DNA from: a virus | Taxonomy: Duplodnaviria; Caudoviricetes | Strand: one strand, 5' to 3' | Length of the DNA: 64,000 bases | IMG/VR virus record: IMGVR_UViG_3300020577_008610 | Span: 96,001-160,000 of that record | Part shown: one piece after another, positions 1-64,000 of the stretch | Numbering within the stretch: position 1 is the first letter of the stretch | How the letters are laid out: each line of letters begins with the position of its first letter | Program-made: the position numbers and the translations under genes | Notes under the pieces: model-generated | Database searches by the model: none | The model's input: only the letters and a program-made list of their open reading frames with translations | What the model was told of the DNA's origin: nothing

Positions 1-575
1 CTTGCAGCAATAGTGGCCAACCTACTGCTCAGGACGTATTGACCTTCTTTGAACTCCACCAAACCTTTCTTCAAAAGGTCAATGGCCAACTTCTCAGCAG
101 AAGCATGAACAGCTTGGTGTATTTGCCTGGACTCGGTAATTGTCGTTCCAGAACACAAATACAGATTGCTGGGATGATTGTTGAGTTTGTCTTCATCAAT
201 ATGATGAATAATCTCATGTGACTCTAGGAACCGTCCCAATTCTTTCTCCATCACCAAGATGTGTTCCATGATGTATTTGCCGTTTTTTCTGGGTTTGGTA
301 CGTGGATGTTCCTCATCTACAATAATTTGCTTATAGCCACTTTGGTATCTCCACCCTTGTTTGCGAATGGCTTTACTGATGGCTTTCCGATGTGACGGGC
401 TGTAGGTCTTGCCTGTGAGCTGTTTGGTCGTTGAACAAGACTTGCACGGATGCTCTGCTTTTTTGTAGTTTGAAAGGAAATGCACCTCTCGTTCGATGTT
501 GCAGTATTCACATCGAACGAGAGCGATCTTGTCTTTTGCCAGAGTGGTTTTGCCGGGTTTGGACGCAATCAACAT
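1..575 (-). CDS. HNH homing endonuclease (3'-truncated by window edge; absent from ORF track)
   Basis: Manual translation from ATG 575: CEYC/CKSC Zn pairs, YIMEHILVMEKELGRFL..EIIHHIDEDKLNNHPSNL HNH motif; open to position 1. Confidence 0.85.
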   Translation of the reverse strand, partial: MLIASKPGKTTLAKDKIALVRCEYCNIEREVHFLSNYKKAEHPCKSCSTTKQLTGKTYSPSHRKAISKAIRKQGWRYQSGYKQIIVDEEHPRTKPRKNGKYIMEHILVMEKELGRFLESHEIIHHIDEDKLNNHPSNLYLCSGTTITESRQIHQAVHASAEKLAIDLLKKGLVEFKEGQYVLSSRLATIAA

Positions 576-621
576 ACCATTAGATATGCGTTGCCAAGTT
601 GGATTTTTTGGAAAAGCGACA

Positions 622-2985
622 CTAGAGAATGGAAGCCGCAATAGTGGCCAACTTGCTTCGTTCACCTTTGGTTAAGGTGACGTGGCCAGAGAGGTCATAG
701 GTTTTGAACTTCTCAATTGCCACGGTCAGGCCGTTAGACACTGAATCCACATACATATTGTCAATCTGCTCAATGTCCCCAGTCAGGACGATTTTGGTTC
801 CATCACCCACACGAGTGATGATGGTCTTCAACTCATGAGCATTGAGGTTCTGCGCCTCATCAATGATCATGAAGGCATTGGCGATAGACCTACCACGGAT
901 GTAGGTCATGGCTTCAACCTCGATGGTGCCATTCTCGAAGAGCATCTGGAGAGTCTCTTCGCCCCTCTTGCTCTTCTTGCCGTCAGCCGAAAGCAGGAAC
1001 CGGAGGTTGTCCTTGATCGGGGCAACCCATGGCTCCATCTTTTCCTCCAGAGTGTTATGGGTTACCACGAAATAGTCAGTAATATAAAGATGTTCCGGAT
1101 TGTCAACGAGAATGCACTGCATTTCAACTTTTTTTCCGGTTCTTTCAATCCCAACAATTCTTCGTCGGCGTTCCAGTTTGCGAAACTGGTAACGTTCACG
1201 CTTACGAGTTAGGCAGAACGGCTGGAACTGATCCTCCCAGAAGGATATGGAAATTGTGTATGCTCCTTTTAGTGCTGAGAACTTTGTATTGGCAGCTCCT
1301 CCGAGCGAGAAAACCAATTCCTTAAACCCATCTGCAAGGGCTTTAGAACAGGTTGTCAGGCTAACATCGGAACCATCTGCTGACACATAGCCATCTGTAT
1401 CCATTAGTCCTTGCAAGAGCGCAACCCTGTCTTGAATTGAGGCTGTCAGGTATTCAGCCGGGATGAATTTTGTGTACGAATTAGCCCCGGCAAGTCCGAG
1501 AGATTCTATTCCAGCTCGAACAATGTTGGAAACCCTTTTCTTTCGTCCAACATTGTCTGACATCACAAAAGACCAAGTTAAGCCCGACTTGTGACGCAAC
1601 ATTGCTCCACTCGGAAGAGAACGTTGAATCCTCTCTACGATTTCACTATCAGTAGAAGACAATTCAGTAGCATATCGCTGGGTTACACATCCATCACCAA
1701 GAATGGCGCCAAGGACATAAGGATCAATTGGAAGTTTGTGAACTGTCTGATACTCCACTGGTTTCACGTATTGCACAAAATGGTGCAGGTGTTCCTTTCC
1801 CGTAAGGAGATCAACTTCAATTTCCTTGGTTGACCGGGTTTTGGGAATTTCTTCGTGTGGCTTGTATGTGTTCCACGGATGGTCCTCGCAGCACTCAACT
1901 TCAGCTCCATCCTCAAAGATAAGCTTCAAAACCTCCTTTTGCCCTTTCGGAAAGACCTCCAGAACAGACGTTGGCTTACCATCCCGAGCAATCACCTGAT
2001 TACCCTTCTGGATTGCTCCCATTGTGGTCCACCCCGTCGGCGTTAATACCTTGGAGTAAAGTGGTTGAGGTCCCGGAAGAAATCCAATGTCTTTGCCCAA
2101 GGGCTGAATTGGACGGCACACGATGAGGCTCTTGTACCGCTTCTGGTCAATTACCTGATGGAGGCCAGCTGCAATGGCCAAGAGAGTCTTGCCGGTACCA
2201 GCAGAACCAACAATGGTCGCCAGGGAGATAGAAGGATCCATCAGAAGGTCGATGGCAAATTTCTGCTCCTTGTTTCTTCCTTCGATCTTTGAAGGTGCAA
2301 ACTCGGTGATTCCTTTGACCTTGCCACCCTTGTATCGCATGATGGCTGAAGACTCAGCTCCCTCCCTCTTTACAAGCAAGAACTGATTCTCGTAAAGGGC
2401 ACTCTTAACTTCTTCTGGAAGCTCTAAAACTCCTTCTCGATAAAACCTCTCTAGGTCATAGTCTCCAACCAAAGTAGTCTCGCCTGTGTACAAGCCAGAA
2501 ATAGACTCAGCCACATGTAGCTTTTTATAGTCATCAGCTAGAATGCCCAAAGCATGAGCCTTGAGTCGAAGTAAGATGTCCCTGGACACCAAGACCATCT
2601 CTGCGTCCGGGTTCTTTCGCTTGAAAGCCATACAGACCGCAAGAATCTGGTTGTCTCCAGATTTGCCTTCCAACTCCGATGGGATCAGTTCCTTCAGGTC
2701 TGAAAATCCAAGGGAGTTGAACGACAGAATCCGAAGCGACCCCTGACCTTCTCCAAGCGGAATAGGTTCATCAAATGCCTTGTGATCTTTTGTTATTTCC
2801 GTTAGCTTCCGAGAGGTCTCTCGGGCATGCCTACCCACTTCATCCTGACGGTCTTTGTGTCTGTCCAACTCCTCCAGGACAATCATAGGCAGAACCACGT
2901 CGTGCTCCTTGAAGGAGAACATGGCATTCGAGTCAGAGAGAAGAACGTTGGTGTCGAGGACAAAAGTTTTCTTGTTGTTGTTCAT
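622..2985 (-). CDS. phoH: PIN-domain PhoH-family ATPase interrupted by an intein
   Basis: N-terminal PIN (FVLDTNVLL), Walker A GSAGTGKT, GFLPG|TLEEKM, RGRS, IIDEAQN, GDIEQID. Confidence 0.95.
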   Translation of the reverse strand: MNNNKKTFVLDTNVLLSDSNAMFSFKEHDVVLPMIVLEELDRHKDRQDEVGRHARETSRKLTEITKDHKAFDEPIPLGEGQGSLRILSFNSLGFSDLKELIPSELEGKSGDNQILAVCMAFKRKNPDAEMVLVSRDILLRLKAHALGILADDYKKLHVAESISGLYTGETTLVGDYDLERFYREGVLELPEEVKSALYENQFLLVKREGAESSAIMRYKGGKVKGITEFAPSKIEGRNKEQKFAIDLLMDPSISLATIVGSAGTGKTLLAIAAGLHQVIDQKRYKSLIVCRPIQPLGKDIGFLPGPQPLYSKVLTPTGWTTMGAIQKGNQVIARDGKPTSVLEVFPKGQKEVLKLIFEDGAEVECCEDHPWNTYKPHEEIPKTRSTKEIEVDLLTGKEHLHHFVQYVKPVEYQTVHKLPIDPYVLGAILGDGCVTQRYATELSSTDSEIVERIQRSLPSGAMLRHKSGLTWSFVMSDNVGRKKRVSNIVRAGIESLGLAGANSYTKFIPAEYLTASIQDRVALLQGLMDTDGYVSADGSDVSLTTCSKALADGFKELVFSLGGAANTKFSALKGAYTISISFWEDQFQPFCLTRKRERYQFRKLERRRRIVGIERTGKKVEMQCILVDNPEHLYITDYFVVTHNTLEEKMEPWVAPIKDNLRFLLSADGKKSKRGEETLQMLFENGTIEVEAMTYIRGRSIANAFMIIDEAQNLNAHELKTIITRVGDGTKIVLTGDIEQIDNMYVDSVSNGLTVAIEKFKTYDLSGHVTLTKGERSKLATIAASIL
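1054..2070 (-). mobile_element. Class 3-type intein (339 aa) with LAGLIDADG homing endonuclease
   Basis: Splits GFLPG|TLEEK; starts PQPL, block B EDHPW, LGAILGDG and LQGLMDTDG, block F MQCILV, ends VTHN before Thr. Confidence 0.92.
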
Positions 2986-3057
2986 CGCATGTTATTTCTA
3001 AGCTGTGGCACTTGCAAGAACATTGGATTATACGTGAATGCCTTTTTTGCATCTAAC

Positions 3058-3426
3058 TTACAAGACGTTCTTTGAACCCTTCACTTGCTTCCCAGCAGCC
3101 TTCGTTGGGACAGTCTTCGGAGTCTCAACAACAGGAGGCGCAGCTGCCGGCTCTTCTGTTTCCTTAGCCACAGAAGACTCTACCGCCTGAGATTCGGAAA
3201 CTGAATCAGAAGCTTTTTCTTCAGCAATAATGACTGGTTCCGGAGTTTTTTCAGGCTCAGAAATGGCAACGACGGCAGGTGCTTGAGGTTGTACTTTCGG
3301 AGTGAAAGGAACAGCCAGCATGCCGTCGTAGCCAAGTGTGCGATGCGGGACGGATGGGTCCAATCCCTTTGAGATTGCGTCAGCAGCGATATGCAGCTTC
3401 ATACCCATAAGTATGAGCTGAAACAA
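3058..3426 (-). CDS. Hypothetical protein, Pro/Glu/Ala-rich low-complexity tail
   Basis: ORF packed between co-directional genes; start uncertain. Confidence 0.55.
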   Translation of the reverse strand: MFQLILMGMKLHIAADAISKGLDPSVPHRTLGYDGMLAVPFTPKVQPQAPAVVAISEPEKTPEPVIIAEEKASDSVSESQAVESSVAKETEEPAAAPPVVETPKTVPTKAAGKQVKGSKNVL

Positions 3427-3428
3427 AA

Positions 3429-3707
3429 TTACCCTGCTGGGGTTTCGGCCTTAGGTGCCTTCTTGGACTTGGTGGCATTCTTGGTCTTGCGAGTCTCTAC
3501 CGTTCCCTTGTCAGAAACCAAGGTCTCCTTCAGAATCAGGAAGGCCTGCTTCCGAAGCGAACGAAGTCCCTTGCGGACTCGAACTCCGGCTGAAACGTTG
3601 TGTTTGAGAGCATTTTTCTCAAGATCCTTTTGTAGCTCAGCTACATTTTGACAAAGCTCAGTCCACAGCGCCAATACCTTTGAATCACTTGTCGTTCCGT
3701 CACTCAT
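3429..3707 (-). CDS. Histone H1-like (Hc1-type) basic protein
   Basis: DLEKNALKHNVSAGVRVRKGLRSLRK resembles the Hc1 GNKAAGTRARK motif; Lys-rich tail; GGAG RBS. Confidence 0.6.
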   Translation of the reverse strand: MSDGTTSDSKVLALWTELCQNVAELQKDLEKNALKHNVSAGVRVRKGLRSLRKQAFLILKETLVSDKGTVETRKTKNATKSKKAPKAETPAG

Positions 3708-3797
3708 TGAGTTTACTCCTATATGCGATACGAGAACTTTGTACCGTATCAAGTAGTCTATTTTGGTTTTGGCAGGATTGTATCGGCAAATCGGAGA

Positions 3798-4322
3798 TTA
3801 TCTGTGGCTAATGGCTTCCCAGATAGCTTTTCCGATAGCGGCAAAGGCCCCGCCAACGATAAGCCAGACAGCTTTGCCCAACCAGTCACTCCAGGCGGAC
3901 TTGACCTTGATGACCGATTCCAGCTTTTCCAGGTCATCCCCAGCGATCTTCTTGAGCTTGGAGGTAGTTTCCACCTTCTTGCTCAAGTCATCGTCAGTTG
4001 AACTTAACTTTTTCAGAGAGTCGTTGAACTCCTTCATGTTTTTCTCATCGGCTGCAAGGTGTGCAGTATGAGACTTGACCATTTGCTTTATGTCCGTTTC
4101 AACCAATTTCACACGGGCATACAAGCCATCGTCTGGATTATAGAGTCCATCATGGATCTTATCAACCTTTTCGCTTGTTTCCTGCTGCTTTTCTTGGATG
4201 TGTTCAACGATAACCATCATCTTGTCGAACCCACCATTCAAAACAGGAGAAGTGTTGATTTTCTGTGCAATGCTTTCAACCATAAGCTGAAGCTGTTTAT
4301 TGTCAGATTTAGTGTCAGACAT
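3798..4322 (-). CDS. Coiled-coil protein with C-terminal transmembrane helix
   Basis: Heptad-rich body; WLGKAVWLIVGGAFAAIGKAIW; upstream TACTTA motif. Confidence 0.7.
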   Translation of the reverse strand: MSDTKSDNKQLQLMVESIAQKINTSPVLNGGFDKMMVIVEHIQEKQQETSEKVDKIHDGLYNPDDGLYARVKLVETDIKQMVKSHTAHLAADEKNMKEFNDSLKKLSSTDDDLSKKVETTSKLKKIAGDDLEKLESVIKVKSAWSDWLGKAVWLIVGGAFAAIGKAIWEAISHR

Positions 4323-4427
4323 GGACTCCCCCACCTAAGGATTTCCGATACGACCTAAGGCCAACCGGCTTCCAATAAGTATGAAATCGCCGAGCCATTT
4401 TAACGAGTTTGAAGAATACAATGAGTC

Positions 4428-5822
4428 ATGGCCTACAGTTCCTTCCGTGAAAAATCCGTCTTTTTGGCCGAAATGCAACAAGCCAATGAGAAAATGAAGA
4501 CCTTGCTCGGACGAATCAAGGTTGCTCTGAGTGAACAGGGGTATCCCCTTCGGAAAGACACCTACCACTTTCTTACTCGGGTCCTGGAGCCGTCCAACCG
4601 AGCAGAGCGGACCCTGTTCATGCTTTTGTTCCAGTCGGCCTACAGAAGCGAACTGCTATCTGCTGGGAGCTCCTACCTTGCCGTTCGGTTTGCTAACGAA
4701 TTCATCCAAGAATTGGTGAAACATCCGGAGCTTATCTCCAGGAATGAAGTTGAACTGATGACCGAGTATGAGGAGCTCGTTGCCGACCTAAACCGCCAGA
4801 TTACCTCAATTTCTTTGCCGGTGACGGAAGAGTGGATGCAGCAAGAGATCGAACGCATCTGTGAGGATCCCATTTTGGCCGAAGCTGTTTGGCAAGCCAT
4901 CTCTGTTTCGGGCCTTGAAGGCAAGATCCATGTGGAAGATGGCACACTCCCCAACTACGTGGTGGAACAAAAGTCAGGATATTACTTCAGTGTCCTGAAA
5001 CCATTCAAGTTCATGCTGCCAAAAAACGGCTGCTGGGAAGCTCAGAACGTCAAGGTCATGCTGGTTGATGGCATCCTGGAACGGGTAAGCGAACTGGACA
5101 AGATCCTGAACGGAGCCATGCAGACCAAGATTCCGACTTTGCTGGTAGCTCATGGGTTTTCCGAGGAAGTGGTTGCTACGATCAAAGCCAACGTAGACTA
5201 CGGCAAATTTAACATCATGCCCGTCAGGCTTACCTCCGACCTGGAGTCCCTGAACGTTTTGAACGATATTGCCGTGGTCTGTGGAGCTGATGTGGTTTCT
5301 ACCCTAAAGGGACAGATGGTGGTATTTACCGAGTTCGACTCACTTCCCATCGTTGAGAGAATTCGACTCACTTCCCAAGAGCTGACTATCGAAAATGCCA
5401 AAACAAGGAGGGCCGTTTCTAACCACCTCCGAATGCTCCTGGAGAAAAGGCAAAATCAATCGGAGATATCCGATATCTCCGATCTGATTGACCGTAGAAT
5501 CCAAGGGCTCATCTCGGCCGCTGTTACCCTTCGGCTTCCCAACATGCCCGCTTCCAAAAGGGATAATGCCAAGGTCAAGATCGACGTTGCCCTTCGAAGC
5601 GCAAAGACCCTCCTGAATCTCGGAAAGGCAAACCTTCAGGATGTCAAAGGTTCCCCAGCACCCCATGGGAGCCTCCAGGGAGCCTTCTGGAAGGCTTTGA
5701 AGGAGGTGCAAAGGGAGATTAACACCATGCCCACTCTGAGCGCCTATACCGGTATTTACTTCGCCGGAAAGACCATCCTATCCATGATGACAACAGGGGG
5801 GTTGGTGGAAATTGTTACTTAG
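4428..5822 (+). CDS. Divergent GroEL/Cpn60-like chaperonin
   Basis: GKIHVEDG, VMLVDG..I..VSEL, PTLLVAHGFSEEVVAT..AN, LNDIAVVCGA match the GroEL intermediate/apical domains; GDGTT motif absent. Confidence 0.8.
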   Translation: MAYSSFREKSVFLAEMQQANEKMKTLLGRIKVALSEQGYPLRKDTYHFLTRVLEPSNRAERTLFMLLFQSAYRSELLSAGSSYLAVRFANEFIQELVKHPELISRNEVELMTEYEELVADLNRQITSISLPVTEEWMQQEIERICEDPILAEAVWQAISVSGLEGKIHVEDGTLPNYVVEQKSGYYFSVLKPFKFMLPKNGCWEAQNVKVMLVDGILERVSELDKILNGAMQTKIPTLLVAHGFSEEVVATIKANVDYGKFNIMPVRLTSDLESLNVLNDIAVVCGADVVSTLKGQMVVFTEFDSLPIVERIRLTSQELTIENAKTRRAVSNHLRMLLEKRQNQSEISDISDLIDRRIQGLISAAVTLRLPNMPASKRDNAKVKIDVALRSAKTLLNLGKANLQDVKGSPAPHGSLQGAFWKALKEVQREINTMPTLSAYTGIYFAGKTILSMMTTGGLVEIVT

Positions 5823-6679
5823 GTTTTTAGAGCTGTGGTAATTCCCTGAATCAACTTGGTCAATAGCTCATCTGGAATATTGTCTCCCATGTAAGGTTTT
5901 AGATTGGCAACAAGTGAGTTGTGGATCTTTTGGCCCAAACCGCCACCAGGAGCGGTAGCAGCACCTCCCGAGGCTGCTTGAGTCTGCCCCTGAGTTGATG
6001 CAGGAGTACCAGCCCGACCGGAAGCTGGTGCTTCTCCGGATGCTTGAGCAGCCATCTGATCAATCTGCGCTTGTGGCAGAACAGCCGGAATCTTGCCGAC
6101 CTTGGTCAGCTTGTCCAGCTGATTCCAGGTGAGCTGAGTGAGTTCCTGGGCTGCCTGAGCATTGTTGATATAGGGGATGTCCGAGCTAGAGAACAGCCGC
6201 TTCAGGAACCCGCCCTGCTTGTTGATGGCAAGGGCCTGCTGGAAAGCCGGTGCCATGTTGGCTCCAACAGGTTGATCCGGGTTGTTCTTGGCATTGGACA
6301 TCATCCGAGATTTGAGCAGAACAGGGAGATCTTGTCGCAAGAATTCCGAAAGACCCTGGAAGAAACCCATGGCTTTCCCAAGCATCGCACTGGTTTTCTT
6401 GGGATCGTTGCCGGCCTTGCCGGAAATGAGATTGGTCAGCTCAGCTTCAGCAGCATCCAGACCAGCTTTAATGCTGTTCAAAGGAGGAATGAACTCACCG
6501 AGGGCTGATTCCACTCCAGTCATGGCATCCACAATCTGGGAAATAGTAGCGGTATCCAATTTTTCAGCGATCAAGTAGTGGGCTTCAAGGAGCTGCTTGG
6601 CCTCATAGTAAGCAACAGCTTGTTCCTGGGCCTTTTTCTTGGCATATTCTTCCTTGAGTGTCAAACTCTTCTCGGTCAT
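5819..6679 (-). CDS. Hypothetical protein, probably virion-associated
   Basis: 286-aa ORF, upstream TATTTA motif. Confidence 0.7.
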   Translation of the reverse strand: MTEKSLTLKEEYAKKKAQEQAVAYYEAKQLLEAHYLIAEKLDTATISQIVDAMTGVESALGEFIPPLNSIKAGLDAAEAELTNLISGKAGNDPKKTSAMLGKAMGFFQGLSEFLRQDLPVLLKSRMMSNAKNNPDQPVGANMAPAFQQALAINKQGGFLKRLFSSSDIPYINNAQAAQELTQLTWNQLDKLTKVGKIPAVLPQAQIDQMAAQASGEAPASGRAGTPASTQGQTQAASGGAATAPGGGLGQKIHNSLVANLKPYMGDNIPDELLTKLIQGITTALKT

Positions 6680-6738
6680 GGTGCATTCCTGCCTGGGTTT
6701 GTGTTACTATGATAAATAGGTCTAGGAAGGGGAACTGT

Positions 6739-7440
6739 ATGGAAATCAAGGTCCGGCCAGCTCTTACGGTCGAAGAGTTGGAAAAACTCAAGCAAGAACG
6801 TGAGGCTGTGGACAACGCGGCCAAGAAAAAGGAAATGTCTCGAATTCTCAGAGGCAACCTTCAAGCTAAAGGTGACGCAGCGAAAACCAAGATCGACCGA
6901 TTTCATCTTCCTGTCCTGCATATAAACGACCCTACTCAGTGGGCTTCTCAACCTAATCAGAACCGGCCCAGGTTTACAGATGAGGCTGCCTACAAAACCT
7001 GCCTTGGAAATTGTTGTGGAATAGAAGGCCTAAAGGCAGGTTGCTGTCAGATAGATCCTGATGACATGGAACGCGTCCTGGGTCCTCTTGACGAAGAGTG
7101 GATTGAGAATATTGTTGTTTGGTTGCGGCGGAAAGGAATTGCTGCTTCCAGAGCTGACATAGTAATCGACTGGGAAGAGGGTAAAATCATCGGCGAGAGG
7201 TTCTTCAACGGAGAGAGAAAAGCCGTCTTCCTGGCCAAAGAAAGCTACCCCATTTTGCGTTTCCAAGTCTTTGGGCCAAGATTTGCTTGCAAATTTCTGA
7301 ATCCAACGAATGGGAAATGCACTATCTATGAAAAGAGGCCCAGTATGTGCCAAGGCTATCTCTGTCAGTACGTGAAGGCCAATTTTTTAATCCGAACTGA
7401 CCCCGTGAACCACCCAAATACGTACACCAAATTTCGATGA
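6739..7440 (+). CDS. YkgJ-family Cys-cluster (Zn/Fe-S) protein
   Basis: CLGNCC..GCC and CKFL..GKCTIYEKRPSMC. Confidence 0.75.
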   Translation: MEIKVRPALTVEELEKLKQEREAVDNAAKKKEMSRILRGNLQAKGDAAKTKIDRFHLPVLHINDPTQWASQPNQNRPRFTDEAAYKTCLGNCCGIEGLKAGCCQIDPDDMERVLGPLDEEWIENIVVWLRRKGIAASRADIVIDWEEGKIIGERFFNGERKAVFLAKESYPILRFQVFGPRFACKFLNPTNGKCTIYEKRPSMCQGYLCQYVKANFLIRTDPVNHPNTYTKFR

Positions 7441-7469
7441 GGTTGGAATAGAAAGAGCTGAGGAATGTC

Positions 7470-7994
7470 ATGAACGAGAAGGCAGAAGAAATCCCCGTGT
7501 TATGGAAGAGCGCCGACGGCAAGCGTTTTGCCCAGGAGCATGTCTTCAACTGGGTTGCCTCCACGAAACTAGACCGTGAGAACGACTACCAGGTCATCGT
7601 GGGCACGGACTCACACAGGCACAGTGATCAGTTCAGGTTTATTACTGTGATTTGCGTATACCGGGTGGGCAAGGGAGGCAATTACTACTACCTGGAGAAC
7701 TACGAGCCTCGGGAAAACTACGTCCAGGCAACACGTGGCAAGCGGGTGAAGGGCAACCAGAAGCTCCGAATGTTCAACGAAGTTGTTCGGTCTGTTGAAA
7801 TGGCCACTAACCTGTTTGATACAACAGGAGTGCTTCCGGTAGTCCACATCGACGCTTCTCCTTCTCACCGGAAGGAATTTACATCAGAATTTAGTGATCA
7901 GCTCAAAGGTTACGTTGCCTCTAATGGATTTGAGTGCGTCCTGAAGCCAAATTCATTTGTAGCTAATGCTATAGCTGATAAGCACAGCAAATAG
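7470..7994 (+). CDS. RNase H-like YkuK-family protein
   Basis: VIVGTDS, YRVGKGG, RMFNEV.RS, VHIDA, ADKHSK. Confidence 0.8.
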   Translation: MNEKAEEIPVLWKSADGKRFAQEHVFNWVASTKLDRENDYQVIVGTDSHRHSDQFRFITVICVYRVGKGGNYYYLENYEPRENYVQATRGKRVKGNQKLRMFNEVVRSVEMATNLFDTTGVLPVVHIDASPSHRKEFTSEFSDQLKGYVASNGFECVLKPNSFVANAIADKHSK

Positions 7995-8076
7995 CTGCGC
8001 AACCGAGCAATTCCATCAATCCAATCCCAGGGTCATATAGACACAATCGAAGAACCTGAAAGAAGGAATTCTTCGA

Positions 8077-8382
8077 ATGTCAACAGATATTGACCGTACT
8101 AAGCTTGAAACTGCTATTGAGCGTGAGGTCTACAAGTTTGTGTGTCAACTCAAAGAACACATGTACGACCACACGATGATCTACCTGAACCGAACTCAAT
8201 CTGATGTTGACCGAACGGTTGCAGACCGGATCCTACAGATTGCCAAGAACGCAGTCGAAGATGGGTTCATGACCAAGGTGGACTTTTTCAAGAAGGCCAT
8301 TGATGAGCCTTTGAATCAGTTCACGGAGACCGATTCAAGCCCTTTACCACCTGGAGAGTTAGGGAAGAAAGGGAGAAAGTAA
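8077..8382 (+). CDS. Hypothetical protein
   Basis: ORF with AAGGA RBS. Confidence 0.65.
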   Translation: MSTDIDRTKLETAIEREVYKFVCQLKEHMYDHTMIYLNRTQSDVDRTVADRILQIAKNAVEDGFMTKVDFFKKAIDEPLNQFTETDSSPLPPGELGKKGRK

Positions 8383-8493
8383 CCAAAGCTCTCAAGGCCA
8401 AGGAGACCATGAAGAAAGCCAGCAAGGTGGCTCTTTCTGGTCTTGTCATGGTTTTGATGCTGGTTGCCTCTCTTGTGTTGGCAAGGAGTTGAT

Positions 8494-8967
8494 ATGGGTG
8501 GCGTAGCTTACATCAAGCACTTAATTGAGTGCAACTGCCTTCTTCCGCAGTTTAAGCACTCGGACCCTCCGAAGTGGCATCACTTCGTGGCTTTCTCGGA
8601 AATTGATGATAAAGGGGATGTTATCCCTTCTTTTGTGCAGTGCAACAACTGCGGGATTATCCACAAGGTAATAGAGGCTTGTGTTTCTTCAACCCTAAAG
8701 AGGGACAACCTCCCAAGTCTGGTGACCAGGGAAGAGCTATTAGATGCTCTCCCAGAAAAACTCCGGAAAGATCTGGACAAGTACAAATCAGACCTTCCGA
8801 CTATCCAGGAAATCACCTGGATTCGTGAGCACCAAGCCTGGGGACGTTCTGTTGTCCTTGCTAAGGACGAAGTGGATGGGATCCTGGTCGGGAAAGCTCT
8901 ATTGCTCTTAGGAGAGACCCTCTGGAAGATACAAAGCTTTCAAGACGGAGGAGATGATAATGAGTGA
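8494..8967 (+). CDS. Hypothetical Zn-binding protein
   Basis: CNC, CNNC..H; AGGAG RBS. Confidence 0.7.
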   Translation: MGGVAYIKHLIECNCLLPQFKHSDPPKWHHFVAFSEIDDKGDVIPSFVQCNNCGIIHKVIEACVSSTLKRDNLPSLVTREELLDALPEKLRKDLDKYKSDLPTIQEITWIREHQAWGRSVVLAKDEVDGILVGKALLLLGETLWKIQSFQDGGDDNE

Positions 8968-9286
8968 GACCAAAGAGAAAGATGCCGAGGGGAATGACGT
9001 TCCTTATGTTCATCCGAACATTGAAGTGGAGCTTTCAAGAGAAAAAAGACAAGTCTGCAGGGACATTGTTTCTGAAATTAGAAACTTTGGAGTCAACCAA
9101 CGCCAAATCCTCTTTATTGTTCAACTCCTGGCCATGGAGCTGGAAAACGGTGAAGCGATGAGAGCTATCGTCAAAGCCGTTGGAGCTGTCCGAAAGGATA
9201 TTCCTGCCGGAAGTAAGCTCATTGTGGCACCCGAGCAGACATCGGTCAAAAAGATGGCGAAGACCGGTCTAGTGGTAAAGCCTTGA
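8960..9286 (+). CDS. Hypothetical protein
   Basis: Overlaps upstream stop; GGAGG RBS. Confidence 0.7.
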   Translation: MSETKEKDAEGNDVPYVHPNIEVELSREKRQVCRDIVSEIRNFGVNQRQILFIVQLLAMELENGEAMRAIVKAVGAVRKDIPAGSKLIVAPEQTSVKKMAKTGLVVKP

Positions 9287-9956
9287 TCCCTCTTTGAGCC
9301 CTCCAGTGCATTGCCAGGGTTCGATAGGTGAACCCATCGAGCAAGCCTGTTTTCCACGGCATCAAAGTCTTCGGGTAAGCTTCCTGGAAGGCTTTGCAGG
9401 CCAAGATACTCTCCTTGCTCCATACTCCCGCTGGAACCACCCCCAAAACATGTTGGGCAAACAGGATACGTAACCTCTCTGTGAGCCTCTTGTAAAGATT
9501 CAAAGCAACTTCCTTCTCATCCAGGAATGGCAGCACCCAACTCTTCTCTCCCCGCCAGAATTTTCCATTTTTCGGGAGCCGCAGAGTCATCCAAACCTCA
9601 AAGAACTCCTGAACCGTGGAGAATGCCCAGCAAAATCGGAAACCGTCACGGCACCAAAATGGCACTTCTCCAGGATGGGCCTCTTTCCATACTCTGACCG
9701 ACTCCTCCGTCATCGGCACCCTGGCCACTTTACCTCCTTTTTGGTGAAGAAGTAAAATCAAAGCCGTTAGCTCCGTCGTTTGCCTGTCCGTCAATCCAAG
9801 ACGGTAGAGAGCTTCGAAGCAGAGCAGTTGAAACGCAAGAGTTTGTTGCAGTGTGGTCATCCCAAACTTCTTGATGCCAAAATCAAGAAGCGCATTTGGC
9901 TCCACTCCCCTGGATGGATTCAGCCACAATGGAATTGGGGCAAATGGACGATGCAT
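9246..9956 (-). CDS. Hypothetical protein
   Basis: 236-aa ORF filling the gap. Confidence 0.55.
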   Translation of the reverse strand: MHRPFAPIPLWLNPSRGVEPNALLDFGIKKFGMTTLQQTLAFQLLCFEALYRLGLTDRQTTELTALILLLHQKGGKVARVPMTEESVRVWKEAHPGEVPFWCRDGFRFCWAFSTVQEFFEVWMTLRLPKNGKFWRGEKSWVLPFLDEKEVALNLYKRLTERLRILFAQHVLGVVPAGVWSKESILACKAFQEAYPKTLMPWKTGLLDGFTYRTLAMHWRAQRGIKALPLDRSSPSF

Positions 9957-10064
9957 GGCTTAAACCCCCTGTGTGGGGCCTCAGCCCCTTATCATGACAT
10001 GTATAACATGCGTGCGTGTGTCAGAGGGTAATTAGCTGTAATCCCAGCCGCAACATCAGAAGGT

Positions 10065-10349
10065 CTACCCCTTTTTGATGCAAATGAGCCGAACCGGCCG
10101 CTCGTGTTCTGGCACCATCCACATCAATTCACCGTAAGGAGAACGCTCTCCATCCCGAGCAATCCTCCAAAGATCCAAGTGCCGCTCGTAGTCAAGTTTC
10201 TGACTCCGAAGAGAACCATCTTCATTGAGGAACTGAATGAAGTGCATGTCCACCTCCAGGTAAAACCCTTCCGGTGTTCTCCGAAAGGTCTTTTGAACTG
10301 AGGTTGTCATCTTGCCAAGAGTGCGAGGAAGTTTGGGCTGTGTGCTCAT
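10065..10349 (-). CDS. Hypothetical protein
   Basis: AGGAGG RBS before ATG 10349. Confidence 0.6.
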   Translation of the reverse strand: MSTQPKLPRTLGKMTTSVQKTFRRTPEGFYLEVDMHFIQFLNEDGSLRSQKLDYERHLDLWRIARDGERSPYGELMWMVPEHERPVRLICIKKG

Positions 10350-10365
10350 CCTCCTATTTCTGCTC

Positions 10366-10725
10366 CTAAATCCCCAGATTGTCCACTTTTGCTTCCTGAA
10401 CACTCGTCCATGGAAACCACAAAGGAGCGGAATCAGCCACAAGCAAAATACGGTAAATCAGGTAACAACCACCTCGCTTCACCATCACTTCATCAGCCCT
10501 GAAAGTATCCAGGGTAGAAGCATCCATCCACTCCAAAACCATCCCAAATAAGTCCTTTCCTCCATCCTCTGGGGCCACCAATGTCATCAGGTCCAAACTG
10601 GCCCATCCAGAAGGCCAATAAACTTGCTCCGATCTCCGATGCCCCTCAGCCTCCCAACGGTTGCTTATCGTGGTCCAGACAGTCTTCAGCTTCACCAAAG
10701 TGCCGACGGGGAAAGGATGCTCCAT
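10366..10725 (-). CDS. Small beta-barrel (SH3-like) hypothetical protein
   Basis: FPVGTLVKLK start; YRILL..W end. Confidence 0.55.
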   Translation of the reverse strand: MEHPFPVGTLVKLKTVWTTISNRWEAEGHRRSEQVYWPSGWASLDLMTLVAPEDGGKDLFGMVLEWMDASTLDTFRADEVMVKRGGCYLIYRILLVADSAPLWFPWTSVQEAKVDNLGI

Positions 10726-10755
10726 TCTCTATCTTTCTTATGTTATACTGGGTCT

Positions 10756-11034
10756 ATGACAGACTCACTTTACTTCAGACCAGGAGCTATTCTCATTCTA
10801 AATGCTGGGATCCCAATGTGGGACCAGATGCCAACCACTTGGGAAAATGCCTGGAAATGGAAGGTCACCAACAAGAAAACCTTCGTTCAACTCTGGGAAC
10901 AAATCGATACACATCCCGTCACCTTTTGGGAAATCCTGAAGGAGGGAGAAGTCTGTTTCTGCTCTGAAGCTTTGTTGAGGCAATACATTGACAAACCAGA
11001 GACACAACAGACTCTTTCCTCTCACAATACCTAA
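10756..11034 (+). CDS. Small beta-barrel (SH3-like) hypothetical protein
   Basis: FRPGAILIL..WEILKEGEVCF; TGnTATACT just upstream of ATG. Confidence 0.55.
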   Translation: MTDSLYFRPGAILILNAGIPMWDQMPTTWENAWKWKVTNKKTFVQLWEQIDTHPVTFWEILKEGEVCFCSEALLRQYIDKPETQQTLSSHNT

Positions 11035-11054
11035 CGAAAGGTCTCTCTACCGTC

Positions 11055-11591
11055 ATGGCGCCCAAAAAACCAAAGACAGCCTTCTCTTCTGCCAACCCCA
11101 AAGAAGTCCTGAGCCGCTTAGGCCTGGATCCCGAACGCTTCAAGCGAGAGAATACTCCAGAGGTCATGATCCCTAAGATGGCCATCGTTGGCTTGCTCGA
11201 TACCATTAAGCAGTTTGCCGAAATTGGCAAGCAAACCGTTAGCTCCTCCATTCAGGGCCTCAATCCAGCCCAGATGAGACTCTTTCTTGATGCCACCCGA
11301 GGCACCCTGGACATGATTGACCAGTCTTTGCTTGCTTATGAAGCTTCCCTCCGTCAAGCAAAAGCCAAAGACGTCGTGGATACCATCGCTAAGTCCGTTC
11401 GCTTTGACACAGGCACCACAGAGAATGAAGAGGGCGGCGATGAAGAAAATGAGACAGTCAACGATGATGACTCATACCAAGATTACTTGCCAAAAGAAGA
11501 AGAAGAAGAAGATGAATTCGAAGAAACGGACGACCCCTCCGCTGAAGTTGATGATGCCTTTTTTTCATCAAAAAAACGCTCCATCAATTAA
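11055..11591 (+). CDS. Hypothetical protein with acidic C-terminal tail
   Basis: 178-aa ORF, D/E-rich tail. Confidence 0.7.
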   Translation: MAPKKPKTAFSSANPKEVLSRLGLDPERFKRENTPEVMIPKMAIVGLLDTIKQFAEIGKQTVSSSIQGLNPAQMRLFLDATRGTLDMIDQSLLAYEASLRQAKAKDVVDTIAKSVRFDTGTTENEEGGDEENETVNDDDSYQDYLPKEEEEEDEFEETDDPSAEVDDAFFSSKKRSIN

Positions 11592-11597
11592 TGTAAC

Positions 11598-12176
11598 ATG
11601 TCAACATCCAACAAGCTTCACAAGTGTAATTCTTGTGGCATAGAAGATCCAACAGCCTTCCACAATGGCTGCAAATCCAAGTGTCGCCAATGCAAGAAAA
11701 CAGCACGGCAAACTCGGTACATTCTGGAACTCGAAGAAATTCAAGGCTTTATTGGCCAAACCAAAGTCTGTGCCACCTGTGGCCAAGAGAAAGACACAAC
11801 CCACTTTGTTCCCCAGAACTCCGACTGCAAACCCTGCATATCCCAAAAGAACAAAGTCCGGAGATGCCAGAACTACGCCTTTTACATATGGAAAAATGCC
11901 AGATACAGAGCCTCCAAAAAAGGCCTGGAATTCACCATCACACAAGCAGACATCCACATCCCAGATACTTGCCCCGTCCTCGGTATCCCCCTGTCTACCT
12001 CCACCTCCGGTAGACAACCCAACTCACCCTCCTTGGACCGTATCGACAATTCCAAAGGCTATACACCCTCCAACATCCAAGTCATCTCCTGGAGAGCTAA
12101 CCGCATAAAAGCCGATGCCTCCGCAGACGAATTGAGACGTGTGCTGGCCTATATGGAAGGCAGACTCCTTCCATAA
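11598..12176 (+). CDS. HNH-like homing endonuclease
   Basis: CxxC pairs; CPVLG..PSLDRIDNSKGYTPSNIQVISWRANRIK. Confidence 0.85.
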   Translation: MSTSNKLHKCNSCGIEDPTAFHNGCKSKCRQCKKTARQTRYILELEEIQGFIGQTKVCATCGQEKDTTHFVPQNSDCKPCISQKNKVRRCQNYAFYIWKNARYRASKKGLEFTITQADIHIPDTCPVLGIPLSTSTSGRQPNSPSLDRIDNSKGYTPSNIQVISWRANRIKADASADELRRVLAYMEGRLLP

Positions 12177-13300
12177 CTGCCTCCCTCCCTTCCAGAAATT
12201 TTTCCGGAAAATTTTCCACCAAAAATTTCAAAAATGTGCTTGTTTTCGTGCGGGGGTCTGACCTGCATTTCTCGTGCCGGAGGGGCTACACATGATGGCC
12301 TAGCCCCTCCCACCTGGCTACCCCCCCTACCCCCAACTGCTAGTTTGCAAACCCCCTCAATAGGCTACTCTCCTTCAATAAGGAATTCAATGAGCAACAT
12401 CTGCCCAGTATGCAAGCCTGATAAGCAAGAAGCTGCAGGTCCGAGTCACTTCCGTCTTGCTCATGGGTCTACTATAAACATCCCTTCGAATAAGTCAATA
12501 ACAACCTCCTAGAAACAGAGGAAAACCTCCTGGAGAAATGACATTATCATAGACATTTCTTTGCTCTGGTACTGCTATCCAAGTTTAGCCCAAAATGGAG
12601 GGAGGAAACCTGTCGTAACCTCCTAGAGAATCCACATTCGACCCCCACATGAAACCGACGAAAACCTTGCCAGTGGCCATGGAGTCTTCATTCCGCTCGG
12701 CCAACACCTTCCGGATGACCTGAAAAGTCACACCGACACCAAGCACTCCTTCTGAGTAAAGCATTTGTTCGGTACTGCACTTTTCAGGAATCCCAGGATA
12801 ACCGCTTCTGTCGTCATCTTCATCCCCACCATAGCTGACTCTATTTTTGAGTCAACCCTCGCCCTCCTTCTCAGTTTTGCTCTGACGATTCCACAGGCAG
12901 GATTGTCCCATTTTGTCCACGCCCAATAATTGAATGAATTCAACGAGTTAGCGTGGCATGGCGCGTGCATAGGGATTTGACCCTCTGGGGTTATTTGGGC
13001 ACAAAATCCTCTCTCTGGAGCAATCAGAGGCATTCGGCAAAGATTACCCTGGTGTTTTCTCAGCTAAAAAGGAGGGTTAGTTCCGCTGGTCCTCTGGAAG
13101 ATTTCTCAAATTGGGCATAAGAATTGCCTCTGGCAAGCTGTAAGAGGCAATTTGGGAAATGGGACATTTTAGGACATTCGCAAGGGGACGTGGAAGATAT
13201 TTGAGTTGAGGGAGGGTGAATAGTCAATGGACAAGGGCAGATTTGGTGATTATGCGTTGGTGACAGGGGAACCAACTCTTCTCAAGAGAAGGACCAAGAG
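12177..13300. other. Gene-free region, candidate replication origin
   Basis: No credible ORF; + strand C-rich to the left and G-rich to the right; TTTTCCGGAAAA palindrome; three AACCTCCTRGA repeats. Confidence 0.4.
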
Positions 13301-13340
13301 GCAGAGACTTCGGATGTGGGAGGGAGGGAGGGAAGTCAGG

Positions 13341-13682
13341 ATGAAGAAGCCGAGACTTAGAGATTCCAGGCCCATGGACACCAGAAAGATGAAAGAGGAA
13401 AAGGTTCCTCGAAAGGGCAAGCTTTATTGCGTTGGGAAGTTGCATAAGGAAACAAGCCAAGAAGATTTTGGTCCAATTCCCCTTTTGTCAACTCGGGAGC
13501 ATGACACAACGCTAGCGGGGCATCCTGCGAAGGCCAGAGAATGGATTGCTGAGATTTGGGGTGGGGAGACAGTTTTGTTTTTGGGGACTGAAGAGAAGGG
13601 GCGATACTGGTTGGTGGGGTACCAAGACATGTTTGGCTGCCTGGAGGTTGGGAAGGTAATTTTCTTGAACCCGATGAAGTAA
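13341..13682 (+). CDS. SH3-like family protein
   Basis: RKGKLY..TVLFLG..WLVGYQDMFG. Confidence 0.65.
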   Translation: MKKPRLRDSRPMDTRKMKEEKVPRKGKLYCVGKLHKETSQEDFGPIPLLSTREHDTTLAGHPAKAREWIAEIWGGETVLFLGTEEKGRYWLVGYQDMFGCLEVGKVIFLNPMK

Positions 13683-14026
13683 TGGTTATGACAATGGGGA
13701 TGTTTAACACGACCTGCGTTCCTTACTGGCCCAAAAGCGACTATAAACCTGGGAAACTCTACCGGATCAAGGATTACCCGTGGCATCTTTTCACAGTTTG
13801 GTCAGCATATGAGGGAGGCAATTCTGCTTACCCTAAGAGGTTGTTTGATGTGGATGCTAACACCGAAGAGTGCTTTCTTTACATCAAGTTCGTCCCGGAG
13901 GAAGAGGAACAAGGCCTTGAGGCTCTCCACCTTGTAATTTTCAGGGATACTGTTGGTGTGATTGATGGAAGAATGGAGTTGGAGGAGCTTATTTCTCCGG
14001 AGGATGGTTCTCATGAGCCGCCATGA
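13682..14026 (+). CDS. SH3-like family protein
   Basis: KPGKLY..FLYI..LVIFRDTVGVI. Confidence 0.65.
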   Translation: MVMTMGMFNTTCVPYWPKSDYKPGKLYRIKDYPWHLFTVWSAYEGGNSAYPKRLFDVDANTEECFLYIKFVPEEEEQGLEALHLVIFRDTVGVIDGRMELEELISPEDGSHEPP

Positions 14027-14456
14027 TGATTTCTTCTATCGACAGAAACCAGACCTTTCTACTGCTGAGAAGGAGAAGCCCAAGATTCCAGCCAACATTC
14101 GAAAGGGGATGTTGGTTTGCGTTAAAGTCAGCAACAGCTCTTCCGTTGATCTGTCTCAGGTGGACGTGGACGGGACGGAGCTTCACCGGTTTCATTTTTT
14201 GTCCCCTCAGGAGTCTTGGGAGCAAGCATTCATGGTGGTTCGAGTTGGGAAGTTTCGGACCTTCATGGATGTCTTGTGGGGCGATGAGATATGGAGAATC
14301 TTACCAAGGGAGAACCTTGCCATCATCCCGGTGACCGTAAGTAGCAGAGCGAGAAAGGAGTCCCTACCAGATGAAAAGGCCGGTAATCCCTATGGTTTCT
14401 CTGACGAAGAGATGGAGACCTGGGTTAAGAATGGTAGACTGGGGGATATAGGATAG
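14013..14456 (+). CDS. SH3-like family protein
   Basis: RKGMLV..FMVV..DVLWGDEIW. Confidence 0.6.
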   Translation: MSRHDDFFYRQKPDLSTAEKEKPKIPANIRKGMLVCVKVSNSSSVDLSQVDVDGTELHRFHFLSPQESWEQAFMVVRVGKFRTFMDVLWGDEIWRILPRENLAIIPVTVSSRARKESLPDEKAGNPYGFSDEEMETWVKNGRLGDIG

Positions 14457-14486
14457 GTCCTTTCCTAACTCTCTTTTCCTCCCTCC

Positions 14487-14510
14487 TCTTGGTTATCCTC
14501 CACGCTTTTG
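14487..14510 (+). repeat. Dispersed intergenic 24-mer, copy 1
   Basis: TCTTGGTTATCCTCCACGCTTTTG after a pyrimidine tract. Confidence 0.8.
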
Positions 14511-14559
14511 GGATATTCGACAGAGCAGGAAGAATGTGTTATTCTTGAAGGAGGTATTC

Positions 14560-14976
14560 ATGGCGAAGTGGATCATGAAGGGAGACTTGGTGAAATTTCA
14601 GGTTATTTCTCAGTACCCGAGGCCCTCAGTCTTATTAGCTTTATGGGCTCCGAAACATCGGTTTGACTGGCGGAGTATGTATTCGAAACCTCGGATTGCC
14701 CTGGAGTGTAACAAAATCTACACTGGGCTGGTTGTGGACACCTACTTGGTTAGCAGGAGTCGGCACGTTGAGAACTCCTTCAAGCCCACTGCTAAGATGC
14801 AGCCGGGAAAGGATCAGCGGTACCTTCAGGAGATCAGCAAAGAGCGTGTCTACCACGTTCTGTCAGAAGACATGATCTTGTTCGTCCGGGCCAGTGACCT
14901 TGGCTTTTCCAATGCAAATGGCTTCCGGTGGGAAATGAGGGTTATTCAAAAAGGGAAAGCCCATGAAAGGAGGTAG
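14560..14976 (+). CDS. SH3-like family protein
   Basis: MKGDLV..GLVV..YHVLSED; AGGAGG RBS. Confidence 0.6.
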   Translation: MAKWIMKGDLVKFQVISQYPRPSVLLALWAPKHRFDWRSMYSKPRIALECNKIYTGLVVDTYLVSRSRHVENSFKPTAKMQPGKDQRYLQEISKERVYHVLSEDMILFVRASDLGFSNANGFRWEMRVIQKGKAHERR

Positions 14977-15164
14977 TTTTGTCACACTCACAGAGCCAAT
15001 CATTTACCGGAAATAGTTCCTTGTGTAGCTCTAGCAGAGTCGGTGGCGCTGTGGCAACCCTGGAGGGTCTGCTTGTTCTCTTGCTGGATGAAGCGACTAG
15101 TGTGTCCAGGTTAGATTTTCACATGGTGTTTGATAGGATGCAGGGAAGGACATGCCTCACTTAA
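14963..15164 (+). pseudogene. Probable frameshifted SH3-like family member
   Basis: MKGGSFVTL.. stops after 17 codons; another frame continues VATLEGLLVLLL..MVFDRMQG. Confidence 0.35.
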
Positions 15165-15448
15165 AACAAGGGAAGCTGTATCGGTTCAAGTGTTGCGGGT
15201 GTTTATTCAAAGAGGCAGAGGGTGAAAAGGTTATTGGGATGGTTAACAAGGAAGATGTGCTGATGTTCATTGAACAAAGCACAGAAGTGCCTTACGTTTA
15301 CAAGGTGCTTTCTGGAGACCAAGCGGGCTGGCTGTGTGCTTATCTGGATTGCTTTGAGGAGCTAACCGATGCCGAAGAAGTTGGAAAAGGGGAAGCTATA
15401 CCGAACCAAGCAGATTCAAGTTCTCATGAAAACCCATTACAAAAGTAA
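15152..15448 (+). CDS. SH3-like family protein
   Basis: LKQGKLY..KVIGMV..YKVLSGDQAGW. Confidence 0.7.
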   Translation: MPHLKQGKLYRFKCCGCLFKEAEGEKVIGMVNKEDVLMFIEQSTEVPYVYKVLSGDQAGWLCAYLDCFEELTDAEEVGKGEAIPNQADSSSHENPLQK

Positions 15449-15611
15449 CGGCAAACTCGCTACAATTCCGCCTCAATCTATTGTGTGTTTCCTTGGACAC
15501 CACGCTTCCAACCACTGGATTATCCAGGTGGTTTACGGCGAACTGATTGGCTGGTTATTTTTGGAGAAAAATTCGTTGGACGCTTTGTTCACGAAACCAA
15601 AGGGATTATAG
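15369..15611 (+). CDS. SH3-like family protein
   Basis: LEKGKLY..IPPQSIVCFLG..QVVYGELIGW. Confidence 0.7.
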   Translation: MPKKLEKGKLYRTKQIQVLMKTHYKSNGKLATIPPQSIVCFLGHHASNHWIIQVVYGELIGWLFLEKNSLDALFTKPKGL

Positions 15612-15615
15612 CATC

Positions 15616-15936
15616 ATGAAGAAGTTGGAGCCGGGTAAATTCTACCTGACCCGAGAGGGGCACAATCTTTGGAAAACGGATAGGAGTGGTGCAAATCGCG
15701 TCAGGAACCAGGTACTGACAATCTTGCTGCCTGGGACAATGGTTTTGTTTACCAGGTTCGGAAAATTCCGTTACATTCAAGTTGTATTCGAAGATGTTGT
15801 CGGCTATATCTGGTGCAACACCAACATATCGATGCACGATCACCTGGAGCCAGTAACAGAGGAGAACCTGGAAGAGCTCCAAGAGGCCATGAAGGCAGAC
15901 AGCGGATGGAGGCCACGCCATCATATCCGATCTTGA
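15616..15936 (+). CDS. SH3-like family protein
   Basis: LEPGKFY..LLPGTMVLF..QVVFEDVVGY. Confidence 0.7.
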   Translation: MKKLEPGKFYLTREGHNLWKTDRSGANRVRNQVLTILLPGTMVLFTRFGKFRYIQVVFEDVVGYIWCNTNISMHDHLEPVTEENLEELQEAMKADSGWRPRHHIRS

Positions 15937-15964
15937 TAAAATCCATCCCTGGGAGCCGGGGACG

Positions 15965-16153
15965 ATGGTAAAGACCTGCGGGAATGACATCCCTTTGTTC
16001 AAGACCTCCCGAGCTGGCTCTTTTGCTTTTCTGCAAATCCCTCCTGGAGAGTTGGTGATGTATGTTGATTGTGAGGCCAACCGTATGTGTAAGGTGATTT
16101 ACGGTGAGAACATCGGGTGGACCTATTCCGATGCTGTGACAACCCCTCGTTGA
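15965..16153 (+). CDS. SH3-like family protein (true start may be upstream)
   Basis: WEPGTMV..IPPGELVMYV..KVIYGENIGW. Confidence 0.65.
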   Translation: MVKTCGNDIPLFKTSRAGSFAFLQIPPGELVMYVDCEANRMCKVIYGENIGWTYSDAVTTPR

Positions 16154-16185
16154 CTTGAGAAGTTTTCGTGTTTAACCACATTCCC

Positions 16186-16575
16186 ATGTCTGACAGGCTA
16201 AGTCGTGGAGTCTTGCGAAATGGCAAGAAACAGATTATCAGGGCCAACCGGAGAAACAGGTTGGCCAACAAGTTGAAGCGAGGAAAACTTTACACTTTCC
16301 TTGCGGCGAGCGCAACCCAGGCCATTTACGCTACGCCCAATATAATGGGGAAGGTGATTGGCTGCCTTCCAGACAAGGCCACGGTGATGTGCGTTGACCC
16401 TACACCCTTCCTTTATAAGAACCGGAAGACTTACCTGGATTGCTTTGACAACTGCTGGATGATGTTCTACATTGGCTATGGGGAGCTTTTCGGGTATGTG
16501 GCTTGCCACTACAGCGAAGCAGCAGAAGAAGAGGAATTTCAGGCACACAGGTTCTTCAAGCGAGTCTATGCTTAA
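16186..16575 (+). CDS. SH3-like family protein
   Basis: LKRGKLY..IYATPNIMGKVIGCLPDKATV..IGYGELFGYV (SH3b-like). Confidence 0.7.
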   Translation: MSDRLSRGVLRNGKKQIIRANRRNRLANKLKRGKLYTFLAASATQAIYATPNIMGKVIGCLPDKATVMCVDPTPFLYKNRKTYLDCFDNCWMMFYIGYGELFGYVACHYSEAAEEEEFQAHRFFKRVYA

Positions 16576-16578
16576 GGC

Positions 16579-17025
16579 ATGACCGTTGTTATGCCTCAAA
16601 GATTCCGGAAGGGTGAAGTCTTCTGCTACGTCAGCTCTTTTGACTCTTCCTTGCCCGTGTGTGCCAAGGATGAGACAGGAAGGTTCATCCGCCTTCACGA
16701 GAACCCTGTGAACTGGCTGGCTCAAGGCCATGAGCTGTTTCACAAGGTACCCGGCAAGAAGCCCTGCTTTGGGTTTGTGTGCGAGTACGACCCGATGTGC
16801 CTCGTGGTTCATGCCGGTTCCGAGTGGAATGAATTTGAGCAACATGCCTTCTTTGGCATCCTCTTTGTGGACTCACATCCTCACATGATCCGAATTGAAG
16901 ACAATGACCCACATCTTTGGAAGGTCATTGACCCTGAGCAAGAACTGATCCAAAACTGCAAGGGAGACATCACGACGCCATCAAAAGCTCTCCATGACTC
17001 CATGGCACAACTTCACCCCGCTTAA
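16579..17025 (+). CDS. Hypothetical protein
   Basis: 148-aa ORF, FRKGEVF start. Confidence 0.6.
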   Translation: MTVVMPQRFRKGEVFCYVSSFDSSLPVCAKDETGRFIRLHENPVNWLAQGHELFHKVPGKKPCFGFVCEYDPMCLVVHAGSEWNEFEQHAFFGILFVDSHPHMIRIEDNDPHLWKVIDPEQELIQNCKGDITTPSKALHDSMAQLHPA

Positions 17026-17094
17026 GGCTCTACCTTCAGGGCTCTACCTTCAGGGCTCTACCTTCAGGGCTCTACCTTCAGGGCTCTACCTTCA
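17026..17094 (+). repeat. Tandem repeat, 14-nt unit GGCTCTACCTTCAG x4.9
   Basis: Directly visible perfect units. Confidence 0.97.
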
Positions 17095-17413
17095 CCAGTT
17101 TGCCATAAATGTGGCGGATTTGAACGTAGCCATTTACGTGCCCCTTGTTGTTCGAAATCTGGTATCTCTTGTCCTTCGGGGCTCCTTTGGAACCTCCCGT
17201 AACGGCACTCAGGAGGTGCAAGAATTGCCTTCCTTCCACCGTGCATAGCACAACATCACCTGGGGCCAAAGAAGCTTCTGGAGGGCTTCCCAGGGGCTCC
17301 ACGGTGCAGAGCTGACCAGACTTAATTCTTGGCTGCATCGAATTTCCGTGAGGTCTGAACCTCACGGTCTCCCCAGCCTTTAACCTCTCAATATAGTGAC
17401 TTGCCCATCCCAT
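17078..17413 (-). CDS. S24/S26 peptidase-like protein
   Basis: HGNSMQPRIKSG, GDVVLC, LHL, NNKG..NG. Confidence 0.65.
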   Translation of the reverse strand: MGWASHYIERLKAGETVRFRPHGNSMQPRIKSGQLCTVEPLGSPPEASLAPGDVVLCTVEGRQFLHLLSAVTGGSKGAPKDKRYQISNNKGHVNGYVQIRHIYGKLVKVEP

Positions 17414-17572
17414 TAGTTTGTACCTGTGTGTTTATGGAGTGCTTGTTATCAGGAACATTCTCGTTTGCAACCCCTTGAAATCACCTGAGATTCTGCGATA
17501 ACCTGGGTCGAGTTTGGTGGTCAATGAACCCAATCTATTCACTGAGTGTGGCAATTGAGTTGACAGGCTTTT

Positions 17573-17785
17573 CTATTTCACTCTTCGAGTGAAAGGTTGT
17601 TGCAGGATTTGCTCACTGTAGCGCTTTGTCAAGTAGGATTGAAGCTCCAGAGTGTCCGTGATGAGCCGTGGTTCTCCTCGAAGGTACTTCGGGCATCCGC
17701 ACTGGGGGCAGTGGCCCCCAACGCAGTGACAATAGAACCGGTTGCAGTATGAGCATTCCCAAATGCCGCCGCAGAGGTGAAACAT
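17573..17785 (-). CDS. Small Cys-rich Zn-finger protein
   Basis: Several CxxC motifs. Confidence 0.5.
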   Translation of the reverse strand: MFHLCGGIWECSYCNRFYCHCVGGHCPQCGCPKYLRGEPRLITDTLELQSYLTKRYSEQILQQPFTRRVK

Positions 17786-17890
17786 GATAGGGATCCTAGC
17801 GGCTTACAAAGTAGTAGTTCTGGCGGGAATCGAACCCAATAACTTGCTTGTCGATGGAAGATGTAAATCATTGCCCTTCAAGGCCACAGT

Positions 17891-18142
17891 CTATGGCAAT
17901 TTTTCTTTTGGAGGCACGAACTCACTTGACACAAAGAACTCTCGGATGGCAGGCCACATTGGATGGAATTCGATGAAGCCTGCTTCATGGAGCTGTTCCA
18001 GGACGGGGATCACCACATCCTCCGAGGCCTTCATGTGTTCTGCCAGAGTGGCCACAGGCATGAATGGCCAGTCCGGATGCTGTTTAATGAAATCCCGGAT
18101 GGCACGATAGATTAGGTCTCTTCCACCTCTGATAATAGGCAT
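17891..18142 (-). CDS. Winged-helix-like hypothetical protein
   Basis: PVATLAEHM..LEQLHEAGFIEF. Confidence 0.55.
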   Translation of the reverse strand: MPIIRGGRDLIYRAIRDFIKQHPDWPFMPVATLAEHMKASEDVVIPVLEQLHEAGFIEFHPMWPAIREFFVSSEFVPPKEKLP

Positions 18143-18230
18143 GTCTAACTTAAGAATCTCTAGGGCGAGACTCCATGTCTAGGACATGGTGCTATCTCCG
18201 TTTTAAGTCTAGTTATACCCCGGAGCAACG

Positions 18231-18896
18231 ATGAAGAAAACCCTTCAGAAAATATTCAACCTGTGGGAAGCAAGCGCCGAGAAAGGCTCGGACAAGCAAA
18301 GCGGCAAGAGTTGGCAAGACGGCAAGCCGGAAGGCAAGAAGCTTGCCGCCCAGGAAGTCCCGGATGAGAAAGTTGCAAGCTACAACAAGCCAAAGCCGGT
18401 TCAATTGCACAATGGTAATGATGGCTGGAACCAAGGTGGTGGCCCTTCTGGCTGGAATGCTCTGGAAAAGAAAGCCAAGTTTACTCCAGGGAATGATAAG
18501 AACAAGAACGCCCATTCTCTCCAGCAAGAGCAAGACAAGCTTCACCAGTTAGAAGAGGAGTTAGCTGCCCTAGGAGTCCAGGAAGAAGGTTTGATTACTC
18601 CCGATATGGGAACGTCGGTCCTTGGAAGGTCCCTTTTTACTGGAGCTGCCTTACAGCCACCTAATGGATATGGTCCCAACTTTGACCCTGCCGGCCCGGC
18701 TCCCGAAGAGCTTCCTCAGGGTTATGAGAAGAATACTGTTCCTGATCCCATTGCTCCAGAAGAGGGCTCAGGTTTTCAGCACCAGGATGTTGCTGGCACA
18801 ATCATTGCTCCAAAGCAATGGATCCCTCGGGAATCAGTTGCTAAGAGACTTGCTGAGGCTCTCAATCAGCAACGTCGAGCAAAACTACGAAGATAG
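18231..18896 (+). CDS. Hypothetical protein, probably virion-associated
   Basis: 221-aa ORF, upstream TAGTTA motif. Confidence 0.65.
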   Translation: MKKTLQKIFNLWEASAEKGSDKQSGKSWQDGKPEGKKLAAQEVPDEKVASYNKPKPVQLHNGNDGWNQGGGPSGWNALEKKAKFTPGNDKNKNAHSLQQEQDKLHQLEEELAALGVQEEGLITPDMGTSVLGRSLFTGAALQPPNGYGPNFDPAGPAPEELPQGYEKNTVPDPIAPEEGSGFQHQDVAGTIIAPKQWIPRESVAKRLAEALNQQRRAKLRR

Positions 18897-19396
18897 TTGA
18901 TGGCCCGCTCAAGACGCTCCAAATCCTCTTTGAAGCATCCTAGTCCAGTATTGCATCCTCGGCATAGCAATCCCCTAACAACGTTAGTCGAATGACAATG
19001 GTCTACGGCCAACTCTTCAAGAGGATACTCCATCCGACAGATGGCACATCTTTGCTCTTGACCAACATACAACCCCTGGCGCCCTCGTAGAGATAAGCGG
19101 TATTTGTGCCTCAGCAGATATGCCTTATTGCATACTTTGCATAGGCTGGCGTGTCCATCCGGCGACACTACTTGCTTGGCAAATTCTTCGATTGGCTTGG
19201 AGTTTTTACATCCAGAGCAGAATTTTGCAGAAACCAGAAGGTAGTTTTGCTCTGCAACTCTTTTGGCTGTTCGTGCTTGATGTGTTGCAGATTTGCAGGA
19301 TTTACAGTGGGCCACATACCCATTCACTTCTGAACGCCGATGAAACTCTGTTGTTGGCTTCTCGGTTTGGCACTTTCGACAGAACTTGGTTTCCAT
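18866..19396 (-). CDS. Endonuclease VII-family homing endonuclease
   Basis: CAIC..LAVDHCH..VRGLLCRGCNTGLG..LERAINYL. Confidence 0.9.
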   Translation of the reverse strand: METKFCRKCQTEKPTTEFHRRSEVNGYVAHCKSCKSATHQARTAKRVAEQNYLLVSAKFCSGCKNSKPIEEFAKQVVSPDGHASLCKVCNKAYLLRHKYRLSLRGRQGLYVGQEQRCAICRMEYPLEELAVDHCHSTNVVRGLLCRGCNTGLGCFKEDLERLERAINYLRSFARRC

Positions 19397-19616
19397 ATGA
19401 GTAAGTATGGGACCAACTTGAAACTATCGGCAATTCATTCCCTGTGAGGGAGTCCACTGTCGGCTTGCCGAGCATATCTCCAGGATGGAGCAGGCTCGAA
19501 GGGCCAAGTTTCGTCGGCCTTAGAGACTTGCAAGGTCTGGTTCGCAGAGTTCTTTTAGCCGTTCCGTGTATCCAGGAGGGTGTCCAGAGCATCCTGGACG
19601 CTTACCTTCTGTTTCT

Positions 19617-20087
19617 TCATGGATTCCCCAGGGTCATCTCAAGCAGTTCCTTTTCCCCAATACAGGCTGTCCCGTAGCTTTGGGCTTTCTCTGCTTTAGT
19701 GCTATAGCTATTTGGGCTTCTCATCACGAGGTAGGTGAGATTCTTGGTTACTCGGGGAGAATAAGTACCGCCGTGAAGCTCAACAAGAGCTTTATAGAAC
19801 TCACGAGTGTGTTTTAGAGCACCCGTGAAGCAAAAGCTCTTTCCCGAGAGCTTCTCTGATATTTCAGCCGCGATGTACTGTCGTTTGTCCACCACCCATG
19901 TCATTTCTCCGTGAATTATATGGAGGGTCCATTCAGACCCTCCGCCTACACAGAGTACAGCGGTGCCTGCCGGGATTGAGACCGATTGGTTTATGTGATA
20001 CCCGCTTTCTACTTTGTCAATGTTTACGGCATAGGCCGTATGCCTGTTCTTTGCTAGCAGAATCTTGCCCTTCATGCTCATCACCAA
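19617..20087 (-). CDS. SH3-like N-terminus fused to ligase-type BRCT domain
   Basis: LSGKSFCFTGAL..GG..VTKNLTYLV..STKAEKAQSYG. Confidence 0.8.
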   Translation of the reverse strand: MVMSMKGKILLAKNRHTAYAVNIDKVESGYHINQSVSIPAGTAVLCVGGGSEWTLHIIHGEMTWVVDKRQYIAAEISEKLSGKSFCFTGALKHTREFYKALVELHGGTYSPRVTKNLTYLVMRSPNSYSTKAEKAQSYGTACIGEKELLEMTLGNP

Positions 20088-20363
20088 TACGGTTTCGCCC
20101 TTCGTGGTTTTCCCAACCCGGAGCCTAACATATGTGTATTTTGTGTCAATGGTCCAATGTTAGTATGCCAAAATCGCACTTAACCTGTCGAACTTAGCTT
20201 ATAAACTATGGACAAATCATGTTGTCGCTTATGAGCGACGGATGACTTCATGATCTAAAGATCATACGTTTTGCACAATACAAATCGTTCGAAAGCTGTT
20301 GACAGCTCACGTGACATGATTTAATCACTAGTTCCATAAACAAATCCTGTTTGGGAGAATTTC

Positions 20364-21686
20364 ATGGAAACCAAGCTCGTTGGAAATAAGCCGTATCGTG
20401 AAGACACCAGCCTCTACGAGTTACAGCGAAAGTATACTCGTGGGAAAATCGAAGCACCGAAGTGGCAACGTGGGATTGACAAGTGGTCTCCTACGAAACG
20501 AGAACTTTACATCAAAAGCATTATCTTGAATGCTCAAAGCGATGATTTGACCGACCATTACATGCCCGGTCAGATTTTGCTTTACACCATGAAGGGCGTC
20601 AAGAACAGCAAGCTTTTTCTGAACGACGGTCTCCAAAGGATTTCGAATGCGGTTCGGGCTTATGAACGCCTGAGAAGCCAGTTTGGAGAAGACCTGGCTC
20701 AGGAGCTTCTGGAGAAAATCAAAGTGGTTACGACCACCTATGACTTGACGGACGATGAAGCCATCGACCAGTTCTGCAAAGTGAACCAAGGGACGCCTCT
20801 TACTGATGCTCAATTGAGCAATACCGTACTTGCCCAACACAACGAATACTTGGATTGGGTTCCTGCGATTGAGCAAATGCAAGAGTTGATCCGCAACGTG
20901 TGTGAAGCATCACACTTGTGCAAGGTCAGGGAAAATGGCAAGCTTTTGAAAGCCTACAATGATGATGACTTCCGTCGAGAAGTCATGTGTATGGCGTATC
21001 GCTGGCTTTCTGGCACTACCGAACGGAATCCAATCCAATTCCATCCCACGCATCTCCGTGGAGACTCCAAGATGTCCAGAGGACATCTTGTAGAAGAAGT
21101 CATGAAAAGGGTCATGGATAGCATGACTCCCCAAGAAGCGACAACAAAAATGCGGGAACTTCAAAAGGTTCTGGAGAACCGTATGCCAGTTTGGCGTAGT
21201 GAACTGACTAGGGTTACCGGTCCAACCCAAGGCCTTAATCCGGCAGTGAACAAGCTGCTGATCTTGAGCACTATTCAGTTCGAAAATGCAAAGGTGCCGG
21301 TTGGCATGCAAAATGAGTGGTGCAAGGCATTAATTCGCCATGTCAAACAGCACAGTGCCTTGCGGGTCAAAAATAACAAAGGCGAGGAAAACAATACCAA
21401 CATGCGTTCTCGGGATTTGGCTGACCTGCATCGAGCAGAGATTTCAGTCAAACAGTATGAGTTTCTCATGCCGTGTGATCCCAACGCGCCCGCACCTGAG
21501 TTGAAGGGGCGCTTGAAGAAGAAGAGTACCTCGGTTAGAGGGTATGATTCCTCTCACAAAACCCCTATCAGCATGAGCAACCATGATGATGGAGATGTGT
21601 TCGCCGAACCTTCTTCTGAAAATCGAGTTCGAGGTAACAAGCCGGTCAAAAAAGAACGAAAACCCTCGGTCCCAAGAGTTTCTTGA
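20364..21686 (+). CDS. DUF262 (ParB-like, GmrS-type) protein with possible C-terminal HNH
   Basis: PKWQR..W, LNDGLQR; C-terminal DSSHKTP..ENRVRGNK. Confidence 0.7.
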   Translation: METKLVGNKPYREDTSLYELQRKYTRGKIEAPKWQRGIDKWSPTKRELYIKSIILNAQSDDLTDHYMPGQILLYTMKGVKNSKLFLNDGLQRISNAVRAYERLRSQFGEDLAQELLEKIKVVTTTYDLTDDEAIDQFCKVNQGTPLTDAQLSNTVLAQHNEYLDWVPAIEQMQELIRNVCEASHLCKVRENGKLLKAYNDDDFRREVMCMAYRWLSGTTERNPIQFHPTHLRGDSKMSRGHLVEEVMKRVMDSMTPQEATTKMRELQKVLENRMPVWRSELTRVTGPTQGLNPAVNKLLILSTIQFENAKVPVGMQNEWCKALIRHVKQHSALRVKNNKGEENNTNMRSRDLADLHRAEISVKQYEFLMPCDPNAPAPELKGRLKKKSTSVRGYDSSHKTPISMSNHDDGDVFAEPSSENRVRGNKPVKKERKPSVPRVS

Positions 21687-21774
21687 CATCTCAGGTTTCC
21701 GGATTATCTTCCGGAACATAAGCACTCAAGAGCTATATTGCTCTGCTTTTGAACCGCAAGAAGTAAAGGGTCAA

Positions 21775-22041
21775 ATGGGAACCGTAGAGAAAACAGAAGA
21801 CAAGTCTTTCGAACTTAACATCAAATACTGTCATCTTCCAGGATTCGTGGTCAACACCATGTGTCCGAAGTGCCAGAAACCCACACAAAGCGATTTGGGA
21901 GAGGATTTCCTTTCCTATCCAACGGTTGGAGAGCCTGCAACCGTGTACTTTGTCTGTGATGAGCCGTGCTTCATGGAGTGGCAAGAGCATGTCATCCTCC
22001 GGGTTTCTCTGGAGATGGCTCCAAATTCTTCTTCGAAGTAA
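21775..22041 (+). CDS. Zn-ribbon hypothetical protein
   Basis: CPKC..CDEPC. Confidence 0.6.
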   Translation: MGTVEKTEDKSFELNIKYCHLPGFVVNTMCPKCQKPTQSDLGEDFLSYPTVGEPATVYFVCDEPCFMEWQEHVILRVSLEMAPNSSSK

Positions 22042-22069
22042 TTGACGGGTCTGTTTTCATGTTTATCCT
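22042..22069 (+). promoter_or_regulatory. Sigma70-type promoter, possibly leaderless
   Basis: TTGACG-N16-TATCCT, with ATG 7 nt after the -10 and no RBS; similar TTGACG elements near 23129, 45755, 54075(-), 63023(-). Confidence 0.6.
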
Positions 22070-22076
22070 ATCAGGC

Positions 22077-22610
22077 ATGAAGACGCTCACCGAAACCGAA
22101 CTCCAGGCTCTCCTGGCTGACTACAACGGCTTCGTCTCCATCACCACGGCAACCTCTGCCAAGCTCAACAAGAAGAACCGTGAGACGAAGGCTCTCTGCC
22201 CCTTTGTCAACGTGGTTCATACGGCTATCCGTATGGGTCTCGTGGGGGCTTCGTACGAGAACGCCGTGAACAACCGGCGTGAGGCTGAGGACCACCCCCA
22301 GGCCGGTGAGTTCAAGGCTGAGAGCCTGTGGAACGGTGCTGGGGAGCATATCTCGAAGTCCTTGTGCCGCCACCGTGGGACCGGCAAGGTCTATATGGTA
22401 TTCTACCCCCGGAAGGACTCTGTGATTTCGGATACCTGGACTGCGGATGGGCAGGAAGTTGACGTGGCTTCTCTGGCCCCTTACCTTCCTCCCGTCTCGG
22501 AGGGCAGCAAGCGTCAGGAGTGTGAGACTCCGGTTCCGTGGCGTACCATCGGCCTGGACAGCATCGTTTCCGTCACCCTCCGTGGTGAGACCTTCGTGGT
22601 GGCCCGGTAA
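22077..22610 (+). CDS. Hypothetical protein
   Basis: Strong codon bias; own promoter. Confidence 0.75.
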   Translation: MKTLTETELQALLADYNGFVSITTATSAKLNKKNRETKALCPFVNVVHTAIRMGLVGASYENAVNNRREAEDHPQAGEFKAESLWNGAGEHISKSLCRHRGTGKVYMVFYPRKDSVISDTWTADGQEVDVASLAPYLPPVSEGSKRQECETPVPWRTIGLDSIVSVTLRGETFVVAR

Positions 22611-22780
22611 GGGCCTCAGAAAGTAGGACTGAAGATGTGGACTCCCAAGGTTCGTCTGTTCATCCACAACGCCCGGATGTGGTGGGGTGGTCTCAGTGAG
22701 GTGTGGGGACGTGGATATTCCTGGGAATACCGGGAATATCGGTTCCGAGAGGCTTTCGGAATCCTCCCTCCGGAAGACCG

Positions 22781-23101
22781 ATGAGGGTCCTTCGTCTGGA
22801 CATTGGTGAACTTCCCGAACCAGGGAAGTTTTACCTCTGCAAGAACCACGAACTCAAGGTCTATAAGGACTTGCATGTCCTGGAGGAAGAACACGGGGAG
22901 GAAGATGAGCCTCCGGTTTGTGGTGTCATTCCCAAGGGACAGCTCTTCCTGTATGCCAAGGTGGCTCGCGAACAGAGAATCCCAGGCCAAATCAAGAAGG
23001 TCTGGTTCTATGTGGCCTTCGGGGAAATGTCCGGAATCATCTACAACGGACAGATTCCTTTTCATCAGCTTCTGCTGAAAGTACAGGAAGATGAGGGATG
23101 A
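22781..23101 (+). CDS. SH3-like family protein
   Basis: PEPGKFY..GVIPKGQLFLY..WFYVAFGEMSGII. Confidence 0.65.
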   Translation: MRVLRLDIGELPEPGKFYLCKNHELKVYKDLHVLEEEHGEEDEPPVCGVIPKGQLFLYAKVAREQRIPGQIKKVWFYVAFGEMSGIIYNGQIPFHQLLLKVQEDEG

Positions 23102-23179
23102 GCAAAAACCACATAATCCGCAAGGGTCTTGACGGATAGTCTAATGGTGTCCATTCTCTTTCTCAGAACGGAGCTGCGC

Positions 23180-23401
23180 ATGAAGACCACGCTGGCCATT
23201 GCAAATGTCCCTGTTTGCCGCCACTATACCAACAAAACCGTCCTCATGACGGTTGTTCGTGCCACCAAGACCCTGCTCATCCTAGAGGATGAGACTGGGA
23301 TGCAGATTCGTATTAGTCGTGATTACGGAGCAGACCATCCTGTCAAGTGCTGCTACTCGGTTACTCCCAAGGCTCTTCAGGCGATTCTCGCCCAAATTTG
23401 A
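23180..23401 (+). CDS. Hypothetical protein
   Basis: GGAG RBS; TTGACG promoter. Confidence 0.6.
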   Translation: MKTTLAIANVPVCRHYTNKTVLMTVVRATKTLLILEDETGMQIRISRDYGADHPVKCCYSVTPKALQAILAQI

Positions 23402-23461
23402 AAAAAGTCTTGACGGACAAATGGCTCTGGTTTTCTTCAGAAATAGAAGGAGAGAAAAGTA

Positions 23462-23785
23462 ATGGAAATTATTATTCTGAATTCTGATGTCCTTGCCTTG
23501 CTCTGTAAGGCTAAGGGCAAGTGGGGCATGATGATTTCATTCGAAGAATATCCGATGGAGGAGCTTCTTCAGGCTGCTCCATACCTTGCTCGGAAGGAGT
23601 TCCGAGTAATGTCCGTGTGTGGGCGTGGGTTCATCTTCACGGACACCAGTGAAGAGTTGTACGCCCTCTACAACCAGACTGTGGGGGATGATGGCCCCAC
23701 GTTTGAGAACCCCTACAATGGCCCTGCCAGGGTCTACGCTATTACCTGCAACCCAGAAGGGGAGCTCCTGACAGAAAACACGTGA
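23462..23785 (+). CDS. Hypothetical protein
   Basis: AGGAG RBS. Confidence 0.65.
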   Translation: MEIIILNSDVLALLCKAKGKWGMMISFEEYPMEELLQAAPYLARKEFRVMSVCGRGFIFTDTSEELYALYNQTVGDDGPTFENPYNGPARVYAITCNPEGELLTENT

Positions 23786-24016
23786 ACCATGACCAAGGAC
23801 CTAAAGGCAGGCCAACGAGTCAAGAAGTGGTTTAACTCCGACCACTTCCAAGAAGGTCTTTGCATGTCCGGCAACAAGTTCGCCAAAATCCTGTGGGATG
23901 ACGGGGTTGTGGATGATGAACTTGCCCAGGACTTGGAGCCTATCTGAACAAAATCTGAAAACCCCCCTTGATCCTGCCGGAGCTGACTTTATCTTGTTCT
24001 CTGCAAGGAGCAACGA

Positions 24017-24469
24017 ATGAAGTTTTTTACCGTTACTGCCATCAAGCGCTTCCCCTTGGCAGGCTGGACCACGGTCCAGGAAGGTCAGACGCTCAGCGTA
24101 GCCAAATGGAACGAACTCTTCGTTCTGGCAACTCCCAGGGGATCTTTTGCCATCCTCACTGCCGAGCAGTGCCAGGAACGGGTGAAGACCGTCCGTGATA
24201 GTAACGGCAAGCCAGTCCCTGCGCAGGGTACTCCTGCCATCACCGGCAAGGAAGTGCAGTTCACCTGGAGGGTGGAAGCCGGTCACACCTGTCCCGATGG
24301 TTGCTGCGGGGAAGATGCTCCCCGGTTCGAAAAGACATGTGGCAGCAAGGAAGAAGCCATAGAACTGGCGAAGAAGCTGGAGAATGGCGATTTCAAGGGT
24401 GCTCTGGCTTTCGTCCGGGTGATGGGACCGGCCTTTTACCAGAAACACTGGAACCGTCCTGCAATGTGA
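24017..24469 (+). CDS. Hypothetical protein
   Basis: AGGAG RBS; terminator downstream. Confidence 0.7.
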   Translation: MKFFTVTAIKRFPLAGWTTVQEGQTLSVAKWNELFVLATPRGSFAILTAEQCQERVKTVRDSNGKPVPAQGTPAITGKEVQFTWRVEAGHTCPDGCCGEDAPRFEKTCGSKEEAIELAKKLENGDFKGALAFVRVMGPAFYQKHWNRPAM

Positions 24470-24485
24470 TAGTAGCAAGGGGCAT

Positions 24486-24522
24486 AAGAGGGGCTCTAGG
24501 AGACAATCCTAGAGCCTCTTTT
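24486..24522 (+). terminator. Intrinsic terminator
   Basis: GGCTCTAGGA/TCCTAGAGCC hairpin plus T-run. Confidence 0.75.
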
Positions 24523-24691
24523 TCATTGGGTGGCCCGAAGGCCATCCCAAGGGGTTTGGGGGCTCAGAAGGGCGTACAGAGCGATTATGAAGGTGCCTTA
24601 TGCATTTCCCCACAAGTTGTCGGTTTCTGAGAAATGGCTGTATGGTAGTGTGACGTACCAGCTTAAGGTTTTTCACCTTGGGCTATTATCT

Positions 24692-24715
24692 CAAAAGCGT
24701 GGAGGATAACCAAGA
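24692..24715 (-). repeat. Dispersed intergenic 24-mer, copy 2 (inverted)
   Basis: Exact reverse complement of 14487-14510. Confidence 0.8.
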
Positions 24716-24803
24716 AGGAGAGAGGGGAGGGGGGATAAATAGGGAGAGAAGGTGGTCCAGAAGTTGGCAGAGATCTTTGAGTTGGTGAGGAAACCTAGAA
24801 CAC

Positions 24804-25025
24804 ATGAAAATTCAATTTGTCCAGGTTGGAAACGGTTGGGAAATCCGGGAGATGTATGGAAGGTTCACCTACCAGATTCGGGGACAGATTCGACTTGTGA
24901 CAATGGATGGAAGTGTGTGGTGGAAGGTGGAGTTTTACACAGGAGAGAGTTGGTATGCGGATATCCAGGACATTCTGCTGTTGTTTGACCTTTCGGAGAT
25001 GTACCTTTCAGCCCCATCTGGATGA
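24804..25025 (+). CDS. Hypothetical protein
   Basis: 73-aa ORF. Confidence 0.5.
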   Translation: MKIQFVQVGNGWEIREMYGRFTYQIRGQIRLVTMDGSVWWKVEFYTGESWYADIQDILLLFDLSEMYLSAPSG

Positions 25026-25108
25026 TAACGGTCCTGCGAATTCAAAGGGAAGTCTATTCTTTTGGCCTACCCATTGATTCTTTCCCTGGAGCTGTTACTA
25101 TTGGCAAC

Positions 25109-25300
25109 ATGAACACCGAGACGAACAATATGGTTGCTGATCTCTCCATTTCTCTTGCCGGAGAACTTCTCGATCCGGAGGAAATGATGAGGGATGATGA
25201 AGTCCTGGCTTCGGACTCCGAATTCGGCACTTGGCTGGACAGCCGCCAGGAGGAAGCCCTGGCCCACCAGATGGCAGCAGAGGATGACCTCTGCTTCTAA
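25109..25300 (+). CDS. Small acidic hypothetical protein
   Basis: ORF followed by a terminator. Confidence 0.55.
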   Translation: MNTETNNMVADLSISLAGELLDPEEMMRDDEVLASDSEFGTWLDSRQEEALAHQMAAEDDLCF

Positions 25301-25309
25301 CAACGACCT

Positions 25310-25358
25310 GAAGGCTCACCAGAGAGAAGCGAGGTCTCTGGTGAGCTTTCTTCTTTCT
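25310..25358 (+). terminator. Intrinsic terminator
   Basis: GCTCACCAGAGA/TCTCTGGTGAGC hairpin plus T-rich tail. Confidence 0.75.
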
Positions 25359-25775
25359 GGTGTGCACCCTATCCCTTTCAATTGAGTTGTGGTATACTTA
25401 GAAACGGAACTCCCGGTTGTGCCACAACCAAAAGACAAAGCCAAGGCTTTTGTCGCCTTGGCTACCGGGATAAGGTTCGTGAGTGACCGAGAGCAGGAAT
25501 ACTCACGTGAGGTACAGACGGACGCCAAGAGCAGAAAGTCCATGGCCGTGAGAGATGTTTGATGGTTTCTCATCTCTTTTCGGTTGGGGTTCCGGAACCC
25601 AAAGACCATCTCTCGCCCTGGGGGTAAAGGGTAGTCCAGATAAGTGAGCCCAAGCTTCCTGGAACTTGCAACTTGTGGTCTCGGTGTGGTTCAGAGGTTG
25701 CATGTGTGTTTCTTGATTGAAGGTTCTGGAATACCTCTTGAATCGCTTGGTTGGGATCCGTCAATTCCCAACACC

Positions 25776-25847
25776 CTCTCTGTAGTTGAACGGATACAAC
25801 GCGGCTCTCCTAAAGCTGAGATTCGGGTTCGATTCCCGACAGGGAGA
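25776..25847 (+). tRNA. tRNA-Arg(CCT)
   Basis: Full cloverleaf, loop CT-CCT-AA. Confidence 0.9.
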
Positions 25848-25928
25848 CTACATTTCAGATGACTGAAAGACGAACTTTCTCCTAAGAAGTCAGTTTTTCT
25901 GCTATCCTAAGCCAAGGAAATAATTTCA

Positions 25929-26798
25929 ATGACACACAGGATTGCTTGGTTAACCGACATTCACCTTGACTGGCTCACGGAGTTCGTCCATGAGCCTGGA
26001 GGCGGGATGACGAGCACAGGAAGAGTGCTATCTGAGTCACAGGTAGCAAGCTTCTGCCGCAAGGTAATGGCCCAGAAGCCTGATTCTGTCGTCATCACAG
26101 GGGACATCTCAACGGCTGAGGGACTCGAAGTCCACCTGATGTGGCTTGAAAAGTACCTTCCCGGCATCCCGGTCTATTTCGTCCTAGGGAATCATGATTA
26201 CTACAACGGTTCTATCAATGTCGTTCGGGCCTCCATTGCAAAGTACGATGGCACAAAAACTAGGACTCAGTGGCTCAATGTTTCGGGGATTGTGAAGCTT
26301 ACCGAGAAGACGGCTTTGGTTGGTCATGATGGCTGGTACGATGGCGGCTATTCTGATTGGTTCAAGAGTAAGCTCGTCATGACCGAGTACATTCTCACGT
26401 CTGATTTTCGGTTTCAACCACCGGCACTTCAACATCGAAGGCTTGTTGAGCTGGCTACACAGTGTGGGCATCACATCGACCGGTATGTGCAAGAGGCAGC
26501 CTCCAACGGCTTTCAGCATGTTTTGTTCGCAACCCACGTTCCACCTTTCCGAGAAAACTCCAGGGCTCCTGACCATAGCCTTAGCAACAAAGACTGGCTT
26601 CCAAACATGGCCTCCAAGATCGCAGGCGATGCCCTTCTGAAGGTTGCTGAGACTTATCCTGGAGTTAAGTTCACCTGTCTCTCAGGACATACCCACACCC
26701 GATGGGAACAGGACTATAGACACAACTTGACGTGCATGACCGGACAGGCACAATATGGCTCTCCGGAGGTTTCTATCCGGGTTTTGGAGGTTGAATAG
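25929..26798 (+). CDS. Calcineurin-like metallophosphoesterase (Icc/CpdA-like)
   Basis: TDIHL, TGDI, GNHD, THVPP, GHTH. Confidence 0.9.
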   Translation: MTHRIAWLTDIHLDWLTEFVHEPGGGMTSTGRVLSESQVASFCRKVMAQKPDSVVITGDISTAEGLEVHLMWLEKYLPGIPVYFVLGNHDYYNGSINVVRASIAKYDGTKTRTQWLNVSGIVKLTEKTALVGHDGWYDGGYSDWFKSKLVMTEYILTSDFRFQPPALQHRRLVELATQCGHHIDRYVQEAASNGFQHVLFATHVPPFRENSRAPDHSLSNKDWLPNMASKIAGDALLKVAETYPGVKFTCLSGHTHTRWEQDYRHNLTCMTGQAQYGSPEVSIRVLEVE

Positions 26799-26827
26799 TA
26801 TAGTTAGATGGGACCGGAGGTGGTCCT

Positions 26828-27472
26828 ATGTTGATTTACTATGATGGCAACTCTAACAAATCTGGGATATACGAGATTCGGAATAGGCATACGAATCGGT
26901 CGTATATTGGCCAAACGAACAACTTCAAGAAGCGTGTGGCTCATCACAGGTGTTCGTTGTTGAGGAATTCGGGGTGCAATGCCTACTTCCTGAATGACTT
27001 CAAAAAGTGCCATCAAGAGCTTGGACATACTAGCTTTTTGGAGTTCCATGTAATTGAAACCATGGAAGGGTCAACCAAGGAAGATAGAAACAAACGAGAA
27101 GACTTCTGGATCAAGAAAGCAAGGAAGATTTATGGCCGTAAAAACGTCTACAACTTCATTACCAGCAACCAAACCCAATGCTACTCTCGGACTCCCGAGG
27201 ATACCTTCAAACGGCTCTCAAACCGACCCAAGCGGTTTGGGCAGAAGAATCCAATGTATGGCAAGCTTGGACTTGCCAACCCTATGGGAAAAGTGTATCA
27301 AGTACAGCTCCAGGCTCCGGATGGCCAGATTCATGGGCCAATAGAGGGCTTACGGGTGTTTTGTCGAAAACATGGCTTAGTTGCAACCAAACTATGTGCT
27401 GTCATCAAAGGCAGAAGAAAGAGTCACCTCGGATGGAAGTTGGTAGGGAACAGGACTATACACCCAACTTGA
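26828..27472 (+). CDS. GIY-YIG homing endonuclease
   Basis: SGIYEI..SYIGQT..R; NPMYGK; FCRKHGL..GRRKSHLGW. Confidence 0.92.
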   Translation: MLIYYDGNSNKSGIYEIRNRHTNRSYIGQTNNFKKRVAHHRCSLLRNSGCNAYFLNDFKKCHQELGHTSFLEFHVIETMEGSTKEDRNKREDFWIKKARKIYGRKNVYNFITSNQTQCYSRTPEDTFKRLSNRPKRFGQKNPMYGKLGLANPMGKVYQVQLQAPDGQIHGPIEGLRVFCRKHGLVATKLCAVIKGRRKSHLGWKLVGNRTIHPT

Positions 27473-27540
27473 CTTGTTTCACCGGCCATGCCAAGTACGG
27501 AGAACCCATCTCATCCCTTCGCATTATTGAAGTGAATTAG
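27446..27540 (+). pseudogene. Stranded duplicate 3' end of the metallophosphoesterase gene
   Basis: EQDYTPNLTCFTGHAKYGEP..RIIEVN* vs EQDYRHNLTCMTGQAQYGSP..RVLEVE*. Confidence 0.85.
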
Positions 27541-27709
27541 TCGCTGACCAGAATTCGGTAGAATCCTCTTTCAGGAGCTGTTATACTATTTCATAGCTAG
27601 CAAAGATAACTTCCTGTCTCCAAAGTGAAACGGTTTGGGTTCAATTCCTCGTAAAATTGGAATCTTTCTCACAGTTCAGTTTCAAACACAAACAAGAGCA
27701 AAACAAGCA

Positions 27710-27943
27710 ATGACCACTCTAAAAGAAGCAGTCGATTCATTTCAAGCCAAGTACAGCCAACATCCCATCTGGAAGAGCATCTGGTCGGTAGGAGCGGATG
27801 AGGCCTATGGGGTCATCCACGTTTACACAGCAAATGCCAAAATTTGGGTGGACTTGCCTAGCAAGCATGAGGGATTTTCTGTTAAGATGAATGTGGTTCG
27901 TAAGCCACGACCAGCAGCATCGAAGTACCAAGCCGGAACCTAA
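27710..27943 (+). CDS. Hypothetical protein
   Basis: Coupled to next ORF (TAATG). Confidence 0.6.
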   Translation: MTTLKEAVDSFQAKYSQHPIWKSIWSVGADEAYGVIHVYTANAKIWVDLPSKHEGFSVKMNVVRKPRPAASKYQAGT

Positions 27944-28167
27944 TGTCCTGGAATTACCGCGTAATTCGCTTCTGTGATTTAACCACAGGAGATTGTACCT
28001 ATGCTGTTCATGAGGTTTACTACGACAAATGTGGTAAGCCCACCTCTTGCTCTGAGTCTCCCAGTGCTCCATTGGGAGAGACTCCACAGGAGCTGAAGAG
28101 ATGCCTTAAGCTTATGGCATTTGCCTTCAAGAAGCCCATCCTAGATTTCGAGGACTTCTCTCCATAA
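27943..28167 (+). CDS. Conserved small phage protein (WNYRV..HEVYY type)
   Basis: MSWNYRVI..VHEVYYD..GKP. Confidence 0.7.
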   Translation: MSWNYRVIRFCDLTTGDCTYAVHEVYYDKCGKPTSCSESPSAPLGETPQELKRCLKLMAFAFKKPILDFEDFSP

Positions 28168-28321
28168 TTCCTTCAATTTCTACTCTTCATTGGGCTATCA
28201 TTCACTGGCCGTTCGACAACGATGACAGTTCAAATGGGGAACCCAAGTCTTGGGTTGTTTGGCGGCTTGACTTCTTCAGGAGTCAAAGAAAGCTACCTGG
28301 AGCGGAACAAGGAACTTGCCG

Positions 28322-28660
28322 ATGCCCTTCTACAAAGTTATCCCGGATTCAGGTGCAACGGCCTTGAAGCCAATCCTGGTTGACCGCAAAGAAACCACAG
28401 GAGGCAAGAAATATCACTCAAACTTCGAGCTGGAAGGGCAGAACAAAGCCAAGTTCCAAATTGCTCGCATTCACAGCATTCCTCAAGGAACCATGGGTCT
28501 TTACCTGGGAACTGACTTCTCTTACAGGATTGGCCATCCGGAAGACAAAATCCCGATGATTGAATTGCTTGTTGGGGAAGAGCGGTTGTATTTCTATGCT
28601 GCCCATGTTAGGCTTGTCACACCCGAAGAAATTGAATCCTTGAAGGAAGAACCGAAATGA
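28322..28660 (+). CDS. SH3-like family protein
   Basis: IPQGTMGLYLG..ELLVGEERLY. Confidence 0.55.
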   Translation: MPFYKVIPDSGATALKPILVDRKETTGGKKYHSNFELEGQNKAKFQIARIHSIPQGTMGLYLGTDFSYRIGHPEDKIPMIELLVGEERLYFYAAHVRLVTPEEIESLKEEPK

Positions 28661-29268
28661 ATTTGGATAAAGCTCTAGAGCAGATGGTCATTATTGACCT
28701 TGAAGCCACATGTGATAAGCCAATGCCGTTCTGGCAGAGCGAAATCATTCAGGTTGGAGTTTGCCTTTTGAATCTTCAATCACTGAAAATCACGAAGTCA
28801 CGTCAAATTCTGGTGAAGCCAGAAAGAACTCCTATCACAGGTTTCTGCACTACCCTTACCGGCATCACTCCGGAACTGGTGGCACGAGAAGGGGTCACTC
28901 TGGCTGAGGCCATGAGAATCCTGGAGAAAGAGTACAAGCTGGATGAGAGAACCTGGGCTACCTGGGGCGATTATGAGCTGAAGATGTTGGAGACAGACTG
29001 CGAAGCAAAGAGAATTACCTCCCCAGGTCGCATCCAAAATCACATTAACCTGAAACGACTTCTAGCCGTGGAACTCGGTCTTCTATGGGAGGATGATTTG
29101 GATGCTGCTCTAGCTCGATTCAGACTGAACTTTGAAGATCTTCACCCCCAAGAGATAGATGCTGTTGACATCGCCCAAATCTACCAGAAGCACCTGACAA
29201 AAGTCAGGGCTTGCGAACCATCCTGTGGAGAACCCGGTTTGTGGCCTCTCAAAGGTTGGGACCTGTGA
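28657..29268 (+). CDS. DEDDh 3'-5' exonuclease (ERI1/KapD-like)
   Basis: IIDLEATC, EIIQVG, FCTTLTGIT, TWGDY; Exo II/III motifs partly degenerate. Confidence 0.85.
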   Translation: MNLDKALEQMVIIDLEATCDKPMPFWQSEIIQVGVCLLNLQSLKITKSRQILVKPERTPITGFCTTLTGITPELVAREGVTLAEAMRILEKEYKLDERTWATWGDYELKMLETDCEAKRITSPGRIQNHINLKRLLAVELGLLWEDDLDAALARFRLNFEDLHPQEIDAVDIAQIYQKHLTKVRACEPSCGEPGLWPLKGWDL

Positions 29269-29323
29269 TGGAAGATGTCTTTGATTGGCCTTGGAGTCAA
29301 TCAAGGCTGGTTATGCTCTTTCC

Positions 29324-29731
29324 ATGTCAACTGCCTCAATTAAGCATGAAAGCGGCAACTCCATGAGCAATACCTTCGTTGAGATGGCCTCGAAATACAA
29401 GAAGGACCTTCAGTCCCACCTGCGGGCACAAGTTGAGGAGTTCGCCAAGGAAAATCCAAAGTATTGTGGGATTCAGTGGGATCAGTACACTCCGTCTTTC
29501 AACGACGGTGAACCCTGCTATGCCACCATGTCTGACCTTCGACTTCTTCTCGTTGACGAGGAAGAGGGAGATGGTTACATTGATGCCTACGAGTTCGATA
29601 GTTTCACTCCCGAAGGCCAAATCAACGAGTTAATTTCTGACAGCATTGGCCTGATGACTTGGCTGTTCGAGGATGACAAGACCATCACAATCACAGCCTC
29701 CACTGTGACCACAGAGGATTACAGAGAATGA
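29324..29731 (+). CDS. Hypothetical protein, paralog of next gene
   Basis: WDQYTPSFNDGEPC. Confidence 0.7.
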   Translation: MSTASIKHESGNSMSNTFVEMASKYKKDLQSHLRAQVEEFAKENPKYCGIQWDQYTPSFNDGEPCYATMSDLRLLLVDEEEGDGYIDAYEFDSFTPEGQINELISDSIGLMTWLFEDDKTITITASTVTTEDYRE

Positions 29732-30216
29732 AGCAGAGCATCCAAGATAAGCTCAACGAAATCAACGAAGCCCGTCAGAACTACAAGGCCCTCATGCAAA
29801 AGCATGGGGCTGCTCTGGTTCAGGAGATGGCCAACGACATCTTCGATGCCTTCCCGGTCGTTCGAGCCATTCAGTGGACACAGTACACTCCGTATTTCAA
29901 TGACGGAGATCCCTGCTACTTCAGTGTCAACGAAGCCCGGATCGCACTGAACGAAGACTTCATGGAGAGTCTGCAAGCCTCAGAAAAGCAGTGCCTCTAC
30001 GAATGCCGTGATGATTTCATGGAGTTTTCCTATCGTCTTGACGACCACCCGGACTCTCCGACCGCCAAGGTGTTGAAGAAGATCAAGAAAGCCCTGGGAG
30101 AATTCCAGGGTGTCCTGAACGACCTCTCGGAAGCCATGGAGGAAGCCTTCGGGGACCACCAGCAAATCACCATCACTCGGGATGGGGTTGAATCCGAAGA
30201 GTATAGCCACGACTAA
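29728..30216 (+). CDS. Conserved hypothetical protein
   Basis: WTQYTPYFNDGDPC..FGDH..EEYSHD. Confidence 0.75.
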   Translation: MKQSIQDKLNEINEARQNYKALMQKHGAALVQEMANDIFDAFPVVRAIQWTQYTPYFNDGDPCYFSVNEARIALNEDFMESLQASEKQCLYECRDDFMEFSYRLDDHPDSPTAKVLKKIKKALGEFQGVLNDLSEAMEEAFGDHQQITITRDGVESEEYSHD

Positions 30217-30253
30217 GGGTCAACAGAACTTTAGAGCAAGAGGAGAGCCGCAG

Positions 30254-30877
30254 ATGAAGCCGTTGCAGCATGCCAAGATCAGTGCCAAGAAGCATGGCGG
30301 TAAGTGGGAGGACTACATCGACATCCATGAGTTCTTCGACCAGACCAAGGCACACATCCCGGACATGAGGCACCGTGCCATCCTGCATAACTCCCTGGGC
30401 ATCTACATTGCCCAGCAAGTGTTCGGTGAGGTTCGGACCAACAGTGCTGGTCGGGAATACTCCGTTCGGGACATTGGGGAAGACCACGTTTTGGAGGACT
30501 TGGGAACCATTCCTTCCATGGCTTCCATCATCGAATGCATTGATACCAAACATTTGAAATGGCTCGGCGGCTTACCCAAGAACAAGCGAACCTTGGTTAG
30601 CAAGATACCCCGCAAGAAGTCCGATGAGCCACCAGAGGAGATCATCCACGAAGGGGCCTGTACGGCCTGCGGACTGGAAGATGGCCGCCACACCCAGGAG
30701 TGCCCCGAGAAGGGCAAGGAAAGGACGCTGGAGGTCAAGGAAGGGTTGGTTGATGGGAAGTGTGAAGACTGTCCAGATTTGAAGAGAGTTGAAGAGGCTC
30801 CACACTCTGGACTCTCGGGCAGGGACATGGTAGTAGATGGAGCGGCTTCTTTCCGAAGCGCATTGATGAGGGACTAA
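30254..30877 (+). CDS. DUF6915-like His-rich protein
   Basis: HAKISAKKHGG..DY..IH.FFD.TK..DMRHRA.LH..GEDHV.EDLG.IP. Confidence 0.7.
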   Translation: MKPLQHAKISAKKHGGKWEDYIDIHEFFDQTKAHIPDMRHRAILHNSLGIYIAQQVFGEVRTNSAGREYSVRDIGEDHVLEDLGTIPSMASIIECIDTKHLKWLGGLPKNKRTLVSKIPRKKSDEPPEEIIHEGACTACGLEDGRHTQECPEKGKERTLEVKEGLVDGKCEDCPDLKRVEEAPHSGLSGRDMVVDGAASFRSALMRD

Positions 30878-30898
30878 CGCCCCAAAAGGACTAAGATA

Positions 30899-31246
30899 AT
30901 GGCACACCGGATTCACATTCCAACCGTAGGAGACAAATTGGTTCTTGCAGAACCATGGACCTTTACCCTGCATTATGAGTACCGAAACAAGAAGTTGTTC
31001 CAGATGGCAATTCCGGTCAAAGACCGGGAAGGCGGCGGATACGGCAAGTTGGGTAATTCTTTGCAACTAACATTCCCGACAGGCTGGGAACTGAAGGTTA
31101 CTCGGGTATACATCCGGCAAGGACGGCCGGGATATGATTCCATTAGCTTTATGTGCCCCTACAATGGGAAGAATGTAAGGTTTTGGGTCAAACTACAAGA
31201 TGTCAACAAGATGATCGTGGTGGAGGAGAGTGAGCATGACGATTGA
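30899..31246 (+). CDS. Conserved jumbo-phage hypothetical protein
   Basis: WTFTLHYEYRN..RVYIRQG..YDSISF..RFWVKL.D.N. Confidence 0.7.
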   Translation: MAHRIHIPTVGDKLVLAEPWTFTLHYEYRNKKLFQMAIPVKDREGGGYGKLGNSLQLTFPTGWELKVTRVYIRQGRPGYDSISFMCPYNGKNVRFWVKLQDVNKMIVVEESEHDD

Positions 31247-31628
31247 ACTCACCGAAGAAGAGAAGGCTATGACTCTGGAGGAGTTTGAGGATCAGCAAGA
31301 GAAGATAGACCGTCCGCCGGATATCCAGGATGAGAATAGAAATTGGGTCTGTGGTGAGTGCAAGGATCGGCACCTGGATTCTTGTAAGATTTACCAGCAT
31401 TTCCGAAGATGGTATGAAAAGCTGACTCAGGAGAACGAGAAGGCTCAAAATCAGCCACGCCCTGAGTGGATGTGTTCGGGATGTGACGAACCCAAGGAAG
31501 GGCCTCATCGATTCTCCTGTTATGCGAGTGAAACCAAAGCAAATCAACTGACGGTTTCGGCAACTCAGAAAGAGGATGGGACGTTTATGACCCATCTTTC
31601 AGGGACAGACCTATCTTTAAAAGGGTGA
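31230..31628 (+). CDS. Cys-rich hypothetical protein
   Basis: Two CxxC..H..C units. Confidence 0.6.
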   Translation: MSMTIELTEEEKAMTLEEFEDQQEKIDRPPDIQDENRNWVCGECKDRHLDSCKIYQHFRRWYEKLTQENEKAQNQPRPEWMCSGCDEPKEGPHRFSCYASETKANQLTVSATQKEDGTFMTHLSGTDLSLKG

Positions 31629-32233
31629 GCTATACCACCCTTCAAACCAAACTGGCAAAGCTAAAGAATGGGGACCGACTTCCCCTAGACATGCTACGAG
31701 AGCTTGCTGACTGTAACCCTCATTGGTCTTTTTATAAAGGGAAACAGCAATTCAAGCTGGCGGATCATATTTCCCTTGTCTCTGAGTTCAGATTTCGGAG
31801 GTGGACCGAGAGCACCCAGAAGACAGATGGCTCGTGGAACTTCCATGAGGCCAAGGGGAACCTGACGTTCAAGGATGGCACCAAAGCTACCGTTCACTTC
31901 GACCAATCCAGCTTTTACAAGATGGACGTTTTGGGTTCCAGATACAGGAGCACTTATTTCAGTCTTTTGAAGCCTGGAAAGTTGGCTATTGTGGCCGAAG
32001 AAGTTATTTCGTTGTTGACCGAACACGAAATGATTATGGATGGAATCGACAGTCACCAACAGAATCGCCTTCAGGTTTCAGAAGGGACACCGGTTATGGT
32101 ATTGAAGACGTTGATGTTCGACTCCATCCCCTTGGTGAAAGTTCTGTGCGGTGAAGAAATCAGGTGGACGTATGGAGTTCTATATGACAAGGACACCTTT
32201 GATGCAAACGACAACGACAACCATTGGCTCTGA
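31625..32233 (+). CDS. Hypothetical protein with C-terminal SH3-like domain
   Basis: LKPGKL..VSEGTPVMVL..VKVLCGEEIRW. Confidence 0.6.
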   Translation: MSYTTLQTKLAKLKNGDRLPLDMLRELADCNPHWSFYKGKQQFKLADHISLVSEFRFRRWTESTQKTDGSWNFHEAKGNLTFKDGTKATVHFDQSSFYKMDVLGSRYRSTYFSLLKPGKLAIVAEEVISLLTEHEMIMDGIDSHQQNRLQVSEGTPVMVLKTLMFDSIPLVKVLCGEEIRWTYGVLYDKDTFDANDNDNHWL

Positions 32234-32525
32234 AACTAAAAAAGAAGCCGCTCTCAATGAGCTGAAATCAGGGAAGTGGTACAAGATTCGAGGCCCGAAG
32301 AACACGTTGCTCCTGTTCAAAGAACCGAACATACAAGCCAAAACTGTTGGAGCCTTGAAAGACACCCAAATTTTCATGGTGATCCAAACTGGTGAAACTC
32401 ATGCTGCCCTGGAACAAGACAGTCTGAAGAACCGGAAGTGGGTCTACCTGGGAGTTGGCGAGCAATTTGGCTATGTCAGCTTCAGTGCATTAACAATGTT
32501 CGACGAAGTGACTCCGGAGACCTGA
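32202..32525 (+). CDS. SH3-like family protein
   Basis: LKSGKWY..LFKEPNIQAKTVGAL..WVYLGVGEQFGYV. Confidence 0.7.
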   Translation: MQTTTTTIGSETKKEAALNELKSGKWYKIRGPKNTLLLFKEPNIQAKTVGALKDTQIFMVIQTGETHAALEQDSLKNRKWVYLGVGEQFGYVSFSALTMFDEVTPET

Positions 32526-32566
32526 GCCCCAGGGAGCCTATCTACCTTCAGGTGCAGGAGGCTCTC

Positions 32567-33190
32567 ATGACTGTTATTATGGCCCTGAAACGTAACGGAC
32601 AGGTTTGGCTTGGCGCAGATACACGAATCACTGATGGTGATTATGGAATCGACTATCAAGTGAGCGAACACGAAGATTTCCATCATTCCCTGGAAATGGA
32701 CTCAAAGTTAGTTCTACTGGATCATGCTATCATCGGATGTGCTGGGGATGTCACCATGCGGAATTACCTGGAGTTATTTGTCTCTAGAAACAAGAACAAA
32801 ACTCTTCCTTTCGACCACAAGCTTCATGTGATCGAATTCTTCATTGTCTTCAAGAAGTTCCTGAAAAAAGAAGCAGGACTTGGCGACTCTGGCTCTAATG
32901 AAGTTCAGGGCATACACAACACCTCTTGGCTGGTTGCCACTCCAGAACGCATCTTCACAGTTGACTATGACGGAGCCGTTCTGGAATATCCTGTTATGTG
33001 CGCGGTTGGTAGTGGCACATACAGTGCAAGAGCTGCCCTGGAATATATGTTGGAATATCAGCCAAAGATTCTGCCCACCAAAATGCTGGAAAGAGCCCAT
33101 GAGATTGTTGTCAGGCACAACCTGACCTGTGGCGGCAACCAAATCCAGATAAACGTAACGAAGGCACTTGGCTCTGTTGAAACTGAGTAA
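32567..33190 (+). CDS. HslV/proteasome-like Ntn protease
   Basis: M-T start (Thr1 nucleophile), GADTRIT, SKL, GCAG, AVGSG. Confidence 0.8.
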   Translation: MTVIMALKRNGQVWLGADTRITDGDYGIDYQVSEHEDFHHSLEMDSKLVLLDHAIIGCAGDVTMRNYLELFVSRNKNKTLPFDHKLHVIEFFIVFKKFLKKEAGLGDSGSNEVQGIHNTSWLVATPERIFTVDYDGAVLEYPVMCAVGSGTYSARAALEYMLEYQPKILPTKMLERAHEIVVRHNLTCGGNQIQINVTKALGSVETE

Positions 33191-33231
33191 TGGGGGTGGA
33201 TTTCTGTTATTTGGTGTGCTACCATACTCGT

Positions 33232-34035
33232 ATGGGTCGCGTAATTTGCATCACAGATGTGCATGGGTGCTACGATGAATTTATGCTTCTGCTGGAAAAA
33301 GCAAAGTATTCTGAGGGAGTAGACCGGCTAGTTTTGGCCGGAGACCTTGTAGATCGTGGGCCGGCTTCTGCCAAGGTGGTCCAGTGGACTAGGCTGGCTA
33401 TGGCCAAGCACCCTGGGCTTGTTGAGTGCGTGATGGGCAACCATGATGAAAAGCATTTCCGTTACTGGAAGCATGTCCTAAAAAAAAGAGAACATTCTAA
33501 CTATAAGATCCCCATGCGACCCTTTAGCATGGACAAACTTCAGGTTTTCAACTCCTTTGAGGATGAAGATCTGGAGTTTATCGGTCAGTTGCCAGCTTTC
33601 ATTTCCCTCCAGGAAGACCGAGAGGGTTGGTTGGTAGTGCACGCTGGCTTGGAGCCTGGAAAGGATTTGAAAGACCAGGACGTGGGTAAAATGACCCATA
33701 TTCGATTCTTGCACCAAGAGACACGTAAAACGGTTTCTTTGGATGATAACCACCAGCCTCCGGCTGGCTCTGTGTACTGGACGGAAGTGTACGACCTCCC
33801 TTACAGTGTGGTTTATGGCCACACTGTCCATAGCTTTACCAAACCGGAAGTAACAAGGAAGGCTCACGGTCCGACACTTGTGGGTCTTGACACAGGAGTC
33901 TGCTTTGGTGGTCGCCTTTCAGCGTTTTTCATTCCGGAACATGGAGAAAAAGTAGGGCCTGAACATTTTGTACAGGTCCAAGCCAGCAAAGCCTACTCTA
34001 GGAGTCTTCTTCAGAATGTCAAATGGGATGAGTAA
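33232..34035 (+). CDS. Ser/Thr phosphatase-type metallophosphoesterase (PrpA/ApaH-like)
   Basis: DVHG, GDLVDRG, GNHD, VHAG, GHT, LDTG. Confidence 0.9.
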   Translation: MGRVICITDVHGCYDEFMLLLEKAKYSEGVDRLVLAGDLVDRGPASAKVVQWTRLAMAKHPGLVECVMGNHDEKHFRYWKHVLKKREHSNYKIPMRPFSMDKLQVFNSFEDEDLEFIGQLPAFISLQEDREGWLVVHAGLEPGKDLKDQDVGKMTHIRFLHQETRKTVSLDDNHQPPAGSVYWTEVYDLPYSVVYGHTVHSFTKPEVTRKAHGPTLVGLDTGVCFGGRLSAFFIPEHGEKVGPEHFVQVQASKAYSRSLLQNVKWDE

Positions 34036-34038
34036 GCC

Positions 34039-34302
34039 ATGCCTGTAACTCCCGCACAAGCCCGGAAATTCTACAAAGAACGAGAGGAATTGCTGGAAAA
34101 AATTGACGAAGCCATTCTCGCAGCTTACACTAAGAGCATTCCTGCGAAGATAGAAGTTGTCATCTCGAAAGAGCATTACAAAAACGAACTTTTGGCAGAG
34201 TGGCTGATGAATCAATACGAGGAAGCGGGTTGGAAGACTTATTTCGACAGACATTCTGGCGAAGAGGTATTCTTGTTTGTTCTCACGGAAGCAACAAAAT
34301 GA
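34039..34302 (+). CDS. Hypothetical protein (paralog of 55679-56056)
   Basis: EKIDEAI..QYEEAGW. Confidence 0.65.
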   Translation: MPVTPAQARKFYKEREELLEKIDEAILAAYTKSIPAKIEVVISKEHYKNELLAEWLMNQYEEAGWKTYFDRHSGEEVFLFVLTEATK

Positions 34303-34605
34303 GCATCAAGGCTGTCAACTGCGACTCTATGAAAGGCTACATTTTTTAATGAACGAATGGCTCGAAAAGTCTGTGAGTTCATCGGAGCACACGAGAGCAA
34401 TGGAGAGAGTAACGACCTTTTTGTGGTCAATTACCACATGGGGGTCTCTCGGAGTTGTGCTGTATCTGATTTTGTACGGTCTGTATGCGGCATCGACTAT
34501 AGGTTCCGGAAGCGGATGAACCCACAGAACAATTTGAGCCTTTTGGTCAAGGCCCTGCTTAGGGCAGCCTGGGAAGAGTTTGACAAAGAAGGATTTGAGG
34601 CATGA
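34299..34605 (+). pseudogene. Degraded Cys-dependent (PTP-like) phosphatase
   Basis: Frameshift in T6 at 34342-34347; P-loop reads VNYHMGVSRS (Cys to Tyr). Confidence 0.55.
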
Positions 34606-34808
34606 AACAAGATACGATTGAGAGTCTGGCCCTGGAATTGGCACAAGCGGCCGGAGAGTCAGATTGGAGAGGCCCTGGAATCCAAAGGGACATTGATTCA
34701 GTCAGCCATGGTTGGATCCGATGGTCCAGTGTCGTTGGATGGCCTCGTGAACTGGCAGAACGAATCGACCGATTCATCACAGAACAAAGGTCTCATCGGG
34801 GCAAGTAG
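34602..34808 (+). CDS. Hypothetical protein
   Basis: ATGA overlap, GAGG RBS. Confidence 0.5.
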   Translation: MKQDTIESLALELAQAAGESDWRGPGIQRDIDSVSHGWIRWSSVVGWPRELAERIDRFITEQRSHRGK

Positions 34809-34873
34809 TGCTTTCTTCAGTCCGATAGCACGAAGTGGATAAAGGCTTCCGCAGAAGGGATGTTTTGTATGGC

Positions 34874-35311
34874 CTAGCTAATCGGATTGTTTCCGAAGTT
34901 TCCTACCACGATGAAGTGGATTCCATCGCTCTTCAGGATGGCAGAAGCACCAACCGTAGCAGCGAAAGTAAGCTTGGCGCCAGCAACCGAGCCAGAGACC
35001 AAGGCAGTTGTTCCTGCGGTTTCCTGGGAGCTGGTAACAATGTGAGCCGAGGCCGAACCAACCCTGAACACAAACTCAGCTCCGGGACAAGAAGCAGCCG
35101 TTGGCAGAACCACGGTCTGAACTCCAGAGCCAGAGATGATATTCACTCCACCGTCACCTGCGGTGAGGGTAGAAGATCCAATGGTTGGAACCCCGTCAAC
35201 AGGGAATGGCGCAAAGCCCCGGTTGGCAGTGGTGCGTTCGATGGAAACTCCAGTTTCATCTTTGTAGGTAACTGGACCCAAAGCAGAGTCGATACGAGTT
35301 TTAAGTGGCAT
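34874..35311 (-). CDS. Probable virion structural/decoration protein
   Basis: Gly/Ala/Thr-rich beta protein, LPTAASCPG..LKSDG; TATTTA motif. Confidence 0.6.
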   Translation of the reverse strand: MPLKTRIDSALGPVTYKDETGVSIERTTANRGFAPFPVDGVPTIGSSTLTAGDGGVNIISGSGVQTVVLPTAASCPGAEFVFRVGSASAHIVTSSQETAGTTALVSGSVAGAKLTFAATVGASAILKSDGIHFIVVGNFGNNPIS

Positions 35312-35488
35312 GATGATCCCCCTTGAAGGTGCCAATAAATAGGATAATCGGGATCAATCATTCTGCCAAAATCGGCTTGCTTCAGTTGAGCCTGAAAGGT
35401 ATCTAGGGTTTTGCCTTCTGGACTGTACTTTCTGACTATTATAAGGAAAAGGACAGCGGCTAGGAGCCTCTTTTCCTAATTAAGCAGC

Positions 35489-36337
35489 ATGGACCCAAGC
35501 AATCTTCTGAAAGAATACATCAATGCCATCCTGGATTCCAGGGAAGAAGACTTCCAAAAGATTCAGGCAGCCAACGAGAGCTACGATGCTATCCTGGGCT
35601 ATATCAGTAGGCTTGACAGAAACCCAAAGGCTTTTGCTCGCGTTTTCCAGGTCAATGACCAGGGTTTCTTTACAGGTTTTGCTTTGGGAGCCAGAGTGAG
35701 ACGAGAAGAACACCTTCAATTGGCTGTGTTCTTCATGGACAGGGGGCTAGCTGGCATCAAAAGTAAAGTAAATGCCCAGGCTTCTCGAATCCGTGTGAGG
35801 CCGATGAGCACCACAGCAGCAGCCATCAAGGGCTATCAGATTAGGATCTACTTTGATGCCCCAGAAGAAGCCAGAACGAGCCCCAAAGCCTACAACAAGT
35901 GGCTTGCAGCCAACCTGGAAGACTTGCTGACGAACGACGGCACAAGGTCTTCTTACGTTCACGAATTCACTCACGTCCAAGATTTTAAGCGAATGGACCC
36001 TAGGTTTCTTCTTCGGAGAGGGCAGCAAAAGCAAGCCGAAAAAGAGAGACAGCAGCAAGCAGGTGAGAAGTCAAGAGACTTTGGAGCCTATGCCAACGAC
36101 CCCCTGGAGTTGAATGCCTACTTCTTTCAGGCCATGTCGGATGTGCAAACCCAACTCAGGAATGTAAAAACTCCCGAGGAGAAAAGAGCTATCATCGGCT
36201 CCTCCCCGCAAGAGTTCGTTGACAAGTTTATGGGAACCTACCTCAAGAAACAGGTCAGGAAAAATATCGACTCCGAGAACTGGAAAAGGCTTGCCAAGAG
36301 GGCTGCTACTTCTTGGGAACTACTTATTGGAGTGTAA
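35489..36337 (+). CDS. Zincin-like (HExxH) protein, probably virion-packaged
   Basis: VHEFTH..ELNAY; N-terminal LLKEYI; TAATTA motif. Confidence 0.6.
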   Translation: MDPSNLLKEYINAILDSREEDFQKIQAANESYDAILGYISRLDRNPKAFARVFQVNDQGFFTGFALGARVRREEHLQLAVFFMDRGLAGIKSKVNAQASRIRVRPMSTTAAAIKGYQIRIYFDAPEEARTSPKAYNKWLAANLEDLLTNDGTRSSYVHEFTHVQDFKRMDPRFLLRRGQQKQAEKERQQQAGEKSRDFGAYANDPLELNAYFFQAMSDVQTQLRNVKTPEEKRAIIGSSPQEFVDKFMGTYLKKQVRKNIDSENWKRLAKRAATSWELLIGV

Positions 36338-36339
36338 TC

Positions 36340-36999
36340 ATGAAGAAATCCGAACTTGCTACCTTGGTTCGTGAAGCTGTCCTAGCTGGTATTGAAGAAG
36401 CCAATTATCCCGAGGGGTTCAACGTGGAGGAATTTAAGGCTCTTCCTTCGTTTGCGGCTCGGATGAAATACGTCAAAGCAAGACTTCCCAAGGTTGCTCA
36501 GGGAAGTGCAAGGGCCGTCTTTATCGTGGATGATGCTACTGTCCTGAAGGTTGCCATGAATGAGAAGGGGAAGGCCCAGAATGACGTTGAAGCTGATGTT
36601 GGCAGGCAAGGCGGCTACCCTGTTGCCCAGGTCTTTGAGGTAGGAGACGGAGGAGTTTGGGTTGAGATGGAAAAAGCCACCAAGGCCACTCCCAAACTCT
36701 TCAAACAGCTTGCCGGGGTGGACATCAAGACCTTTGAACAGGTTGTCCGGTATTACGACATGGACATCAAAGGTAGAACGGGCTACATGTCCAGACCACA
36801 AGGCTACGATGACTTGGTGTCAGGTGACAATGAGCTGATCAATGATGTCCTTTCCTTGATGGCGGACTATGACATGCCTGGAGGAGATATTGGGCGTATT
36901 TCTTCCTGGGGGGTTGTCAACCGAGGAGGGCAGCAAAAGCTTGTCCTTATCGATTTCGGACTAACCAACGCTGTCTGGAGAGACTATTACGCCAAGTAA
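36340..36999 (+). CDS. Protein-kinase-like fold protein
   Basis: QGSARAVF, VLKVA, QNDVE, VEMEKA, GDIGR, LIDFGL. Confidence 0.6.
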   Translation: MKKSELATLVREAVLAGIEEANYPEGFNVEEFKALPSFAARMKYVKARLPKVAQGSARAVFIVDDATVLKVAMNEKGKAQNDVEADVGRQGGYPVAQVFEVGDGGVWVEMEKATKATPKLFKQLAGVDIKTFEQVVRYYDMDIKGRTGYMSRPQGYDDLVSGDNELINDVLSLMADYDMPGGDIGRISSWGVVNRGGQQKLVLIDFGLTNAVWRDYYAK

Positions 37000-37029
37000 A
37001 AGGGCAGTTTTCAGTGATACCCAGCACCC

Positions 37030-37240
37030 TTCGAGAAGTCGAGAGTCCCACAGATGGGAGATTGTCCTACTGGAAACACTGGCTAAGAAGCTCTGGGTGT
37101 GCACACCCCGTGGTCTTATAGATTTGCGACCCAGGATTTAGAGCAAGATTGTCTTCTGGCCAATTTCTTAATGTTGCGGGGGTGATTACCGCAGTCTCAA
37201 CTTCTCCAAGACCTTCCATTATACAGTGTATAATGGAGTA
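37030..37240 (-). ncRNA. Structured RNA downstream of the DUF6847-like gene
   Basis: 12-bp closing helix 37033-37044/37195-37206 enclosing several hairpins. Confidence 0.5.
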
Positions 37241-37246
37241 AATCTG

Positions 37247-37753
37247 TTACTCAAAGTCCTCGGAGTTAAGGTCTTCAAGGTCAACCTCTGTCTGGTTGCC
37301 ACGGTTGATGGCAGCACGGAGGGACTCAGCGTACCCTGTGGCCTTCACGGCCAGTTCCACTGCTTCCTTGATCGGAACGGTACGAACCGAGGATACCTCA
37401 TCGGCAGAACGAGAACGGTTCCGGTAAGGGTTGGCATCCTCCATGGAGGCTTTCCTCCACAGAGCTTCCACTCGGCCAGCTCCTCCCACACGCTTGACAG
37501 CTTCAGTGAGAGTCATGACCTTGCTTCCAGCCTTCACAGTCACCTGGAGGTTGTACCGAGCTTGACCAACCTGGAGACGCGCGATGGCATCTTCTGCCCG
37601 GTTCATCTCAGCCACCAGTTCTTGAGGCTTCGCCTTGGCCTCCTCACGTCCTGGGAAGACATGCAGGGAGCCATCGAACTGCTTGTGTGCCGCTTCGAGA
37701 CGCAGTGCCCACCGACGGAGGGCATCACGGAACATTCCACCGTTTACCTTCAT
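37247..37753 (-). CDS. DIP1984/DUF6847-like helical protein
   Basis: LQ..QARYNLQVTV..MTLTEAV..LRAAINRGN. Confidence 0.6.
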   Translation of the reverse strand: MKVNGGMFRDALRRWALRLEAAHKQFDGSLHVFPGREEAKAKPQELVAEMNRAEDAIARLQVGQARYNLQVTVKAGSKVMTLTEAVKRVGGAGRVEALWRKASMEDANPYRNRSRSADEVSSVRTVPIKEAVELAVKATGYAESLRAAINRGNQTEVDLEDLNSEDFE

Positions 37754-37817
37754 AACAACCTTTCAGGTTTCAAAAAACCAAGATCCTAACTATGTTGTCC
37801 GGAACCAAACTTCCAGG

Positions 37818-38390
37818 CTAGATGCTGGCTCGGGTGAAGGATTTCACTTCAACCTTCTCACCGCATTTGGCTGAGAATGCCTTGATGGCCTGTCCAACCG
37901 TCTGCTTGGAATCTAGCACAAACGGCTGCTCGGTCAAGACCTTTTCGGAGAAAACTTTCTGCATCTTGCCCTGGAAGGCTTTCTCCAGCTTCTCGCCCGT
38001 CATTCCACGCTTCTCCAGGTCGGAACGAGCAATCTCCTGCTCCGTGAGCAAGTCCTCGTCATCCATGTCTGCCACCGTCCTGGCAATCGGGTTGGAAGCC
38101 ATCACGTGCATGGCGATGTTGTTGGCAAGCTCCTGGAACTCCGGGGTCCGAGCAACGAAGTCCGTCTCACAGGCAAGCACTACCATCACACCCACACTCT
38201 TGTCGTGGTGGATGTAGGAGCCAACCACGCCAGCTTTGGCCGACCTTCCAGTGAAGCTGTCAGCCTTTGCCTCGCCCTTCTTCCGAAGGATCACCGTGGC
38301 CTTCTCAACGTCTCCATTCGCTTCCTTGAGGGCGGAAACGCATGCAGACATACCGGCACCAGTTCTGGCTCTGAGTTCTTGGATAGACAT
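37818..38390 (-). CDS. tsf: Elongation factor Ts (short form)
   Basis: ELRARTGAGMSAC..AL, LACETDFVAR, IAMHV, LTEQPFV; true start 38390 because upstream is a tRNA. Confidence 0.93.
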   Translation of the reverse strand: MSIQELRARTGAGMSACVSALKEANGDVEKATVILRKKGEAKADSFTGRSAKAGVVGSYIHHDKSVGVMVVLACETDFVARTPEFQELANNIAMHVMASNPIARTVADMDDEDLLTEQEIARSDLEKRGMTGEKLEKAFQGKMQKVFSEKVLTEQPFVLDSKQTVGQAIKAFSAKCGEKVEVKSFTRASI

Positions 38391-38403
38391 GGCTATTCCT
38401 TTG

Positions 38404-38491
38404 CGGATCCAGGAGGGATCGAACCTCCGCAACGTTCTTCACGTTGGCCTCCACTTTCCAGGCGGGCACGTTTCCACTCCGTCATGGATCC
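38404..38491 (-). tRNA. tRNA-Ser(GGA)
   Basis: Cloverleaf, long variable arm, G73. Confidence 0.88.
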
Positions 38492-38508
38492 AGGGACGCT
38501 TAACTATG

Positions 38509-38961
38509 TCACAGCTCGTAGACGATGAATCGGGCGTCCGTGTTTTTCTCCAGGACATCCAGGATAACCTCTACGTCGTCCCAGTCAAGTCCTCCGATGC
38601 CACAACCGATCTTAGGCATGGCAATCACGGGGAGACTTGGCCCGAAGGTCTGAATGGCACTCCGGAGGGATTGGTCGATCCACTCCAGCCGAGCGTATGG
38701 GCCTGGACGGTCCTGGGTGGCAAGGTTGAGGATGTACCGTTTTTCGACCCTTCCGGCGTAGTTCTTGCCTTTCCAGACGAAGGCATCTCCGGGGGAGAAA
38801 TCCTTGTGCTGGCACTTGAACTTGTACCACTCGAACATCTCGGGGTACCGGTCCTTGAATTGCTTGGCAATCCCAGCACCCATCACCCCGAAGGTGTTGC
38901 ACCCATGGGCAAGGGCAACACCGTCCTCGGCATTGAAAAGGTTGCCCTTGCGCTTGTCCAT
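38509..38961 (-). CDS. Macrodomain (DarG/TARG1-like ADP-ribosyl hydrolase)
   Basis: GNLF, HGCN..GVMGAGIAKQF, MPKIGCGIGGLDW. Confidence 0.9.
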   Translation of the reverse strand: MDKRKGNLFNAEDGVALAHGCNTFGVMGAGIAKQFKDRYPEMFEWYKFKCQHKDFSPGDAFVWKGKNYAGRVEKRYILNLATQDRPGPYARLEWIDQSLRSAIQTFGPSLPVIAMPKIGCGIGGLDWDDVEVILDVLEKNTDARFIVYEL

Positions 38962-39073
38962 GGTCTGTTACTCCCTGGCTTGGAGCTGCCCTTCAGCAAT
39001 CATCTGAAGGGTAGCGTAGTAGATTTCCCGGCGTACAGCCTTCGGAAGACGAAGGTACTGACGTCGTTCAGTT

Positions 39074-39394
39074 TTACTCATGGTCCTGCGAATCAGAGAT
39101 CGTTCGTGTGCCCGACGAACCTGGCGAGACATTTTCGAGAGAGGCGCTTGAGCCATTGCAATTCACTTCCTTTTCGAATTCCTCAGAGGACTCATCCAGT
39201 TCTTTCCGAATCTGTTCGGCTAGAACAATAATAGCCCGAGCTGTTTGGTGGTCAGCTTTTGCCACAATGTAACCGTCCGAAGCCGTTACCTCTTCCGCCC
39301 AGTCCGACTCAACCCTCCAGGGCAATGGATGTTCCAGCACTTGTTGCAACACCAAGACTCGAAGCATCCTGTTGGGCAATTCGTCTGACTCCAT
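39074..39394 (-). CDS. Hypothetical protein
   Basis: HPLPW motif; operon context. Confidence 0.5.
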   Translation of the reverse strand: MESDELPNRMLRVLVLQQVLEHPLPWRVESDWAEEVTASDGYIVAKADHQTARAIIVLAEQIRKELDESSEEFEKEVNCNGSSASLENVSPGSSGTRTISDSQDHE

Positions 39395-39634
39395 GCCAGA
39401 AACCTAACACACCCTAGGCATCCATTCCACCTTTTTTCGTATGTTTCCACCACGTCTTGAAAATAGACTCGTCGATACCAAGGTAGTCCCAGAGAGATGA
39501 CTCTCCCCCGAACTCTTGCCACTCTTTCACCAGCTCCTCCAGGCTGTCGTTGCAATATATCTGGTCAGGAGGTTGTGACGAAACAGAAGGATAGGTGGAG
39601 ATAGAATCGGAAGCGTCTGTCATTATCAACCTAG

Positions 39635-39723
39635 CGGAAGAGGGGAGATTCGAACTCCCATAGGCTTTCTGGGCCTAACCTCAATTTTCGAGACTGGTAC
39701 AATAACCGTTCTGTCACTCTTCC
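39635..39723 (-). tRNA. tRNA-Ser(CGA)
   Basis: Cloverleaf, long variable arm, G73. Confidence 0.88.
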
Positions 39724-39894
39724 GTAAGGGTAACTATGCGATTCAAGAACAACCATTCTTACGCTGCTGTTGCTAAATCGCTAATGATTTCGCCCTATAT
39801 TATGCAGGCTGCAATTGAGCTAAAAGCGATAACTCTGTTCAGACCTTTGCTGAATGGGTAGGGCGTTTGGTCCAAAGGAAACGATTGCGGAGCC

Positions 39895-40647
39895 TTACTC
39901 AGGTGGAAGTCCAAGCACTGCACGACAACGATTGTTGGCGACTTTGGCATCCTCAACCGAAGCCTCACAGCCTAGAAATCTACGTTTCAAAGAGAGAGCT
40001 GATACTCCGGTGGTTCCCCAGCCAGCAAAGCAATCAACCACCAAATCATCCACATTGGAATGGGTTTCAATCAACCTATTCAGCAATGGAATTGGCTTCT
40101 GAGCTTGTCTCTCGGGTCGTTGAAGTTCCGGAATGTCTGTCCAGACATTGCTGACACGTTTGAACTCGCTCTTTGCCGGATACTTTTTTGAAAAACCCGC
40201 ATATCCCCGTTTGATGTTGGTCAAGGGGATGTTGAAGGTCACCTTGGTTCGCTCGGGTGACATGCTGTACCATGCAATCTCCTCCCGGCAGAAGAGATAG
40301 TCATGAGATTTGCCATAGGCTCTCCTTTTGCCCCAGGTAATGAGATTGCGATAGTGAAAAAGGTTTTTCTCCTCGATCTTTTGGAGGAGCGAAAAGAACG
40401 GTCTTTCTTCGTGCTTCCCAATACCTCCAAAGAAGATAATGGAACCGTTCTCTTTCATCTTGGGCTTTACAGCTTCTAGAAGCCTGTACATCCAGTCAAC
40501 GTAATCTTTTACAGATTTCCATTGATTGTCCCAGGAGTCCTCTACAATACCCATGTACGGAGGATCCGTCAAGAACAGATCCACAGAATTATCCTGGAGA
40601 GTCTTGATAAAATCGAGGCAGTCCTGGGCGGTGATGTAGGTGGTCAT
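39895..40647 (-). CDS. DNA N6-A/N4-C methyltransferase (beta class)
   Basis: TDPPY, NVW, QKP, DCFAGWGTT. Confidence 0.92.
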   Translation of the reverse strand: MTTYITAQDCLDFIKTLQDNSVDLFLTDPPYMGIVEDSWDNQWKSVKDYVDWMYRLLEAVKPKMKENGSIIFFGGIGKHEERPFFSLLQKIEEKNLFHYRNLITWGKRRAYGKSHDYLFCREEIAWYSMSPERTKVTFNIPLTNIKRGYAGFSKKYPAKSEFKRVSNVWTDIPELQRPERQAQKPIPLLNRLIETHSNVDDLVVDCFAGWGTTGVSALSLKRRFLGCEASVEDAKVANNRCRAVLGLPPE

Positions 40648-40961
40648 AGCATTGTTTTGATCTTGCATGCCGAAATGTCCGTGTAAACAACAAATTCATG
40701 CGGGATGATGATGTTGTCTGTTGTTATGTGAGGGTGCACTTCCAGTGCCTCGCAATCTACCTCTAATCCGACCCACATTCCAAGATAACAGGCAGACCCT
40801 AGTTGCCTAATGGGCACTATAAGATCATCAGTAAGGAAGATTCTGGGTGGATTCCATTCTCTTTTAATGCCGATTCCGCCCTGGCCGCAGCGTTCCAGAA
40901 GCAATCCGTGAAGAAGAATGGATGCAATGTTTGCCCTGCGGGTAAGATGGTAAAGAATCAT
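40644..40961 (-). CDS. ADP-ribosyltransferase-fold protein
   Basis: LYHLT..NIASIL.HGL, IFLT, HEFVV. Confidence 0.6.
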   Translation of the reverse strand: MILYHLTRRANIASILLHGLLLERCGQGGIGIKREWNPPRIFLTDDLIVPIRQLGSACYLGMWVGLEVDCEALEVHPHITTDNIIIPHEFVVYTDISACKIKTML

Positions 40962-41212
40962 GGATCCAGTCCTTGGAGATTGCCTGTTCCATTGCAGGTT
41001 TTACAGATGCCATCACCGAAAGTGGGTCTTCCGTAACCTCGGCATTCCTTGCAAATGCAGGTCTTGGCCAGATTCATCATCCGGTCAAAAGTTTCTTCAT
41101 CTGATTCGTGGATGAGGCGAATCATTGCCAGCTTGGTTCGCATCCGTTCCAACAGCTCAAGTTGACTGACAATACTCTTGAGTTCCTTCAAGGCCTTCAA
41201 GGCATCGTTCAT
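40958..41212 (-). CDS. Small protein with DnaJ-type Zn finger
   Basis: CKECRGYG..CKTCNGTG. Confidence 0.6.
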   Translation of the reverse strand: MNDALKALKELKSIVSQLELLERMRTKLAMIRLIHESDEETFDRMMNLAKTCICKECRGYGRPTFGDGICKTCNGTGNLQGLDP

Positions 41213-41784
41213 GGCACAGCCGGTTTCATGCCGCCAAGATCTTTTAGCATGACCTTGAGCAAAGCATAGGTCAACTCGACATCCACCTTGGCATCGTGAT
41301 TGCCAGAGGGATTAATGCCGTAATGGAGGCACAGCTTGGCAAGAGATCCGTTGTTGTCATTTGGAATCTTCCCCAGAAGCTGAAGAGTTTGTCCCAAAAC
41401 AGAGGTGTCAAGCCACCTGTGACCACAAAAAGCTTTCCAGTCGGGAACAAGCTTTTGAGCAAACCTAACATCCAGGTTGATGTTGTGCCCCGAAGGAATC
41501 AACTTGCTGTTAGTTGGGCAGTTCAGCAACAAAAAGTCACGGAGTTTTTGTTGCGCTTCCAACTCTGGAATGGCTTCGGCGTCATGCTTCAAAAGGTCGA
41601 TCTTGTTGACCCTCAGAGCATCAATATCAACCACGTAACGGCCGTTGGGCGGACGGATCTTCAGGTCAATGACGTCGAGCTCCTCTAACTTTTCATTAAG
41701 AACCATGCCGTAGAGAGTGAACAAAGAGACTTCTTTCTCCTCAAGACCACCAGTTTCAACATCGAACAGGAAAAATCGTTTCAT
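41209..41784 (-). CDS. DEDDh 3'-5' exonuclease (DnaQ-like)
   Basis: FDVETGG, GHNINLD, LDT, HDAKVD. Confidence 0.9.
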   Translation of the reverse strand: MKRFFLFDVETGGLEEKEVSLFTLYGMVLNEKLEELDVIDLKIRPPNGRYVVDIDALRVNKIDLLKHDAEAIPELEAQQKLRDFLLLNCPTNSKLIPSGHNINLDVRFAQKLVPDWKAFCGHRWLDTSVLGQTLQLLGKIPNDNNGSLAKLCLHYGINPSGNHDAKVDVELTYALLKVMLKDLGGMKPAVP

Positions 41785-42094
41785 GGCCCACCAAAGATAG
41801 CACTTCTTTGAGGGACATAGCACCTATTTTCCGTTGCACCTCGTTACCCTTGTCGTATAGGACCAACGTAGGAAGCCCACGGACATCCTCCTCTTTTGTC
41901 AGGGAGTAGGATTCATCACAGTCCACATACCTGATTGACACCTTGCCAGCCAGAAGAGGGACAGCTTGATCTAGGATGAGCTTGAGTCTTTTGCAAGGAG
42001 CACACCATTCAGCTCCAAACAAGACTAGAATAGGAATAGGAGAGGATTTGATGGTGGAGATGAAGTTCTCCGGGGTAAGTTCAGGAAGGAGCAT
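41756..42094 (-). CDS. Thioredoxin
   Basis: WCAPC, RGLPTL. Confidence 0.9.
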   Translation of the reverse strand: MLLPELTPENFISTIKSSPIPILVLFGAEWCAPCKRLKLILDQAVPLLAGKVSIRYVDCDESYSLTKEEDVRGLPTLVLYDKGNEVQRKIGAMSLKEVLSLVGHETIFPVRC

Positions 42095-42123
42095 AGGGGT
42101 AAATATACCCCATGCCTCGGGTC

Positions 42124-42819
42124 TCAGTCCTTCTTGTAGCTGGTGCCATTAAAGAGACGGAGGATGTGGATGAAAAGGTTGATGAAATCGAGGTAAACCT
42201 CAAGAGCCATGTCCAAAGCAGCTAAAGCGGTCTGACTCTCCATTCCCTTCTTCCGGATGGCCTGGGCGTCGAAGATGGCCAAACCTGTGAACAACAGGAC
42301 AGCTACGCCAGAGATCAGGTAGCCCATAGGCTGGGAATGAATGAACAAGTTGATTACCATAGTTGCAATCAAACCCAACAAGCCAAAAAACAGCCATAAA
42401 CCCCAACTATCCAAATTTTTCTTGGTGGCAAAACCGTAGAAACTTGCTGCTCCAAAGATCCCAGCAGAAGCCAAAAAGGCCAACAACACAGTAGCTGAAC
42501 TGTACCGAATCAACAAGCCCGAGAGCGTAAGGCCGTTCAAAACAGTATAAGCTCCCATTAATGCTAACCCGGTAGCCAGAGAGAGATTTTTTCTTAGCCT
42601 GGAATAGGCTACTACAAGGCACAGCTCCACCGTCAACAGGGCAACAAATACCCACAAGTGAGTTAGTAGCCACTGGACAGCACCGACTGCTAGTGCTACG
42701 CCAGAGGTTCCAGCGGTTACCAACAGCATTCCTGTCATCCAGGTATAGACTTTTGCCCCAAAATTTGCAAGCACCTCTGAAGTGGGGGCTGAGCTCTGTC
42801 GATACACATTCGTTTCCAT
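42124..42819 (-). CDS. Bax inhibitor-1/YccA family membrane protein
   Basis: About 7 TM helices; FDAQ.I; AL.VYLDFINLF. Confidence 0.9.
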   Translation of the reverse strand: METNVYRQSSAPTSEVLANFGAKVYTWMTGMLLVTAGTSGVALAVGAVQWLLTHLWVFVALLTVELCLVVAYSRLRKNLSLATGLALMGAYTVLNGLTLSGLLIRYSSATVLLAFLASAGIFGAASFYGFATKKNLDSWGLWLFFGLLGLIATMVINLFIHSQPMGYLISGVAVLLFTGLAIFDAQAIRKKGMESQTALAALDMALEVYLDFINLFIHILRLFNGTSYKKD

Positions 42820-42874
42820 GAGTTGAGAATTCCTTTTGAAGGAAGTGTAGCGCAATTCAAGTTGAATTTCAACT

Positions 42875-43603
42875 TCATTCTTCTGTTGGCTCAGGATCTC
42901 CTGACCTTCGAATGGAGAACATGCGATCTGGCAGGAACCTTGTGTACCCGTCAGCAGTGTGGTTAAGCAAAGTGATGGAGTAACAACTCCAAGAGGAGGT
43001 GGTGTAGAACCTGGGCTTGTTTAGGAGCTTCTTTCGGATAACCAGTCCCTTGGTCTTCTGGAATAGAATCAGGTCTCCTTTGGAAACTGACTCGTATTTC
43101 ATGATTTCTGTGACGGGAACAAGCTCCCAGGGGTTGAAGAACCACATGGTCTCGTGGCCCTCAGCCGTCTTAGGATTCCAGGGATTGATGGGTTTGAGTT
43201 GCTTGGTCTCTGGATCCACCTGGAAGCCCTTGTAGAGCTTCAAACCCACCGAGACGACCCGGAGGTTGGTTCGTGCTCCAAGACGCTTCCTTGCCATTCT
43301 CAGAGTCTCCTGGACGTTGTTCTTGTCCACAAGGGTGAGGGCCCCGGCAATCCGGACAACGTAGTGGGTTACCTCTCCGACATAAGCGACTGTTGTATCC
43401 TTGGAGGTGTCTCCCAATTGAAGGGAAGAAAACAGGTCGTGGGGCTTTCTCTCAAAAGCTCCAAAGTGATCGTATCTATCTGATTTCCTGGCTTTAGTCC
43501 AGGAAAACTCAAACTGGAAGGTGCTGCCAACGGGAACAATGGCTGCTGTGGCCAAAATTCTAGGTCGAACCAGTGTTCCTAATGTTTCAGGTCTGAATCT
43601 CAT
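42875..43603 (-). CDS. Hypothetical protein
   Basis: 242-aa ORF. Confidence 0.65.
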   Translation of the reverse strand: MRFRPETLGTLVRPRILATAAIVPVGSTFQFEFSWTKARKSDRYDHFGAFERKPHDLFSSLQLGDTSKDTTVAYVGEVTHYVVRIAGALTLVDKNNVQETLRMARKRLGARTNLRVVSVGLKLYKGFQVDPETKQLKPINPWNPKTAEGHETMWFFNPWELVPVTEIMKYESVSKGDLILFQKTKGLVIRKKLLNKPRFYTTSSWSCYSITLLNHTADGYTRFLPDRMFSIRRSGDPEPTEE

Positions 43604-43663
43604 GGCCGCTGAAAATAGATAGGAGGAACCTACCGGTTCTCTGGCAGCTTGATTTCGATGATA

Positions 43664-43942
43664 TTACGAGTCTGAATCGGGCTGTGTTTTCGGCTTCTTC
43701 GCAAGCTTTTGAACAGGCTTGGGAGCTTCCGGTTCAGCAAGAGGGGTTCCATCCGGAAGAGATAGAGCCATGTCCTTCATTTCCTGAGGGATAAAAAACT
43801 CTCCAGCTTGTTCGATACGAGCAACAACTTCCTGGAATTGGGGCTTATTCTGAATTCCTTCTTGTCTGCACCAACGTTCAAATGACACCCTTCGACGGTT
43901 AAGAAGATGAAGCAGAGAGGTTGGGCCGGTGTTGGGTATCAT
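43664..43942 (-). CDS. Hypothetical protein
   Basis: ATGA-coupled in sigma operon. Confidence 0.65.
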   Translation of the reverse strand: MIPNTGPTSLLHLLNRRRVSFERWCRQEGIQNKPQFQEVVARIEQAGEFFIPQEMKDMALSLPDGTPLAEPEAPKPVQKLAKKPKTQPDSDS

Positions 43943-44247
43943 GGTGCTGTCTTTTCTTTCTTGATTTGATTGTGGATCTCGAAGAGTACATCCGAAAGAG
44001 CTTCGTGGACCTGCTGGTCTTTCAAAGTTCTCTTGATTTGCTCCTCGGTAATTGTAGCTCCCAGTTCTTCCGAGACGTTCTTAACTAGACGACCCAAGGA
44101 ATTCATGAGAACATTCCGTGCTGTAGCATGATTCATCTGGTAGCCCGCAGCCGACATGATTTCGGCAATCCGGCGAAAATCAGTGCCTTCCTCCAGGGTA
44201 ACGTACTTGGTGGCAGCAGTCTTGATAGTTTCTGGCGTCTTAGACAT
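43939..44247 (-). CDS. Probable HTH protein
   Basis: DFRRIAEIM..MNHATARN. Confidence 0.6.
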   Translation of the reverse strand: MSKTPETIKTAATKYVTLEEGTDFRRIAEIMSAAGYQMNHATARNVLMNSLGRLVKNVSEELGATITEEQIKRTLKDQQVHEALSDVLFEIHNQIKKEKTAP

Positions 44248-45061
44248 TGGATCCTTCTCCGGCAGAGTCTTGAATCGAAGGCACTTTTTGGATCACATCA
44301 TACCGCAAGAGAATGATATTCCTTTCTCGTTCTGGTAGCTTCAGAAGAGCTCTTTTCACCACTTCAACCAAGGTATGGTAGTCGGAAACAGAATCGCTGC
44401 TAACATCCAACTCATCCACCAACAAGTCCTTGATGGAGAGACCAGTAGATATGCCTTTCCCATGCTGAGCAGGAATGGCGGTATCCATGGAGGAAATCCA
44501 CCTGGATTTCAGGGAGTGGTTGATGCTATTGAGCATTTTCTCGGAAACACCGAGTTCTGCCGCATTCCCCTCAACCAAATCCTTAAAGCCGAGATTCTTC
44601 TCCTTCATGGTCTTCAGAAGCTTGTTCTGAGCTGTCCGGATGTGTGAAGGTACATGGAGCTGAGGATCCTGGGAAAGAAGGTAGTTGTTGATAGCATGGC
44701 GTATCCACCACGTAGCGTAGGTACTGAACTTGAACCCACGGTGAGGGTCAAACTTCTCCACAGCTGACAACAAGCCGAAAGAACCCTCTTGGAGAAGATC
44801 TTCCCGAATACGTTGGTGTTCCTTCTTCTTGGAATAGAATTTGTTGACCACAAAAGTGACCAACTTGCAGTTCCGGTTCGCAAGAACATTCCTCAGATTC
44901 TTGTCTTGTTTCGCCAACTTGCCTTTGGCATCCAATTCTTTCGTCTCGGAATACCGGAAAAACAGCTTCATGTCCTCGTCTCGATCATCCAGATTCTTTG
45001 AAAGAGCCGTAGCCGCTGCTTGAGTTATCACTGATGTTGATGTTTGCTGATATGATTCCAT
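44240..45061 (-). CDS. Sigma70-family RNA polymerase sigma factor
   Basis: DLLQEG.FGLL.AVEKFDPHRGFKFSTYATWWIR; LPERER.II.LRY then ends. Confidence 0.93.
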   Translation of the reverse strand: MESYQQTSTSVITQAAATALSKNLDDRDEDMKLFFRYSETKELDAKGKLAKQDKNLRNVLANRNCKLVTFVVNKFYSKKKEHQRIREDLLQEGSFGLLSAVEKFDPHRGFKFSTYATWWIRHAINNYLLSQDPQLHVPSHIRTAQNKLLKTMKEKNLGFKDLVEGNAAELGVSEKMLNSINHSLKSRWISSMDTAIPAQHGKGISTGLSIKDLLVDELDVSSDSVSDYHTLVEVVKRALLKLPERERNIILLRYDVIQKVPSIQDSAGEGSNV

Positions 45062-45518
45062 CCCTGTTTTTCCTGCCCTTTCGAGGCCTTGCTGCCCAGT
45101 TCATATAGGATGTAAGGCACTCTGCTCGGATCTTCTCAAACTTTGCCTCATTGATCCTGAGGCAAAGACTCCTTGCCAACTTTTTTCCAACCTCCCAGGC
45201 TTCAATCTCCTCTTGCACCTTTGCAATTTTGTATGTAACGGTTGCATACCTCAGAGGTTTCCGAACCAACTCCGGATATCTGTCCTGGTAAGTAAAATCA
45301 CACTCCAACATCCATGCATGACCAATTTCATGCAGGAAGATGTAGTAGAGGATTTCAAGCTTTCGTTGTGCATATAGGGTTATCACCTTATCATGGTACT
45401 GATTCTTCCTTTTGTTTGAATACTCTATCCTCCAGGAATGCTGAGAGCAGAACTCAGTCAGACGCTTAATACTCGCCTGGATCTCCTCTTGGCCTAGTTC
45501 GATAGGAAAAAGTGCCAT
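44985..45518 (-). CDS. HExxH metallopeptidase-like protein
   Basis: FLHEIGH..EEIEAW. Confidence 0.65.
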   Translation of the reverse strand: MALFPIELGQEEIQASIKRLTEFCSQHSWRIEYSNKRKNQYHDKVITLYAQRKLEILYYIFLHEIGHAWMLECDFTYQDRYPELVRKPLRYATVTYKIAKVQEEIEAWEVGKKLARSLCLRINEAKFEKIRAECLTSYMNWAARPRKGRKNRDGIISANINISDNSSSGYGSFKESG

Positions 45519-45650
45519 ATGAATAACCTTAAATGTAGCAAGCCCTACATCCCCTTGGGCCATAGAGCAACCTACCATACATGCACTGTCATATAAACCA
45601 ATTTAACCGGACTGAATTTAACTCTTCTCCTTTCTTCCCTCCTCCCCCCC

Positions 45651-45667
45651 TCTTGGTTATCCTCCAC
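45651..45667 (+). repeat. Dispersed intergenic motif, copy 3 (17-nt core)
   Basis: TCTTGGTTATCCTCCAC after a pyrimidine tract. Confidence 0.7.
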
Positions 45668-45805
45668 CACCATGGAAAGTCTGGAAAAAGATTGGCAAAA
45701 GCAACAAAACCTAGAAGTTACGCTTTGAAGTTTTCATCGGAATGCTATTCTGACTTGACGTGGGGGTGTTGGTGGTTAAGATGGGTTGTGCAAGGAGAAA
45801 ATCAC

Positions 45806-46066
45806 ATGACAACCCTGATTACCGACAAGCTTAAGGCCCTCGGAGGCCGTTGGGACTCGGCCCGCAAGGGCTGGATGGTCCCGGACGAAAAGGCTACTGA
45901 AGCCCAGGAGCTGGTAAACTCGGCATTCGGACGTCTTCTGGGTTCTGTACACGGTGTGGAGACGATTGTGGTGGTACGGCCTACCACTGCAACTATGAGT
46001 AAGGTGTTTCCTACTCACAAAAGGTTCAGTCGGTGTGACACTTTGGCTTCGGAGATGCTCCCTTAG
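45806..46066 (+). CDS. Small hypothetical protein (KALGGRWD..W motif)
   Basis: TTGACG..TAAGAT promoter, AGGAG RBS. Confidence 0.65.
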   Translation: MTTLITDKLKALGGRWDSARKGWMVPDEKATEAQELVNSAFGRLLGSVHGVETIVVVRPTTATMSKVFPTHKRFSRCDTLASEMLP

Positions 46067-46129
46067 CTCAGTGGTTAGAGCAGCCGCCTTCAAATCGGTT
46101 GGTCGTGGGTTCAAATCCTACAGGGAGCG
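46057..46129 (+). tRNA. Opal suppressor tRNA (anticodon TCA)
   Basis: Acceptor GCTCCCT/AGGGAGC, D GCTC/GAGC, loop CT-TCA-AA (46090-46092), short variable loop, G73. Confidence 0.85.
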
Positions 46130-46133
46130 CAAG

Positions 46134-46595
46134 ATGCGTAAAACATGGACTTCATTTAAAGATGACGAATTCATCCCTATTGTCGATGAGGCCCTTCAAG
46201 AGTTGACCAGAGAAGAGTGTGACCTCGAAAAGGAGCCAAATTTGTCCTACATGTTTTCCCGTTATCCCAAATGGGAAAAGGTAAATCTTCTCTATGTGTG
46301 CAAAAATGCTAAGAATGGGAGCAAGAAAGGGATCATCAATCTTGATGTCGCCGACAGCATTGTCCTTCTTGACAAGGAATGCCTTGTTGTCAATTATTGC
46401 AAAGTAGTAGCTTTTGAGCCTCGCAGCGAATGGGTTGTGTTCAATTACATAGTCCAAGCCCACTGGAAAGAGGGTAAACTTCAAGTTTGTGCTGATATTG
46501 CCCCAAAAGATGAAGATTTGGAAGAACTTGACCCTCTGTTTGAACATTACTTGAGCTTGGAAGAAACGACCACACGTTGCGTGTGCAAGACATGA
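46134..46595 (+). CDS. Hypothetical protein
   Basis: ORF directly after the tRNA. Confidence 0.55.
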   Translation: MRKTWTSFKDDEFIPIVDEALQELTREECDLEKEPNLSYMFSRYPKWEKVNLLYVCKNAKNGSKKGIINLDVADSIVLLDKECLVVNYCKVVAFEPRSEWVVFNYIVQAHWKEGKLQVCADIAPKDEDLEELDPLFEHYLSLEETTTRCVCKT

Positions 46596-46828
46596 TGGTT
46601 ACCATGCTCATCCAGCTCAAAGGCAAGACCAAGACATAGATGAGGTGAAAGAAGCTGCTGGACTTTTGAATTGCTACAAGCTAGACATCAATGACCCCAA
46701 AGTCCAAAAGGTATTCCATGACTTTGGTGGTCAATTTGACATCAAGCAAAAAACCATTTTTACGATTAGCTCATACGAGAAGCAACACCGGAGCCCGGGA
46801 ATGGGCCAAGAAGGGAAGAGAGAAGAAT

Positions 46829-47194
46829 ATGGCATCCAGCAAAAAAACCAAAAAACGTACTTTTGCCTGCGGACATAAAGGTTATGGCATTTTGTGTCAC
46901 CGATGTGCCCAGGCAAATGACCTGGAGACTAAGGCTAATGAGTTGGCCCAAGCAATCAAGGCTCAGGCGAAAACCCTCCCCGCCTTCGTAGTGGTCCAAA
47001 AGGCCGCCAAGGCTACGGAGACGGCTCCGGAATTGGAGTCGGGCATTCTGATCAAGGGTGGGGGTCAGCGCATCTTCATCGGGACCAATAACAAGGACCA
47101 GGAGACAGCCCTGACCCAGGCTGTGGCTACCATGCGGGAGCATGCTACCCGCCTGGAGGCACGGCCAGAGAACAAGGTTCGTGTCTTCTCGTAA
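46829..47194 (+). CDS. Hypothetical Zn-binding protein
   Basis: CGH.G.G..CHRC. Confidence 0.65.
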   Translation: MASSKKTKKRTFACGHKGYGILCHRCAQANDLETKANELAQAIKAQAKTLPAFVVVQKAAKATETAPELESGILIKGGGQRIFIGTNNKDQETALTQAVATMREHATRLEARPENKVRVFS

Positions 47195-47374
47195 CTGGGA
47201 TGACTCCGGCATTATCTGGGTATAATAGCAAATGTCGATGAATCCTCCTTGCGGAACCTTGATTGAGGGTGAAGACCCTGCTCTGACCATGAAAAAAGAA
47301 TTGGAAATCGACAATAACTGAAGGCAGCCGATATCTATCGGCGCTACTCTTGAAAGGTTGACAAAACGATACAT

Positions 47375-47463
47375 GGAGAGTTGCTAGAGCCGGGCAATAG
47401 TCCTGTTTGCTAAACAGAGGACAGCCTTAATTGGCTGCGGGGGTTCGAGTCCCTCACTCTCCG
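47375..47463 (+). tRNA. tRNA-Ser(GCT)
   Basis: GGAGAG/CTCTCC acceptor, TT-GCT-AA, long arm. Confidence 0.88.
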
Positions 47464-47471
47464 CTAAGAAA

Positions 47472-47505
47472 GAAACTCCAGGATCTTCGGGTTCTGGAGT
47501 TTTTA
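47472..47505 (+). terminator. Intrinsic terminator
   Basis: AAACTCCAGGATC-TTCG-GGTTCTGGAGTTT plus T-run. Confidence 0.85.
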
Positions 47506-47807
47506 CATTTGAACTTTAGTGATTAGTTTGCTCGTCAAGACCGAAAGGGATGTCAAAGAGGCTTTTCCTCAACAGGAAGCCAAGTATGCCCGTAGGCTTG
47601 CCCAGAAGGCGCAGGAAGCCGAGTTCAAGGATCTGAAGGACTATCCCATCTCCCTCCAGCTTTCGAGCCCTGGAAGGACTCCCAGACTCAAGGAAGAATA
47701 CCTCGGAGACCTTACCTTCGATGCTTTCAGGGAGCGAAGGGCAATTGGAAGGAAGTGAGCGGCTATCTTGAGAATCGTTCTCAGGGTGAGAAAATCCAAG
47801 GGGGAAA

Positions 47808-48791
47808 TTAGGAGAACAGGTGGCGACAGATGGCCGACCCTCTATGTTCTAGGTGCTTCCATTTGGTCTTGAAGGAATCCGTGTTGGTACCGCCAAAAAG
47901 TGTTGCATCGGAATGTACCTCGGCTAGACCAGCAAGCAGCAGAGCTGCTTCTTCAGGTCTTTTGCTGAACTCTTTCGCTTCTTTAGCGGATAAACAGTGA
48001 AGATCCATGTCCATCTCGATTAGTCGAGCTACCTCTTTCTGCTCGGGATAGAGTTCACGGAAAATCTGAGCGGATATCTTGGCATGATTGGGGTAATAGA
48101 CCTTGCCCTCAGCGTCAACCTCACGGCAGAAAGGTTTGCCGCAATCATGCCATAAAGCGTACTTCTCAAGGATGTGATCCGGAGGAAGTTTCTCTTGAAG
48201 CTTCTTGCCATAGGCCATGAGCCACTGTGGAAATCTCCATTGTTTCTGGTAGGAGTAGTGAGGATCCCGAAGGAACTGAAGAAGATCAAGCAGGTGTTCT
48301 TTGACAGATCCGCCGTGTTGAAGTATGTTCTGTCCAGAAGTCTGCTGGGTATTCTCCATGGCTTCCACCACTTCAAACTTCCTCTTCAGACGCTCCGGAG
48401 CACCTTCATTCACCCTTTTCCCAGCCAGAGGAAGACCAGAACAAACCTTCTTTACGTCAGGCCCAGGAACTATTGAAATGGCTGTCAACTCATTCCCAAT
48501 GTCAGGCTCTCGGAACTCGGCAAACCGAATCCCCTTTTCTTTGAGCTTCAGAGAGAATTCAATGAGCTTCAGCTCATTGGGAACGTTCAGGCAGATTACG
48601 GAGTTGCTGGTCCGATACCACTCTTTCCACTCTTCAGGGAAGGATGCTGCAAACTCCATGGCAGCGTGTGTTGTCTGTGGAACTTGGTAGCCGGTAGGTA
48701 GGTCAGAATGGGTCACAACATAGAGTTTGTGGCCAGTCTGTTCAGACAGGGGGAGTTGAACAAGAATTCAAGCTTCGTGGTTGGTGTTCAT
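47808..48791 (-). CDS. PTH2-like peptidyl-tRNA hydrolase fused to HD domain; in-frame TGA at codon 8
   Basis: ATG 48791 MNTNHEA*ILVQ..KLYVVTHSDL..Q..HAA..FREPDIGNELTAI; HD domain LWHDCGK..NHA. Confidence 0.75.
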
Positions 48792-48865
48792 TTCTCTTCT
48801 ATTTTGTAGATATTCGGGACGGTTGTCTTGATGTTTCGGATCAGAAAGAGTTAGAGTTCATCTCA

Positions 48866-49240
48866 TCAATGTTCAGCATCGAACTCCTGGACCTCATACC
48901 ATCCGATGTTCAGGCAGTCCATAATCTCTCCTGCCTTCTCGTCGGAAATATTGTTTGGGACACGGGTGGTAGCCCAGTCCAGGTCAGTTAGAGGATCACC
49001 CGTCAGTAGCTCACAAAGCTTGCTATACTTGCCTGGAAAGCAAATGTCCGAGATGTTATTCTCATCCCCCGCATAGGAACCAAGGCTAATTCCCTTGACT
49101 TCCTTGATATTCAGGTTTCGAGCATATTGCTCAGCGGATACTTTTTTGCTGAATACCCTTTTATTGGTACCACCAGACCTGTGATAGAATTGGTCGTCAT
49201 ACTCCCAATTTGCCTCAACCACAATGTAGACTTTACCCAT
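48866..49240 (-). CDS. Hypothetical protein
   Basis: WEYDD motif, 124 aa. Confidence 0.65.
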   Translation of the reverse strand: MGKVYIVVEANWEYDDQFYHRSGGTNKRVFSKKVSAEQYARNLNIKEVKGISLGSYAGDENNISDICFPGKYSKLCELLTGDPLTDLDWATTRVPNNISDEKAGEIMDCLNIGWYEVQEFDAEH

Positions 49241-49563
49241 GGCCCCAATCTAACACTGAGGCCACAGGAAATCAACCTGTCATCTTCCGGAGAGTAGCTC
49301 CAAGGAGTGCTTGGTAGGGCCCCGGAAAGGCCACAGAAATGTGGTACCGAGGGTTGGTTGGGTTGTGAGAGAAGTTAGCATTCAAGATGCCAATGAACCT
49401 GACAATGCCCACTCTTTGACCATTTTTCTCAGCCAAGAGTTGATCCCCAGGCACAAGTTGCGGTTGGGGGACTTGGAAGTGCCCCTGAACCAAAATGCCA
49501 TTCTGAAACGGGATAGAATTTTCTACCAAGAACATACTACACCTGCTGCCCATACTTATGGGT

Positions 49564-49890
49564 ATGAAAAAGTTGGAATTTTACTCTATCATTCGGGAAG
49601 CAGTCAAGAATGCCTTGATAGAAGCTTTGGACTACCATGGAATGGAAGAGCCAAAGGAAATCCGCAAGGCAAGGTTGGCAGGCAGAGCGCAAGCACGAGC
49701 AAAGCTAGCAGGAAAAACACCCGCAGAGCTAGAACAAGCTTATTTGGCTATTGAAAGGCAGTCAGAGAGGGAATATGAGGACCCTATCAGAAGCGAATAC
49801 CTCCTGGGAGCTAGAGAGCAAGTTCGAGACATGCTGAAGAAGCTTGGTCGTGGACTTCCGAAAAGGTCACAAGATCCCTGGACCCGCTAA
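49564..49890 (+). CDS. Probable virion-packaged protein
   Basis: MKKLEFYSIIREAV leader; TACTTA motif. Confidence 0.6.
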   Translation: MKKLEFYSIIREAVKNALIEALDYHGMEEPKEIRKARLAGRAQARAKLAGKTPAELEQAYLAIERQSEREYEDPIRSEYLLGAREQVRDMLKKLGRGLPKRSQDPWTR

Positions 49891-49898
49891 CGAAGCGG

Positions 49899-50153
49899 TT
49901 AGCTTGCCTTCGTTGAACAGGTTGGCCTGTCCGAAATCGGTCGGGGCCGGAGCCTCCCATCTTGGTTCTTGAGCCTAAGCTCTGCTTCTTTCTCCGGGCC
50001 AATACGAGAGAAGATTAAGCTTACAACCTTGCTAGTCTGCTCCTGGGCTAGTTCGGTGGTGAAGCCCGCTGCTACTGCAGCGGCAAACACCTCAGTCCAG
50101 AGCTCTTCTCGTGTGGTTACTTGAACTTCGATGGTCTTGAGAACTTTTTCCAT
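49899..50153 (-). CDS. Hypothetical protein
   Basis: Short ORF. Confidence 0.5.
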   Translation of the reverse strand: MEKVLKTIEVQVTTREELWTEVFAAAVAAGFTTELAQEQTSKVVSLIFSRIGPEKEAELRLKNQDGRLRPRPISDRPTCSTKAS

Positions 50154-50330
50154 ATTGGTAACTATGGAAATGCTAGAACAACTCGGGGATGCCAAACTTC
50201 GTGAAGTCATTCCAAGGAATCCGAATAGGGCGATTCGCCGGAACGGCAGGACCATCCTCACCATTCTGAAGGCCACCCAGAAGGGAACTTCCCGTTGAGT
50301 CCGAGGGCTCAAAGCAAAGAGGAGATGGAG

Positions 50331-50714
50331 TCAATCAATGGGGTCGTCGATGGCCTGCCGAGCTCCTTCTGGGGTCTCGTTCAGGATGGTCTGGTAATGC
50401 CCCTCCTGGACCTTGAAGTCCCAACCACCAACAGCCTGAGCGGTCTTCAGGGAGTATGGACTACCTCTCCACCCGAAGGCAGTCACGCCTTTATTCGTGG
50501 AGAACCACATCAGGTCCCCGGCGGGATCACTGCCGGGCTGGACGTTTTGGAGGAATTTTACGGCTTCAGCTGAAAGACCCAGGTTCCGCTTAGCGTTGTT
50601 GATCACACACCTCAGTTTCCCGTTTCCGGCTGGAGTGAAGTCCGGGTGGGACTCTTCAGGATTGAAGGTTTCAATCACGAGATAGCCTTTGTACACCGTT
50701 GCCTTGACCTTCAT
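50331..50714 (-). CDS. Hypothetical protein
   Basis: AAGGA RBS. Confidence 0.65.
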   Translation of the reverse strand: MKVKATVYKGYLVIETFNPEESHPDFTPAGNGKLRCVINNAKRNLGLSAEAVKFLQNVQPGSDPAGDLMWFSTNKGVTAFGWRGSPYSLKTAQAVGGWDFKVQEGHYQTILNETPEGARQAIDDPID

Positions 50715-50791
50715 TTTTTTCCTTTGTTGCCAAGGCCGTTTAGGCTCTTGGGCTTGTTCTAGATGCCAGTGTTGGCTTTGTTTCTTTTCTG

Positions 50792-51034
50792 TCAGTAGCC
50801 CGTATAGTCATTTGCAAGGTCTTTGTAGTGACGTGGAGGACTATCATCCGGGTCACCCGGATCGTAGGAGCGCTTTGTCTCCGCAAGCTTCTCGAAGAGA
50901 GTTGCATCTTCGATTTTCCCATCAGGACAGAATTTCTGCTTGTATTCCAAAGCTAGATCGTGAGAACCAAATGCCTTGGTCTTCTCCCCTTTGGAAACAA
51001 CAAGGTAAATAGCCTTTGTGGTGTTGTGGCTCAT
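50792..51034 (-). CDS. Hypothetical protein
   Basis: AGGAG RBS. Confidence 0.6.
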   Translation of the reverse strand: MSHNTTKAIYLVVSKGEKTKAFGSHDLALEYKQKFCPDGKIEDATLFEKLAETKRSYDPGDPDDSPPRHYKDLANDYTGY

Positions 51035-51043
51035 TACGGGCTC

Positions 51044-51283
51044 CTAGTCATTGGGGCGCAACGCCGAGAAGATACCAGGAGTACAACGCTCCTGGGTGTC
51101 AATGATCCTGATGACAGGGAGACTGCAGAGATAGGCATCTCGCCGGAACAAAGCGGCGAGGTTTCTCTCTTCCACAACCACGGACTTCATCTCCGTGAAA
51201 ACCGTGACCGTTCGTTTGCTTTTCCCTTCCCCTTTTTCGCACTGCTCTTTGACGCCACCGACCACCTTAACGCGCTTGCTCAT
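51044..51283 (-). CDS. Hypothetical protein
   Basis: ATGA-coupled short ORF. Confidence 0.5.
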   Translation of the reverse strand: MSKRVKVVGGVKEQCEKGEGKSKRTVTVFTEMKSVVVEERNLAALFRRDAYLCSLPVIRIIDTQERCTPGIFSALRPND

Positions 51284-51687
51284 TTGCTCTGTTCCTTTGT
51301 TTCTTCGTTTTTTTTAACAAAGAGGCAGAACCAACTCTGCCTCAATCCCAACCGTTTTAACACATCACAGCAGAAACCAACACCTTTTATTGAGAGCCGC
51401 CTAAGAAGGCCTAGGAAGGCCCCAAAGAAAGGGGTGGCAAGCCCCGAAAGACTCTCCGTCATGTTTCTGTTCGTCCTCGTTGCAAGCCTCCCTGGAAGGC
51501 CAGCAAGAAAGCTCAGGACGAAGGATCTTCCGATAGCACCAGACTCGAACAGGAGGGCTGGATTCCTGAACGGGAATGGGGGACAAACAGCCTTTTAGGA
51601 TGATGAGAGTGAAAATCAAAACTGAAAGAAGCCAGCAATTCTTCATGATGTGAGTGTCAGAAGTCAAGTTTATGTTGTGCGGCGATA

Positions 51688-51927
51688 TCAGCTTTGTTCA
51701 ACTTGGTAGTACTTCAAGGCAAGATCAATGATCTGAAGCCAGTCCGCATTGAATCGTTCCAAATCCCACTTGGCATTGGACAGTTTTGCTCGGAGGATTT
51801 TGTCCACCGTAGCCAACCTATCCTTTTGGGGAATTTCCAAGCTAATTTTCGGGATGATGACGACAATGATGTTGTCAAAGTATTCCAGGAATTCCCGGTC
51901 AAACCTAACAGCTTTTATCAATTCCAT
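51688..51927 (-). CDS. Hypothetical protein
   Basis: Short ORF. Confidence 0.5.
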   Translation of the reverse strand: MELIKAVRFDREFLEYFDNIIVVIIPKISLEIPQKDRLATVDKILRAKLSNAKWDLERFNADWLQIIDLALKYYQVEQS

Positions 51928-52033
51928 TGCTTTGCCATGAACCTTTTTCTCGGACGAAAAATCAAGCTATTTCTTTCCCAGATTACGGCATGTTTGAATG
52001 GTCAGGAACCTGATAGTTGAACTCAGACCCTTT

Positions 52034-52113
52034 TGGTCGGGAAAGGGAGACTTGAACTCCCATGATGTCCTGTTCCCAAAACAGGCGGCTTGATCCAATT
52101 AGCCCATTTCCCG
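52034..52113 (-). tRNA. tRNA-Pro(TGG)
   Basis: Cloverleaf, encoded CCA. Confidence 0.9.
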
Positions 52114-52144
52114 ATGTCTAAAATAACTAGATTCTTTCGCTGTC

Positions 52145-52573
52145 TTACCAATTATTGCCAACCAGGTTGGGCATCCATACCTGGGTGTGGTTCCGAGTGG
52201 TCTTCACTCGGTTGTGGCTTGGAAAGGCCATCTGGTGAAGACAGAGGTACATCCAAGCTTCCTTGCCATTGGCCAGTTTTACTAGCTCTCGGCGGTAAAA
52301 ATACCCATTGCTTTCCAGCCTGTCAAGTTCTTCTAGGATCTTGTTGTCCACTTCATACAGCTCGCCTTCGATGCTGTATGAAGGCCCGCCGGTTTTCGTG
52401 TGAGCCTTTCCAGCGGGAACCACCTTGTAAACGGCCGGAAAGGCACCGAAGGACTCCATTCGGAAAACCTGGTTCGCAGTTCGGGTCTCACCCAAGAAGG
52501 CAGCTCCTTCCAGCCTGGGGTGGTTGGCAAACCCCCTCTTCAAACTTCCGTAGACAAAAATCAAGTGGGCCAT
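52145..52573 (-). CDS. Gamma-glutamylcyclotransferase family protein
   Basis: FVYGSLKRG, GELYEV, LDRLE, YRRE. Confidence 0.9.
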   Translation of the reverse strand: MAHLIFVYGSLKRGFANHPRLEGAAFLGETRTANQVFRMESFGAFPAVYKVVPAGKAHTKTGGPSYSIEGELYEVDNKILEELDRLESNGYFYRRELVKLANGKEAWMYLCLHQMAFPSHNRVKTTRNHTQVWMPNLVGNNW

Positions 52574-52643
52574 GAGCAATTCCTATGCTGTTTTAGGACC
52601 TATGATTCGTAGACGAAAACGAGATAGGTCATGGTGAGTACCG

Positions 52644-52913
52644 TTAGTTGTTGTCCAAAACGTTAGTGAGCCCAACAATAGACACAATTTCGTAATAAAT
52701 CAAAGAGCTCAGGAACTTTTCTGCATTTTCAGTTCGGATGTAGATCCCGACCTTTCGTCCCCGTTCGGCACAATCGTGCATAAATTCATATTCGTCCTCA
52801 GAAGAAGCGAAGCTGGCCGTACGCATTTTCTTGACAAATTCTTCAGGGGTGCCAGCCTCCAACTCTTTCCCGTCTGTAAATCTGTACCTCATGAGAGTCT
52901 CCAGGGATTCCAT
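52644..52913 (-). CDS. Small protein of the amidoligase cluster
   Basis: PEEFV..MR..S; lies between amidoligase and GGCT. Confidence 0.6.
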   Translation of the reverse strand: MESLETLMRYRFTDGKELEAGTPEEFVKKMRTASFASSEDEYEFMHDCAERGRKVGIYIRTENAEKFLSSLIYYEIVSIVGLTNVLDNN

Positions 52914-52971
52914 TGTAGCGCCTCGATGGGCTGAGTGGAATGCAGGAGGCATTTAGCCCCCCTTTGGCCTC

Positions 52972-54021
52972 TCAGGAGGCAAGATCCATTGCACGCTCCT
53001 GGAAGTAAGAGATGGTGCTCTGCTCCAGGCCCATAAATATTCCGGTATCGACCGGCATTTCTACCCGATGAACAACTGTGGGGACAGTCACGGCCACCAT
53101 GGCTAGGAGACTCTGCGAGCAGTCCCGGTAGTACCCACGGCCCCGTCGGGCCGAAATTTCTGCGGCGGGGTATTTTTTGCGAAAAGCCGAGATGTAGTTG
53201 GGAACTGTACCCTCATCAACACCCATCGCAGCAGCCAGGGTGGCAGCCGAAACATAGTTGTAACGGCTCGAATCATCCAAGAGGCTTGCCATTGCAGCAA
53301 ACTTCTTCTCGATGGCATTCTTGCGGAGCCCCGCCGTAGCATTCGACCCACCAACCTCTTCCCGAACCATGTTGATGGAAATCTTGCTGGTCTCCACGAA
53401 ATTTACACAGAAGAGGATCCATGGAATCATTTTGCGGGCTTCTACCGTGCCCGAATGCTGGCGGAACTCAACCGTCCCGTGACGGACGAAGGAGCAAAGA
53501 TTTAGTTTGTAATATCGATTAGATACCATCCCGGACACGGTGCGGTTCGACGCATCCATGCTCAGGTTCTGGAACCGACTGGCTAGTCCAACAACAGACG
53601 CACAAAACCTGTTGTTGTTTTCACGCCGACTCTTTGGCATGAACGCATCAATTTGCGTTTCGTACTTGGCATAGCGGGTCAGGATGTTGGCAATCGTGGG
53701 GCCGTTCAGGTCCCGAGCATCCACGTGAACGTGAAAGCCACAATCCTTTTCCACCTTGGCCCCGGCACCCACCAGGGCATCCGACACCTTCTGAACCTGA
53801 GCCAGACCATCCTGGCCCGAGAGGATGGGGCTGACAACCTCGAAGCCGCCCATCACGGAAGCGTCCGTGACGATCTTCCAAGCCGGACGAGCCTGGTGGT
53901 TATAGGACTCGATGTTGCACTCAATACCAGCAGCCTGGATGGCCGTGAGCGCTTGCTGCATGGTGATGCCCTTGCACTCGATTTCGATCCCGAAGCTGCG
54001 GTTGCTGGTGATGTTCATCAT
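52972..54021 (-). CDS. Putative amidoligase (COOH-NH2 ligase type 2) with C-terminal winged HTH
   Basis: FGIEIE, DAS, EVVSPIL, CGFHVH, RYYKLN, TVEFRQH. Confidence 0.88.
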   Translation of the reverse strand: MMNITSNRSFGIEIECKGITMQQALTAIQAAGIECNIESYNHQARPAWKIVTDASVMGGFEVVSPILSGQDGLAQVQKVSDALVGAGAKVEKDCGFHVHVDARDLNGPTIANILTRYAKYETQIDAFMPKSRRENNNRFCASVVGLASRFQNLSMDASNRTVSGMVSNRYYKLNLCSFVRHGTVEFRQHSGTVEARKMIPWILFCVNFVETSKISINMVREEVGGSNATAGLRKNAIEKKFAAMASLLDDSSRYNYVSAATLAAAMGVDEGTVPNYISAFRKKYPAAEISARRGRGYYRDCSQSLLAMVAVTVPTVVHRVEMPVDTGIFMGLEQSTISYFQERAMDLAS

Positions 54022-54159
54022 TTGTCGTCCTCGCTCCTTACGCAAAACAATCTAACATCCCTCACGGCACCGTCAACGCCCCCTTTTCATTTTCTTGCGA
54101 GGGGGTTTTCTTTTTTTGTGATGGTCTTGGGAGACACCTACCTACCCTGTAGGACACCT

Positions 54160-54933
54160 ATGACAAAATGGAATGAACCACCTGAGCCTGTTCCTTCTTG
54201 GCTAGACCCAGCCAATGAGGTAACCACAGCAACCGACACCAAACCTTCCTCCTGGAAGTCTATGAGTCTCGGTGAGCTAAGACCTGCTTTCGTCATTGCC
54301 TGCTACATTGCCCTTTGGAACCTTGGGCTGACTCCATGGCAAGCCTTGGAAGTCCTTGGAAATGCCGTTGTTGAGACCGGCTGGGGACAGTTCTTCCGAG
54401 CCTGGAACCTTGGAGGTTGGAAAATTCGGAAAACTGACGTGGATGCCATGAGGGCCAAAGGGAAAAAAGCCCTTTGGTGGAGAGCTCCAGGCAACAAGGC
54501 TCCTGGAGCCACCCTGCAAGACTACAAGGGAGGTGACCCTCCTTGGTGCTACTACCGAGGATTTGAGTCAATGGAAGCCTTCTTCGCTGAGTGGATCCCC
54601 AAGTTTGTGCCAAAGCCTGGCGCTTCAACGGGACGGTACAAGAAGACTGGAGAAGTCTTCTGGTCCAAGGGAGATTGGTTCCGTGAACTGTGTCTTGCCG
54701 GGTACAAGGGCTCGAACACCCAGAAGGCACCTGATGGATCCGTGGCTTCTCATCGCCAAATCGTCACAATGGCCTTGAGGTTCCTTTGTCAAAAGGCCCT
54801 CGGAGTCACTGTTGACGGAACCTGGGGTCCAAAGAGCACCCAAGCCTGCAAGGATGCCGAGAAGGCCCATGGACTCCCAGAGACGGGTCAACCTTCACTC
54901 GCTCTCCTGGAAGCCATTCCTGTGACCTCCTAG
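54160..54933 (+). CDS. Endolysin-like glucosaminidase/lysozyme with peptidoglycan-binding domain
   Basis: ETGWG, WNLGG.K, YRGF.S, AGY; QKALGVTVDGTWGPKS..HGL..TG. Confidence 0.75.
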   Translation: MTKWNEPPEPVPSWLDPANEVTTATDTKPSSWKSMSLGELRPAFVIACYIALWNLGLTPWQALEVLGNAVVETGWGQFFRAWNLGGWKIRKTDVDAMRAKGKKALWWRAPGNKAPGATLQDYKGGDPPWCYYRGFESMEAFFAEWIPKFVPKPGASTGRYKKTGEVFWSKGDWFRELCLAGYKGSNTQKAPDGSVASHRQIVTMALRFLCQKALGVTVDGTWGPKSTQACKDAEKAHGLPETGQPSLALLEAIPVTS

Positions 54934-54954
54934 AGTCAGCAAAAGCCCAAAATG

Positions 54955-54994
54955 AAAGAAAGCCGGTTGACAACATCAACCGGCTTTCTTTTTT
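54955..54994. terminator. Bidirectional intrinsic terminator
   Basis: AAGAAAGCCGGTTGA/TCAACCGGCTTTCTT between convergent units. Confidence 0.85.
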
Positions 54995-54998
54995 GTAG

Positions 54999-55071
54999 CA
55001 GGGGTGCTCAGATTTGAACTGAGACGAGAAGTTTTGGAGGCTTCCATGCTGCCAGATTACATCACACCCCT
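54999..55071 (-). tRNA. tRNA-Trp(CCA)
   Basis: Cloverleaf, G73. Confidence 0.88.
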
Positions 55072-55087
55072 ATGGTTTGTTAAGCTT

Positions 55088-55390
55088 TCAACGACTCTCT
55101 TTTCCCGCAATTATCCGAACCAGATACCAAGATAGCATTGCTGCCAGAACAAGTACGCCATAACCGCAAGTTGCAATAGCCAGGAATAGCAAAATAGTAA
55201 CTGCCAAGGGATTCGTGTGTAGTACTTGTGGGTTTGACGCCATAAGCCAATGAGCAACTACGCACACCAAAAAGCACATATCCCCAATTATCACCCCAAG
55301 TGCTGAGGCAATAAGACGTTCTCGAAAGTTTTTCGAGGTAATTGCAGAGGTTTCCTTAATTTCGCTTTCGTCCAACTTGCGATAATGCAT
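55088..55390 (-). CDS. Two-TM membrane protein
   Basis: Two hydrophobic segments. Confidence 0.55.
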   Translation of the reverse strand: MHYRKLDESEIKETSAITSKNFRERLIASALGVIIGDMCFLVCVVAHWLMASNPQVLHTNPLAVTILLFLAIATCGYGVLVLAAMLSWYLVRIIAGKESR

Positions 55391-55510
55391 GATTGCTTTA
55401 TGTGAGAGTGCGAATCCTTTGCTTTGCATCTTCAGGCAGGCGCATATGCCAGCCATGCAAAGGATACATTTACCTGTCTTTCCAGGCTCTCTGAGAGTTG
55501 AAGAGTTACT

Positions 55511-55586
55511 TGGTCCTCCCGTCGGGCTTCGATTCCGAATCTCCGGGGTTTCAATCCGGCACACTTACAACTTGTGCTACAGGAGG
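55511..55586 (-). tRNA. tRNA-Phe(GAA), atypical T-loop
   Basis: TT-GAA-AC loop, encoded CCA, T-loop lacks TTC. Confidence 0.7.
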
Positions 55587-55589
55587 ATA

Positions 55590-55664
55590 TGGCTCACAGG
55601 GAGGGAGTCGAACCCCCACCGAGGCAAGTTACAGCTTGCTGCCCTACCATTGGGCGACCTGTGA
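55590..55664 (-). tRNA. Asn-like tRNA with 6-nt anticodon loop
   Basis: T1-A72, G73, CCA; loop CTGTAA. Confidence 0.7.
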
Positions 55665-55678
55665 ATAGCGGCTCTATC

Positions 55679-56056
55679 TTAGGGCTTGTTGCCCTTCTTG
55701 TCAAACACCACCGAGTAAATATTTGCTTTTGACGTTTCTTGCCCCAGGGAAGCAGTAGTTGGAGTTGGCCGAATTGCCTTCAGTCGCTTAGTAATCTCCA
55801 TTTGATCGGGGTCTTCGAACTCTAACCTGAAAAGGTGTTCGCTGCTATAGGCACAAACTACCGTCCAGCCTGCCCTCTTGTACCTCTCGATCAAGGTGTC
55901 AACGACACTCTTGTTCGAAGCTGTCACAAGGTAGCTTGTTTTGCCAGCAATGAGACGTTGCAGGAGATGCTTGTCAATCTCGTTTTCCAATGTCAGAAGT
56001 TCTCGGATTGTTGTCGAGGAAATCTGAGGGTTGGTGTCGTGAGTCTTGATAGCCAT
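55679..56056 (-). CDS. Hypothetical protein (paralog of 34039-34302)
   Basis: ENEIDKHL..RYKRAGW. Confidence 0.65.
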   Translation of the reverse strand: MAIKTHDTNPQISSTTIRELLTLENEIDKHLLQRLIAGKTSYLVTASNKSVVDTLIERYKRAGWTVVCAYSSEHLFRLEFEDPDQMEITKRLKAIRPTPTTASLGQETSKANIYSVVFDKKGNKP

Positions 56057-56114
56057 AACACCCCTAAGTAGGATCTTTCACTCTGTATTATGCCTTGCTT
56101 GAGAGGTTGGATAG

Positions 56115-56183
56115 TTCCGGCAAACGGACTCGAACCGTTTCTAAGCCCTTATGAAAAGCTCATGCTGCCCTGAGCGTGCCGGA
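56115..56183 (-). tRNA. tRNA-Met/Ile2(CAT), degenerate D arm
   Basis: TCCGGCA/TGCCGGA, TT-CAT-AA, canonical T arm. Confidence 0.6.
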
Positions 56184-56339
56184 AAAAGAGCTTTCCTTGT
56201 CATTGTTGCCCAATGGCAATGTGCTCGGAAAGCTCTTGCTAGAGGTTAATAAACGCTTGCCTAACACGCAGGAGCTTACCTCGATTCATAGTCGAGAGCC
56301 GCTGGCAAACAACAAGCTGAAGCTTTCGCTCCTTGTTTG

Positions 56340-56417
56340 TGGCCTCCAAAGGGGGATTTGAACCCAACCAACCTCTCGGTTCGTAGCCGAGTGCTCTATC
56401 CGTTGAGCTATATGGAG
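56340..56417 (-). tRNA. tRNA-Arg(ACG)
   Basis: CT-ACG-AA, encoded CCA. Confidence 0.85.
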
Positions 56418-56463
56418 ATTTCCAAAGCATTCCATTTAGTTGGAATAATGGAAGGTAAGCACG

Positions 56464-56997
56464 CTATTTCCGTTTTCGTCGCCACTGCTTTGGCTTTGTT
56501 CCTTCTGATAGAGCGTCTGCAGCACTTTGAAGGCCTGCTTTAACATTATCAAGTGTTGTTGCCATGTTGGGATCAGTTTTTGCTACTGTTTGGGATGCCT
56601 TGTCTACCGTTTGAATTGTGCTTTGAATTTCCGAAGAAACATTTTTTATAGCAGCAGCGCTTGCTCCGGATTGGTAAGCTCCCTGAACAGCTCCTGCTGC
56701 CCCTTTCACGGCTCCACCGACGGCTCCTGCTGCCTTCCCTGCAGCTCCCGCCACAGCTTGCCCAACCTTTTGAGCAGCACCGCCAACGGCCTGTCCAGCC
56801 CCTTTCACAGCTCCGCCAACAGCTTGGGCTCCTTTGGCGATTCCTTGACCGGCTCCTTTTGCAATTCCACCGAGGCCTCCCATAAAGGTTTTGAGACCAC
56901 CAAAAAGTTCTTCAAGCTCTTCTTCGTTAAGCTGACCCACTTCGGCCTGCACAGCTTCCAAAACTATCTTTTCCAGTTGCTCCTTCGTGACCTTCAT
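56464..56997 (-). CDS. Gly/Ala-repeat protein, probably virion-packaged
   Basis: MKVTKEQLEKIVLEAV..EELEELFGG leader; GAGQAVGGA repeats; TACTTA motif. Confidence 0.7.
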   Translation of the reverse strand: MKVTKEQLEKIVLEAVQAEVGQLNEEELEELFGGLKTFMGGLGGIAKGAGQGIAKGAQAVGGAVKGAGQAVGGAAQKVGQAVAGAAGKAAGAVGGAVKGAAGAVQGAYQSGASAAAIKNVSSEIQSTIQTVDKASQTVAKTDPNMATTLDNVKAGLQSAADALSEGTKPKQWRRKRK

Positions 56998-57046
56998 TGT
57001 TGCCTTAAACTCCACTGGAGTAAGTATTGTGCTCTTCAAGCGTTTG

Positions 57047-57089
57047 TGCTCCCGCCGAGACTCGAACTCGGATGTCCCATCCGGGACCA
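57047..57089 (-). pseudogene. 3' half of a tRNA-Leu-like gene
   Basis: Variable arm, T arm and CGGGAGC-A only. Confidence 0.55.
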
Positions 57090-57092
57090 AGG

Positions 57093-57183
57093 TGGTGCCG
57101 AATGGATTCGAACATTTGCTGTTACAACTCTCTATTCCAGGTCTTGCAAATAGAGCGTTCTATCCACCGTGGTACTCGGTCAC
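57093..57183 (-). tRNA. Degenerate tRNA-like gene with 16-nt anticodon loop
   Basis: CTCTA/TAGAG stem, GTTCGAATC, 3' CCA. Confidence 0.4.
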
Positions 57184-57384
57184 TTGCTGACGAAAATCAC
57201 AGATTTGAGCAGTCTTTTCTCGATGCTGTTCCTGAGCCTTGTTGGCCTTCAGGTACTTGCAGTGAGAACATTTCCGACTCGAACATCCGTGAAAAACCCT
57301 TCCAACCCACTCTGGTGGAATCTCCACGAGCTTGCCACGACGCATCCGGTAGAACTTTCCATCTTTCTCGATTCGCTTTGACAT
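57160..57384 (-). CDS. Small basic hypothetical protein
   Basis: RMRRGKLVEIPPEW; CSHC. Confidence 0.5.
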   Translation of the reverse strand: MSKRIEKDGKFYRMRRGKLVEIPPEWVGRVFHGCSSRKCSHCKYLKANKAQEQHREKTAQICDFRQQVTEYHGG

Positions 57385-57399
57385 TGGTCTTCCAACCTT

Positions 57400-57521
57400 T
57401 CGAGCTGGCGGGGATCGAACCCGCATCCTCAGTGTACTTTGGGCCTATAGGTTGCCCTCGGTTTTAGCCAGCATAGATGCCAGTCAAGACCAGGGGTGTA
57501 TTCCGGTTCCACCACAACCCT
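57400..57521 (-). ncRNA. tRNA-like RNA with hairpin insert in the anticodon loop and tmRNA-like 3' end
   Basis: Leu/Ser-type D arm; 26-nt loop; 3' GGATGCGGGTTCGATCCCCGCCAGCTC; G3-U70. Confidence 0.55.
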
Positions 57522-57537
57522 ACTGGGTTGGAAGTTG

Positions 57538-57634
57538 TTAGCCTGGAGGGATTCGAACCCTCATACTCGGCTTCTAAGCTTGCCTGTGGCGAAGCCATTG
57601 AAGACCGCTGCCTTTGCCATTAGCCTACAAGCTC
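57538..57634 (-). tRNA. tRNA-like gene with 25-nt insert (possible intron) in the anticodon loop
   Basis: Acceptor, D and T arms present; loop CTTCAA-TGGCTTCGCCACAGGCAAGC-TTAGAA. Confidence 0.6.
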
Positions 57635-57777
57635 TTGAGATGAAGTTTGCAAAAATTGCCCCCTTTCTCCTGTTGTTGCCTCAGCTCGTTGCCAACCTTC
57701 ATGGGGGGATTGAGCCCCCTAGCTCTCTGTATTGGGCGAAAAGGGTCTGGTGTTGACAACAAGGAAAAAGTGAGTCC

Positions 57778-58209
57778 TTATATTAACTTGGCTGCCCTGT
57801 AGTCCTTACGGCTCCAAGTCCTTGTACGATGACAGTTGGCACAAACCAACTCGCATTTGGCAACTTCCTCCCACATTCCTTGGCCGCTTCCGTTACGGAT
57901 GAAATTAGAGACGTTATCAGCCTTTTGTGCTCTGTCCACGTGATCAAAATCCATGATGAAATGCGGGAAGAAGTTGCCGCAATCCTTGCATGGATGCTTT
58001 TCTTTGTACTCCCTCAAGGCTTCGAGGGCCCTCTGCCTTGTTCTCTTTCGAGATTCAGAGTACTCCTTTTTGTGGCGTTGAAAGTGAGAAGCTGTGAGCT
58101 TCGCAATGCACGATTTGCACTGCCGTACCCGCCTCTTGTCTTTTTTGGAGGCCCAAGAAAACAGCTCTTCTTCCTTTTCTTCACCGCACTTGATGCAAGT
58201 TTTCAACAT
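57778..58209 (-). CDS. HNH endonuclease
   Basis: CKDCG..MDFDH..KCELVCANCHRTRT. Confidence 0.88.
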   Translation of the reverse strand: MLKTCIKCGEEKEEELFSWASKKDKRRVRQCKSCIAKLTASHFQRHKKEYSESRKRTRQRALEALREYKEKHPCKDCGNFFPHFIMDFDHVDRAQKADNVSNFIRNGSGQGMWEEVAKCELVCANCHRTRTWSRKDYRAAKLI

Positions 58210-58336
58210 GAAAAAGCGTAACTCCAAGGGGGTACATTGTCAAGCGATGGCGTTGAACTTTGATTGAATCCAGCTGATCGGACTCGAATCTTCATTCTAT
58301 TTCCCGATGATCGGATAGGATTCAATTAGCGCTTTG

Positions 58337-58419
58337 TGCTCAAGAGGGGAATCGAACCCCTACGCCCTTTCGGACACAGGCTTCTGAGACCTGCACGGCT
58401 TCCTTTACGTCACTTGAGC
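58337..58419 (-). tRNA. tRNA-Leu(CAG)
   Basis: Cloverleaf, long arm, A73. Confidence 0.9.
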
Positions 58420-58481
58420 ATTCAAACATGGCAAAGTTGCTTTGAGGGAGAAGTCGCCATGTTTTAAGTTATATGAGACAG

Positions 58482-58555
58482 TGTTCCCGGTGGGATTCGA
58501 ACCCACAACATCTTCTTTTTGAGAGAAGCGACTCTGCCGGTTGGTCTACGAGAAC
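58482..58555 (-). tRNA. tRNA-Leu(CAA), short variable loop
   Basis: CT-CAA-AA. Confidence 0.85.
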
Positions 58556-58594
58556 ATACAAATACAATCGTTCACTGATGAGTTATTTGTCAGG

Positions 58595-58666
58595 TAGGCG
58601 TAGATGGAATCGAACCATCGCTCTCTCGGTTATCAGCCAAGTGCTTTTCCATTAAGCTATACGCCT
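58595..58666 (-). tRNA. tRNA-Ile(GAT)
   Basis: Cloverleaf. Confidence 0.9.
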
Positions 58667-58796
58667 GTTATGCATGATTTGATGGAAATTTGAGCGCATC
58701 ACCATGCTAGTAAATGTAGTTTGATGTCGAGATTCTGCATCAAGCAATTGCTCTAACCACAGAGCGTAGCTTCCTGAGCTACAATCCAACAAAGTG

Positions 58797-59137
58797 TGTG
58801 CTTCTGCCCATGAATGCTGGTCCCGTTTAAGGGGTATTTAACCCCCTTTGGTTTTGTTCTGGCTCCTATCCGAGCCTAGGATGCTGTGGCATCCTTAGCA
58901 ACCGGATGGACGCTGTGTTGCTGGTCAGGCTCCACAGGAGCAATGAAATTGCTCACGATTTAATGGTTTGTTCAATTAAGCCAGGCTCCCTCAGCCTTCT
59001 GCTTTTTGCTACCAGGGAAAAGTTTTCACTCTTTTCCTCTGTCTGCCACCACAAGGTACTTTCACCTACAAATCGCTTCGTAAGGTTACTCCCACTAGGA
59101 GAGTCGAGGTCTCGCAACCCCGTAGGGCAGATGCACA
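58797..59137 (-). ncRNA. Unidentified ~340-nt structured ncRNA
   Basis: Terminal helix 58797-58809/59125-59137 (12 of 13 bp) enclosing many hairpins; no credible ORF. Confidence 0.6.
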
Positions 59138-59138
59138 G

Positions 59139-59210
59139 TTCGGGCGGGTGGATTCGAACCACCATAACAGGTTTCAGAGACCTGGGTCCTAACCGTTGGA
59201 CGACACCCGA
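59139..59210 (-). tRNA. tRNA-Gln(CTG)
   Basis: Cloverleaf. Confidence 0.9.
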
Positions 59211-59268
59211 ATAATCTGGAACCTAGGCTGACTAAGCCTAGGTCGTTGTGGGAGGGTTGCTTGGTCCC

Positions 59269-59475
59269 TCAAGAGACTTGTCGTTTTGTTTCTACTTTAC
59301 ACATACAGTGCAGGTTCTCGAATTTCTTCACTTGCTCCAAGAGCTTCTCTGGATCCTTCTCTACTAGCTTTGCCTTGATTTGACAACGTTTACATGATGC
59401 GTCAATCGTTGTCGCATCTGCGTTCGATAACTCTAGCTTAATCCACCGGTAAACCCTTGATGTTGCTGTTGGCAT
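59269..59475 (-). CDS. Small Zn-binding protein
   Basis: CKRC..HCMC. Confidence 0.5.
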   Translation of the reverse strand: MPTATSRVYRWIKLELSNADATTIDASCKRCQIKAKLVEKDPEKLLEQVKKFENLHCMCKVETKRQVS

Positions 59476-59507
59476 TGAACTAGTGTAACCACCGTTTTAT
59501 CTTCTTG

Positions 59508-60191
59508 TCAACCTGCTTCTTCAATCTCTCTCAGAATCGCTTCAGCAGCCTTCTGAGGGTCTTGGGCATCCCGGATAGGTCGACCTACCACCAGGAGGTC
59601 TGCGCCGTCTCTAATGGCTTGCCGAGGGGTTCCTGTGGCCTTCTGATCGCTATTCTGCGAACCAGCGGGACGAATGCCTGGGATCAAGAAGAAATGACCG
59701 AGGTAGTTGAGTCTTCCTTCTGCGACTTCCTTGGGGGAGCACACGAACCCATGGGCTCCCTTGGCCATGTGCATCAGGTCTTGGACCACCACTTTCCGCT
59801 CGTGGTTGTAGACCTTGAGGCAGTCTGCATCATCCAGGGAAGTCATAGCCGTCACAGCCAGGATCATGGGACCACTTCGAGAGGCTTCAACAGCCGCTTG
59901 GATCATAGTTGAGCCGCCTGAAGCATGGATGGTCATGAAGTCAGCTCCAAGATTCATCCCTTGTTTCACAGCCCGAGAGACTGTTTCGGGAATGTCATGA
60001 AGCTTGAGGTCCAGGAAGCACTTGGCTCCCGATTCCTTCACCATCTCCACAACTTCAGGACCTTCAGAGATGAAGAGCTCCAAGCCAACCTTAAAAGTGC
60101 CGACATAGCCCCTGAGTTGACGAACAAAAGAGCGGGCTTCAATGATGTTGGGAACATCAAGAGCAAAACAGAGCCGGTCTTGAGCAGCCAT
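59508..60191 (-). CDS. pyrF: Orotidine-5'-phosphate decarboxylase
   Basis: ALD, FKVG, FLDLKLHDIPETV, PGIR, VVGRPI. Confidence 0.96.
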   Translation of the reverse strand: MAAQDRLCFALDVPNIIEARSFVRQLRGYVGTFKVGLELFISEGPEVVEMVKESGAKCFLDLKLHDIPETVSRAVKQGMNLGADFMTIHASGGSTMIQAAVEASRSGPMILAVTAMTSLDDADCLKVYNHERKVVVQDLMHMAKGAHGFVCSPKEVAEGRLNYLGHFFLIPGIRPAGSQNSDQKATGTPRQAIRDGADLLVVGRPIRDAQDPQKAAEAILREIEEAG

Positions 60192-60233
60192 TAACTGTAC
60201 CTTCCAAAAAGAAAGTGAGATGACATAGTAATC

Positions 60234-60665
60234 TTACTTCTTCGCCAAATCCCAATCTTTCCGAGTGTGGGTTCTAATCCTATGGCAATTTGAACACACA
60301 AGATCGCACTTGGCAATTTCACTCAGAACTATACCTAGCACTTCACTCCGGATGAGTCGAGCTATCCCGTCTTTTTTCTCTGCTCGATCTCGATGGTCAA
60401 AATCCATTACATAGTATGGGTACTGTCTTCCGCAATCCATGCAAGGCTTTGATTCCTTGAGCTTTACGATCTCCTTCATGACAGAAGCTCGTCTTTTGGC
60501 TGACTTTTCCGCGTACTGTTGTTTGTATTTCTGGTAATGCTCCTTGATGGTAGTGGCCATGCACTCTTTGCATCGAGTGCTGCGTTTGCCAGCGGCTTTG
60601 CTTTGGAGCGAGAACTGTTCGATGGTCTTCTCGACACTACATTTGGTACAGGTTTTGACTTCCAT
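60234..60665 (-). CDS. HNH endonuclease (paralog of 57778-58209)
   Basis: CMDCG..MDFDH..KCDLVCSNCHRIRT. Confidence 0.88.
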   Translation of the reverse strand: MEVKTCTKCSVEKTIEQFSLQSKAAGKRSTRCKECMATTIKEHYQKYKQQYAEKSAKRRASVMKEIVKLKESKPCMDCGRQYPYYVMDFDHRDRAEKKDGIARLIRSEVLGIVLSEIAKCDLVCSNCHRIRTHTRKDWDLAKK

Positions 60666-60674
60666 ATCCTACTC

Positions 60675-60917
60675 CTAGTGTCCGTAGTTGCAGCCAACCA
60701 GAATGACCTTTCCGGTTTCGGGATGGACCAAGCGCCTATCGTAGGTGCCACAGCAGCCATCATCACGGATGGCTTCATAAGCTGAGACCTCGACAGGATC
60801 GTCGGCAGAAGCAATCCGCATGTTATCAACACAGGACTCTTCCTCCATGTCAGAACGAAGAACAGAAAAGGCCCAATCGATTTCCATTTGAGAGAGTGTC
60901 ATACCCAGAAGATGCAT
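60675..60917 (-). CDS. Conserved small phage protein
   Basis: CVDN.R.A..GCCG.YD..GCNYGH. Confidence 0.7.
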   Translation of the reverse strand: MHLLGMTLSQMEIDWAFSVLRSDMEEESCVDNMRIASADDPVEVSAYEAIRDDGCCGTYDRRLVHPETGKVILVGCNYGH

Positions 60918-61148
60918 CGGCACTCTCAAAAGGTCAATGCCCAGGCAACAAGAAACATCACAGCGTGCAAGAGGCCCATGGCGTGTGGTGATTTTAACTT
61001 GAAACTTGCAACCCCTCGGGGTAACTCTCCCCGAGATGCCCAGGAGTCCTTAAGTTTGATGTAGGGTATATCCTGGTCTCCAAGTCCTTGCTGTTGCAAG
61101 GATTGGTGCTTCCCCATGCGAACCTAACCCCAGATGGGGTCACTGTGA

Positions 61149-61225
61149 TGGTAGCGGGTCCGGGAATTGCACACCGGGATCTCATGGGTATGAGCCATGC
61201 GAGATAACTTCTTCTCCAACCCGCA
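61149..61225 (-). tRNA. tRNA-Met(CAT), initiator-like
   Basis: 1:72 mismatch, CT-CAT-AC, encoded CCA. Confidence 0.8.
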
Positions 61226-61230
61226 ATAGA

Positions 61231-61950
61231 TTAGAAACTTCCGAACTCGGGTTCACCTTTGAACCCTGGCAGCCTCTTCTTAGCATACTCGATCCATGCC
61301 ATCAAGAGGTTGTCGGTGAAATCTTCAGCTTCCTCTCGGGAGATTTGCTTCTTCTTCTGCAAGTCCCGGAAAAGCTCTCCCTTCTTGTCCTGCATCACCT
61401 GAAGGAGAGGAATCTTCTGGGTTTTGGCTTGTTTGTACATGCCCATCACCCAGGCTTCCACCTCGTGGGGTGCAAAGAAGTAGTTGTAAGCGGCATCCGT
61501 GGTGGCGTAGTGATCCGCTCCAGGCTCATATCCTGGATGTCCAGAGAGTCCAGGGTCCGTGAAGTGGATGCCTTGTTCTGGTCCTTCGTGGCCGCTTCTC
61601 TGGTCTTGCCTGTAGTGCTCCAGCTCATGCCGGATGGTGTTCTTCAGGGTGGGAATGAACTCAGAGAGTTGACGGTCATTGAACTCAAAAGGCACAGCAA
61701 CGTACACCTGGAGCCTGCGAATGGCATCGTTGTAGCCTCCACCAGCTTGGCGAAGGGGACCATTGTACCGCTTGAACTGAGCCTGAAGCAACAGGTCGTT
61801 GACCTGTCCCTTGAAAGGAGGAATCTCTTCCTGGTCCCGGTTCTTCTTCAGGTGATTCACAATCACCCTGGAGACTTGGGTGGTCAGGTTGTCCATGACC
61901 CCTTCACGGATTGCTTCTCGAATGAGTGCTACCAGCTCTCGCTTCTTCAT
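61231..61950 (-). CDS. Zincin-like (HExxH) protein, probably virion-packaged
   Basis: MKKRELVALIREAIRE leader; RHELEH..EVEAW; TAATTA motif. Confidence 0.65.
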   Translation of the reverse strand: MKKRELVALIREAIREGVMDNLTTQVSRVIVNHLKKNRDQEEIPPFKGQVNDLLLQAQFKRYNGPLRQAGGGYNDAIRRLQVYVAVPFEFNDRQLSEFIPTLKNTIRHELEHYRQDQRSGHEGPEQGIHFTDPGLSGHPGYEPGADHYATTDAAYNYFFAPHEVEAWVMGMYKQAKTQKIPLLQVMQDKKGELFRDLQKKKQISREEAEDFTDNLLMAWIEYAKKRLPGFKGEPEFGSF

Positions 61951-62137
61951 GCTGGTAATTATGAACAAAGGACCATTGCCGGTCTTGTTATCTTGCAACA
62001 CCCTTTGGCCCGTGCTGGGTTACTCAAGTGATGCACCAACTAACCGAGCGGTCAAGCTGCTTTGAGAGCTACTAAAGCAAATTGAACCGCTGAGCCCCTG
62101 TTTGCCTAGGATATAACAGGCGCTTCTATTCATCCAG

Positions 62138-62212
62138 TGGGCCTCCCGGGATTTGAACCCGAACTTGACGGATTAAGAGTCCGCTGTGCTAAACCGTTGA
62201 CACCAGAAGCCC
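62138..62212 (-). tRNA. tRNA-Lys(CTT)
   Basis: Cloverleaf. Confidence 0.9.
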
Positions 62213-62221
62213 ATTAGGAAA

Positions 62222-62422
62222 CGGTTGGGGTTATCGTGCTACCGCTTCACAAGCACCCAGGTTCTCCCACTGTCCTGGCAGTGTTCAGCCCAGGAGTAAC
62301 CTTTTAAGGGGGTACCTGAGCCTATTGGTCGGGAGATGGTGGTCCTTGCCACCTCCTTGGTTCCAAGGTTGGTCTCAATCCAGATTTCAGGGGCCCATAT
62401 ACTGGCCAGCGTTGAATTGAGA
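62222..62422 (-). ncRNA. Structured inter-tRNA RNA (~200 nt)
   Basis: Nested helices TCTCCC/GGGAGA, GGCTCAGG/CCTGGGCT, CACTG/CAGTG, CCTTGG/CCAAGG. Confidence 0.4.
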
Positions 62423-62498
62423 TGGTAGCCCCTGTGAGGATTGAACTCACCTGTACCGGTTTGTAGGACCGGCGCCCTCACCAGAGTGCGAAGGAGCT
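62423..62498 (-). tRNA. tRNA-Val(TAC)
   Basis: Cloverleaf, CCA, C at position 33. Confidence 0.85.
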
Positions 62499-62504
62499 AA
62501 ACTG

Positions 62505-62935
62505 ATTATTTCCGAGTCATTCCCGGCGCAGTACCACTTCCAAGGTTGCTTTCGCTTCACCTTAGAGGGCCTGTTTCCCACCCTTTGCGGAATGGTAAGC
62601 CGTCTTTACTCGCTGGTTATCACCCTACAGGGCTACGTGCTCCCTGCTCGGCAACCCATGAGCCACATTAGTAACCCCAATCCCAGGGCGTGGTTACCAG
62701 AAATTGACTTCTGGCTGGTGTCAAATACTCCCGATTTTCATCGTACGGACCAGGAGTGTTTGGCCACTCCCTGACATACAGGATCTCTGTCTAGGTCCTA
62801 GAGGTTATTTTACGTCGGATTAGCGACGTTCCGTTGCCCAGTTTGGGCAACCAGGCATGAACCTTTTAAGGTTCCGGAATTGAGGTTGGTTTCTCTTGAG
62901 TCTGTCAGCACCTCAAAACTGACAGAAAGAGACTA
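62505..62935 (-). ncRNA. Large structured ncRNA (~430 nt), possibly GOLLD-like
   Basis: 5' pseudoknotted hairpin, long-range ATTCCGG/CCGGGAAT helix, many hairpins. Confidence 0.6.
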
Positions 62936-62937
62936 GT

Positions 62938-63023
62938 TGTCAAAGAGCAAAGAGTCCTCGGACTCTTGGAGGGAGCAGCCCTCCGACGTTTTTAAACTTA
63001 GCATCGGTCTCTTTGGCCGTCAA
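62938..63023 (-). promoter_or_regulatory. Sigma70 promoter with rrn-type hairpin/boxA leader
   Basis: TTGACG(63023-63018)-N17-TAAGTT, two hairpins, TGCTCTTTGACA (62949-62938). Confidence 0.75.
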
Positions 63024-63198
63024 GGCGACCGGTTACGATTTCACTCCAAGAAGCGCTCGAAGCCAATCGGCCTTGGTGAGCACCATGTAAAGCACAGTGA
63101 GTCCCAGGAAGACCAGGACGAAAGCAAGGGCTCCAACGAGCCAAGAGAGAGCGGTTTTCAGTGCGGACGGAATTTCCATGAGGTTCTCCTAGCTGTAA

Positions 63199-63618
63199 TT
63201 AAGGCTCCTTCTCCGTCTTCGCTTCCTTTAGTTCTGGCAACCAGCCAGTGTACCCACATTCGTGCGGACAAGGCTCAAGGTGAAGCCCAGACCACTTCCC
63301 CTTGTGCTCGGGACAGGGTTTGGTTCGAAGCTTCTCTCCACCGTAGACCAATCGTGCCAAGAGATCGCTTTTATAGATGTGAAGCTTGATATCCTCGAAG
63401 TGTGGAATAATCCTAGCCCCCCAAACATCCCGGATTGCTGCCTTCTCGCCCTTCTCCTTCTTGACCTGGCGGTACTTGTCTTCCAGCACCTTCATCCAGG
63501 CTTCAAAAGCAGCACAGTAGTAACTAACAGGCGCCACCCGTTCACCAAAGTGGACCTCCAATTCTTGGAGCATCTCTTGGGCCTCTGCTTCAGATAGCTT
63601 TTTGTTCTTTATTGCCAT
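63199..63618 (-). CDS. Hypothetical protein
   Basis: CPEHKG.WSG..C..CG.TGW. Confidence 0.65.
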   Translation of the reverse strand: MAIKNKKLSEAEAQEMLQELEVHFGERVAPVSYYCAAFEAWMKVLEDKYRQVKKEKGEKAAIRDVWGARIIPHFEDIKLHIYKSDLLARLVYGGEKLRTKPCPEHKGKWSGLHLEPCPHECGYTGWLPELKEAKTEKEP

Positions 63619-63740
63619 GTTCGGAGCATAGCATAAACAAAGAGCGTTTGCACCTTTTAGTCTACCCAGAGAGAATTGAACTCTCGCCTATGGAGGCGAA
63701 GCAGACTCTCATCTCAAGCTGAAGCTTGGGAGAGTTATAG

Positions 63741-63812
63741 AGCGACTCACGGGAATCGAACCCGTATACTCAACCATGGCAAGGTCGTATAATACCATTA
63801 TACCAGAGCCGC
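63741..63812 (-). tRNA. tRNA-Gly(GCC)
   Basis: GCG start, TT-GCC-AT, U73. Confidence 0.88.
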
Positions 63813-63841
63813 AAATACCTGCTTTTCAGCAGAAGGAACCG

Positions 63842-64000
63842 TTACATGTCCTCGTCTTCGTCGTACCCGTCATCTTCGAGGAAAGCATCGTCATCCTCGT
63901 CTTCATCTTCATTGAAAGGATCGTCTTCCTCATCGTATCCACCATCCTCGGAATCATCATTCCGAACATCCTCCAGGAAGGCTTCAAACTCGTCAGGATC
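63842..64000 (-). CDS. Acidic C-terminus of a gene starting beyond the window
   Basis: D/E-rich frame ending TAA at 63842-63844. Confidence 0.65.
   Translation of the reverse strand, partial: DPDEFEAFLEDVRNDDSEDGGYDEEDDPFNEDEDEDDDAFLEDDGYDEDEDM

What the first reader, a model, noticed from the sequence alone, without database searches (positions are those of the whole stretch)
46057..48791. Opal-suppressor tRNA plus a peptidyl-tRNA hydrolase/HD gene gated by an in-frame UGA: candidate read-through switch
Seen: a clean class-I tRNA with anticodon UCA (46090-46092). About 2.6 kb away, the Pth-HD gene has an ATG at 48791 with a purine-rich leader, seven codons (MNTNHEA), TGA at 48770-48768, then the same frame continues ILVQ..KLYVVTHSDL. 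The conserved first strand of PTH2-like enzymes (KLYVV) lies upstream of the GTG the ORF caller used, and only ATT/CTG lie between the TGA and this strand. Other genes end normally at TGA, so this is not whole-genome recoding. Inference: full-length Pth is made only when UGA is read through (suppressor present or RF2 limiting), tying peptidyl-tRNA recycling to termination status, analogous to RF2 autoregulation.
Basis: partly seen in the sequence, partly recalled or inferred. Interest (0 to 1): 0.87.

Follow-up and report, generated by a model that had tools for sequence, protein, structure and literature searches.

The report
Suppressor-tRNA-gated phage tRNA-hydrolase gene
A large phage that otherwise uses the normal genetic code keeps a UGA stop as codon 8 of a tRNA-hydrolase/HD-phosphohydrolase gene and carries its own UGA-reading tRNA; about a hundred related phage genes share this layout with stop codon and anticodon always matched, so the enzyme is probably made only when that tRNA overrides the stop.

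Summary
A 74-nt class-I tRNA with anticodon UCA lies at 46057-46130 (+). On the minus strand, a purine-rich leader and ATG (48791) are followed by seven codons (MNTNHEA), TGA (48770-48768) and ATT. The same frame then runs into a PTH2-fold domain fused to an HD domain.

- **Real stop:** five independent assemblies carry the identical TGA.
- **Standard code:** 11 of 73 long ORFs end in TGA. This is the only such gate in the 189 kb held.
- **Conserved design:** 97 unique homologous PTH2 or HD frames, fused or separate, start with ATG, mostly 2-4 codons, then an in-frame stop. Unrelated ORFs in the same loci do so 9-12% of the time.
- **Matching tRNA:** wherever a clear suppressor tRNA lies within 10 kb (39 loci), its anticodon matches the gate: 31 TAG-CUA, 7 TGA-UCA, 1 TAA-UUA, and no clear mismatch.
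- **Within this gene's own clade:** all three stops occur, and one orthologous tRNA backbone carries UCA or CUA accordingly.

Best reading: a read-through gate that depends on the suppressor tRNA. Why these enzymes are gated is unknown, and nothing is experimental. I found no published description. This scan has noted the same design before on other DNA.

The parts
46057..46130 (+). Opal-suppressor-type tRNA. Anticodon UCA at 46090-46092, 74 nt, class I, G discriminator, no encoded CCA.
   Evidence: ARAGORN. Rfam tRNA 66.4 bits. Orthologues in L106, L107 and L109 (UCA) and L114 (CUA) share the acceptor, D and T arms and show compensatory changes in the anticodon stem.
48792..48800 (-). Purine-rich Shine-Dalgarno-like leader (AGAAGAGAA) directly upstream of the ATG.
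   Evidence: Read. All nine relatives of the fused clade have AAGGA, AGGAG or GAAGAG-type stretches within about 15 nt before their ATG.
48771..48791 (-). Seven-codon leader of the gene (ATG AAC ACC AAC CAC GAA GCT = MNTNHEA).
   Evidence: The N-H-E motif is kept in relatives through synonymous changes (AAC/AAT, CAC/CAT, GAA/GAG), so this frame is translated.
48768..48770 (-). The gate: in-frame TGA at codon 8.
   Evidence: Identical in five independent assemblies (L086, L102-L105). Orthologues have TGA (L106, L107, L109-L112), TAA (L113) or TAG (L114) at the same place.
48729..48767 (-). Post-gate codon ATT and a 13-residue linker (ILVQLPLSEQTGH) with no ATG, GTG or TTG.
   Evidence: ATT follows the stop in 48 of 97 gates, and base +4 is A 73, G 17, C 7, T 0. 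In relatives the linker varies from 3 to 19 residues, always in frame. Residues 1-13 of the model are disordered.
48444..48728 (-). PTH2-fold domain, starting with strand beta-1 (KLYVVT).
   Evidence: Pfam PF01981, 27.9 bits against a cut-off of 23. AlphaFold2 model with pLDDT 92.8. Foldseek TM 0.70-0.76 to Pth2 structures 2zv3, 1q7s, 3erj, 1wn2 and 1xty.
48714..48716 (-). The GTG used by the mechanical ORF call. It is not the real start.
   Evidence: It lies inside beta-1 (model residues 23-28), has no purine-rich stretch upstream, and homologues align upstream of it.
47811..48380 (-). HD-type phosphohydrolase domain (WHDCGKP motif), related to the HD and body region of class II tRNA nucleotidyltransferases.
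   Evidence: Pfam HD 18.8 bits, below the cut-off of 22. HDIG and TIGR02692 partial matches. PDB profile matches to 3wfo-3wfs. Foldseek matches 3wfo-3wfs. H215 and D216 are invariant.
47808..47810 (-). TAA stop of the gene.

Best explanation
The gene at 48791-47808 (minus strand) is translated from its ATG. Ribosomes normally terminate after seven codons at UGA. When the phage's own tRNA(UCA) (46057-46130) is made and charged, it inserts an amino acid at codon 8. Translation then continues in the same frame through a disordered linker into a PTH2-fold hydrolase fused to an HD phosphohydrolase. Both domains belong to families that act on tRNA 3' ends.

The tRNA and the early stop therefore form a two-part translational gate, a natural counterpart of synthetic amber-suppressor AND gates. 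The design is ancient and modular. In relatives the PTH2-like and HD genes, fused or separate, each carry their own early stop, and the stop is whichever codon the phage's suppressor reads.

Shown here:
- the anatomy of the gate;
- its conservation;
- the stop-anticodon covariation;
- standard code elsewhere in the contig;
- the folds of both domains.

Inferred:
- that the tRNA is expressed, charged and decodes the gate;
- that read-through is the limiting step;
- the physiological logic. My preferred guess is that output of a tRNA-end hydrolase and repair enzyme is scaled to the level of stop-codon read-through, alongside the phage's tmRNA. This is a guess only.
For: 1. The stop is real. The same TGA is found in five independent assemblies.

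2. The gate is conserved. 94 of 115 homologous PTH2 or HD ORFs in non-redundant IMG/VR loci are preceded by ATG, 1-8 codons and an in-frame stop. The background in the same loci is 9.1% (TAA), 9.5% (TGA) and 12% (TAG) of other ORFs. The final set holds 97 unique gates, 76 of them with 2-4 leader codons.

3. Stop and anticodon match. Per locus: 31 TAG gates with tRNA(CUA), 6 TGA gates with tRNA(UCA) plus this window, 1 TAA gate with tRNA(UUA), and no clear mismatch. The tRNA is on the same strand in 37 of 38 loci, at a median distance of 834 bp.

4. This gene's own fused clade (48-84% identity) uses all three stops at the same position. TGA goes with UCA (L106, L107, L109, L110), TAA with UUA (L113) and TAG with CUA (L114).

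5. One orthologous tRNA backbone (acceptor GCUCCCU) bears UCA in four phages and CUA in L114, with compensatory changes in the anticodon stem.

6. Stop choice is not neutral. TAG makes up 86 of 97 gates but only about 10% of ORF ends in those loci, where TAA is 61%.

7. The context fits suppression. Base +4 is A in 73 and never T in 97 gates. From memory of E. coli work, A favours suppressor tRNAs and U gives the strongest termination.

8. The leader frame is translated. N-H-E is kept through synonymous changes, and linker indels always keep the frame.

9. The contig uses the standard code. Long ORFs end TAA 38, TAG 24, TGA 11. No TGA lies inside coding sequence other than this gate, and this is the only such gate.

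10. The GTG alternative start would cut strand beta-1.

11. In three of five whole genomes with no suppressor known near the gene beforehand, a matching tRNA(CUA) was found (pT24, G001, G003).
Against: - No expression, charging, proteomic or reporter data exist.
- TGA still ends ordinary genes of this phage (11 of 73 long ORFs) and of its relatives. An efficient suppressor would therefore extend many proteins, so suppression must be weak, timed or tolerated.
- 33 of 72 gated loci show no suppressor within 10 kb. In two whole genomes checked only weak tRNA-like candidates were found.
- In this phage the tRNA lies 2.6 kb away on the opposite strand and has a C31-U39 mismatch.
- Phylogenetically independent contrasts are few. 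On the HD tree there are 4 gate changes and 3 of 3 concordant pairs, with a sign test of p = 0.25.
- ATT follows the stop in half the gates, which also fits re-initiation at AUU.
- L010 has TAG gates with only an atypical 'UCA' tRNA call nearby.
Confidence: 0.75

Rival explanations
1. Termination followed by re-initiation. The seven-codon frame is an independent upstream mini-ORF. After release at UGA the ribosome re-initiates at the adjacent AUU (or the CUG further on), so the enzyme is made without any suppressor and the tRNA is unrelated.
For: ATT is the codon after the stop in 48 of 97 gates, and ATN in 57 of 97. All eight TGA or TAA members of this clade have stop-ATT. AUU is a known rare bacterial start (infC; from memory).
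Against: - 40% of gates are followed by codons that cannot initiate, such as GTT, CTT, AAC and ACC; L114 has TAG GTT.
- Re-initiation does not care which stop is used. Yet gates are 89% TAG where TAA ends 61% of ORFs.
- The stop always matches the neighbouring suppressor anticodon.
- The leader peptide N-H-E is under amino-acid-level selection.
Confidence: 0.08
2. There is no switch. The early stop is simply a tolerated recoded codon, either an incipient or relic code change or a way to hold expression permanently low. It sits in a disordered leader where any residue is accepted, and it has no sensing or timing role.
For: The gate lies in a disordered N-terminal segment. The suppressors of relatives differ in likely identity. 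A few relatives have extra internal TAGs in these genes (L010, L043, L079). Borges et al. propose that acquiring a suppressor precedes recoding.
Against: The position is conserved at codons 2-9 in two unrelated domains and across at least four stop switches. Only these gene families are gated: the excess over background in the loci is accounted for by PTH2 and HD ORFs. No other TGA is found in coding sequence across 189 kb.
Confidence: 0.08
3. A release-factor sensor that needs no suppressor. Read-through by the near-cognate tRNA-Trp rises when RF2 is limiting, so the gate reports host termination capacity. This is the second clause of the first reader's proposal.
For: UGA is the leakiest bacterial stop (from memory). 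The phage also carries tRNA-Trp(CCA) at 54998-55071. The products belong to translation-rescue-type families, and a tmRNA gene is present in the contig.
Against: This does not explain why TAG, TGA and TAA gates each come with the matching suppressor tRNA, nor why TAG, the least leaky stop, dominates. No release-factor gene was found in the contig.
Confidence: 0.05
4. A pseudogene or an assembly error.
For: None beyond the presence of an in-frame stop.
Against: Five assemblies agree. The frame stays intact for 319 codons after the stop, with a high-confidence fold. The feature is conserved in about 100 relatives.
Confidence: 0.01

Closest known systems
Stop-codon-recoded phages with their own suppressor tRNAs (codes 15 and 4; crAss-like, Lak and Agate phages; Borges et al., 10.1101/2021.08.26.457843)
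   Same: A phage-encoded suppressor tRNA decodes in-frame TAG or TGA in phage genes, and this is proposed to act as a post-transcriptional regulator. That paper also notes a standard-code phage that has acquired a TGA suppressor.
   Different: In recoded phages, 26-71% of genes (structural and lysis genes) carry many in-frame stops and standard-code coding density collapses. Here the code is standard. One gene carries one stop at a fixed position in its leader, and the gated families are tRNA-end enzymes. That paper does not mention peptidyl-tRNA hydrolase.
prfB (RF2) autoregulation through an early in-frame UGA
   Same: An early in-frame UGA in a translation-factor gene makes full-length synthesis depend on failure to terminate there.
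   Different: prfB needs a +1 frameshift with an internal Shine-Dalgarno stimulator, and its product is the factor that reads the stop (from memory). Here the frame is unchanged, a dedicated tRNA matches the stop, and no feedback from the product to the stop is shown.
Programmed read-through in viruses (Qbeta A1 protein, MuLV gag-pol)
   Same: A fraction of ribosomes decode a stop and extend the protein in the same frame.
   Different: Those cases use host near-cognate tRNAs at the end of a complete protein, to make a minor C-terminal extension (from memory). Here the stop precedes the whole functional protein and the virus supplies the cognate suppressor.
Lambda bar minigenes and Pth
   Same: Two-to-eight-codon ORFs with an SD, an ATG and a stop. 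Translation of such minigenes generates peptidyl-tRNA, which is the substrate of peptidyl-tRNA hydrolase (from memory).
   Different: bar minigenes stand alone and are toxic in pth-defective hosts. Here the mini-frame is fused in frame to a PTH2-like gene, and its stop covaries with a suppressor tRNA.
Synthetic suppressor-tRNA AND gates (supD tRNA plus an amber-interrupted T7 RNA polymerase gene)
   Same: Output protein appears only if both the mRNA and the suppressor tRNA are expressed (from memory).
   Different: Those gates are engineered. This one is natural, conserved, and uses all three stop codons.
Archaeal and eukaryotic Pth2 (2zv3, 1xty, Bit1 1q7s); jumbo-phage PTH2 noted by Iyer et al. 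2021 (PMC7824862)
   Same: Same fold (TM 0.70-0.76) and above the Pfam threshold. PTH2 genes were already noted in jumbo phages as ribosome-rescue candidates.
   Different: The Lys of the GK..AQ..HA motif aligns with Tyr (GYQVPQ..HA) in this family. The domain is fused to an HD domain. That paper mentions neither the gate nor suppressor tRNAs.

Membership tests
PTH2 peptidyl-tRNA hydrolase (PF01981) | Sequence match above the curated Pfam threshold | tested here: met
   27.9 bits against a cut-off of 23, residues 14-108 of P0002. NCBIfam Pth2 equivalogs score far below their cut-offs: 16.9 against 126, and 14.7 against 82.
PTH2 peptidyl-tRNA hydrolase (PF01981) | Pth2 alpha/beta fold | tested here: met
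   AlphaFold2 model with pLDDT 92.8. Foldseek TM (target) 0.70-0.76 and rmsd 2.2-2.9 to 2zv3, 1q7s, 3erj, 1wn2 and 1xty.
PTH2 peptidyl-tRNA hydrolase (PF01981) | Conserved Lys of the G-K-x-x-A-Q-x-x-H-A motif and a conserved Asp (the catalytic role is recalled from memory) | tested here: inconclusive
   In the profile alignment to 2zv3 the Lys column holds Tyr (GYQVPQ..HA), while Gln, His and Ala are kept. An acidic FrEPD motif (E95 and D97 invariant) lies near the Asp column. No residue-level structural superposition was done.
PTH2 peptidyl-tRNA hydrolase (PF01981) | Hydrolyses peptidyl-tRNA | not testable with these tools
   Needs biochemistry.
HD-domain phosphohydrolase / HD region of class II CCA-adding enzymes | H...HD...D metal-binding motif and a match to the family models | tested here: inconclusive
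   H215 and D216 (WHDCGKP), H159, H236 and D261 are invariant. Pfam HD scores 18.8, below the cut-off of 22. HDIG scores 23.3, below 27.6, and TIGR02692 scores 31, far below 438.8. PDB profile matches to 3wfo-3wfs have E about 1e-3, and Foldseek also matches 3wfo-3wfs.
HD-domain phosphohydrolase / HD region of class II CCA-adding enzymes | Nucleotidyltransferase head domain (PF01743) of a CCA-adding enzyme | tested here: not met
   It is absent from this protein and from the held contig. This is not a CCA-adding enzyme.
Nonsense-suppressor tRNA | Canonical cloverleaf tRNA whose anticodon pairs with a stop codon | tested here: met
   ARAGORN reports anticodon UCA. Rfam tRNA gives 66.4 bits. The arms are conserved and the anticodon stem shows compensatory changes among orthologues.
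Nonsense-suppressor tRNA | Is expressed, aminoacylated and decodes UGA | not testable with these tools
The amino-acid identity is unresolved: G73 here, and mixed discriminators among 57 relatives.
tRNA-Sec / selenocysteine recoding | Long variable arm and extended acceptor/T stack, with a SECIS element after the UGA | tested here: not met
   The tRNA is 74 nt and class I. Its only match in Rfam is the general tRNA model; no tRNA-Sec hit was listed.
Stop-codon-recoded phage (code 4) | Many genes with in-frame TGA, and fragmented genes under the standard code | tested here: not met
   Of 297 TGAs with open flanks, only one has coding signal on both sides, and that one is a junction between two genes with an ATG one codon after the stop. 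TGA ends 11 of 73 long ORFs. There is a single gate in 189 kb. Only about 48% of the genome is held.
prfB-type autoregulatory in-frame stop | +1 frameshift at the stop, and a product that recognises that stop | tested here: not met
   The coding frame is the same before and after the TGA. The product is not a release factor.

The most novel reading that the evidence does not exclude
The cassette is a closed control loop and not a simple on-switch. Read-through at the gate measures the balance between charged suppressor tRNA and release factor. The PTH2-like/HD enzyme made in response then acts on tRNA 3' ends, either deacylating or trimming the suppressor tRNA itself, or releasing peptidyl-tRNAs from ribosomes that ran past stops. 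Together with the phage tmRNA, this would let the phage hold stop-codon read-through in the infected cell at a set level. It would be a virus-encoded homeostat for translation termination.
Probability: 0.15. Interest if true: 0.92.

Novelty: new variant of a known kind. Interest (0 to 1): 0.8.

Why it matters
Suppressor tRNAs are common in large phages that use the standard code, and what they are for is an open question. The XacN1 authors searched for targets of its two amber suppressors and found none (PMC5852040).

This finding offers a specific, conserved target: the phage's own PTH2-like and HD genes. They are locked by an early stop of exactly the type the tRNA reads. If confirmed, it would matter in four ways:
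- It would be a natural two-component translational switch, tRNA plus stop, that has evolved with all three stop codons.
- It would link stop-codon read-through to tRNA-end and ribosome-rescue enzymes during infection.
- It suggests a route by which phages move from the standard code to recoded genomes.
- It shows that gene callers systematically truncate or fragment these genes, as in pT24, Yersinia phage fHe-Yen9-04 and Salmonella phage Arash.

Several cultured phages carry the gate, so the idea can be tested directly.

Tried and rejected
- **Whole-genome recoding.** ORF coverage under TGA-, TAG- or TAA-sense codes did not discriminate. A codon-score test then showed the standard code.
- **Other gates in this contig.** The raw scan was noisy. 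After scoring coding potential, only this gene remained.
- **Avoidance of the cognate stop as a terminator.** Counts from 20-kb loci were confounded by spurious ORFs and GC content. No clear depletion was seen, so I make no claim.
- **Sequencing runs.** Independent assemblies were used instead.
- **Close relatives in JGI metagenomes.** The search mostly gave short fragments.
- **Bacterial and archaeal genomes.** A scan of genome contigs for relatives found none.
- **Promoter and terminator scan.** Results were no better than shuffled sequence.
- **Suppressors elsewhere in five whole genomes.** A pattern search found them in three. LR745206 and G002 yielded only sub-threshold tRNA-like candidates.
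- **Amino-acid identity of the suppressor.** The nearest tRNAs in the genome are Val, Arg and Ile at 70-74% identity, which is uninformative.
- **Selenocysteine, frameshift, pseudogene and artefact readings.** All rejected (see membership tests and rivals).
- **Other gated families in the loci.** Clustering of the remaining gated ORFs found only canonical PTH2 paralogues and one uncharacterised 311-322-residue family, which I did not follow up.


Full report
**1. What is there**

ARAGORN finds 17 tRNA genes in the window. One is a 74-nt tRNA at 46057-46130 (+) with anticodon UCA at 46090-46092. Rfam's general tRNA model scores it 66.4 bits against a gathering score of 29. It is a class-I cloverleaf with a G discriminator, one C31-U39 mismatch and no encoded CCA. 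It is therefore an opal-suppressor-type tRNA, not tRNA-Sec.

About 2.6 kb away on the minus strand, the sequence reads AGAAGAGAA, then ATG (48791), then AAC ACC AAC CAC GAA GCT, then TGA (48770-48768), then ATT CTT GTT. The same frame stays open for 319 codons to TAA at 47810-47808. The first canonical start after the TGA is the GTG at 48716.

**2. What the protein is**

Pfam gives PTH2 (27.9 bits, cut-off 23) for residues 14-108 after the stop, plus a sub-threshold HD match. NCBIfam gives partial HDIG and CCA-tRNA-nucleotidyltransferase matches.

An AlphaFold2 model built on 43 homologues is confident (pLDDT 92.8, pTM 0.88). Residues 1-13, which are the leader, the gate residue and the start of the linker, are disordered. 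Strand beta-1 is KLYVVT at residues 23-28, so a start at the GTG would delete most of beta-1.

Foldseek matches the N-terminal domain to Pth2 structures 2zv3, 1q7s, 3erj, 1wn2 and 1xty at TM 0.70-0.76. It matches the C-terminal domain to the tRNA-processing enzymes 3wfo-3wfs and to HD proteins.

In the profile alignment, the Lys of the Pth2 GK..AQ..HA motif is Tyr in this family. The substrate may therefore differ from classical peptidyl-tRNA. The contig has no nucleotidyltransferase head domain.

**3. The stop is real and the code is standard**

Five independent assemblies carry the identical leader and TGA: ERZ795046, three JGI samples and SRR23702464.

The window lies in a 189-kb IMG/VR contig estimated to be 48% complete. 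Its 73 long ORFs end in TAA (38), TAG (24) and TGA (11). Of 297 TGAs with open 40-codon flanks, only one has coding signal on both sides, and that one is a junction between two genes with an ATG one codon later.

After scoring coding potential, this gene is the only ORF that combines a short ATG leader, a boundary stop and a coding segment before any start codon. The pattern 'ATG, 1-8 codons, TGA ATT, ORF of at least 50 codons' occurs once on both strands.

**4. The gate is conserved in relatives**

tblastn against cultured phages showed homology running upstream of the annotated starts. Reading the DNA showed the same layout in each:
- ATG AAA TAG ATA in Tenacibaculum phage pT24;
- ATG AAC AAT TAG ATT in the 635-kb phage LR745206;
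- ATG AAG TAG ACC in XacN1.

Eighty IMG/VR loci were then fetched with a profile of the family. The PTH2-like and HD domains occur as PTH2-HD fusions, as HD-PTH2 fusions or as two genes. In most loci each frame is preceded by an SD, an ATG, a few codons and an in-frame stop.

In the non-redundant loci, 94 of 115 such ORFs are gated: 88 by TAG and 6 by TGA. Among all other ORFs of at least 80 codons in the same loci, the rates are 9.1% (TAA boundary), 9.5% (TGA) and 12% (TAG). Several of the 'ungated' calls turned out on inspection to be gated too.

Clustering the remaining gated ORFs found only canonical PTH2 paralogues and one uncharacterised family. The gate is therefore specific to these enzymes.

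The final set holds 97 unique gates:
- Stop type: 86 TAG, 10 TGA, 1 TAA.
- Leader length: 2-4 codons in 76.
- Base +4: A 73, G 17, C 7, T 0.
- Codon after the stop: ATT in 48.

**5. Stop and anticodon change together**

ARAGORN on the loci finds suppressor-type tRNAs next to many of these genes. The per-locus counts are as follows:

| Gate codon | Suppressor within 10 kb | Loci |
|---|---|---|
| TAG | tRNA(CUA) | 31 |
| TGA | tRNA(UCA) | 6, plus this window |
| TAA | tRNA(UUA) | 1 |
| any | none found | 33 |
| any | clearly mismatched | 0 |

The matching tRNA is on the gene's strand in 37 of 38 loci, at a median distance of 834 bp.

The sharpest evidence comes from this gene's own clade of fused PTH2-HD orthologues at 48-84% identity, fetched by exact-protein look-up. 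Six of them (L106, L107, L109-L112) have a 5-8-codon leader ending ..N-H-E-x, then TGA ATT. Four of those six have tRNA(UCA) within 10 kb. L113 has TAA ATT with a tRNA(UUA) 1.7 kb downstream. L114 has TAG GTT with two tRNA(CUA) 1.7 kb downstream.

The suppressor backbone of this window (acceptor GCUCCCU, G73) recurs in L106, L107 and L109 with UCA and in L114 with CUA. Its acceptor, D and T arms are nearly invariant. Two base pairs in its anticodon stem change in a compensatory way. So an orthologous, selected tRNA switched its anticodon along with the gate.

On a tree of the HD domain, the gate codon changes at least 4 times and the anticodon 4 times. All three phylogenetically independent contrasts agree, but three are too few for a sign test (p = 0.25).

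Of five whole genomes with no suppressor known near the gene beforehand, three have a tRNA(CUA) (pT24, G001, G003). Two gave only weak candidates.

**6. Mechanism**

The ATG has a purine-rich SD-like stretch in every member. The leader's N-H-E is kept through synonymous changes. The linker between the stop and beta-1 varies from 3 to 19 residues but always keeps the frame. The simplest reading is one protein, made from the ATG when the stop is decoded by the cognate phage tRNA.

Three points argue against a suppressor-independent mini-ORF with re-initiation:
- The choice of stop is far from neutral. TAG makes up 89% of gates where TAA ends 61% of ORFs.
- T is never found at +4 and A dominates. 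As I recall from E. coli work, that is the context that weakens release-factor action and favours suppressor tRNAs.
- 40% of gates are followed by codons that cannot initiate.

The gate sits in a disordered leader, so whichever amino acid is inserted should be tolerated. That fits the mixed discriminator bases (A, G, U, C) of the 57 suppressor tRNAs.

**7. What is not known**

TGA still ends ordinary genes here, so suppression must be partial, timed or tolerated.

The purpose of gating precisely these two enzyme families is inferred only. They belong to families that act on tRNA 3' ends. Phage tmRNA genes lie beside many cassettes and one lies in this contig. The contig also has an EF-Ts homologue. 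I therefore favour a coupling of rescue and repair capacity to the level of read-through. A feedback loop on the suppressor itself remains possible.

**8. Novelty**

Full-text searches found no description of early-stop-gated PTH2 or HD genes.
- The XacN1 paper states that no targets of its two CUA suppressors could be identified. XacN1 ORF364 carries the gate.
- Iyer et al. note PTH2 in jumbo phages but mention neither the gate nor suppressor tRNAs.
- Borges et al. describe genome-wide recoding, not single gated genes.

Earlier notes of this scan describe the same design on other genomes, with TAG, TAA and TGA versions. My tests here agree with them. They add the three-stop series inside one orthologous clade and the orthologous tRNA that switches its anticodon.

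Cultured phages with the gate and a matching tRNA are available for experiments: pT24, XacN1, Yersinia phage fHe-Yen9-04, Acinetobacter phage ME3 and Salmonella phage Arash.

**9. Verdict**

The best explanation is a read-through gate that depends on the suppressor tRNA (confidence 0.75). It is a new variant of the known use of phage suppressor tRNAs and programmed read-through, and it is of high interest.

Noticed in passing
G000:C1:25395-25745 (minus strand; outside the window): The contig has a phage-encoded tmRNA gene with tag peptide GADALQMAA. Phage tmRNA genes also lie next to the gated cassette in many relatives (L013, L014, L016, L018, L019, L039, L057, L064, L066).
   Followed up: partly
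window 37827-38243 (-): A phage-encoded EF-Ts homologue (PF00889, 93.8 bits). This is another translation factor in the same region, and it is also present in relatives L102 and L114.
   Followed up: partly
window 55590-55664 (-): ARAGORN reports a tRNA-like gene with an abnormal two-base 'anticodon' (tRNA-???). It may be one of the tRNA-bodied RNAs with odd anticodon loops that another note of this scan describes.
   Followed up: no
window 44240-45061 (-): A 273-residue protein with sigma-70 region 2 (PF04542, E 4.5e-15), conserved next to the cassette in relatives L102-L110. It is probably a phage sigma factor.
   Followed up: no
L079 about 7887-8120; L010 9980-10240; L043 11140-11300: A few relatives carry extra TAG codons inside the HD or PTH2 domain itself. 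In L079 the TAG sits at a nearly invariant Ser column (QHGE-TAG-V), although its CUA tRNA is class I. This is direct evidence that these stops are read as sense in some phages.
   Followed up: partly
L150 7304-7378 (Salmonella phage Arash, OQ632216.1): The tRNA annotated as tRNA-Phe is called as anticodon CUA by ARAGORN. It lies 0.5 kb downstream of the HD gene that follows a TAG-gated PTH2-like gene (ATG CTG TAG AAC), whose deposited CDS is a 50-residue fragment.
   Followed up: partly
L004 1492-1515 (Xanthomonas phage XacN1 ORF364): The HD-PTH2 gene of XacN1 is preceded by ATG AAG TAG in frame, with an ATG four codons later. The XacN1 paper reports two CUA suppressors for which no target could be found.
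   Followed up: partly
L009 about 9027, L034 about 5803, L061 about 9026: A third ORF family of 311-322 codons, directly upstream of the PTH2-like gene in AT-rich phages, is also preceded by ATG..ATG TAG in frame. It has an internal ATG about 17 codons in, so this could be chance.
   Followed up: no
L051 1661, L054 9591, L063 8728, L082 8342: Canonical PTH2 paralogues that keep the G-K motif are also TAG-gated (SD, ATG, 1-3 codons, TAG, ATH). The gate is therefore not restricted to the Tyr-variant family.
   Followed up: partly
L148 105-177 (-) (G002, the genome of L023): A tRNA-like sequence with a CUCUAAA loop and an enlarged D region (Rfam 25.4 bits, below threshold; not called by ARAGORN) lies within 10 kb of a TAG-gated gene. 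It may be an atypical suppressor.
   Followed up: partly

What the first reader, a model, noticed from the sequence alone, without database searches (positions are those of the whole stretch)
58670..59137. Second large folded ncRNA abutting tRNA-Gln
Seen: beginning 2 nt after the tRNA-Gln discriminator, TGTGCATCTGCCC pairs with GGGCAGAAGCACA about 330 nt later, enclosing hairpins such as GGAAAAG/CTTTTCC, GAGCAAT/ATTGCTC, AGGATGC/GCATCCT, GGCTC/GAGCC and GGGG/CCCC; more hairpins run to 58670. I do not see RNase P, tmRNA or group I core motifs. Inference: a discrete RNA of unknown class released by tRNA 3' processing.
Basis: partly seen in the sequence, partly recalled or inferred. Interest (0 to 1): 0.7.

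Follow-up and report, generated by a model that had tools for sequence, protein, structure and literature searches.

The report
New folded RNA in phage tRNA operon
Between two tRNA genes of a huge phage lies a conserved, intricately folded RNA of about 400 bases that matches no catalogued RNA family; this window holds a recently shortened copy, followed by a decayed tRNA gene.

Summary
On the minus strand, 58797-59137 is closed by a 13-position stem (12 pairs and one A/A mismatch). It starts two bases after the tRNA-Gln(CUG) discriminator and folds better than all shuffles (z -4.3).

Relatives were reached through two neighbouring genes. They carry a homologous 380-425-nt element at the same place, between tRNA-Gln(CUG) and tRNA-Ile(GAU), in four lineages that are 53-88% identical. 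Of 73 proposed pairs, 27 change on both sides while staying paired, against 1-8 in slid controls and 0 of 500 shuffles. These pairs include the closing stem, a second long-range helix and a pseudoknot. No frame is open across lineages. Rfam 15 gives no match for four versions at E up to 10.

Two corrections:
- The window copy is a 58-nt deletion allele between 11-nt direct repeats. It is otherwise 100% identical to a full-length relative and is confirmed in a second assembly. It lacks one domain and one strand of a covarying helix.
- 58667-58790 is not part of the RNA. It is a decayed tRNA-Ile(GAU) plus a hairpin.

Best reading: an undescribed, probably trans-acting phage RNA cut out of the tRNA precursor by tRNA-processing enzymes. 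It resembles GOLLD and ROOL in lifestyle but is not a member of either. Its function is unknown. No expression data could be obtained.

The parts
59139..59210 (-). tRNA-Gln(CUG). Its discriminator (59139) is followed by one C (59138) and then the RNA.
   Evidence: ARAGORN and Rfam. The same N73-C-UGUG junction occurs in all four lineages.
58797..59137 (-). Core structured RNA, 341 nt. This is the 58-nt deletion allele of a family that is 380-425 nt long.
   Evidence: Homologs L007:2180-2578, L100:6506-6904, L090:4937-5352, L017:2289-2713 and L093:7072-7449. Covariation.
59125..59137 (-). Closing stem P1, 5' strand.
   Evidence: Pairs with 58797-58809. Six of its 11 counted pairs show changes on both sides across lineages (helices 1-2).
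58797..58809 (-). Closing stem P1, 3' strand.
59064..59122 (-). Three 5' hairpins (59122-59105, 59104-59088, 59086-59064). The last two are absent from lineage L093.
   Evidence: helices 3-5; 9 pairs with compensatory changes.
59043..59053 (-). Deletion scar: the single remaining copy of an 11-nt direct repeat. Relatives have two copies 58 nt apart.
   Evidence: Alignments. L100 is 100% identical over the shared 341 nt but full length. L101 independently carries the deletion.
59048..59052 (-). Helix X, 5' strand (GUGGU). It is invariant and pairs with 58963-58967 (ACCAU).
   Evidence: helix 8: all 5 pairs are invariant, so the helix is neither supported nor contradicted by covariation.
59013..59041 (-). 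Hairpin Hd, inside helix X.
   Evidence: helix 10 (3 compensatory pairs).
58980..58992 (-). Invariant GAGGG block (58992-58988), then the pseudoknot K 5' strand (58984-58980), followed by the invariant CUUAA.
   Evidence: Invariant columns. K pairs with 58859-58863 (helix 11: 2 compensatory pairs).
58864..58954 (-). Three stem-loops (58954-58938, 58937-58913, 58910-58864) between helix X and the K 3' strand.
   Evidence: Separate folds of each lineage give three hairpins in the same order. Compensatory pairs.
58859..58863 (-). Pseudoknot K, 3' strand.
   Evidence: helix 11. Also predicted in the minimum-energy fold of L007.
58829..58848 (-). Hairpin with a 7-nt T-loop-like loop (UUAAA invariant).
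   Evidence: helix 12 (2 compensatory pairs). The T-loop reading is my own inference from the U-U-N-R-A pattern.
58812..58820 (-). Orphan 3' strand of the second long-range helix. Its partner lies in the deleted 58 nt.
   Evidence: helix 6: 9 pairs, 3 of them compensatory, in L007, L090, L017 and L093. The window row is gapped on the 5' side.
58713..58787 (-). Degenerate tRNA-Ile(GAU) copy. The acceptor 5' strand, D arm and anticodon-loop word are kept. The D loop has an insert, and the anticodon 3' strand and T arm have decayed.
   Evidence: Aligns to the intact tRNA-Ile that follows the RNA in L017, L093 and L090. Not called by ARAGORN or Rfam.
58672..58707 (-). Terminal hairpin between the pseudogene and the intact tRNA-Ile. 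It is found only in the window clade.
58593..58666 (-). Intact tRNA-Ile(GAU).
   Evidence: 71.8 bits.

Best explanation
58797-59137 (minus strand) is a gene for a large structured non-coding RNA of an undescribed family that sits inside the tRNA operon of a clade of huge phages.

The full-length form is 380-425 nt. It has two nested long-range helices, about ten hairpins, a pseudoknot, a T-loop-like hairpin and several invariant single-stranded blocks.

How it is made (inferred): it is transcribed with the tRNAs. Its 5' end comes from 3' processing of tRNA-Gln(CUG), and its 3' end from RNase P cleavage at the next tRNA-Ile. The closing stem then seals both ends.

How it acts (inferred): it most likely acts in trans as a compactly folded RNA. 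My preferred guess, held with low confidence, is a role in tRNA or translation biology or an RNA-only assembly of the GOLLD/ROOL kind.

Shown: the window copy is a very recent 58-nt deletion allele that has lost one domain and one strand of a conserved helix. Inferred: it may therefore be impaired.
For: - **Homologs and synteny.** The element lies between tRNA-Gln(CUG) and tRNA-Ile(GAU) in four lineages that are 53-88% identical.
- **Covariation.** 93.4% of cells are paired, against 38-49% when partners are slid. 27 of 73 pairs change on both sides, against 1-8 when slid and 0 of 500 shuffles.
- **Strand.** There are 33 G-U cells against 10 A-C cells, which favours the tRNA strand.
- **Not coding.** No frame is open in all lineages, and tblastx finds only short blocks in every frame.
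- **Not a catalogued family.** No Rfam match. ARAGORN finds no tRNA or tmRNA in it.
- **Junctions.** The N73-C-UGUG junction is identical in all lineages, and a 5-9-nt linker precedes the next tRNA or tRNA relic in three lineages, 30 nt in L090.
- **One transcript.** No minus-strand terminator lies between the tRNAs.
- **Deletion allele.**
- **Possible stand-alone relative.** A shorter copy of the core may sit behind its own consensus promoter in L103, with no tRNAs nearby.
Against:
- Only four lineages are known. Exact-pattern scans of IMG/VR, JGI metagenomes and GTDB genomes, and blastn of GenBank phages, found no other certain member.
- Related phages lack it at the syntenic site (L013-L016, L095, L096), and a deletion allele circulates. 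So it is dispensable at least under some conditions.
- The homology of L103 is uncertain: 27.8 bits, against 22.5 bits for a known chance hit.
- Nothing tested here bears on the proposed activity.
Confidence: 0.75

Rival explanations
1. The family is real, but the copy in this window is a dead or crippled allele. The 58-nt deletion removed a three-way-junction domain, one of two invariant UGGUGG boxes and the 5' strand of a covarying long-range helix, so the locus is decaying together with the neighbouring tRNA-Ile pseudogene.
For: The deletion is seen against all other lineages. The orphaned strand is 58812-58820 (helix 6). A decayed tRNA-Ile lies next door. Some relatives lack the RNA altogether.
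Against: The remaining 341 nt are 100% identical to the full-length allele, so there has been no time for decay to show. All other helices can still form. The allele occurs in two independent assemblies, so the phage carrying it is viable.
Confidence: 0.4
2. It is a cis-acting processing scaffold. It would be a long structured spacer whose terminal stem organises cutting of the polycistronic tRNA precursor, as the processing stems of rRNA operons do, and it would have no function after release.
For: The terminal stem brings together the ends next to two tRNAs. Stem-closed tRNA/tmRNA units were noted elsewhere in this scan (unchecked).
Against: Invariant single-stranded blocks, a pseudoknot and about 14 conserved helices are far more than a processing stem needs. 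Relatives process the same tRNA pair with spacers of 12-90 nt and no such RNA. A possible homolog stands alone behind its own promoter.
Confidence: 0.1
3. It is a very divergent member of a known large RNA class (RNase P RNA, group I intron, tmRNA, GOLLD or ROOL) that lies beyond the reach of the Rfam models.
For: The size, the nested long-range helices with a pseudoknot, a T-loop-like hairpin and the tRNA context recall RNase P. The strand order of helices X and K resembles P3/P7 of group I introns. Both are my own reading.
Against: No RNase P, intron, tmRNA, GOLLD or ROOL match at E up to 10 in four versions searched in small windows with lax filters; the only trace is a 7.7-bit tmRNA fragment, E 0.7. 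The P4 strands are not in the RNase P order. Both ends are paired in a 13-position stem and the element is not inside any gene, unlike an intron. There is no acceptor/T-arm end or tag frame.
Confidence: 0.07
4. The region encodes a small protein. Gene callers placed ORFs of 62-87 aa over it in relatives.
For: ORF calls overlap the RNA in L007, L009, L010 and L012. In the window there is a 70-aa minus-strand ORF at 58953-59165.
Against: Every frame has stops in at least one lineage, the indels are not multiples of three, and conservation follows base pairs rather than codons. The window ORF starts inside tRNA-Gln.
Confidence: 0.02

Closest known systems
GOLLD and ROOL RNAs (large ornate phage and prophage RNAs)
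   Same: They are phage-encoded, often lie beside tRNA islands, have many helices and pseudoknots, have no partner protein gene next to them, and have no known function (PMC12286853; PMC5737381).
   Different: No sequence or model match. This RNA is smaller: 380-425 nt against about 580 nt and more than 800 nt. It has a different helix layout, it is bounded exactly by two tRNAs, and it is known from only four lineages. Self-assembly was not tested.
Stable RNAs 'species 1' and 'species 2' (rnaC, rnaD) of the phage T4 tRNA cluster
   Same: They are non-tRNA stable RNAs co-transcribed with phage tRNAs and released by tRNA-processing enzymes, and their function is still unknown (from my own knowledge of the T4 literature; not checked here).
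   Different: The T4 RNAs are about 120-140 nt and simple. This RNA is three times larger and pseudoknotted. No sequence comparison was possible with the tools used.
Y-RNA-like and other small structured RNAs inside phage tRNA arrays
   Same: They occupy a 'tRNA slot' in the operon and are excised by the same processing (earlier notes of this scan; YrlA is an Rfam family).
   Different: Only a 15.9-bit YrlA match at E 3.6, and it lies over tRNA-Leu(CAA), not over the RNA. No Ro60/TROVE gene in the 189 kb held. This RNA is far larger.
tRNA-binding RNAs that use T-loops and a UGG box (RNase P RNA, T-box leaders)
   Same: It has a T-loop-like hairpin and two invariant UGGUGG boxes, whose UGGU could pair with a tRNA 3' ACCA end. 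One box is paired within the molecule to an invariant ACCAU. This is a 'works like' lead only.
   Different: No model match. The defining conserved regions and helix order of both families are absent. No binding or cleavage was tested.

Membership tests
GOLLD RNA | Match to the curated Rfam covariance model (conserved 3' half) | tested here: not met
   No match at gathering score or at E up to 10 for the window, L007, L017 or L103.
GOLLD RNA | Length usually above 800 nt | tested here: not met
   341 nt here and 378-425 nt in relatives.
GOLLD / ROOL | Phage or prophage location near tRNA islands | tested here: met
   It lies inside a tRNA array of a huge-phage record.
ROOL RNA | Match to the curated Rfam covariance model (about 580 nt, six multistem junctions, three pseudoknots) | tested here: not met
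   No match.
GOLLD / ROOL | Homo-oligomeric RNA-only nanocage | not testable with these tools
   Needs in vitro transcription followed by cryo-EM or SEC-MALS.
Bacterial RNase P RNA | Match to any Rfam RNase P model; the P4 pseudoknot formed by conserved regions placed right after P3 and right before the 3' strands of P2 and P1 | tested here: not met
   No match at E up to 10. The GGCUUA-like word lies mid-molecule and is instead part of pseudoknot K.
Bacterial RNase P RNA | Cleaves pre-tRNA 5' leaders | not testable with these tools
   Needs an in vitro assay.
tmRNA | tRNA-like acceptor/T-arm domain formed by the two ends, plus a tag reading frame | tested here: not met
   ARAGORN finds none here. 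The only Rfam trace is 7.7 bits at E 0.7 in L017. The genome has a separate tmRNA at G000 25395-25745.
Group I intron | Interrupts a gene, has a P1 guide with U-G at the 5' splice site, has a conserved P3-P9 core, and matches the Rfam model | tested here: not met
   It is intergenic between two complete tRNAs. Its ends pair with each other in a 13-position stem. No Rfam match.
tRNA (for 58713-58787 only) | Complete cloverleaf recognised by ARAGORN or the Rfam tRNA model | tested here: not met
   Not called. It does align to tRNA-Ile(GAU) of relatives over the acceptor 5' strand, the D arm and the anticodon loop, so it is a pseudogene.

The most novel reading that the evidence does not exclude
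This is the founding example of a new class of large pseudoknotted phage RNA with a biochemical activity of its own that is aimed at tRNA. It would be made in step with the phage's tRNAs, carry a T-loop and two invariant UGGUGG boxes that can pair with tRNA 3' ACCA ends (one box held by an internal ACCAU mimic), and so bind, shield, sense or process tRNA ends. Alternatively, it assembles into an RNA-only particle as GOLLD and ROOL do. A reduced, promoter-driven version in an unrelated viral contig (L103) would make its core a more widespread module.
Probability: 0.3. Interest if true: 0.85.

Novelty: new variant of a known kind. Interest (0 to 1): 0.62.

Why it matters
Large, intricately folded bacterial and phage RNAs are rare, and several of the known classes proved to be ribozymes, ribonucleoprotein scaffolds or RNA-only cages. 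This one has unusually clean comparative support for so few sequences. It has exact tRNA-defined ends, which makes it simple to express and purify. It also has a natural matched pair of alleles, full-length and minus 58 nt, that differ in nothing else. It adds to the evidence that the tRNA operons of huge phages are general factories for stable RNAs and not only suppliers of tRNA. If its conserved boxes do engage tRNA ends, it would bear on the current contest between phage tRNAs and host nucleases that target tRNA.

Tried and rejected
- **Rfam.** Searched at gathering score on the whole window and at E up to 10 on small windows of four versions. Only tRNAs and noise were found.
- **GenBank phages.** blastn with three versions gave no match.
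- **Paralogs.** None in the 189-kb record.
- **Exact-pattern scans built on invariant blocks.**
  - IMG/VR, 8 scans: only coding or chance hits, apart from L103.
  - JGI metagenomes, 1 scan: 4 chance hits.
  - GTDB genomes, 2 scans: 0 hits and 4 chance hits.
- **Protein route with OMP decarboxylase in IMG/VR.** Nothing found.
- **Relatives without the RNA.** L013-L016, L095 and L096-L097 have no detectable homolog by nhmmer or by the core covariance model.
- **L103.** The covariance model does not separate it clearly from a known false hit (27.8 against 22.5 bits). I keep it only as a possible relative, on the strength of 15 of 22 matches to L093 at positions not fixed by the pattern (my count), a matching partner for the pseudoknot strand, its intergenic position and its promoter.
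- **Local hairpin over the CUUAAU...AUUAA words.** Considered and set aside: L090 and L093 break it, while the alternative pairing GUGGU/ACCAU is intact in all lineages.
- **Local stem around GAGGG.** Rejected: it is broken to A/A in L017.
- **Other readings.** RNase P, group I, group II and tmRNA were rejected (see the membership rows).
- **RNA-handling genes.** RNA-ligase, RtcB, Ro60/TROVE and CCA-adding enzyme genes are absent from the held 48% of the genome, so they give no lead.

Full report
**Setting.** The window is bases 96001-160000 of a 189-kb IMG/VR virus record judged 48% complete, so it comes from a huge phage. Its right-hand 12 kb is a minus-strand tRNA array with a few small genes between the tRNAs. 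The finding fills the 471-nt gap between tRNA-Gln(CUG), 59139-59210, and tRNA-Ile(GAU), 58593-58666.

**The observation.**
- Read on the minus strand, one C follows the Gln discriminator. Then 59137-59125 pairs with 58809-58797, giving 12 pairs and one A/A mismatch.
The exception is GGCTC/GAGCC, which comparative data do not support.
- The 471 nt fold at -162 kcal/mol against -135 +/- 6 for shuffles (z -4.3).
- Rfam gives nothing but the flanking tRNAs, even at E up to 10.

**Relatives.**
- Nothing similar is found in GenBank phages or elsewhere in the record.
- The neighbouring OMP decarboxylase gene led to contigs with 92% and 63-65% identical proteins. A 125-aa neighbour three kilobases away led to more.
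- nhmmer then found the element in four lineages:
  - the window clade: L003-L007, L009, L010, L012, L100 and L101;
  - L090-L092 (88% identical);
  - L017 (about 57%);
  - L093/L094 (about 55%).
- In every lineage it lies between tRNA-Gln(CUG) and a tRNA-Ile(GAU). The junction is always discriminator, C, UGUG. A linker of 5-9 nt follows the closing stem in three lineages and 30 nt in L090.
- Other relatives of the same phage group lack it at this site: L013-L016, L095 and L096.

**Structure.** I counted a 73-pair model on the seven-row alignment A3. The model comprises the closing stem, three 5' hairpins, a second long-range helix, a hairpin of the deleted domain, helix X, hairpin Hd, pseudoknot K and the T-loop-like hairpin.
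- 93.4% of cells pair, against 38-49% when the 3' partners are slid by 1-3 columns.
- 27 pairs change on both sides, against 1-8 when slid.
- No shuffle out of 500 reaches any of the five measures.
- RNAalifold by itself finds 37 compensatory pairs.
- The closing stem is almost completely rewritten between the window clade, L017 and L093 and still pairs. So does the second long-range helix.
- Helix X (GUGGU with ACCAU) never varies, so it is only a proposal.
- Between X and the K 3' strand, each lineage folds into three stem-loops in the same order.
- G-U cells outnumber A-C cells 33 to 10, which fixes the strand as that of the tRNAs.
- Full-length relatives fold with z -5.8 and -4.6.
- No reading frame is open in all lineages.

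**Conserved single strands.** The invariant blocks are two UGGUGG boxes, GAGGG, CUUAA, ACCAU and the UUAAA of a 7-nt hairpin loop that fits the T-loop pattern. Their meaning is inferred, not tested.

**Two corrections to the finding.**
- First, all other lineages carry 58 nt that the window lacks, between two copies of an 11-nt direct repeat.
  - L100 is 100% identical to the window over the shared 341 nt but is full length.
  - L101, from a different sequencing run, is 100% identical over 1001 nt including the deletion.
  - So the deletion is real and very recent.
  - It removes a small three-way domain, one UGGUGG box and the 5' strand of the second long-range helix. The partner strand, 58812-58820, is left unpaired.
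- Second, 58713-58787 aligns with the tRNA-Ile(GAU) that directly follows the RNA in L017, L093 and L090.
  - It has an insert in the D loop and a ruined anticodon stem and T arm.
  - It is therefore a tRNA pseudogene. It is followed by a clade-specific hairpin.

**What it is.**
- No Rfam family matches the window copy, L007, L017 or L103.
- The RNase P conserved regions are absent or out of order.
- The element is not inside a gene and its ends pair with each other, which excludes an intron.
- It has no tRNA-like end or tag frame, and the genome has an ordinary tmRNA elsewhere.
- GOLLD and ROOL share its lifestyle: they are phage RNAs near tRNA islands with no known function (PMC12286853, PMC5737381). 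They do not share its sequence, size or layout.
- I therefore read it as a new family within the known kind 'large structured phage RNAs associated with tRNA islands'.

**How it probably works.**
- Shown: it is conserved, structured and non-coding, and two tRNAs bound it exactly.
- Inferred: it is co-transcribed with the tRNAs, since no minus-strand terminator lies between them and a promoter-like site sits at 59511-59482.
- Inferred: it is released by cleavage after the tRNA-Gln discriminator and by RNase P at the following tRNA. The closing stem then protects both ends.
- Trans action is favoured for three reasons:
  - the amount of conserved tertiary-looking sequence;
  - relatives that mature the same tRNAs without it;
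  - a possible reduced homolog of the core in L103, which has its own consensus promoter and no tRNAs within 14 kb.
- L103 is uncertain, because the core covariance model scores it only a little above a known chance hit.
- The activity itself is open. A tRNA-directed role or an RNA-only assembly are the leads I would test first.

**Limits.**
- The family has only four lineages.
- All collection scans relied on exact words, so distant members may have been missed.
- The held genome is half complete.

Noticed in passing
window 58713-58787 (-): A decayed tRNA-Ile(GAU) copy with a roughly 14-nt insert in the D loop. The intact tRNA-Ile at 58593-58666 is of a different sequence type, matching the tRNA-Ile that follows the RNA in L090.
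   Followed up: yes
L093:6988-7071: The tRNA-Gln(CUG) preceding the RNA in this lineage is 84 nt long, with a long extra arm. This is unusual for a glutamine tRNA. A second, normal Gln(CUG) lies 70 nt upstream.
   Followed up: no
L096:2888-3240 and L095:3253-3551: A different noncoding-looking element of 300-350 nt, 90% conserved between the two contigs, follows tRNA-Gln(UUG) in the relatives that lack the RNA studied here. It has no Rfam match and is not found in the window's genome.
   Followed up: partly
L103:2040-2540 (-): An intergenic 0.5 kb in a 47-kb IMG/VR contig. It has a consensus TTGACA-17-TATAAT promoter and a stretch resembling the core of the RNA (X strand, hairpin, GAGGG, K strand, CUUAAA, ACCAU). 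It lies between a sugar epimerase gene and a 132-aa gene of unknown family.
   Followed up: partly
window 62499-62940 (-): The other 'ornate RNA' candidate of this operon is 95% conserved in the close relatives L003-L005 and L100. It has no detectable similarity to the RNA studied here, and no more distant homolog among the loci held.
   Followed up: partly
window 57000-57640 (-); L004:7493-8054; L007:3339-3900: ARAGORN calls a permuted tmRNA in close relatives over the stretch that in the window holds several tRNA-like genes with inserts. Rfam calls a 97-nt tRNA at 57538-57634 at only 33.6 bits. A standard tmRNA lies outside the window at G000 25395-25745.
   Followed up: no
window 57778-58227 (-): An HNH homing-endonuclease gene (PHROG HNH families, E 5e-28) sits inside the tRNA array, downstream of the two tRNA-Leu genes.
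   Followed up: no
window 59482-59511 (-): A promoter-like site (TTGACA, 18 nt, TACACT) right after the OMP decarboxylase stop codon. It could drive the Gln-RNA-Ile-Leu-Leu unit.
   Followed up: no
window 46057-46130 (+): A tRNA with anticodon UCA, labelled SeC by ARAGORN and scoring 66 bits as an ordinary tRNA. It is a possible opal suppressor.
   Followed up: no

Follow-up and report, generated by a model that had tools for sequence, protein, structure and literature searches.

A non-coding stretch directly upstream of tRNA-Val(UAC), within the 64,000 nt of phage DNA analysed here (the window), appears to encode a structured RNA, which we call type A. Compared with Rfam, it would be a previously uncatalogued structured non-coding RNA, and it could be among the 10,006 viral candidate RNAs of PMC10690425. 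On the comparisons described below, type A is narrowly distributed, being present in three lineages of one huge T4-like phage clade.

Genomic setting

The window covers 96001-160000 of an IMG/VR phage record of 189 kb, for which CheckV gives a completeness of 48%. Genes for a T4-type gp23-like major head protein, a portal and a terminase are present in the record. The capsid protein shows 48% identity to that of LR756508, an uncultured huge phage of 484 kb, and 46% identity to the counterpart in Flavobacterium phage immuto. There are 25 tRNA genes across the entire record and 17 within the window, the latter mostly on the - strand. On this strand, a small ORF ending at 63033 is followed by the non-coding stretch (~490 nt overall from promoter to tRNA), then by tRNA-Val(UAC) at 62423-62498 (ARAGORN; Rfam tRNA match at 62426-62498), whose first base comes directly after the last base of the RNA model, and then by tRNA-Lys. 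All tRNAs adjoining type A lie on the same strand, and this setting, in a phage genome next to tRNA genes, is that of RNAs of the GOLLD and ROOL kind. The first-pass annotation had placed the RNA at the head of the tRNA operon; the RNA is indeed promoter-proximal and directly upstream of tRNA-Val and tRNA-Lys, but tRNA-Gly and others lie upstream of it on the same strand.

Some neighboring features were also recorded. The spacer between tRNA-Val and tRNA-Lys (62213-62422, - strand) measures 210 nt in the window versus ~54 nt in the related contigs L098 and L110; it is no better folded than its shuffles (z = -1.12), and could therefore be inserted DNA or the remains of a gene. The small hydrophobic ORF at 63033-63179 (- strand) lacks ~89-90 nt (at 63071-63072) that L098, L099 and the other members of the clade possess, and encodes 48 aa in the window versus 78-79 aa in those relatives. 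Outside the window, ARAGORN identified a tmRNA on the - strand (record positions 25395-25745) with the tag peptide GADALQMAA. A PIN-PhoH fusion protein encoded at 622-2985 (- strand) carries a LAGLIDADG/Hom_end homing-endonuclease segment in mid-protein (residues ~508-566), which suggests an intein.

Extent, folding and coding potential of type A

The conserved type A core occupies 62499-62830 on the - strand (~330 nt) and consists of a hairpin, P1, a small hairpin (CC-UCUA-GG), a variable middle domain and a 3' domain. Homology with the diverged contigs L110 and L107 spans the entire region from P1 (62812-62829; ACGUCG/CGACGU with the loop CUAAUC, in which L107 has one G-C to C-G flip) through 62499. 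The middle region separates P1 from the 3' domain by 138-158 nt; its sequence and predicted topology differ among the lineages, and no fold common to them was found. Upstream of the core, variable hairpins fill the interval to the leader (62831-62879, - strand), namely GUUGCCCA/UGGGCAAC at 62833-62851 and GAACCUU/AAGGUUC inside 62859-62877, the latter 19 nt being absent from L099; L110 and L107 have other hairpins at that place. The many hairpins reported earlier are present in the sequence and the shape is conserved in diverged phages, in agreement with the claim of a structured - strand RNA. The proposal of a single ~430-nt RNA held as to its non-coding nature but not as to its unity, since the region is composed of a leader and the ~330-nt core, and since L098 has the leader in front of an unrelated RNA.

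Folding energies were compared with those of shuffled sequences, the check suggested in the earlier annotation, and this comparison supported the structured RNA: the 537-nt non-coding stretch reached -198.5 kcal/mol versus a shuffle mean of -167.1 (z = -4.29), with 0 of 100 shuffles as good, and a 362-nt stretch gave z = -3.73. The 3' domain alone folded no better than its shuffles (z = -1.07).

The earlier statement that the stretch holds no credible ORF was also borne out. No sense ORF in it exceeds 44 codons, and the longest open frame is antisense. An antisense coding function was considered and rejected on account of stops in the L107 homolog and of evenly spread substitutions (21/21/23 and 26/17/18 by codon position of that frame), which show no 3-base periodicity. 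No ORF is conserved among the homologs, and type A does not code for protein.

Homologs and distribution

Homologs were reached through contigs from Logan, ENA and JGI that carry the two flanking proteins. A clade of such contigs (L099, L100, L114-L119, L121 and L122) is 95-98% identical to the window across the element. Two diverged homologs are collinear with it, L107 at ~249-578 (nhmmer E = 6e-84) and L110 at 3170-3571 (E = 4e-80); their copies of the neighboring 256-aa protein are 69% and 57% identical to that of the window, respectively. Within the 3' domain, 65 (L110) and 61 (L107) of ~170 columns deviate from the window (~62-64% identity).

The surroundings of the core differ among the three lineages. 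The type A RNA of L110 coincides exactly with the 402 nt that separate tRNA-Leu(UAA) from tRNA-Val(UAC), and stands there between two tRNAs without promoter or boxA. A covariance model of the last 170 nt (R1, from five sequences with a hand-checked structure) ends at 3572 in this contig and tRNA-Val starts at 3572/3573, leaving zero spacer as in the window. The 3' end of type A consequently abuts tRNA-Val in two diverged lineages. In L107, type A follows an RNA of another family (type B, see below) and is itself followed by a 520-nt non-coding stretch before tRNA-Val, with no tRNA at the junction.

Three side observations concern these contigs. A weak tRNA-like signal in the variable 5' part of L110 (3205-3272; 18.9 bits, E = 0.23) overlaps P1 on its 5' strand and could reflect either a degenerate tRNA or a chance match. 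In L107, a promoter-like TTGACA-N17-TAGACT occurs ~45 nt past the type A end. The non-coding stretches L107:578-1097 and L112:4860-5145, both upstream of tRNA-Val, have a short block in common, GGUAGAGUGAACGUACCC, and may represent a further RNA module.

Searches outside these contigs yielded little. By blastn, none of 50,697 phage records matched type A, and the 189-kb record contains a single copy. Blastn and R1 found nothing in two sets of 18 and 50 capsid-related IMG/VR records, most of them fragments in which the tRNA island is probably missing. Five DNA patterns (the leader, the tRNA-Val 3' half and two core motifs) gave 0 matches against viral contigs, as did two scans of prokaryote genome contigs. 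A scan of JGI metagenomes recovered one near-identical copy, L122; another match, L123, lies inside a DNA polymerase gene and was rejected as chance. With its filters off, R1 found nothing in L098, L106, L108, L111, L112 and L124. When LR756508, LR756511, Flavobacterium phage immuto and Microcystis phage Mel-JY01 were searched, a 16-bit partial match to R1 was taken as chance, as it had neither the inner domain nor a tRNA context. Relatives of the upstream 139-aa protein in L002, L104 and L105 have no RNA gap, the 256-aa protein family also occurs in phages without type A, and no gene among the contigs compared co-occurs specifically with type A.

Structure and covariation of the 3' domain

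The conserved 3' domain (62499-62653, - strand) is 155 nt long, with eight helices and a GNRA tetraloop. H1 (62642-62651/62624-62632) precedes the closing helix H2 (UGAU/AUCA, 62619-62622/62503-62506), inside which lie CGAGU/ACUCG (H3, 62608-62612/62513-62517), CGGC/GCCG (H4, 62599-62602/62524-62527), the hairpin CCAUUCC..GGGUGG (H5, 62589-62595/62578-62583) and a three-helix arm formed by H6 (62568-62573/62529-62535), H7 (62559-62566/62539-62546) and H8 (62554-62555/62548-62549). The last of these is a 2-bp stem capped by the loop GAAA, and across the three lineages the tetraloop reads GAAA, GUAA or GUGA, which is GNRA every time. The unpaired stretches UGCCGAG, UAGGNUGAUAACC and GGAAAU are nearly invariant. 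A local pairing of GGGUUG with UGAUAACC was tried and rejected, being broken in L110 and L107.

R1 scored 202.5 bits on the window, 159.5 on L110 and 157.5 on L107. In an alignment of four distinct sequences from the three lineages, which was fitted to the R1 structure itself, 94.2% of the pair cells hold standard pairs. In the same model-fitted alignment, 18 of the 43 pairs are changed on both sides, versus 1-7 in controls slid by 1-3 columns, and none of 500 shuffles reached the observed pair values. Compensatory changes are concentrated in H4, where 4 of 4 pairs are changed on both sides, and in H7 (7 of 8 pairs). Between the window and its close relative L114, the pair is retained in five of six stem substitutions. 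The covariation among homologs that the first-pass annotation had called for was therefore found, within the limits of four sequences and a model-fitted alignment, and the base pairs of the 3' domain appear to be kept by compensatory change, as in a structured non-coding RNA gene.

The leader module and its pseudoknot

The leader module (62880-63023, - strand) consists of a promoter-like site, two hairpins, the boxA-like box TGCTCTTTGACAAC and a hairpin with a pseudoknot. The promoter-like site (62995-63023), as read from its letters, combines TTGACG (63018-63023), N17 and TAAGTT (62995-63000) and is probably sigma-70-like. It goes unlisted in a strict sigma-70 scan, since its second hexamer agrees at only 3 of 6 positions; in L098, L108 and L112, the leader is likewise preceded by the layout TTGAC-N17-TAnnnT. 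Leader hairpins 1 (GGAGGG/CCCTCC, 62968-62984) and 2 (AAGAGTCC/GGACTCTT, 62950-62967) are both kept in L098 with a changed loop. Hairpin 2 was scored as terminator-like in a scan because a T-rich run, the T-rich box, comes after it. The box TGCTCTTTGACAAC (62936-62949), which we take to be close to E. coli rrn boxA and to be a putative antitermination box, has the counterparts CGTTCTCTGAAAAC in L098, TGCTCTCTGACAAC in L108 and CGCTCTTTGACAAC in L112. In four diverged phages, large RNA genes are preceded by a promoter-like site, followed by one or two hairpins and then by the boxA-like GCTCT(T/C)TGA(C/A)AAC (window 62936-63023, - strand; L098:2455-2545; L108:2855-2945; L112:4660-4735). Leaders of rRNA operons (boxB-boxA-boxC) likewise present hairpins and then a boxA-like box ahead of untranslated RNA genes; the likeness is limited to the leader module and does not extend to the type A core.

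The hairpin downstream of the box (62880-62932) has an outer stem, UCUCUU/AAGAGA (62927-62932/62892-62897), an inner stem, UCUGUCAG/CUGACAGA (62919-62926/62901-62908), and a loop (62909-62918) whose UUGAGGU (62910-62916) is complementary to ACCUCAA at 62880-62886, allowing an H-type pseudoknot. This pairing had been pointed out earlier and the sequence is as described there. In L098, the outer stem reads UCUCUC/GAGAGA, a U-A to C-G change, and the inner stem is entirely different (CCCGG/CCGGG); despite this replacement, both the loop GAGGU and the downstream ACCUC are retained, which supports the pseudoknot as a credible structure on comparative grounds. Neither type B in L108 and L112 nor type A in L110 has this hairpin in front of it. 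Being common to the window and L098, it is a feature of the leader and not a part of the conserved RNA. To our knowledge, a hairpin-pseudoknot following a boxA-like box has no counterpart in rrn leaders.

A long-range helix between 62874-62880 and 62519-62526, also part of the initial description, is contradicted on both of its sides. Its 5' strand lies inside the 19-nt hairpin at 62859-62877 that is missing from the 97%-identical L099, and its 3' strand overlaps GCCG at 62524-62527, the very strand that pairs with CGGC at 62599-62602 in H4.

A shared slot and the type B RNA

The flanks of the element in the window and in L098 are 85-95% identical and the leader is the same, yet unrelated RNAs of similar length fill the slot: in L098, the whole body from the leader to tRNA-Val is a type B RNA (2545-2963). 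Members of the type B family were also found in L108 (~2945-3240) and L109 and in L111 (~3540-4024), with the 3' part in L107 (1-240) and the 5' part in L112 (~4735-4860). Its conserved 5' part is GUGUUUCCAGCUUU...GCUGGUGGUGGAGGG and its conserved 3' part is CAGCGAAAGGUCAC...GCCGUGGAUAUGCUGCACGG; type B had no match in Rfam. In L108 and L112, the leader layout precedes type B without the pseudoknot hairpin.

Type B (L098, L108, L111) and a further RNA of the window phage, at 58670-59137, resemble type A in belonging to the same clade, in lying within tRNA islands on the strand of the tRNAs and in their similar size. No similarity of type A to either was detected by blastn, nhmmer or R1, and on these comparisons the three are separate families.

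Comparison with known RNA families

No Rfam 15 family matched the type A region when the whole window was searched by cmscan at the gathering score, nor at E<=10 when 1.4 kb around it and the 446-nt stretch alone were used; the copies in L110, L107 and L098 returned tRNAs or chance-level matches only. Covariance models of GOLLD and ROOL had no match at E<=10 in the window stretch or in those three copies, and manA and raiA had none at E<=10 in the 446-nt stretch, where filters were most permissive, or in L110. Models of RNase P RNA, group I and II introns, tmRNA, self-cleaving ribozymes and HEARO also failed to match. As far as these models can see, type A is therefore none of GOLLD, ROOL, manA, raiA, HEARO, RNase P RNA, an intron, tmRNA or a known ribozyme. 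The tentative kinship with GOLLD or ROOL thus found no backing, even with the 446-nt stretch searched on its own, and the strings that had been likened to the GOLLD 3' domain are type A's own helix strand GCGAG, hairpin loop CCGCAAAGG and GNRA-capped hairpin GCGAAAGC. The other possibility allowed at that time, a new class, agrees with the lack of any Rfam match.

The tRNA cluster of phage T4 includes stable non-tRNA RNAs, C and D (species 1 and 2; ~120-140 nt), which are cut from tRNA precursor transcripts by tRNA-processing enzymes. Type A is comparable in being a non-tRNA RNA among tRNA genes, in a phage that is also T4-type by its capsid, but RNAs C and D are much smaller and blastn of type A against the phage collection gave no match.

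Similarities to GOLLD and ROOL are of a general kind. These large phage RNAs occur near tRNA islands and are possibly co-transcribed with the tRNAs (PMC5737381); GOLLD has a conserved 3' region and a variable 5' region, and both GOLLD and ROOL form RNA-only cages (bioRxiv 10.1101/2024.12.08.627333). Like them, type A would be a large, multi-junction, protein-free-looking phage RNA beside a tRNA island, and, as in GOLLD, a conserved 3' part is joined to a variable 5' part. Its core is much smaller (~330 nt versus 581 nt for ROOL and >800 nt for GOLLD), and it does not match the ROOL Rfam model with its six multistem junctions, three pseudoknots and ~581 nt.

A proposed role and its alternatives

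We consider it fairly probable, with some reserve, that type A is a discrete stable non-coding RNA that is cut from the tRNA transcript and acts in trans. It would form the opening segment of a tRNA transcript initiated at the sigma-70-like promoter, and the transcript would pass through the rRNA-operon-like leader with its hairpins, boxA-like box and hairpin-pseudoknot. RNase P cleaves tRNA 5' ends in polycistronic precursors, and a cut at the 5' end of tRNA-Val would generate the 3' end of type A; in L110, the processing of tRNA-Leu would also generate its 5' end and release a discrete stable molecule. The zero-spacer junction with tRNA-Val, the inter-tRNA position in L110 and the precedents of RNase P and T4 lead us to infer co-transcription of type A with the tRNAs, followed by its release as a separate RNA by the enzymes that process tRNAs. 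The working part may be the conserved 3' domain, which would bind a partner (protein or RNA), with the 5' half as a tolerant scaffold; the conserved internal loops and the GNRA loop would suit tertiary contacts or partner binding. Type A would act during infection, probably within the tRNA and translation programme of the phage.

It is also conceivable, if rather unlikely, that the RNA serves only in cis, as a leader or spacer of the tRNA transcript that aids antitermination, folding or ordered tRNA processing and has no life after processing. Its place directly between the promoter-like, boxA-like leader and tRNA-Val, the contact of its end with the tRNA and the unrelated RNA behind the same leader in L098, as though any folded filler sufficed, are what such a role would predict. 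A spacer, however, would have no need of the conserved internal loops (UGAUAACC, GGAAAU), the GNRA loop and eight compensated helices at ~62-64% identity, and the leaderless L110 core between two tRNAs and the L107 copy, behind another RNA and 520 nt from tRNA-Val, do not occupy a spacer's position. The swap between the window and L098 could instead be read as insertion of a selfish or mobile RNA cassette or its relic (something like an intron, or a guide RNA whose nuclease has been lost) and not as phage use, and the block is missing from L124, which is close to the window by its downstream gene; HNH genes are also present in some of these islands. We regard this as quite unlikely, since no intron, HEARO or other mobile-element RNA matched, no gene is interrupted, no flanking repeats were seen and the 189-kb record has no second copy, and since a structure preserved through evolution in three lineages points to selection acting on the RNA. 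A ribozyme, for instance one that is self-cleaving or processes tRNAs and so sets its own or the tRNA end, is very unlikely in our estimate: size and multi-helix junctions fall within the catalytic-RNA range and the tRNA 5' junction is exact in two lineages, but host RNase P already accounts for that junction, L107 has no tRNA there, and no ribozyme, intron or RNase P model matched at E<=10. Hardly credible is a non-functional intergenic stretch that folds by chance. The 3' domain alone is indeed no better than shuffles and the distribution is narrow, but homology is collinear in phages where identity of the neighboring protein has dropped to 57-69%, and compensatory changes affect 18 of 43 pairs.

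On a broader reading, the slot from the boxA leader to tRNA-Val would be a hypervariable cassette site holding an exchangeable arsenal of unrelated folded RNAs (type A in the window, type B in L098), in which type A would be either a GOLLD/ROOL-like RNA-only assembly or a decoy that shields the phage tRNAs or the translation apparatus from host tRNA-targeting defences. We consider this reading, taken as a whole, unlikely; if true, large folded RNAs would be a counter-defence currency of huge phages.

Implications

Large many-junction RNAs are rare in bacteria and phages, and the few that are known (rRNA, RNase P RNA, introns, GOLLD and ROOL) are biochemically unusual. Type A would add a compact new family to the phage tRNA-island setting, and it is small enough for direct structural study. 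One huge T4-like phage clade appears to keep several unrelated families of large RNAs, and a given site may be occupied by one family or by another. This makes it a testable question why big folded RNAs lie beside tRNAs, and whether they may be interchangeable accessories with a fast turnover.
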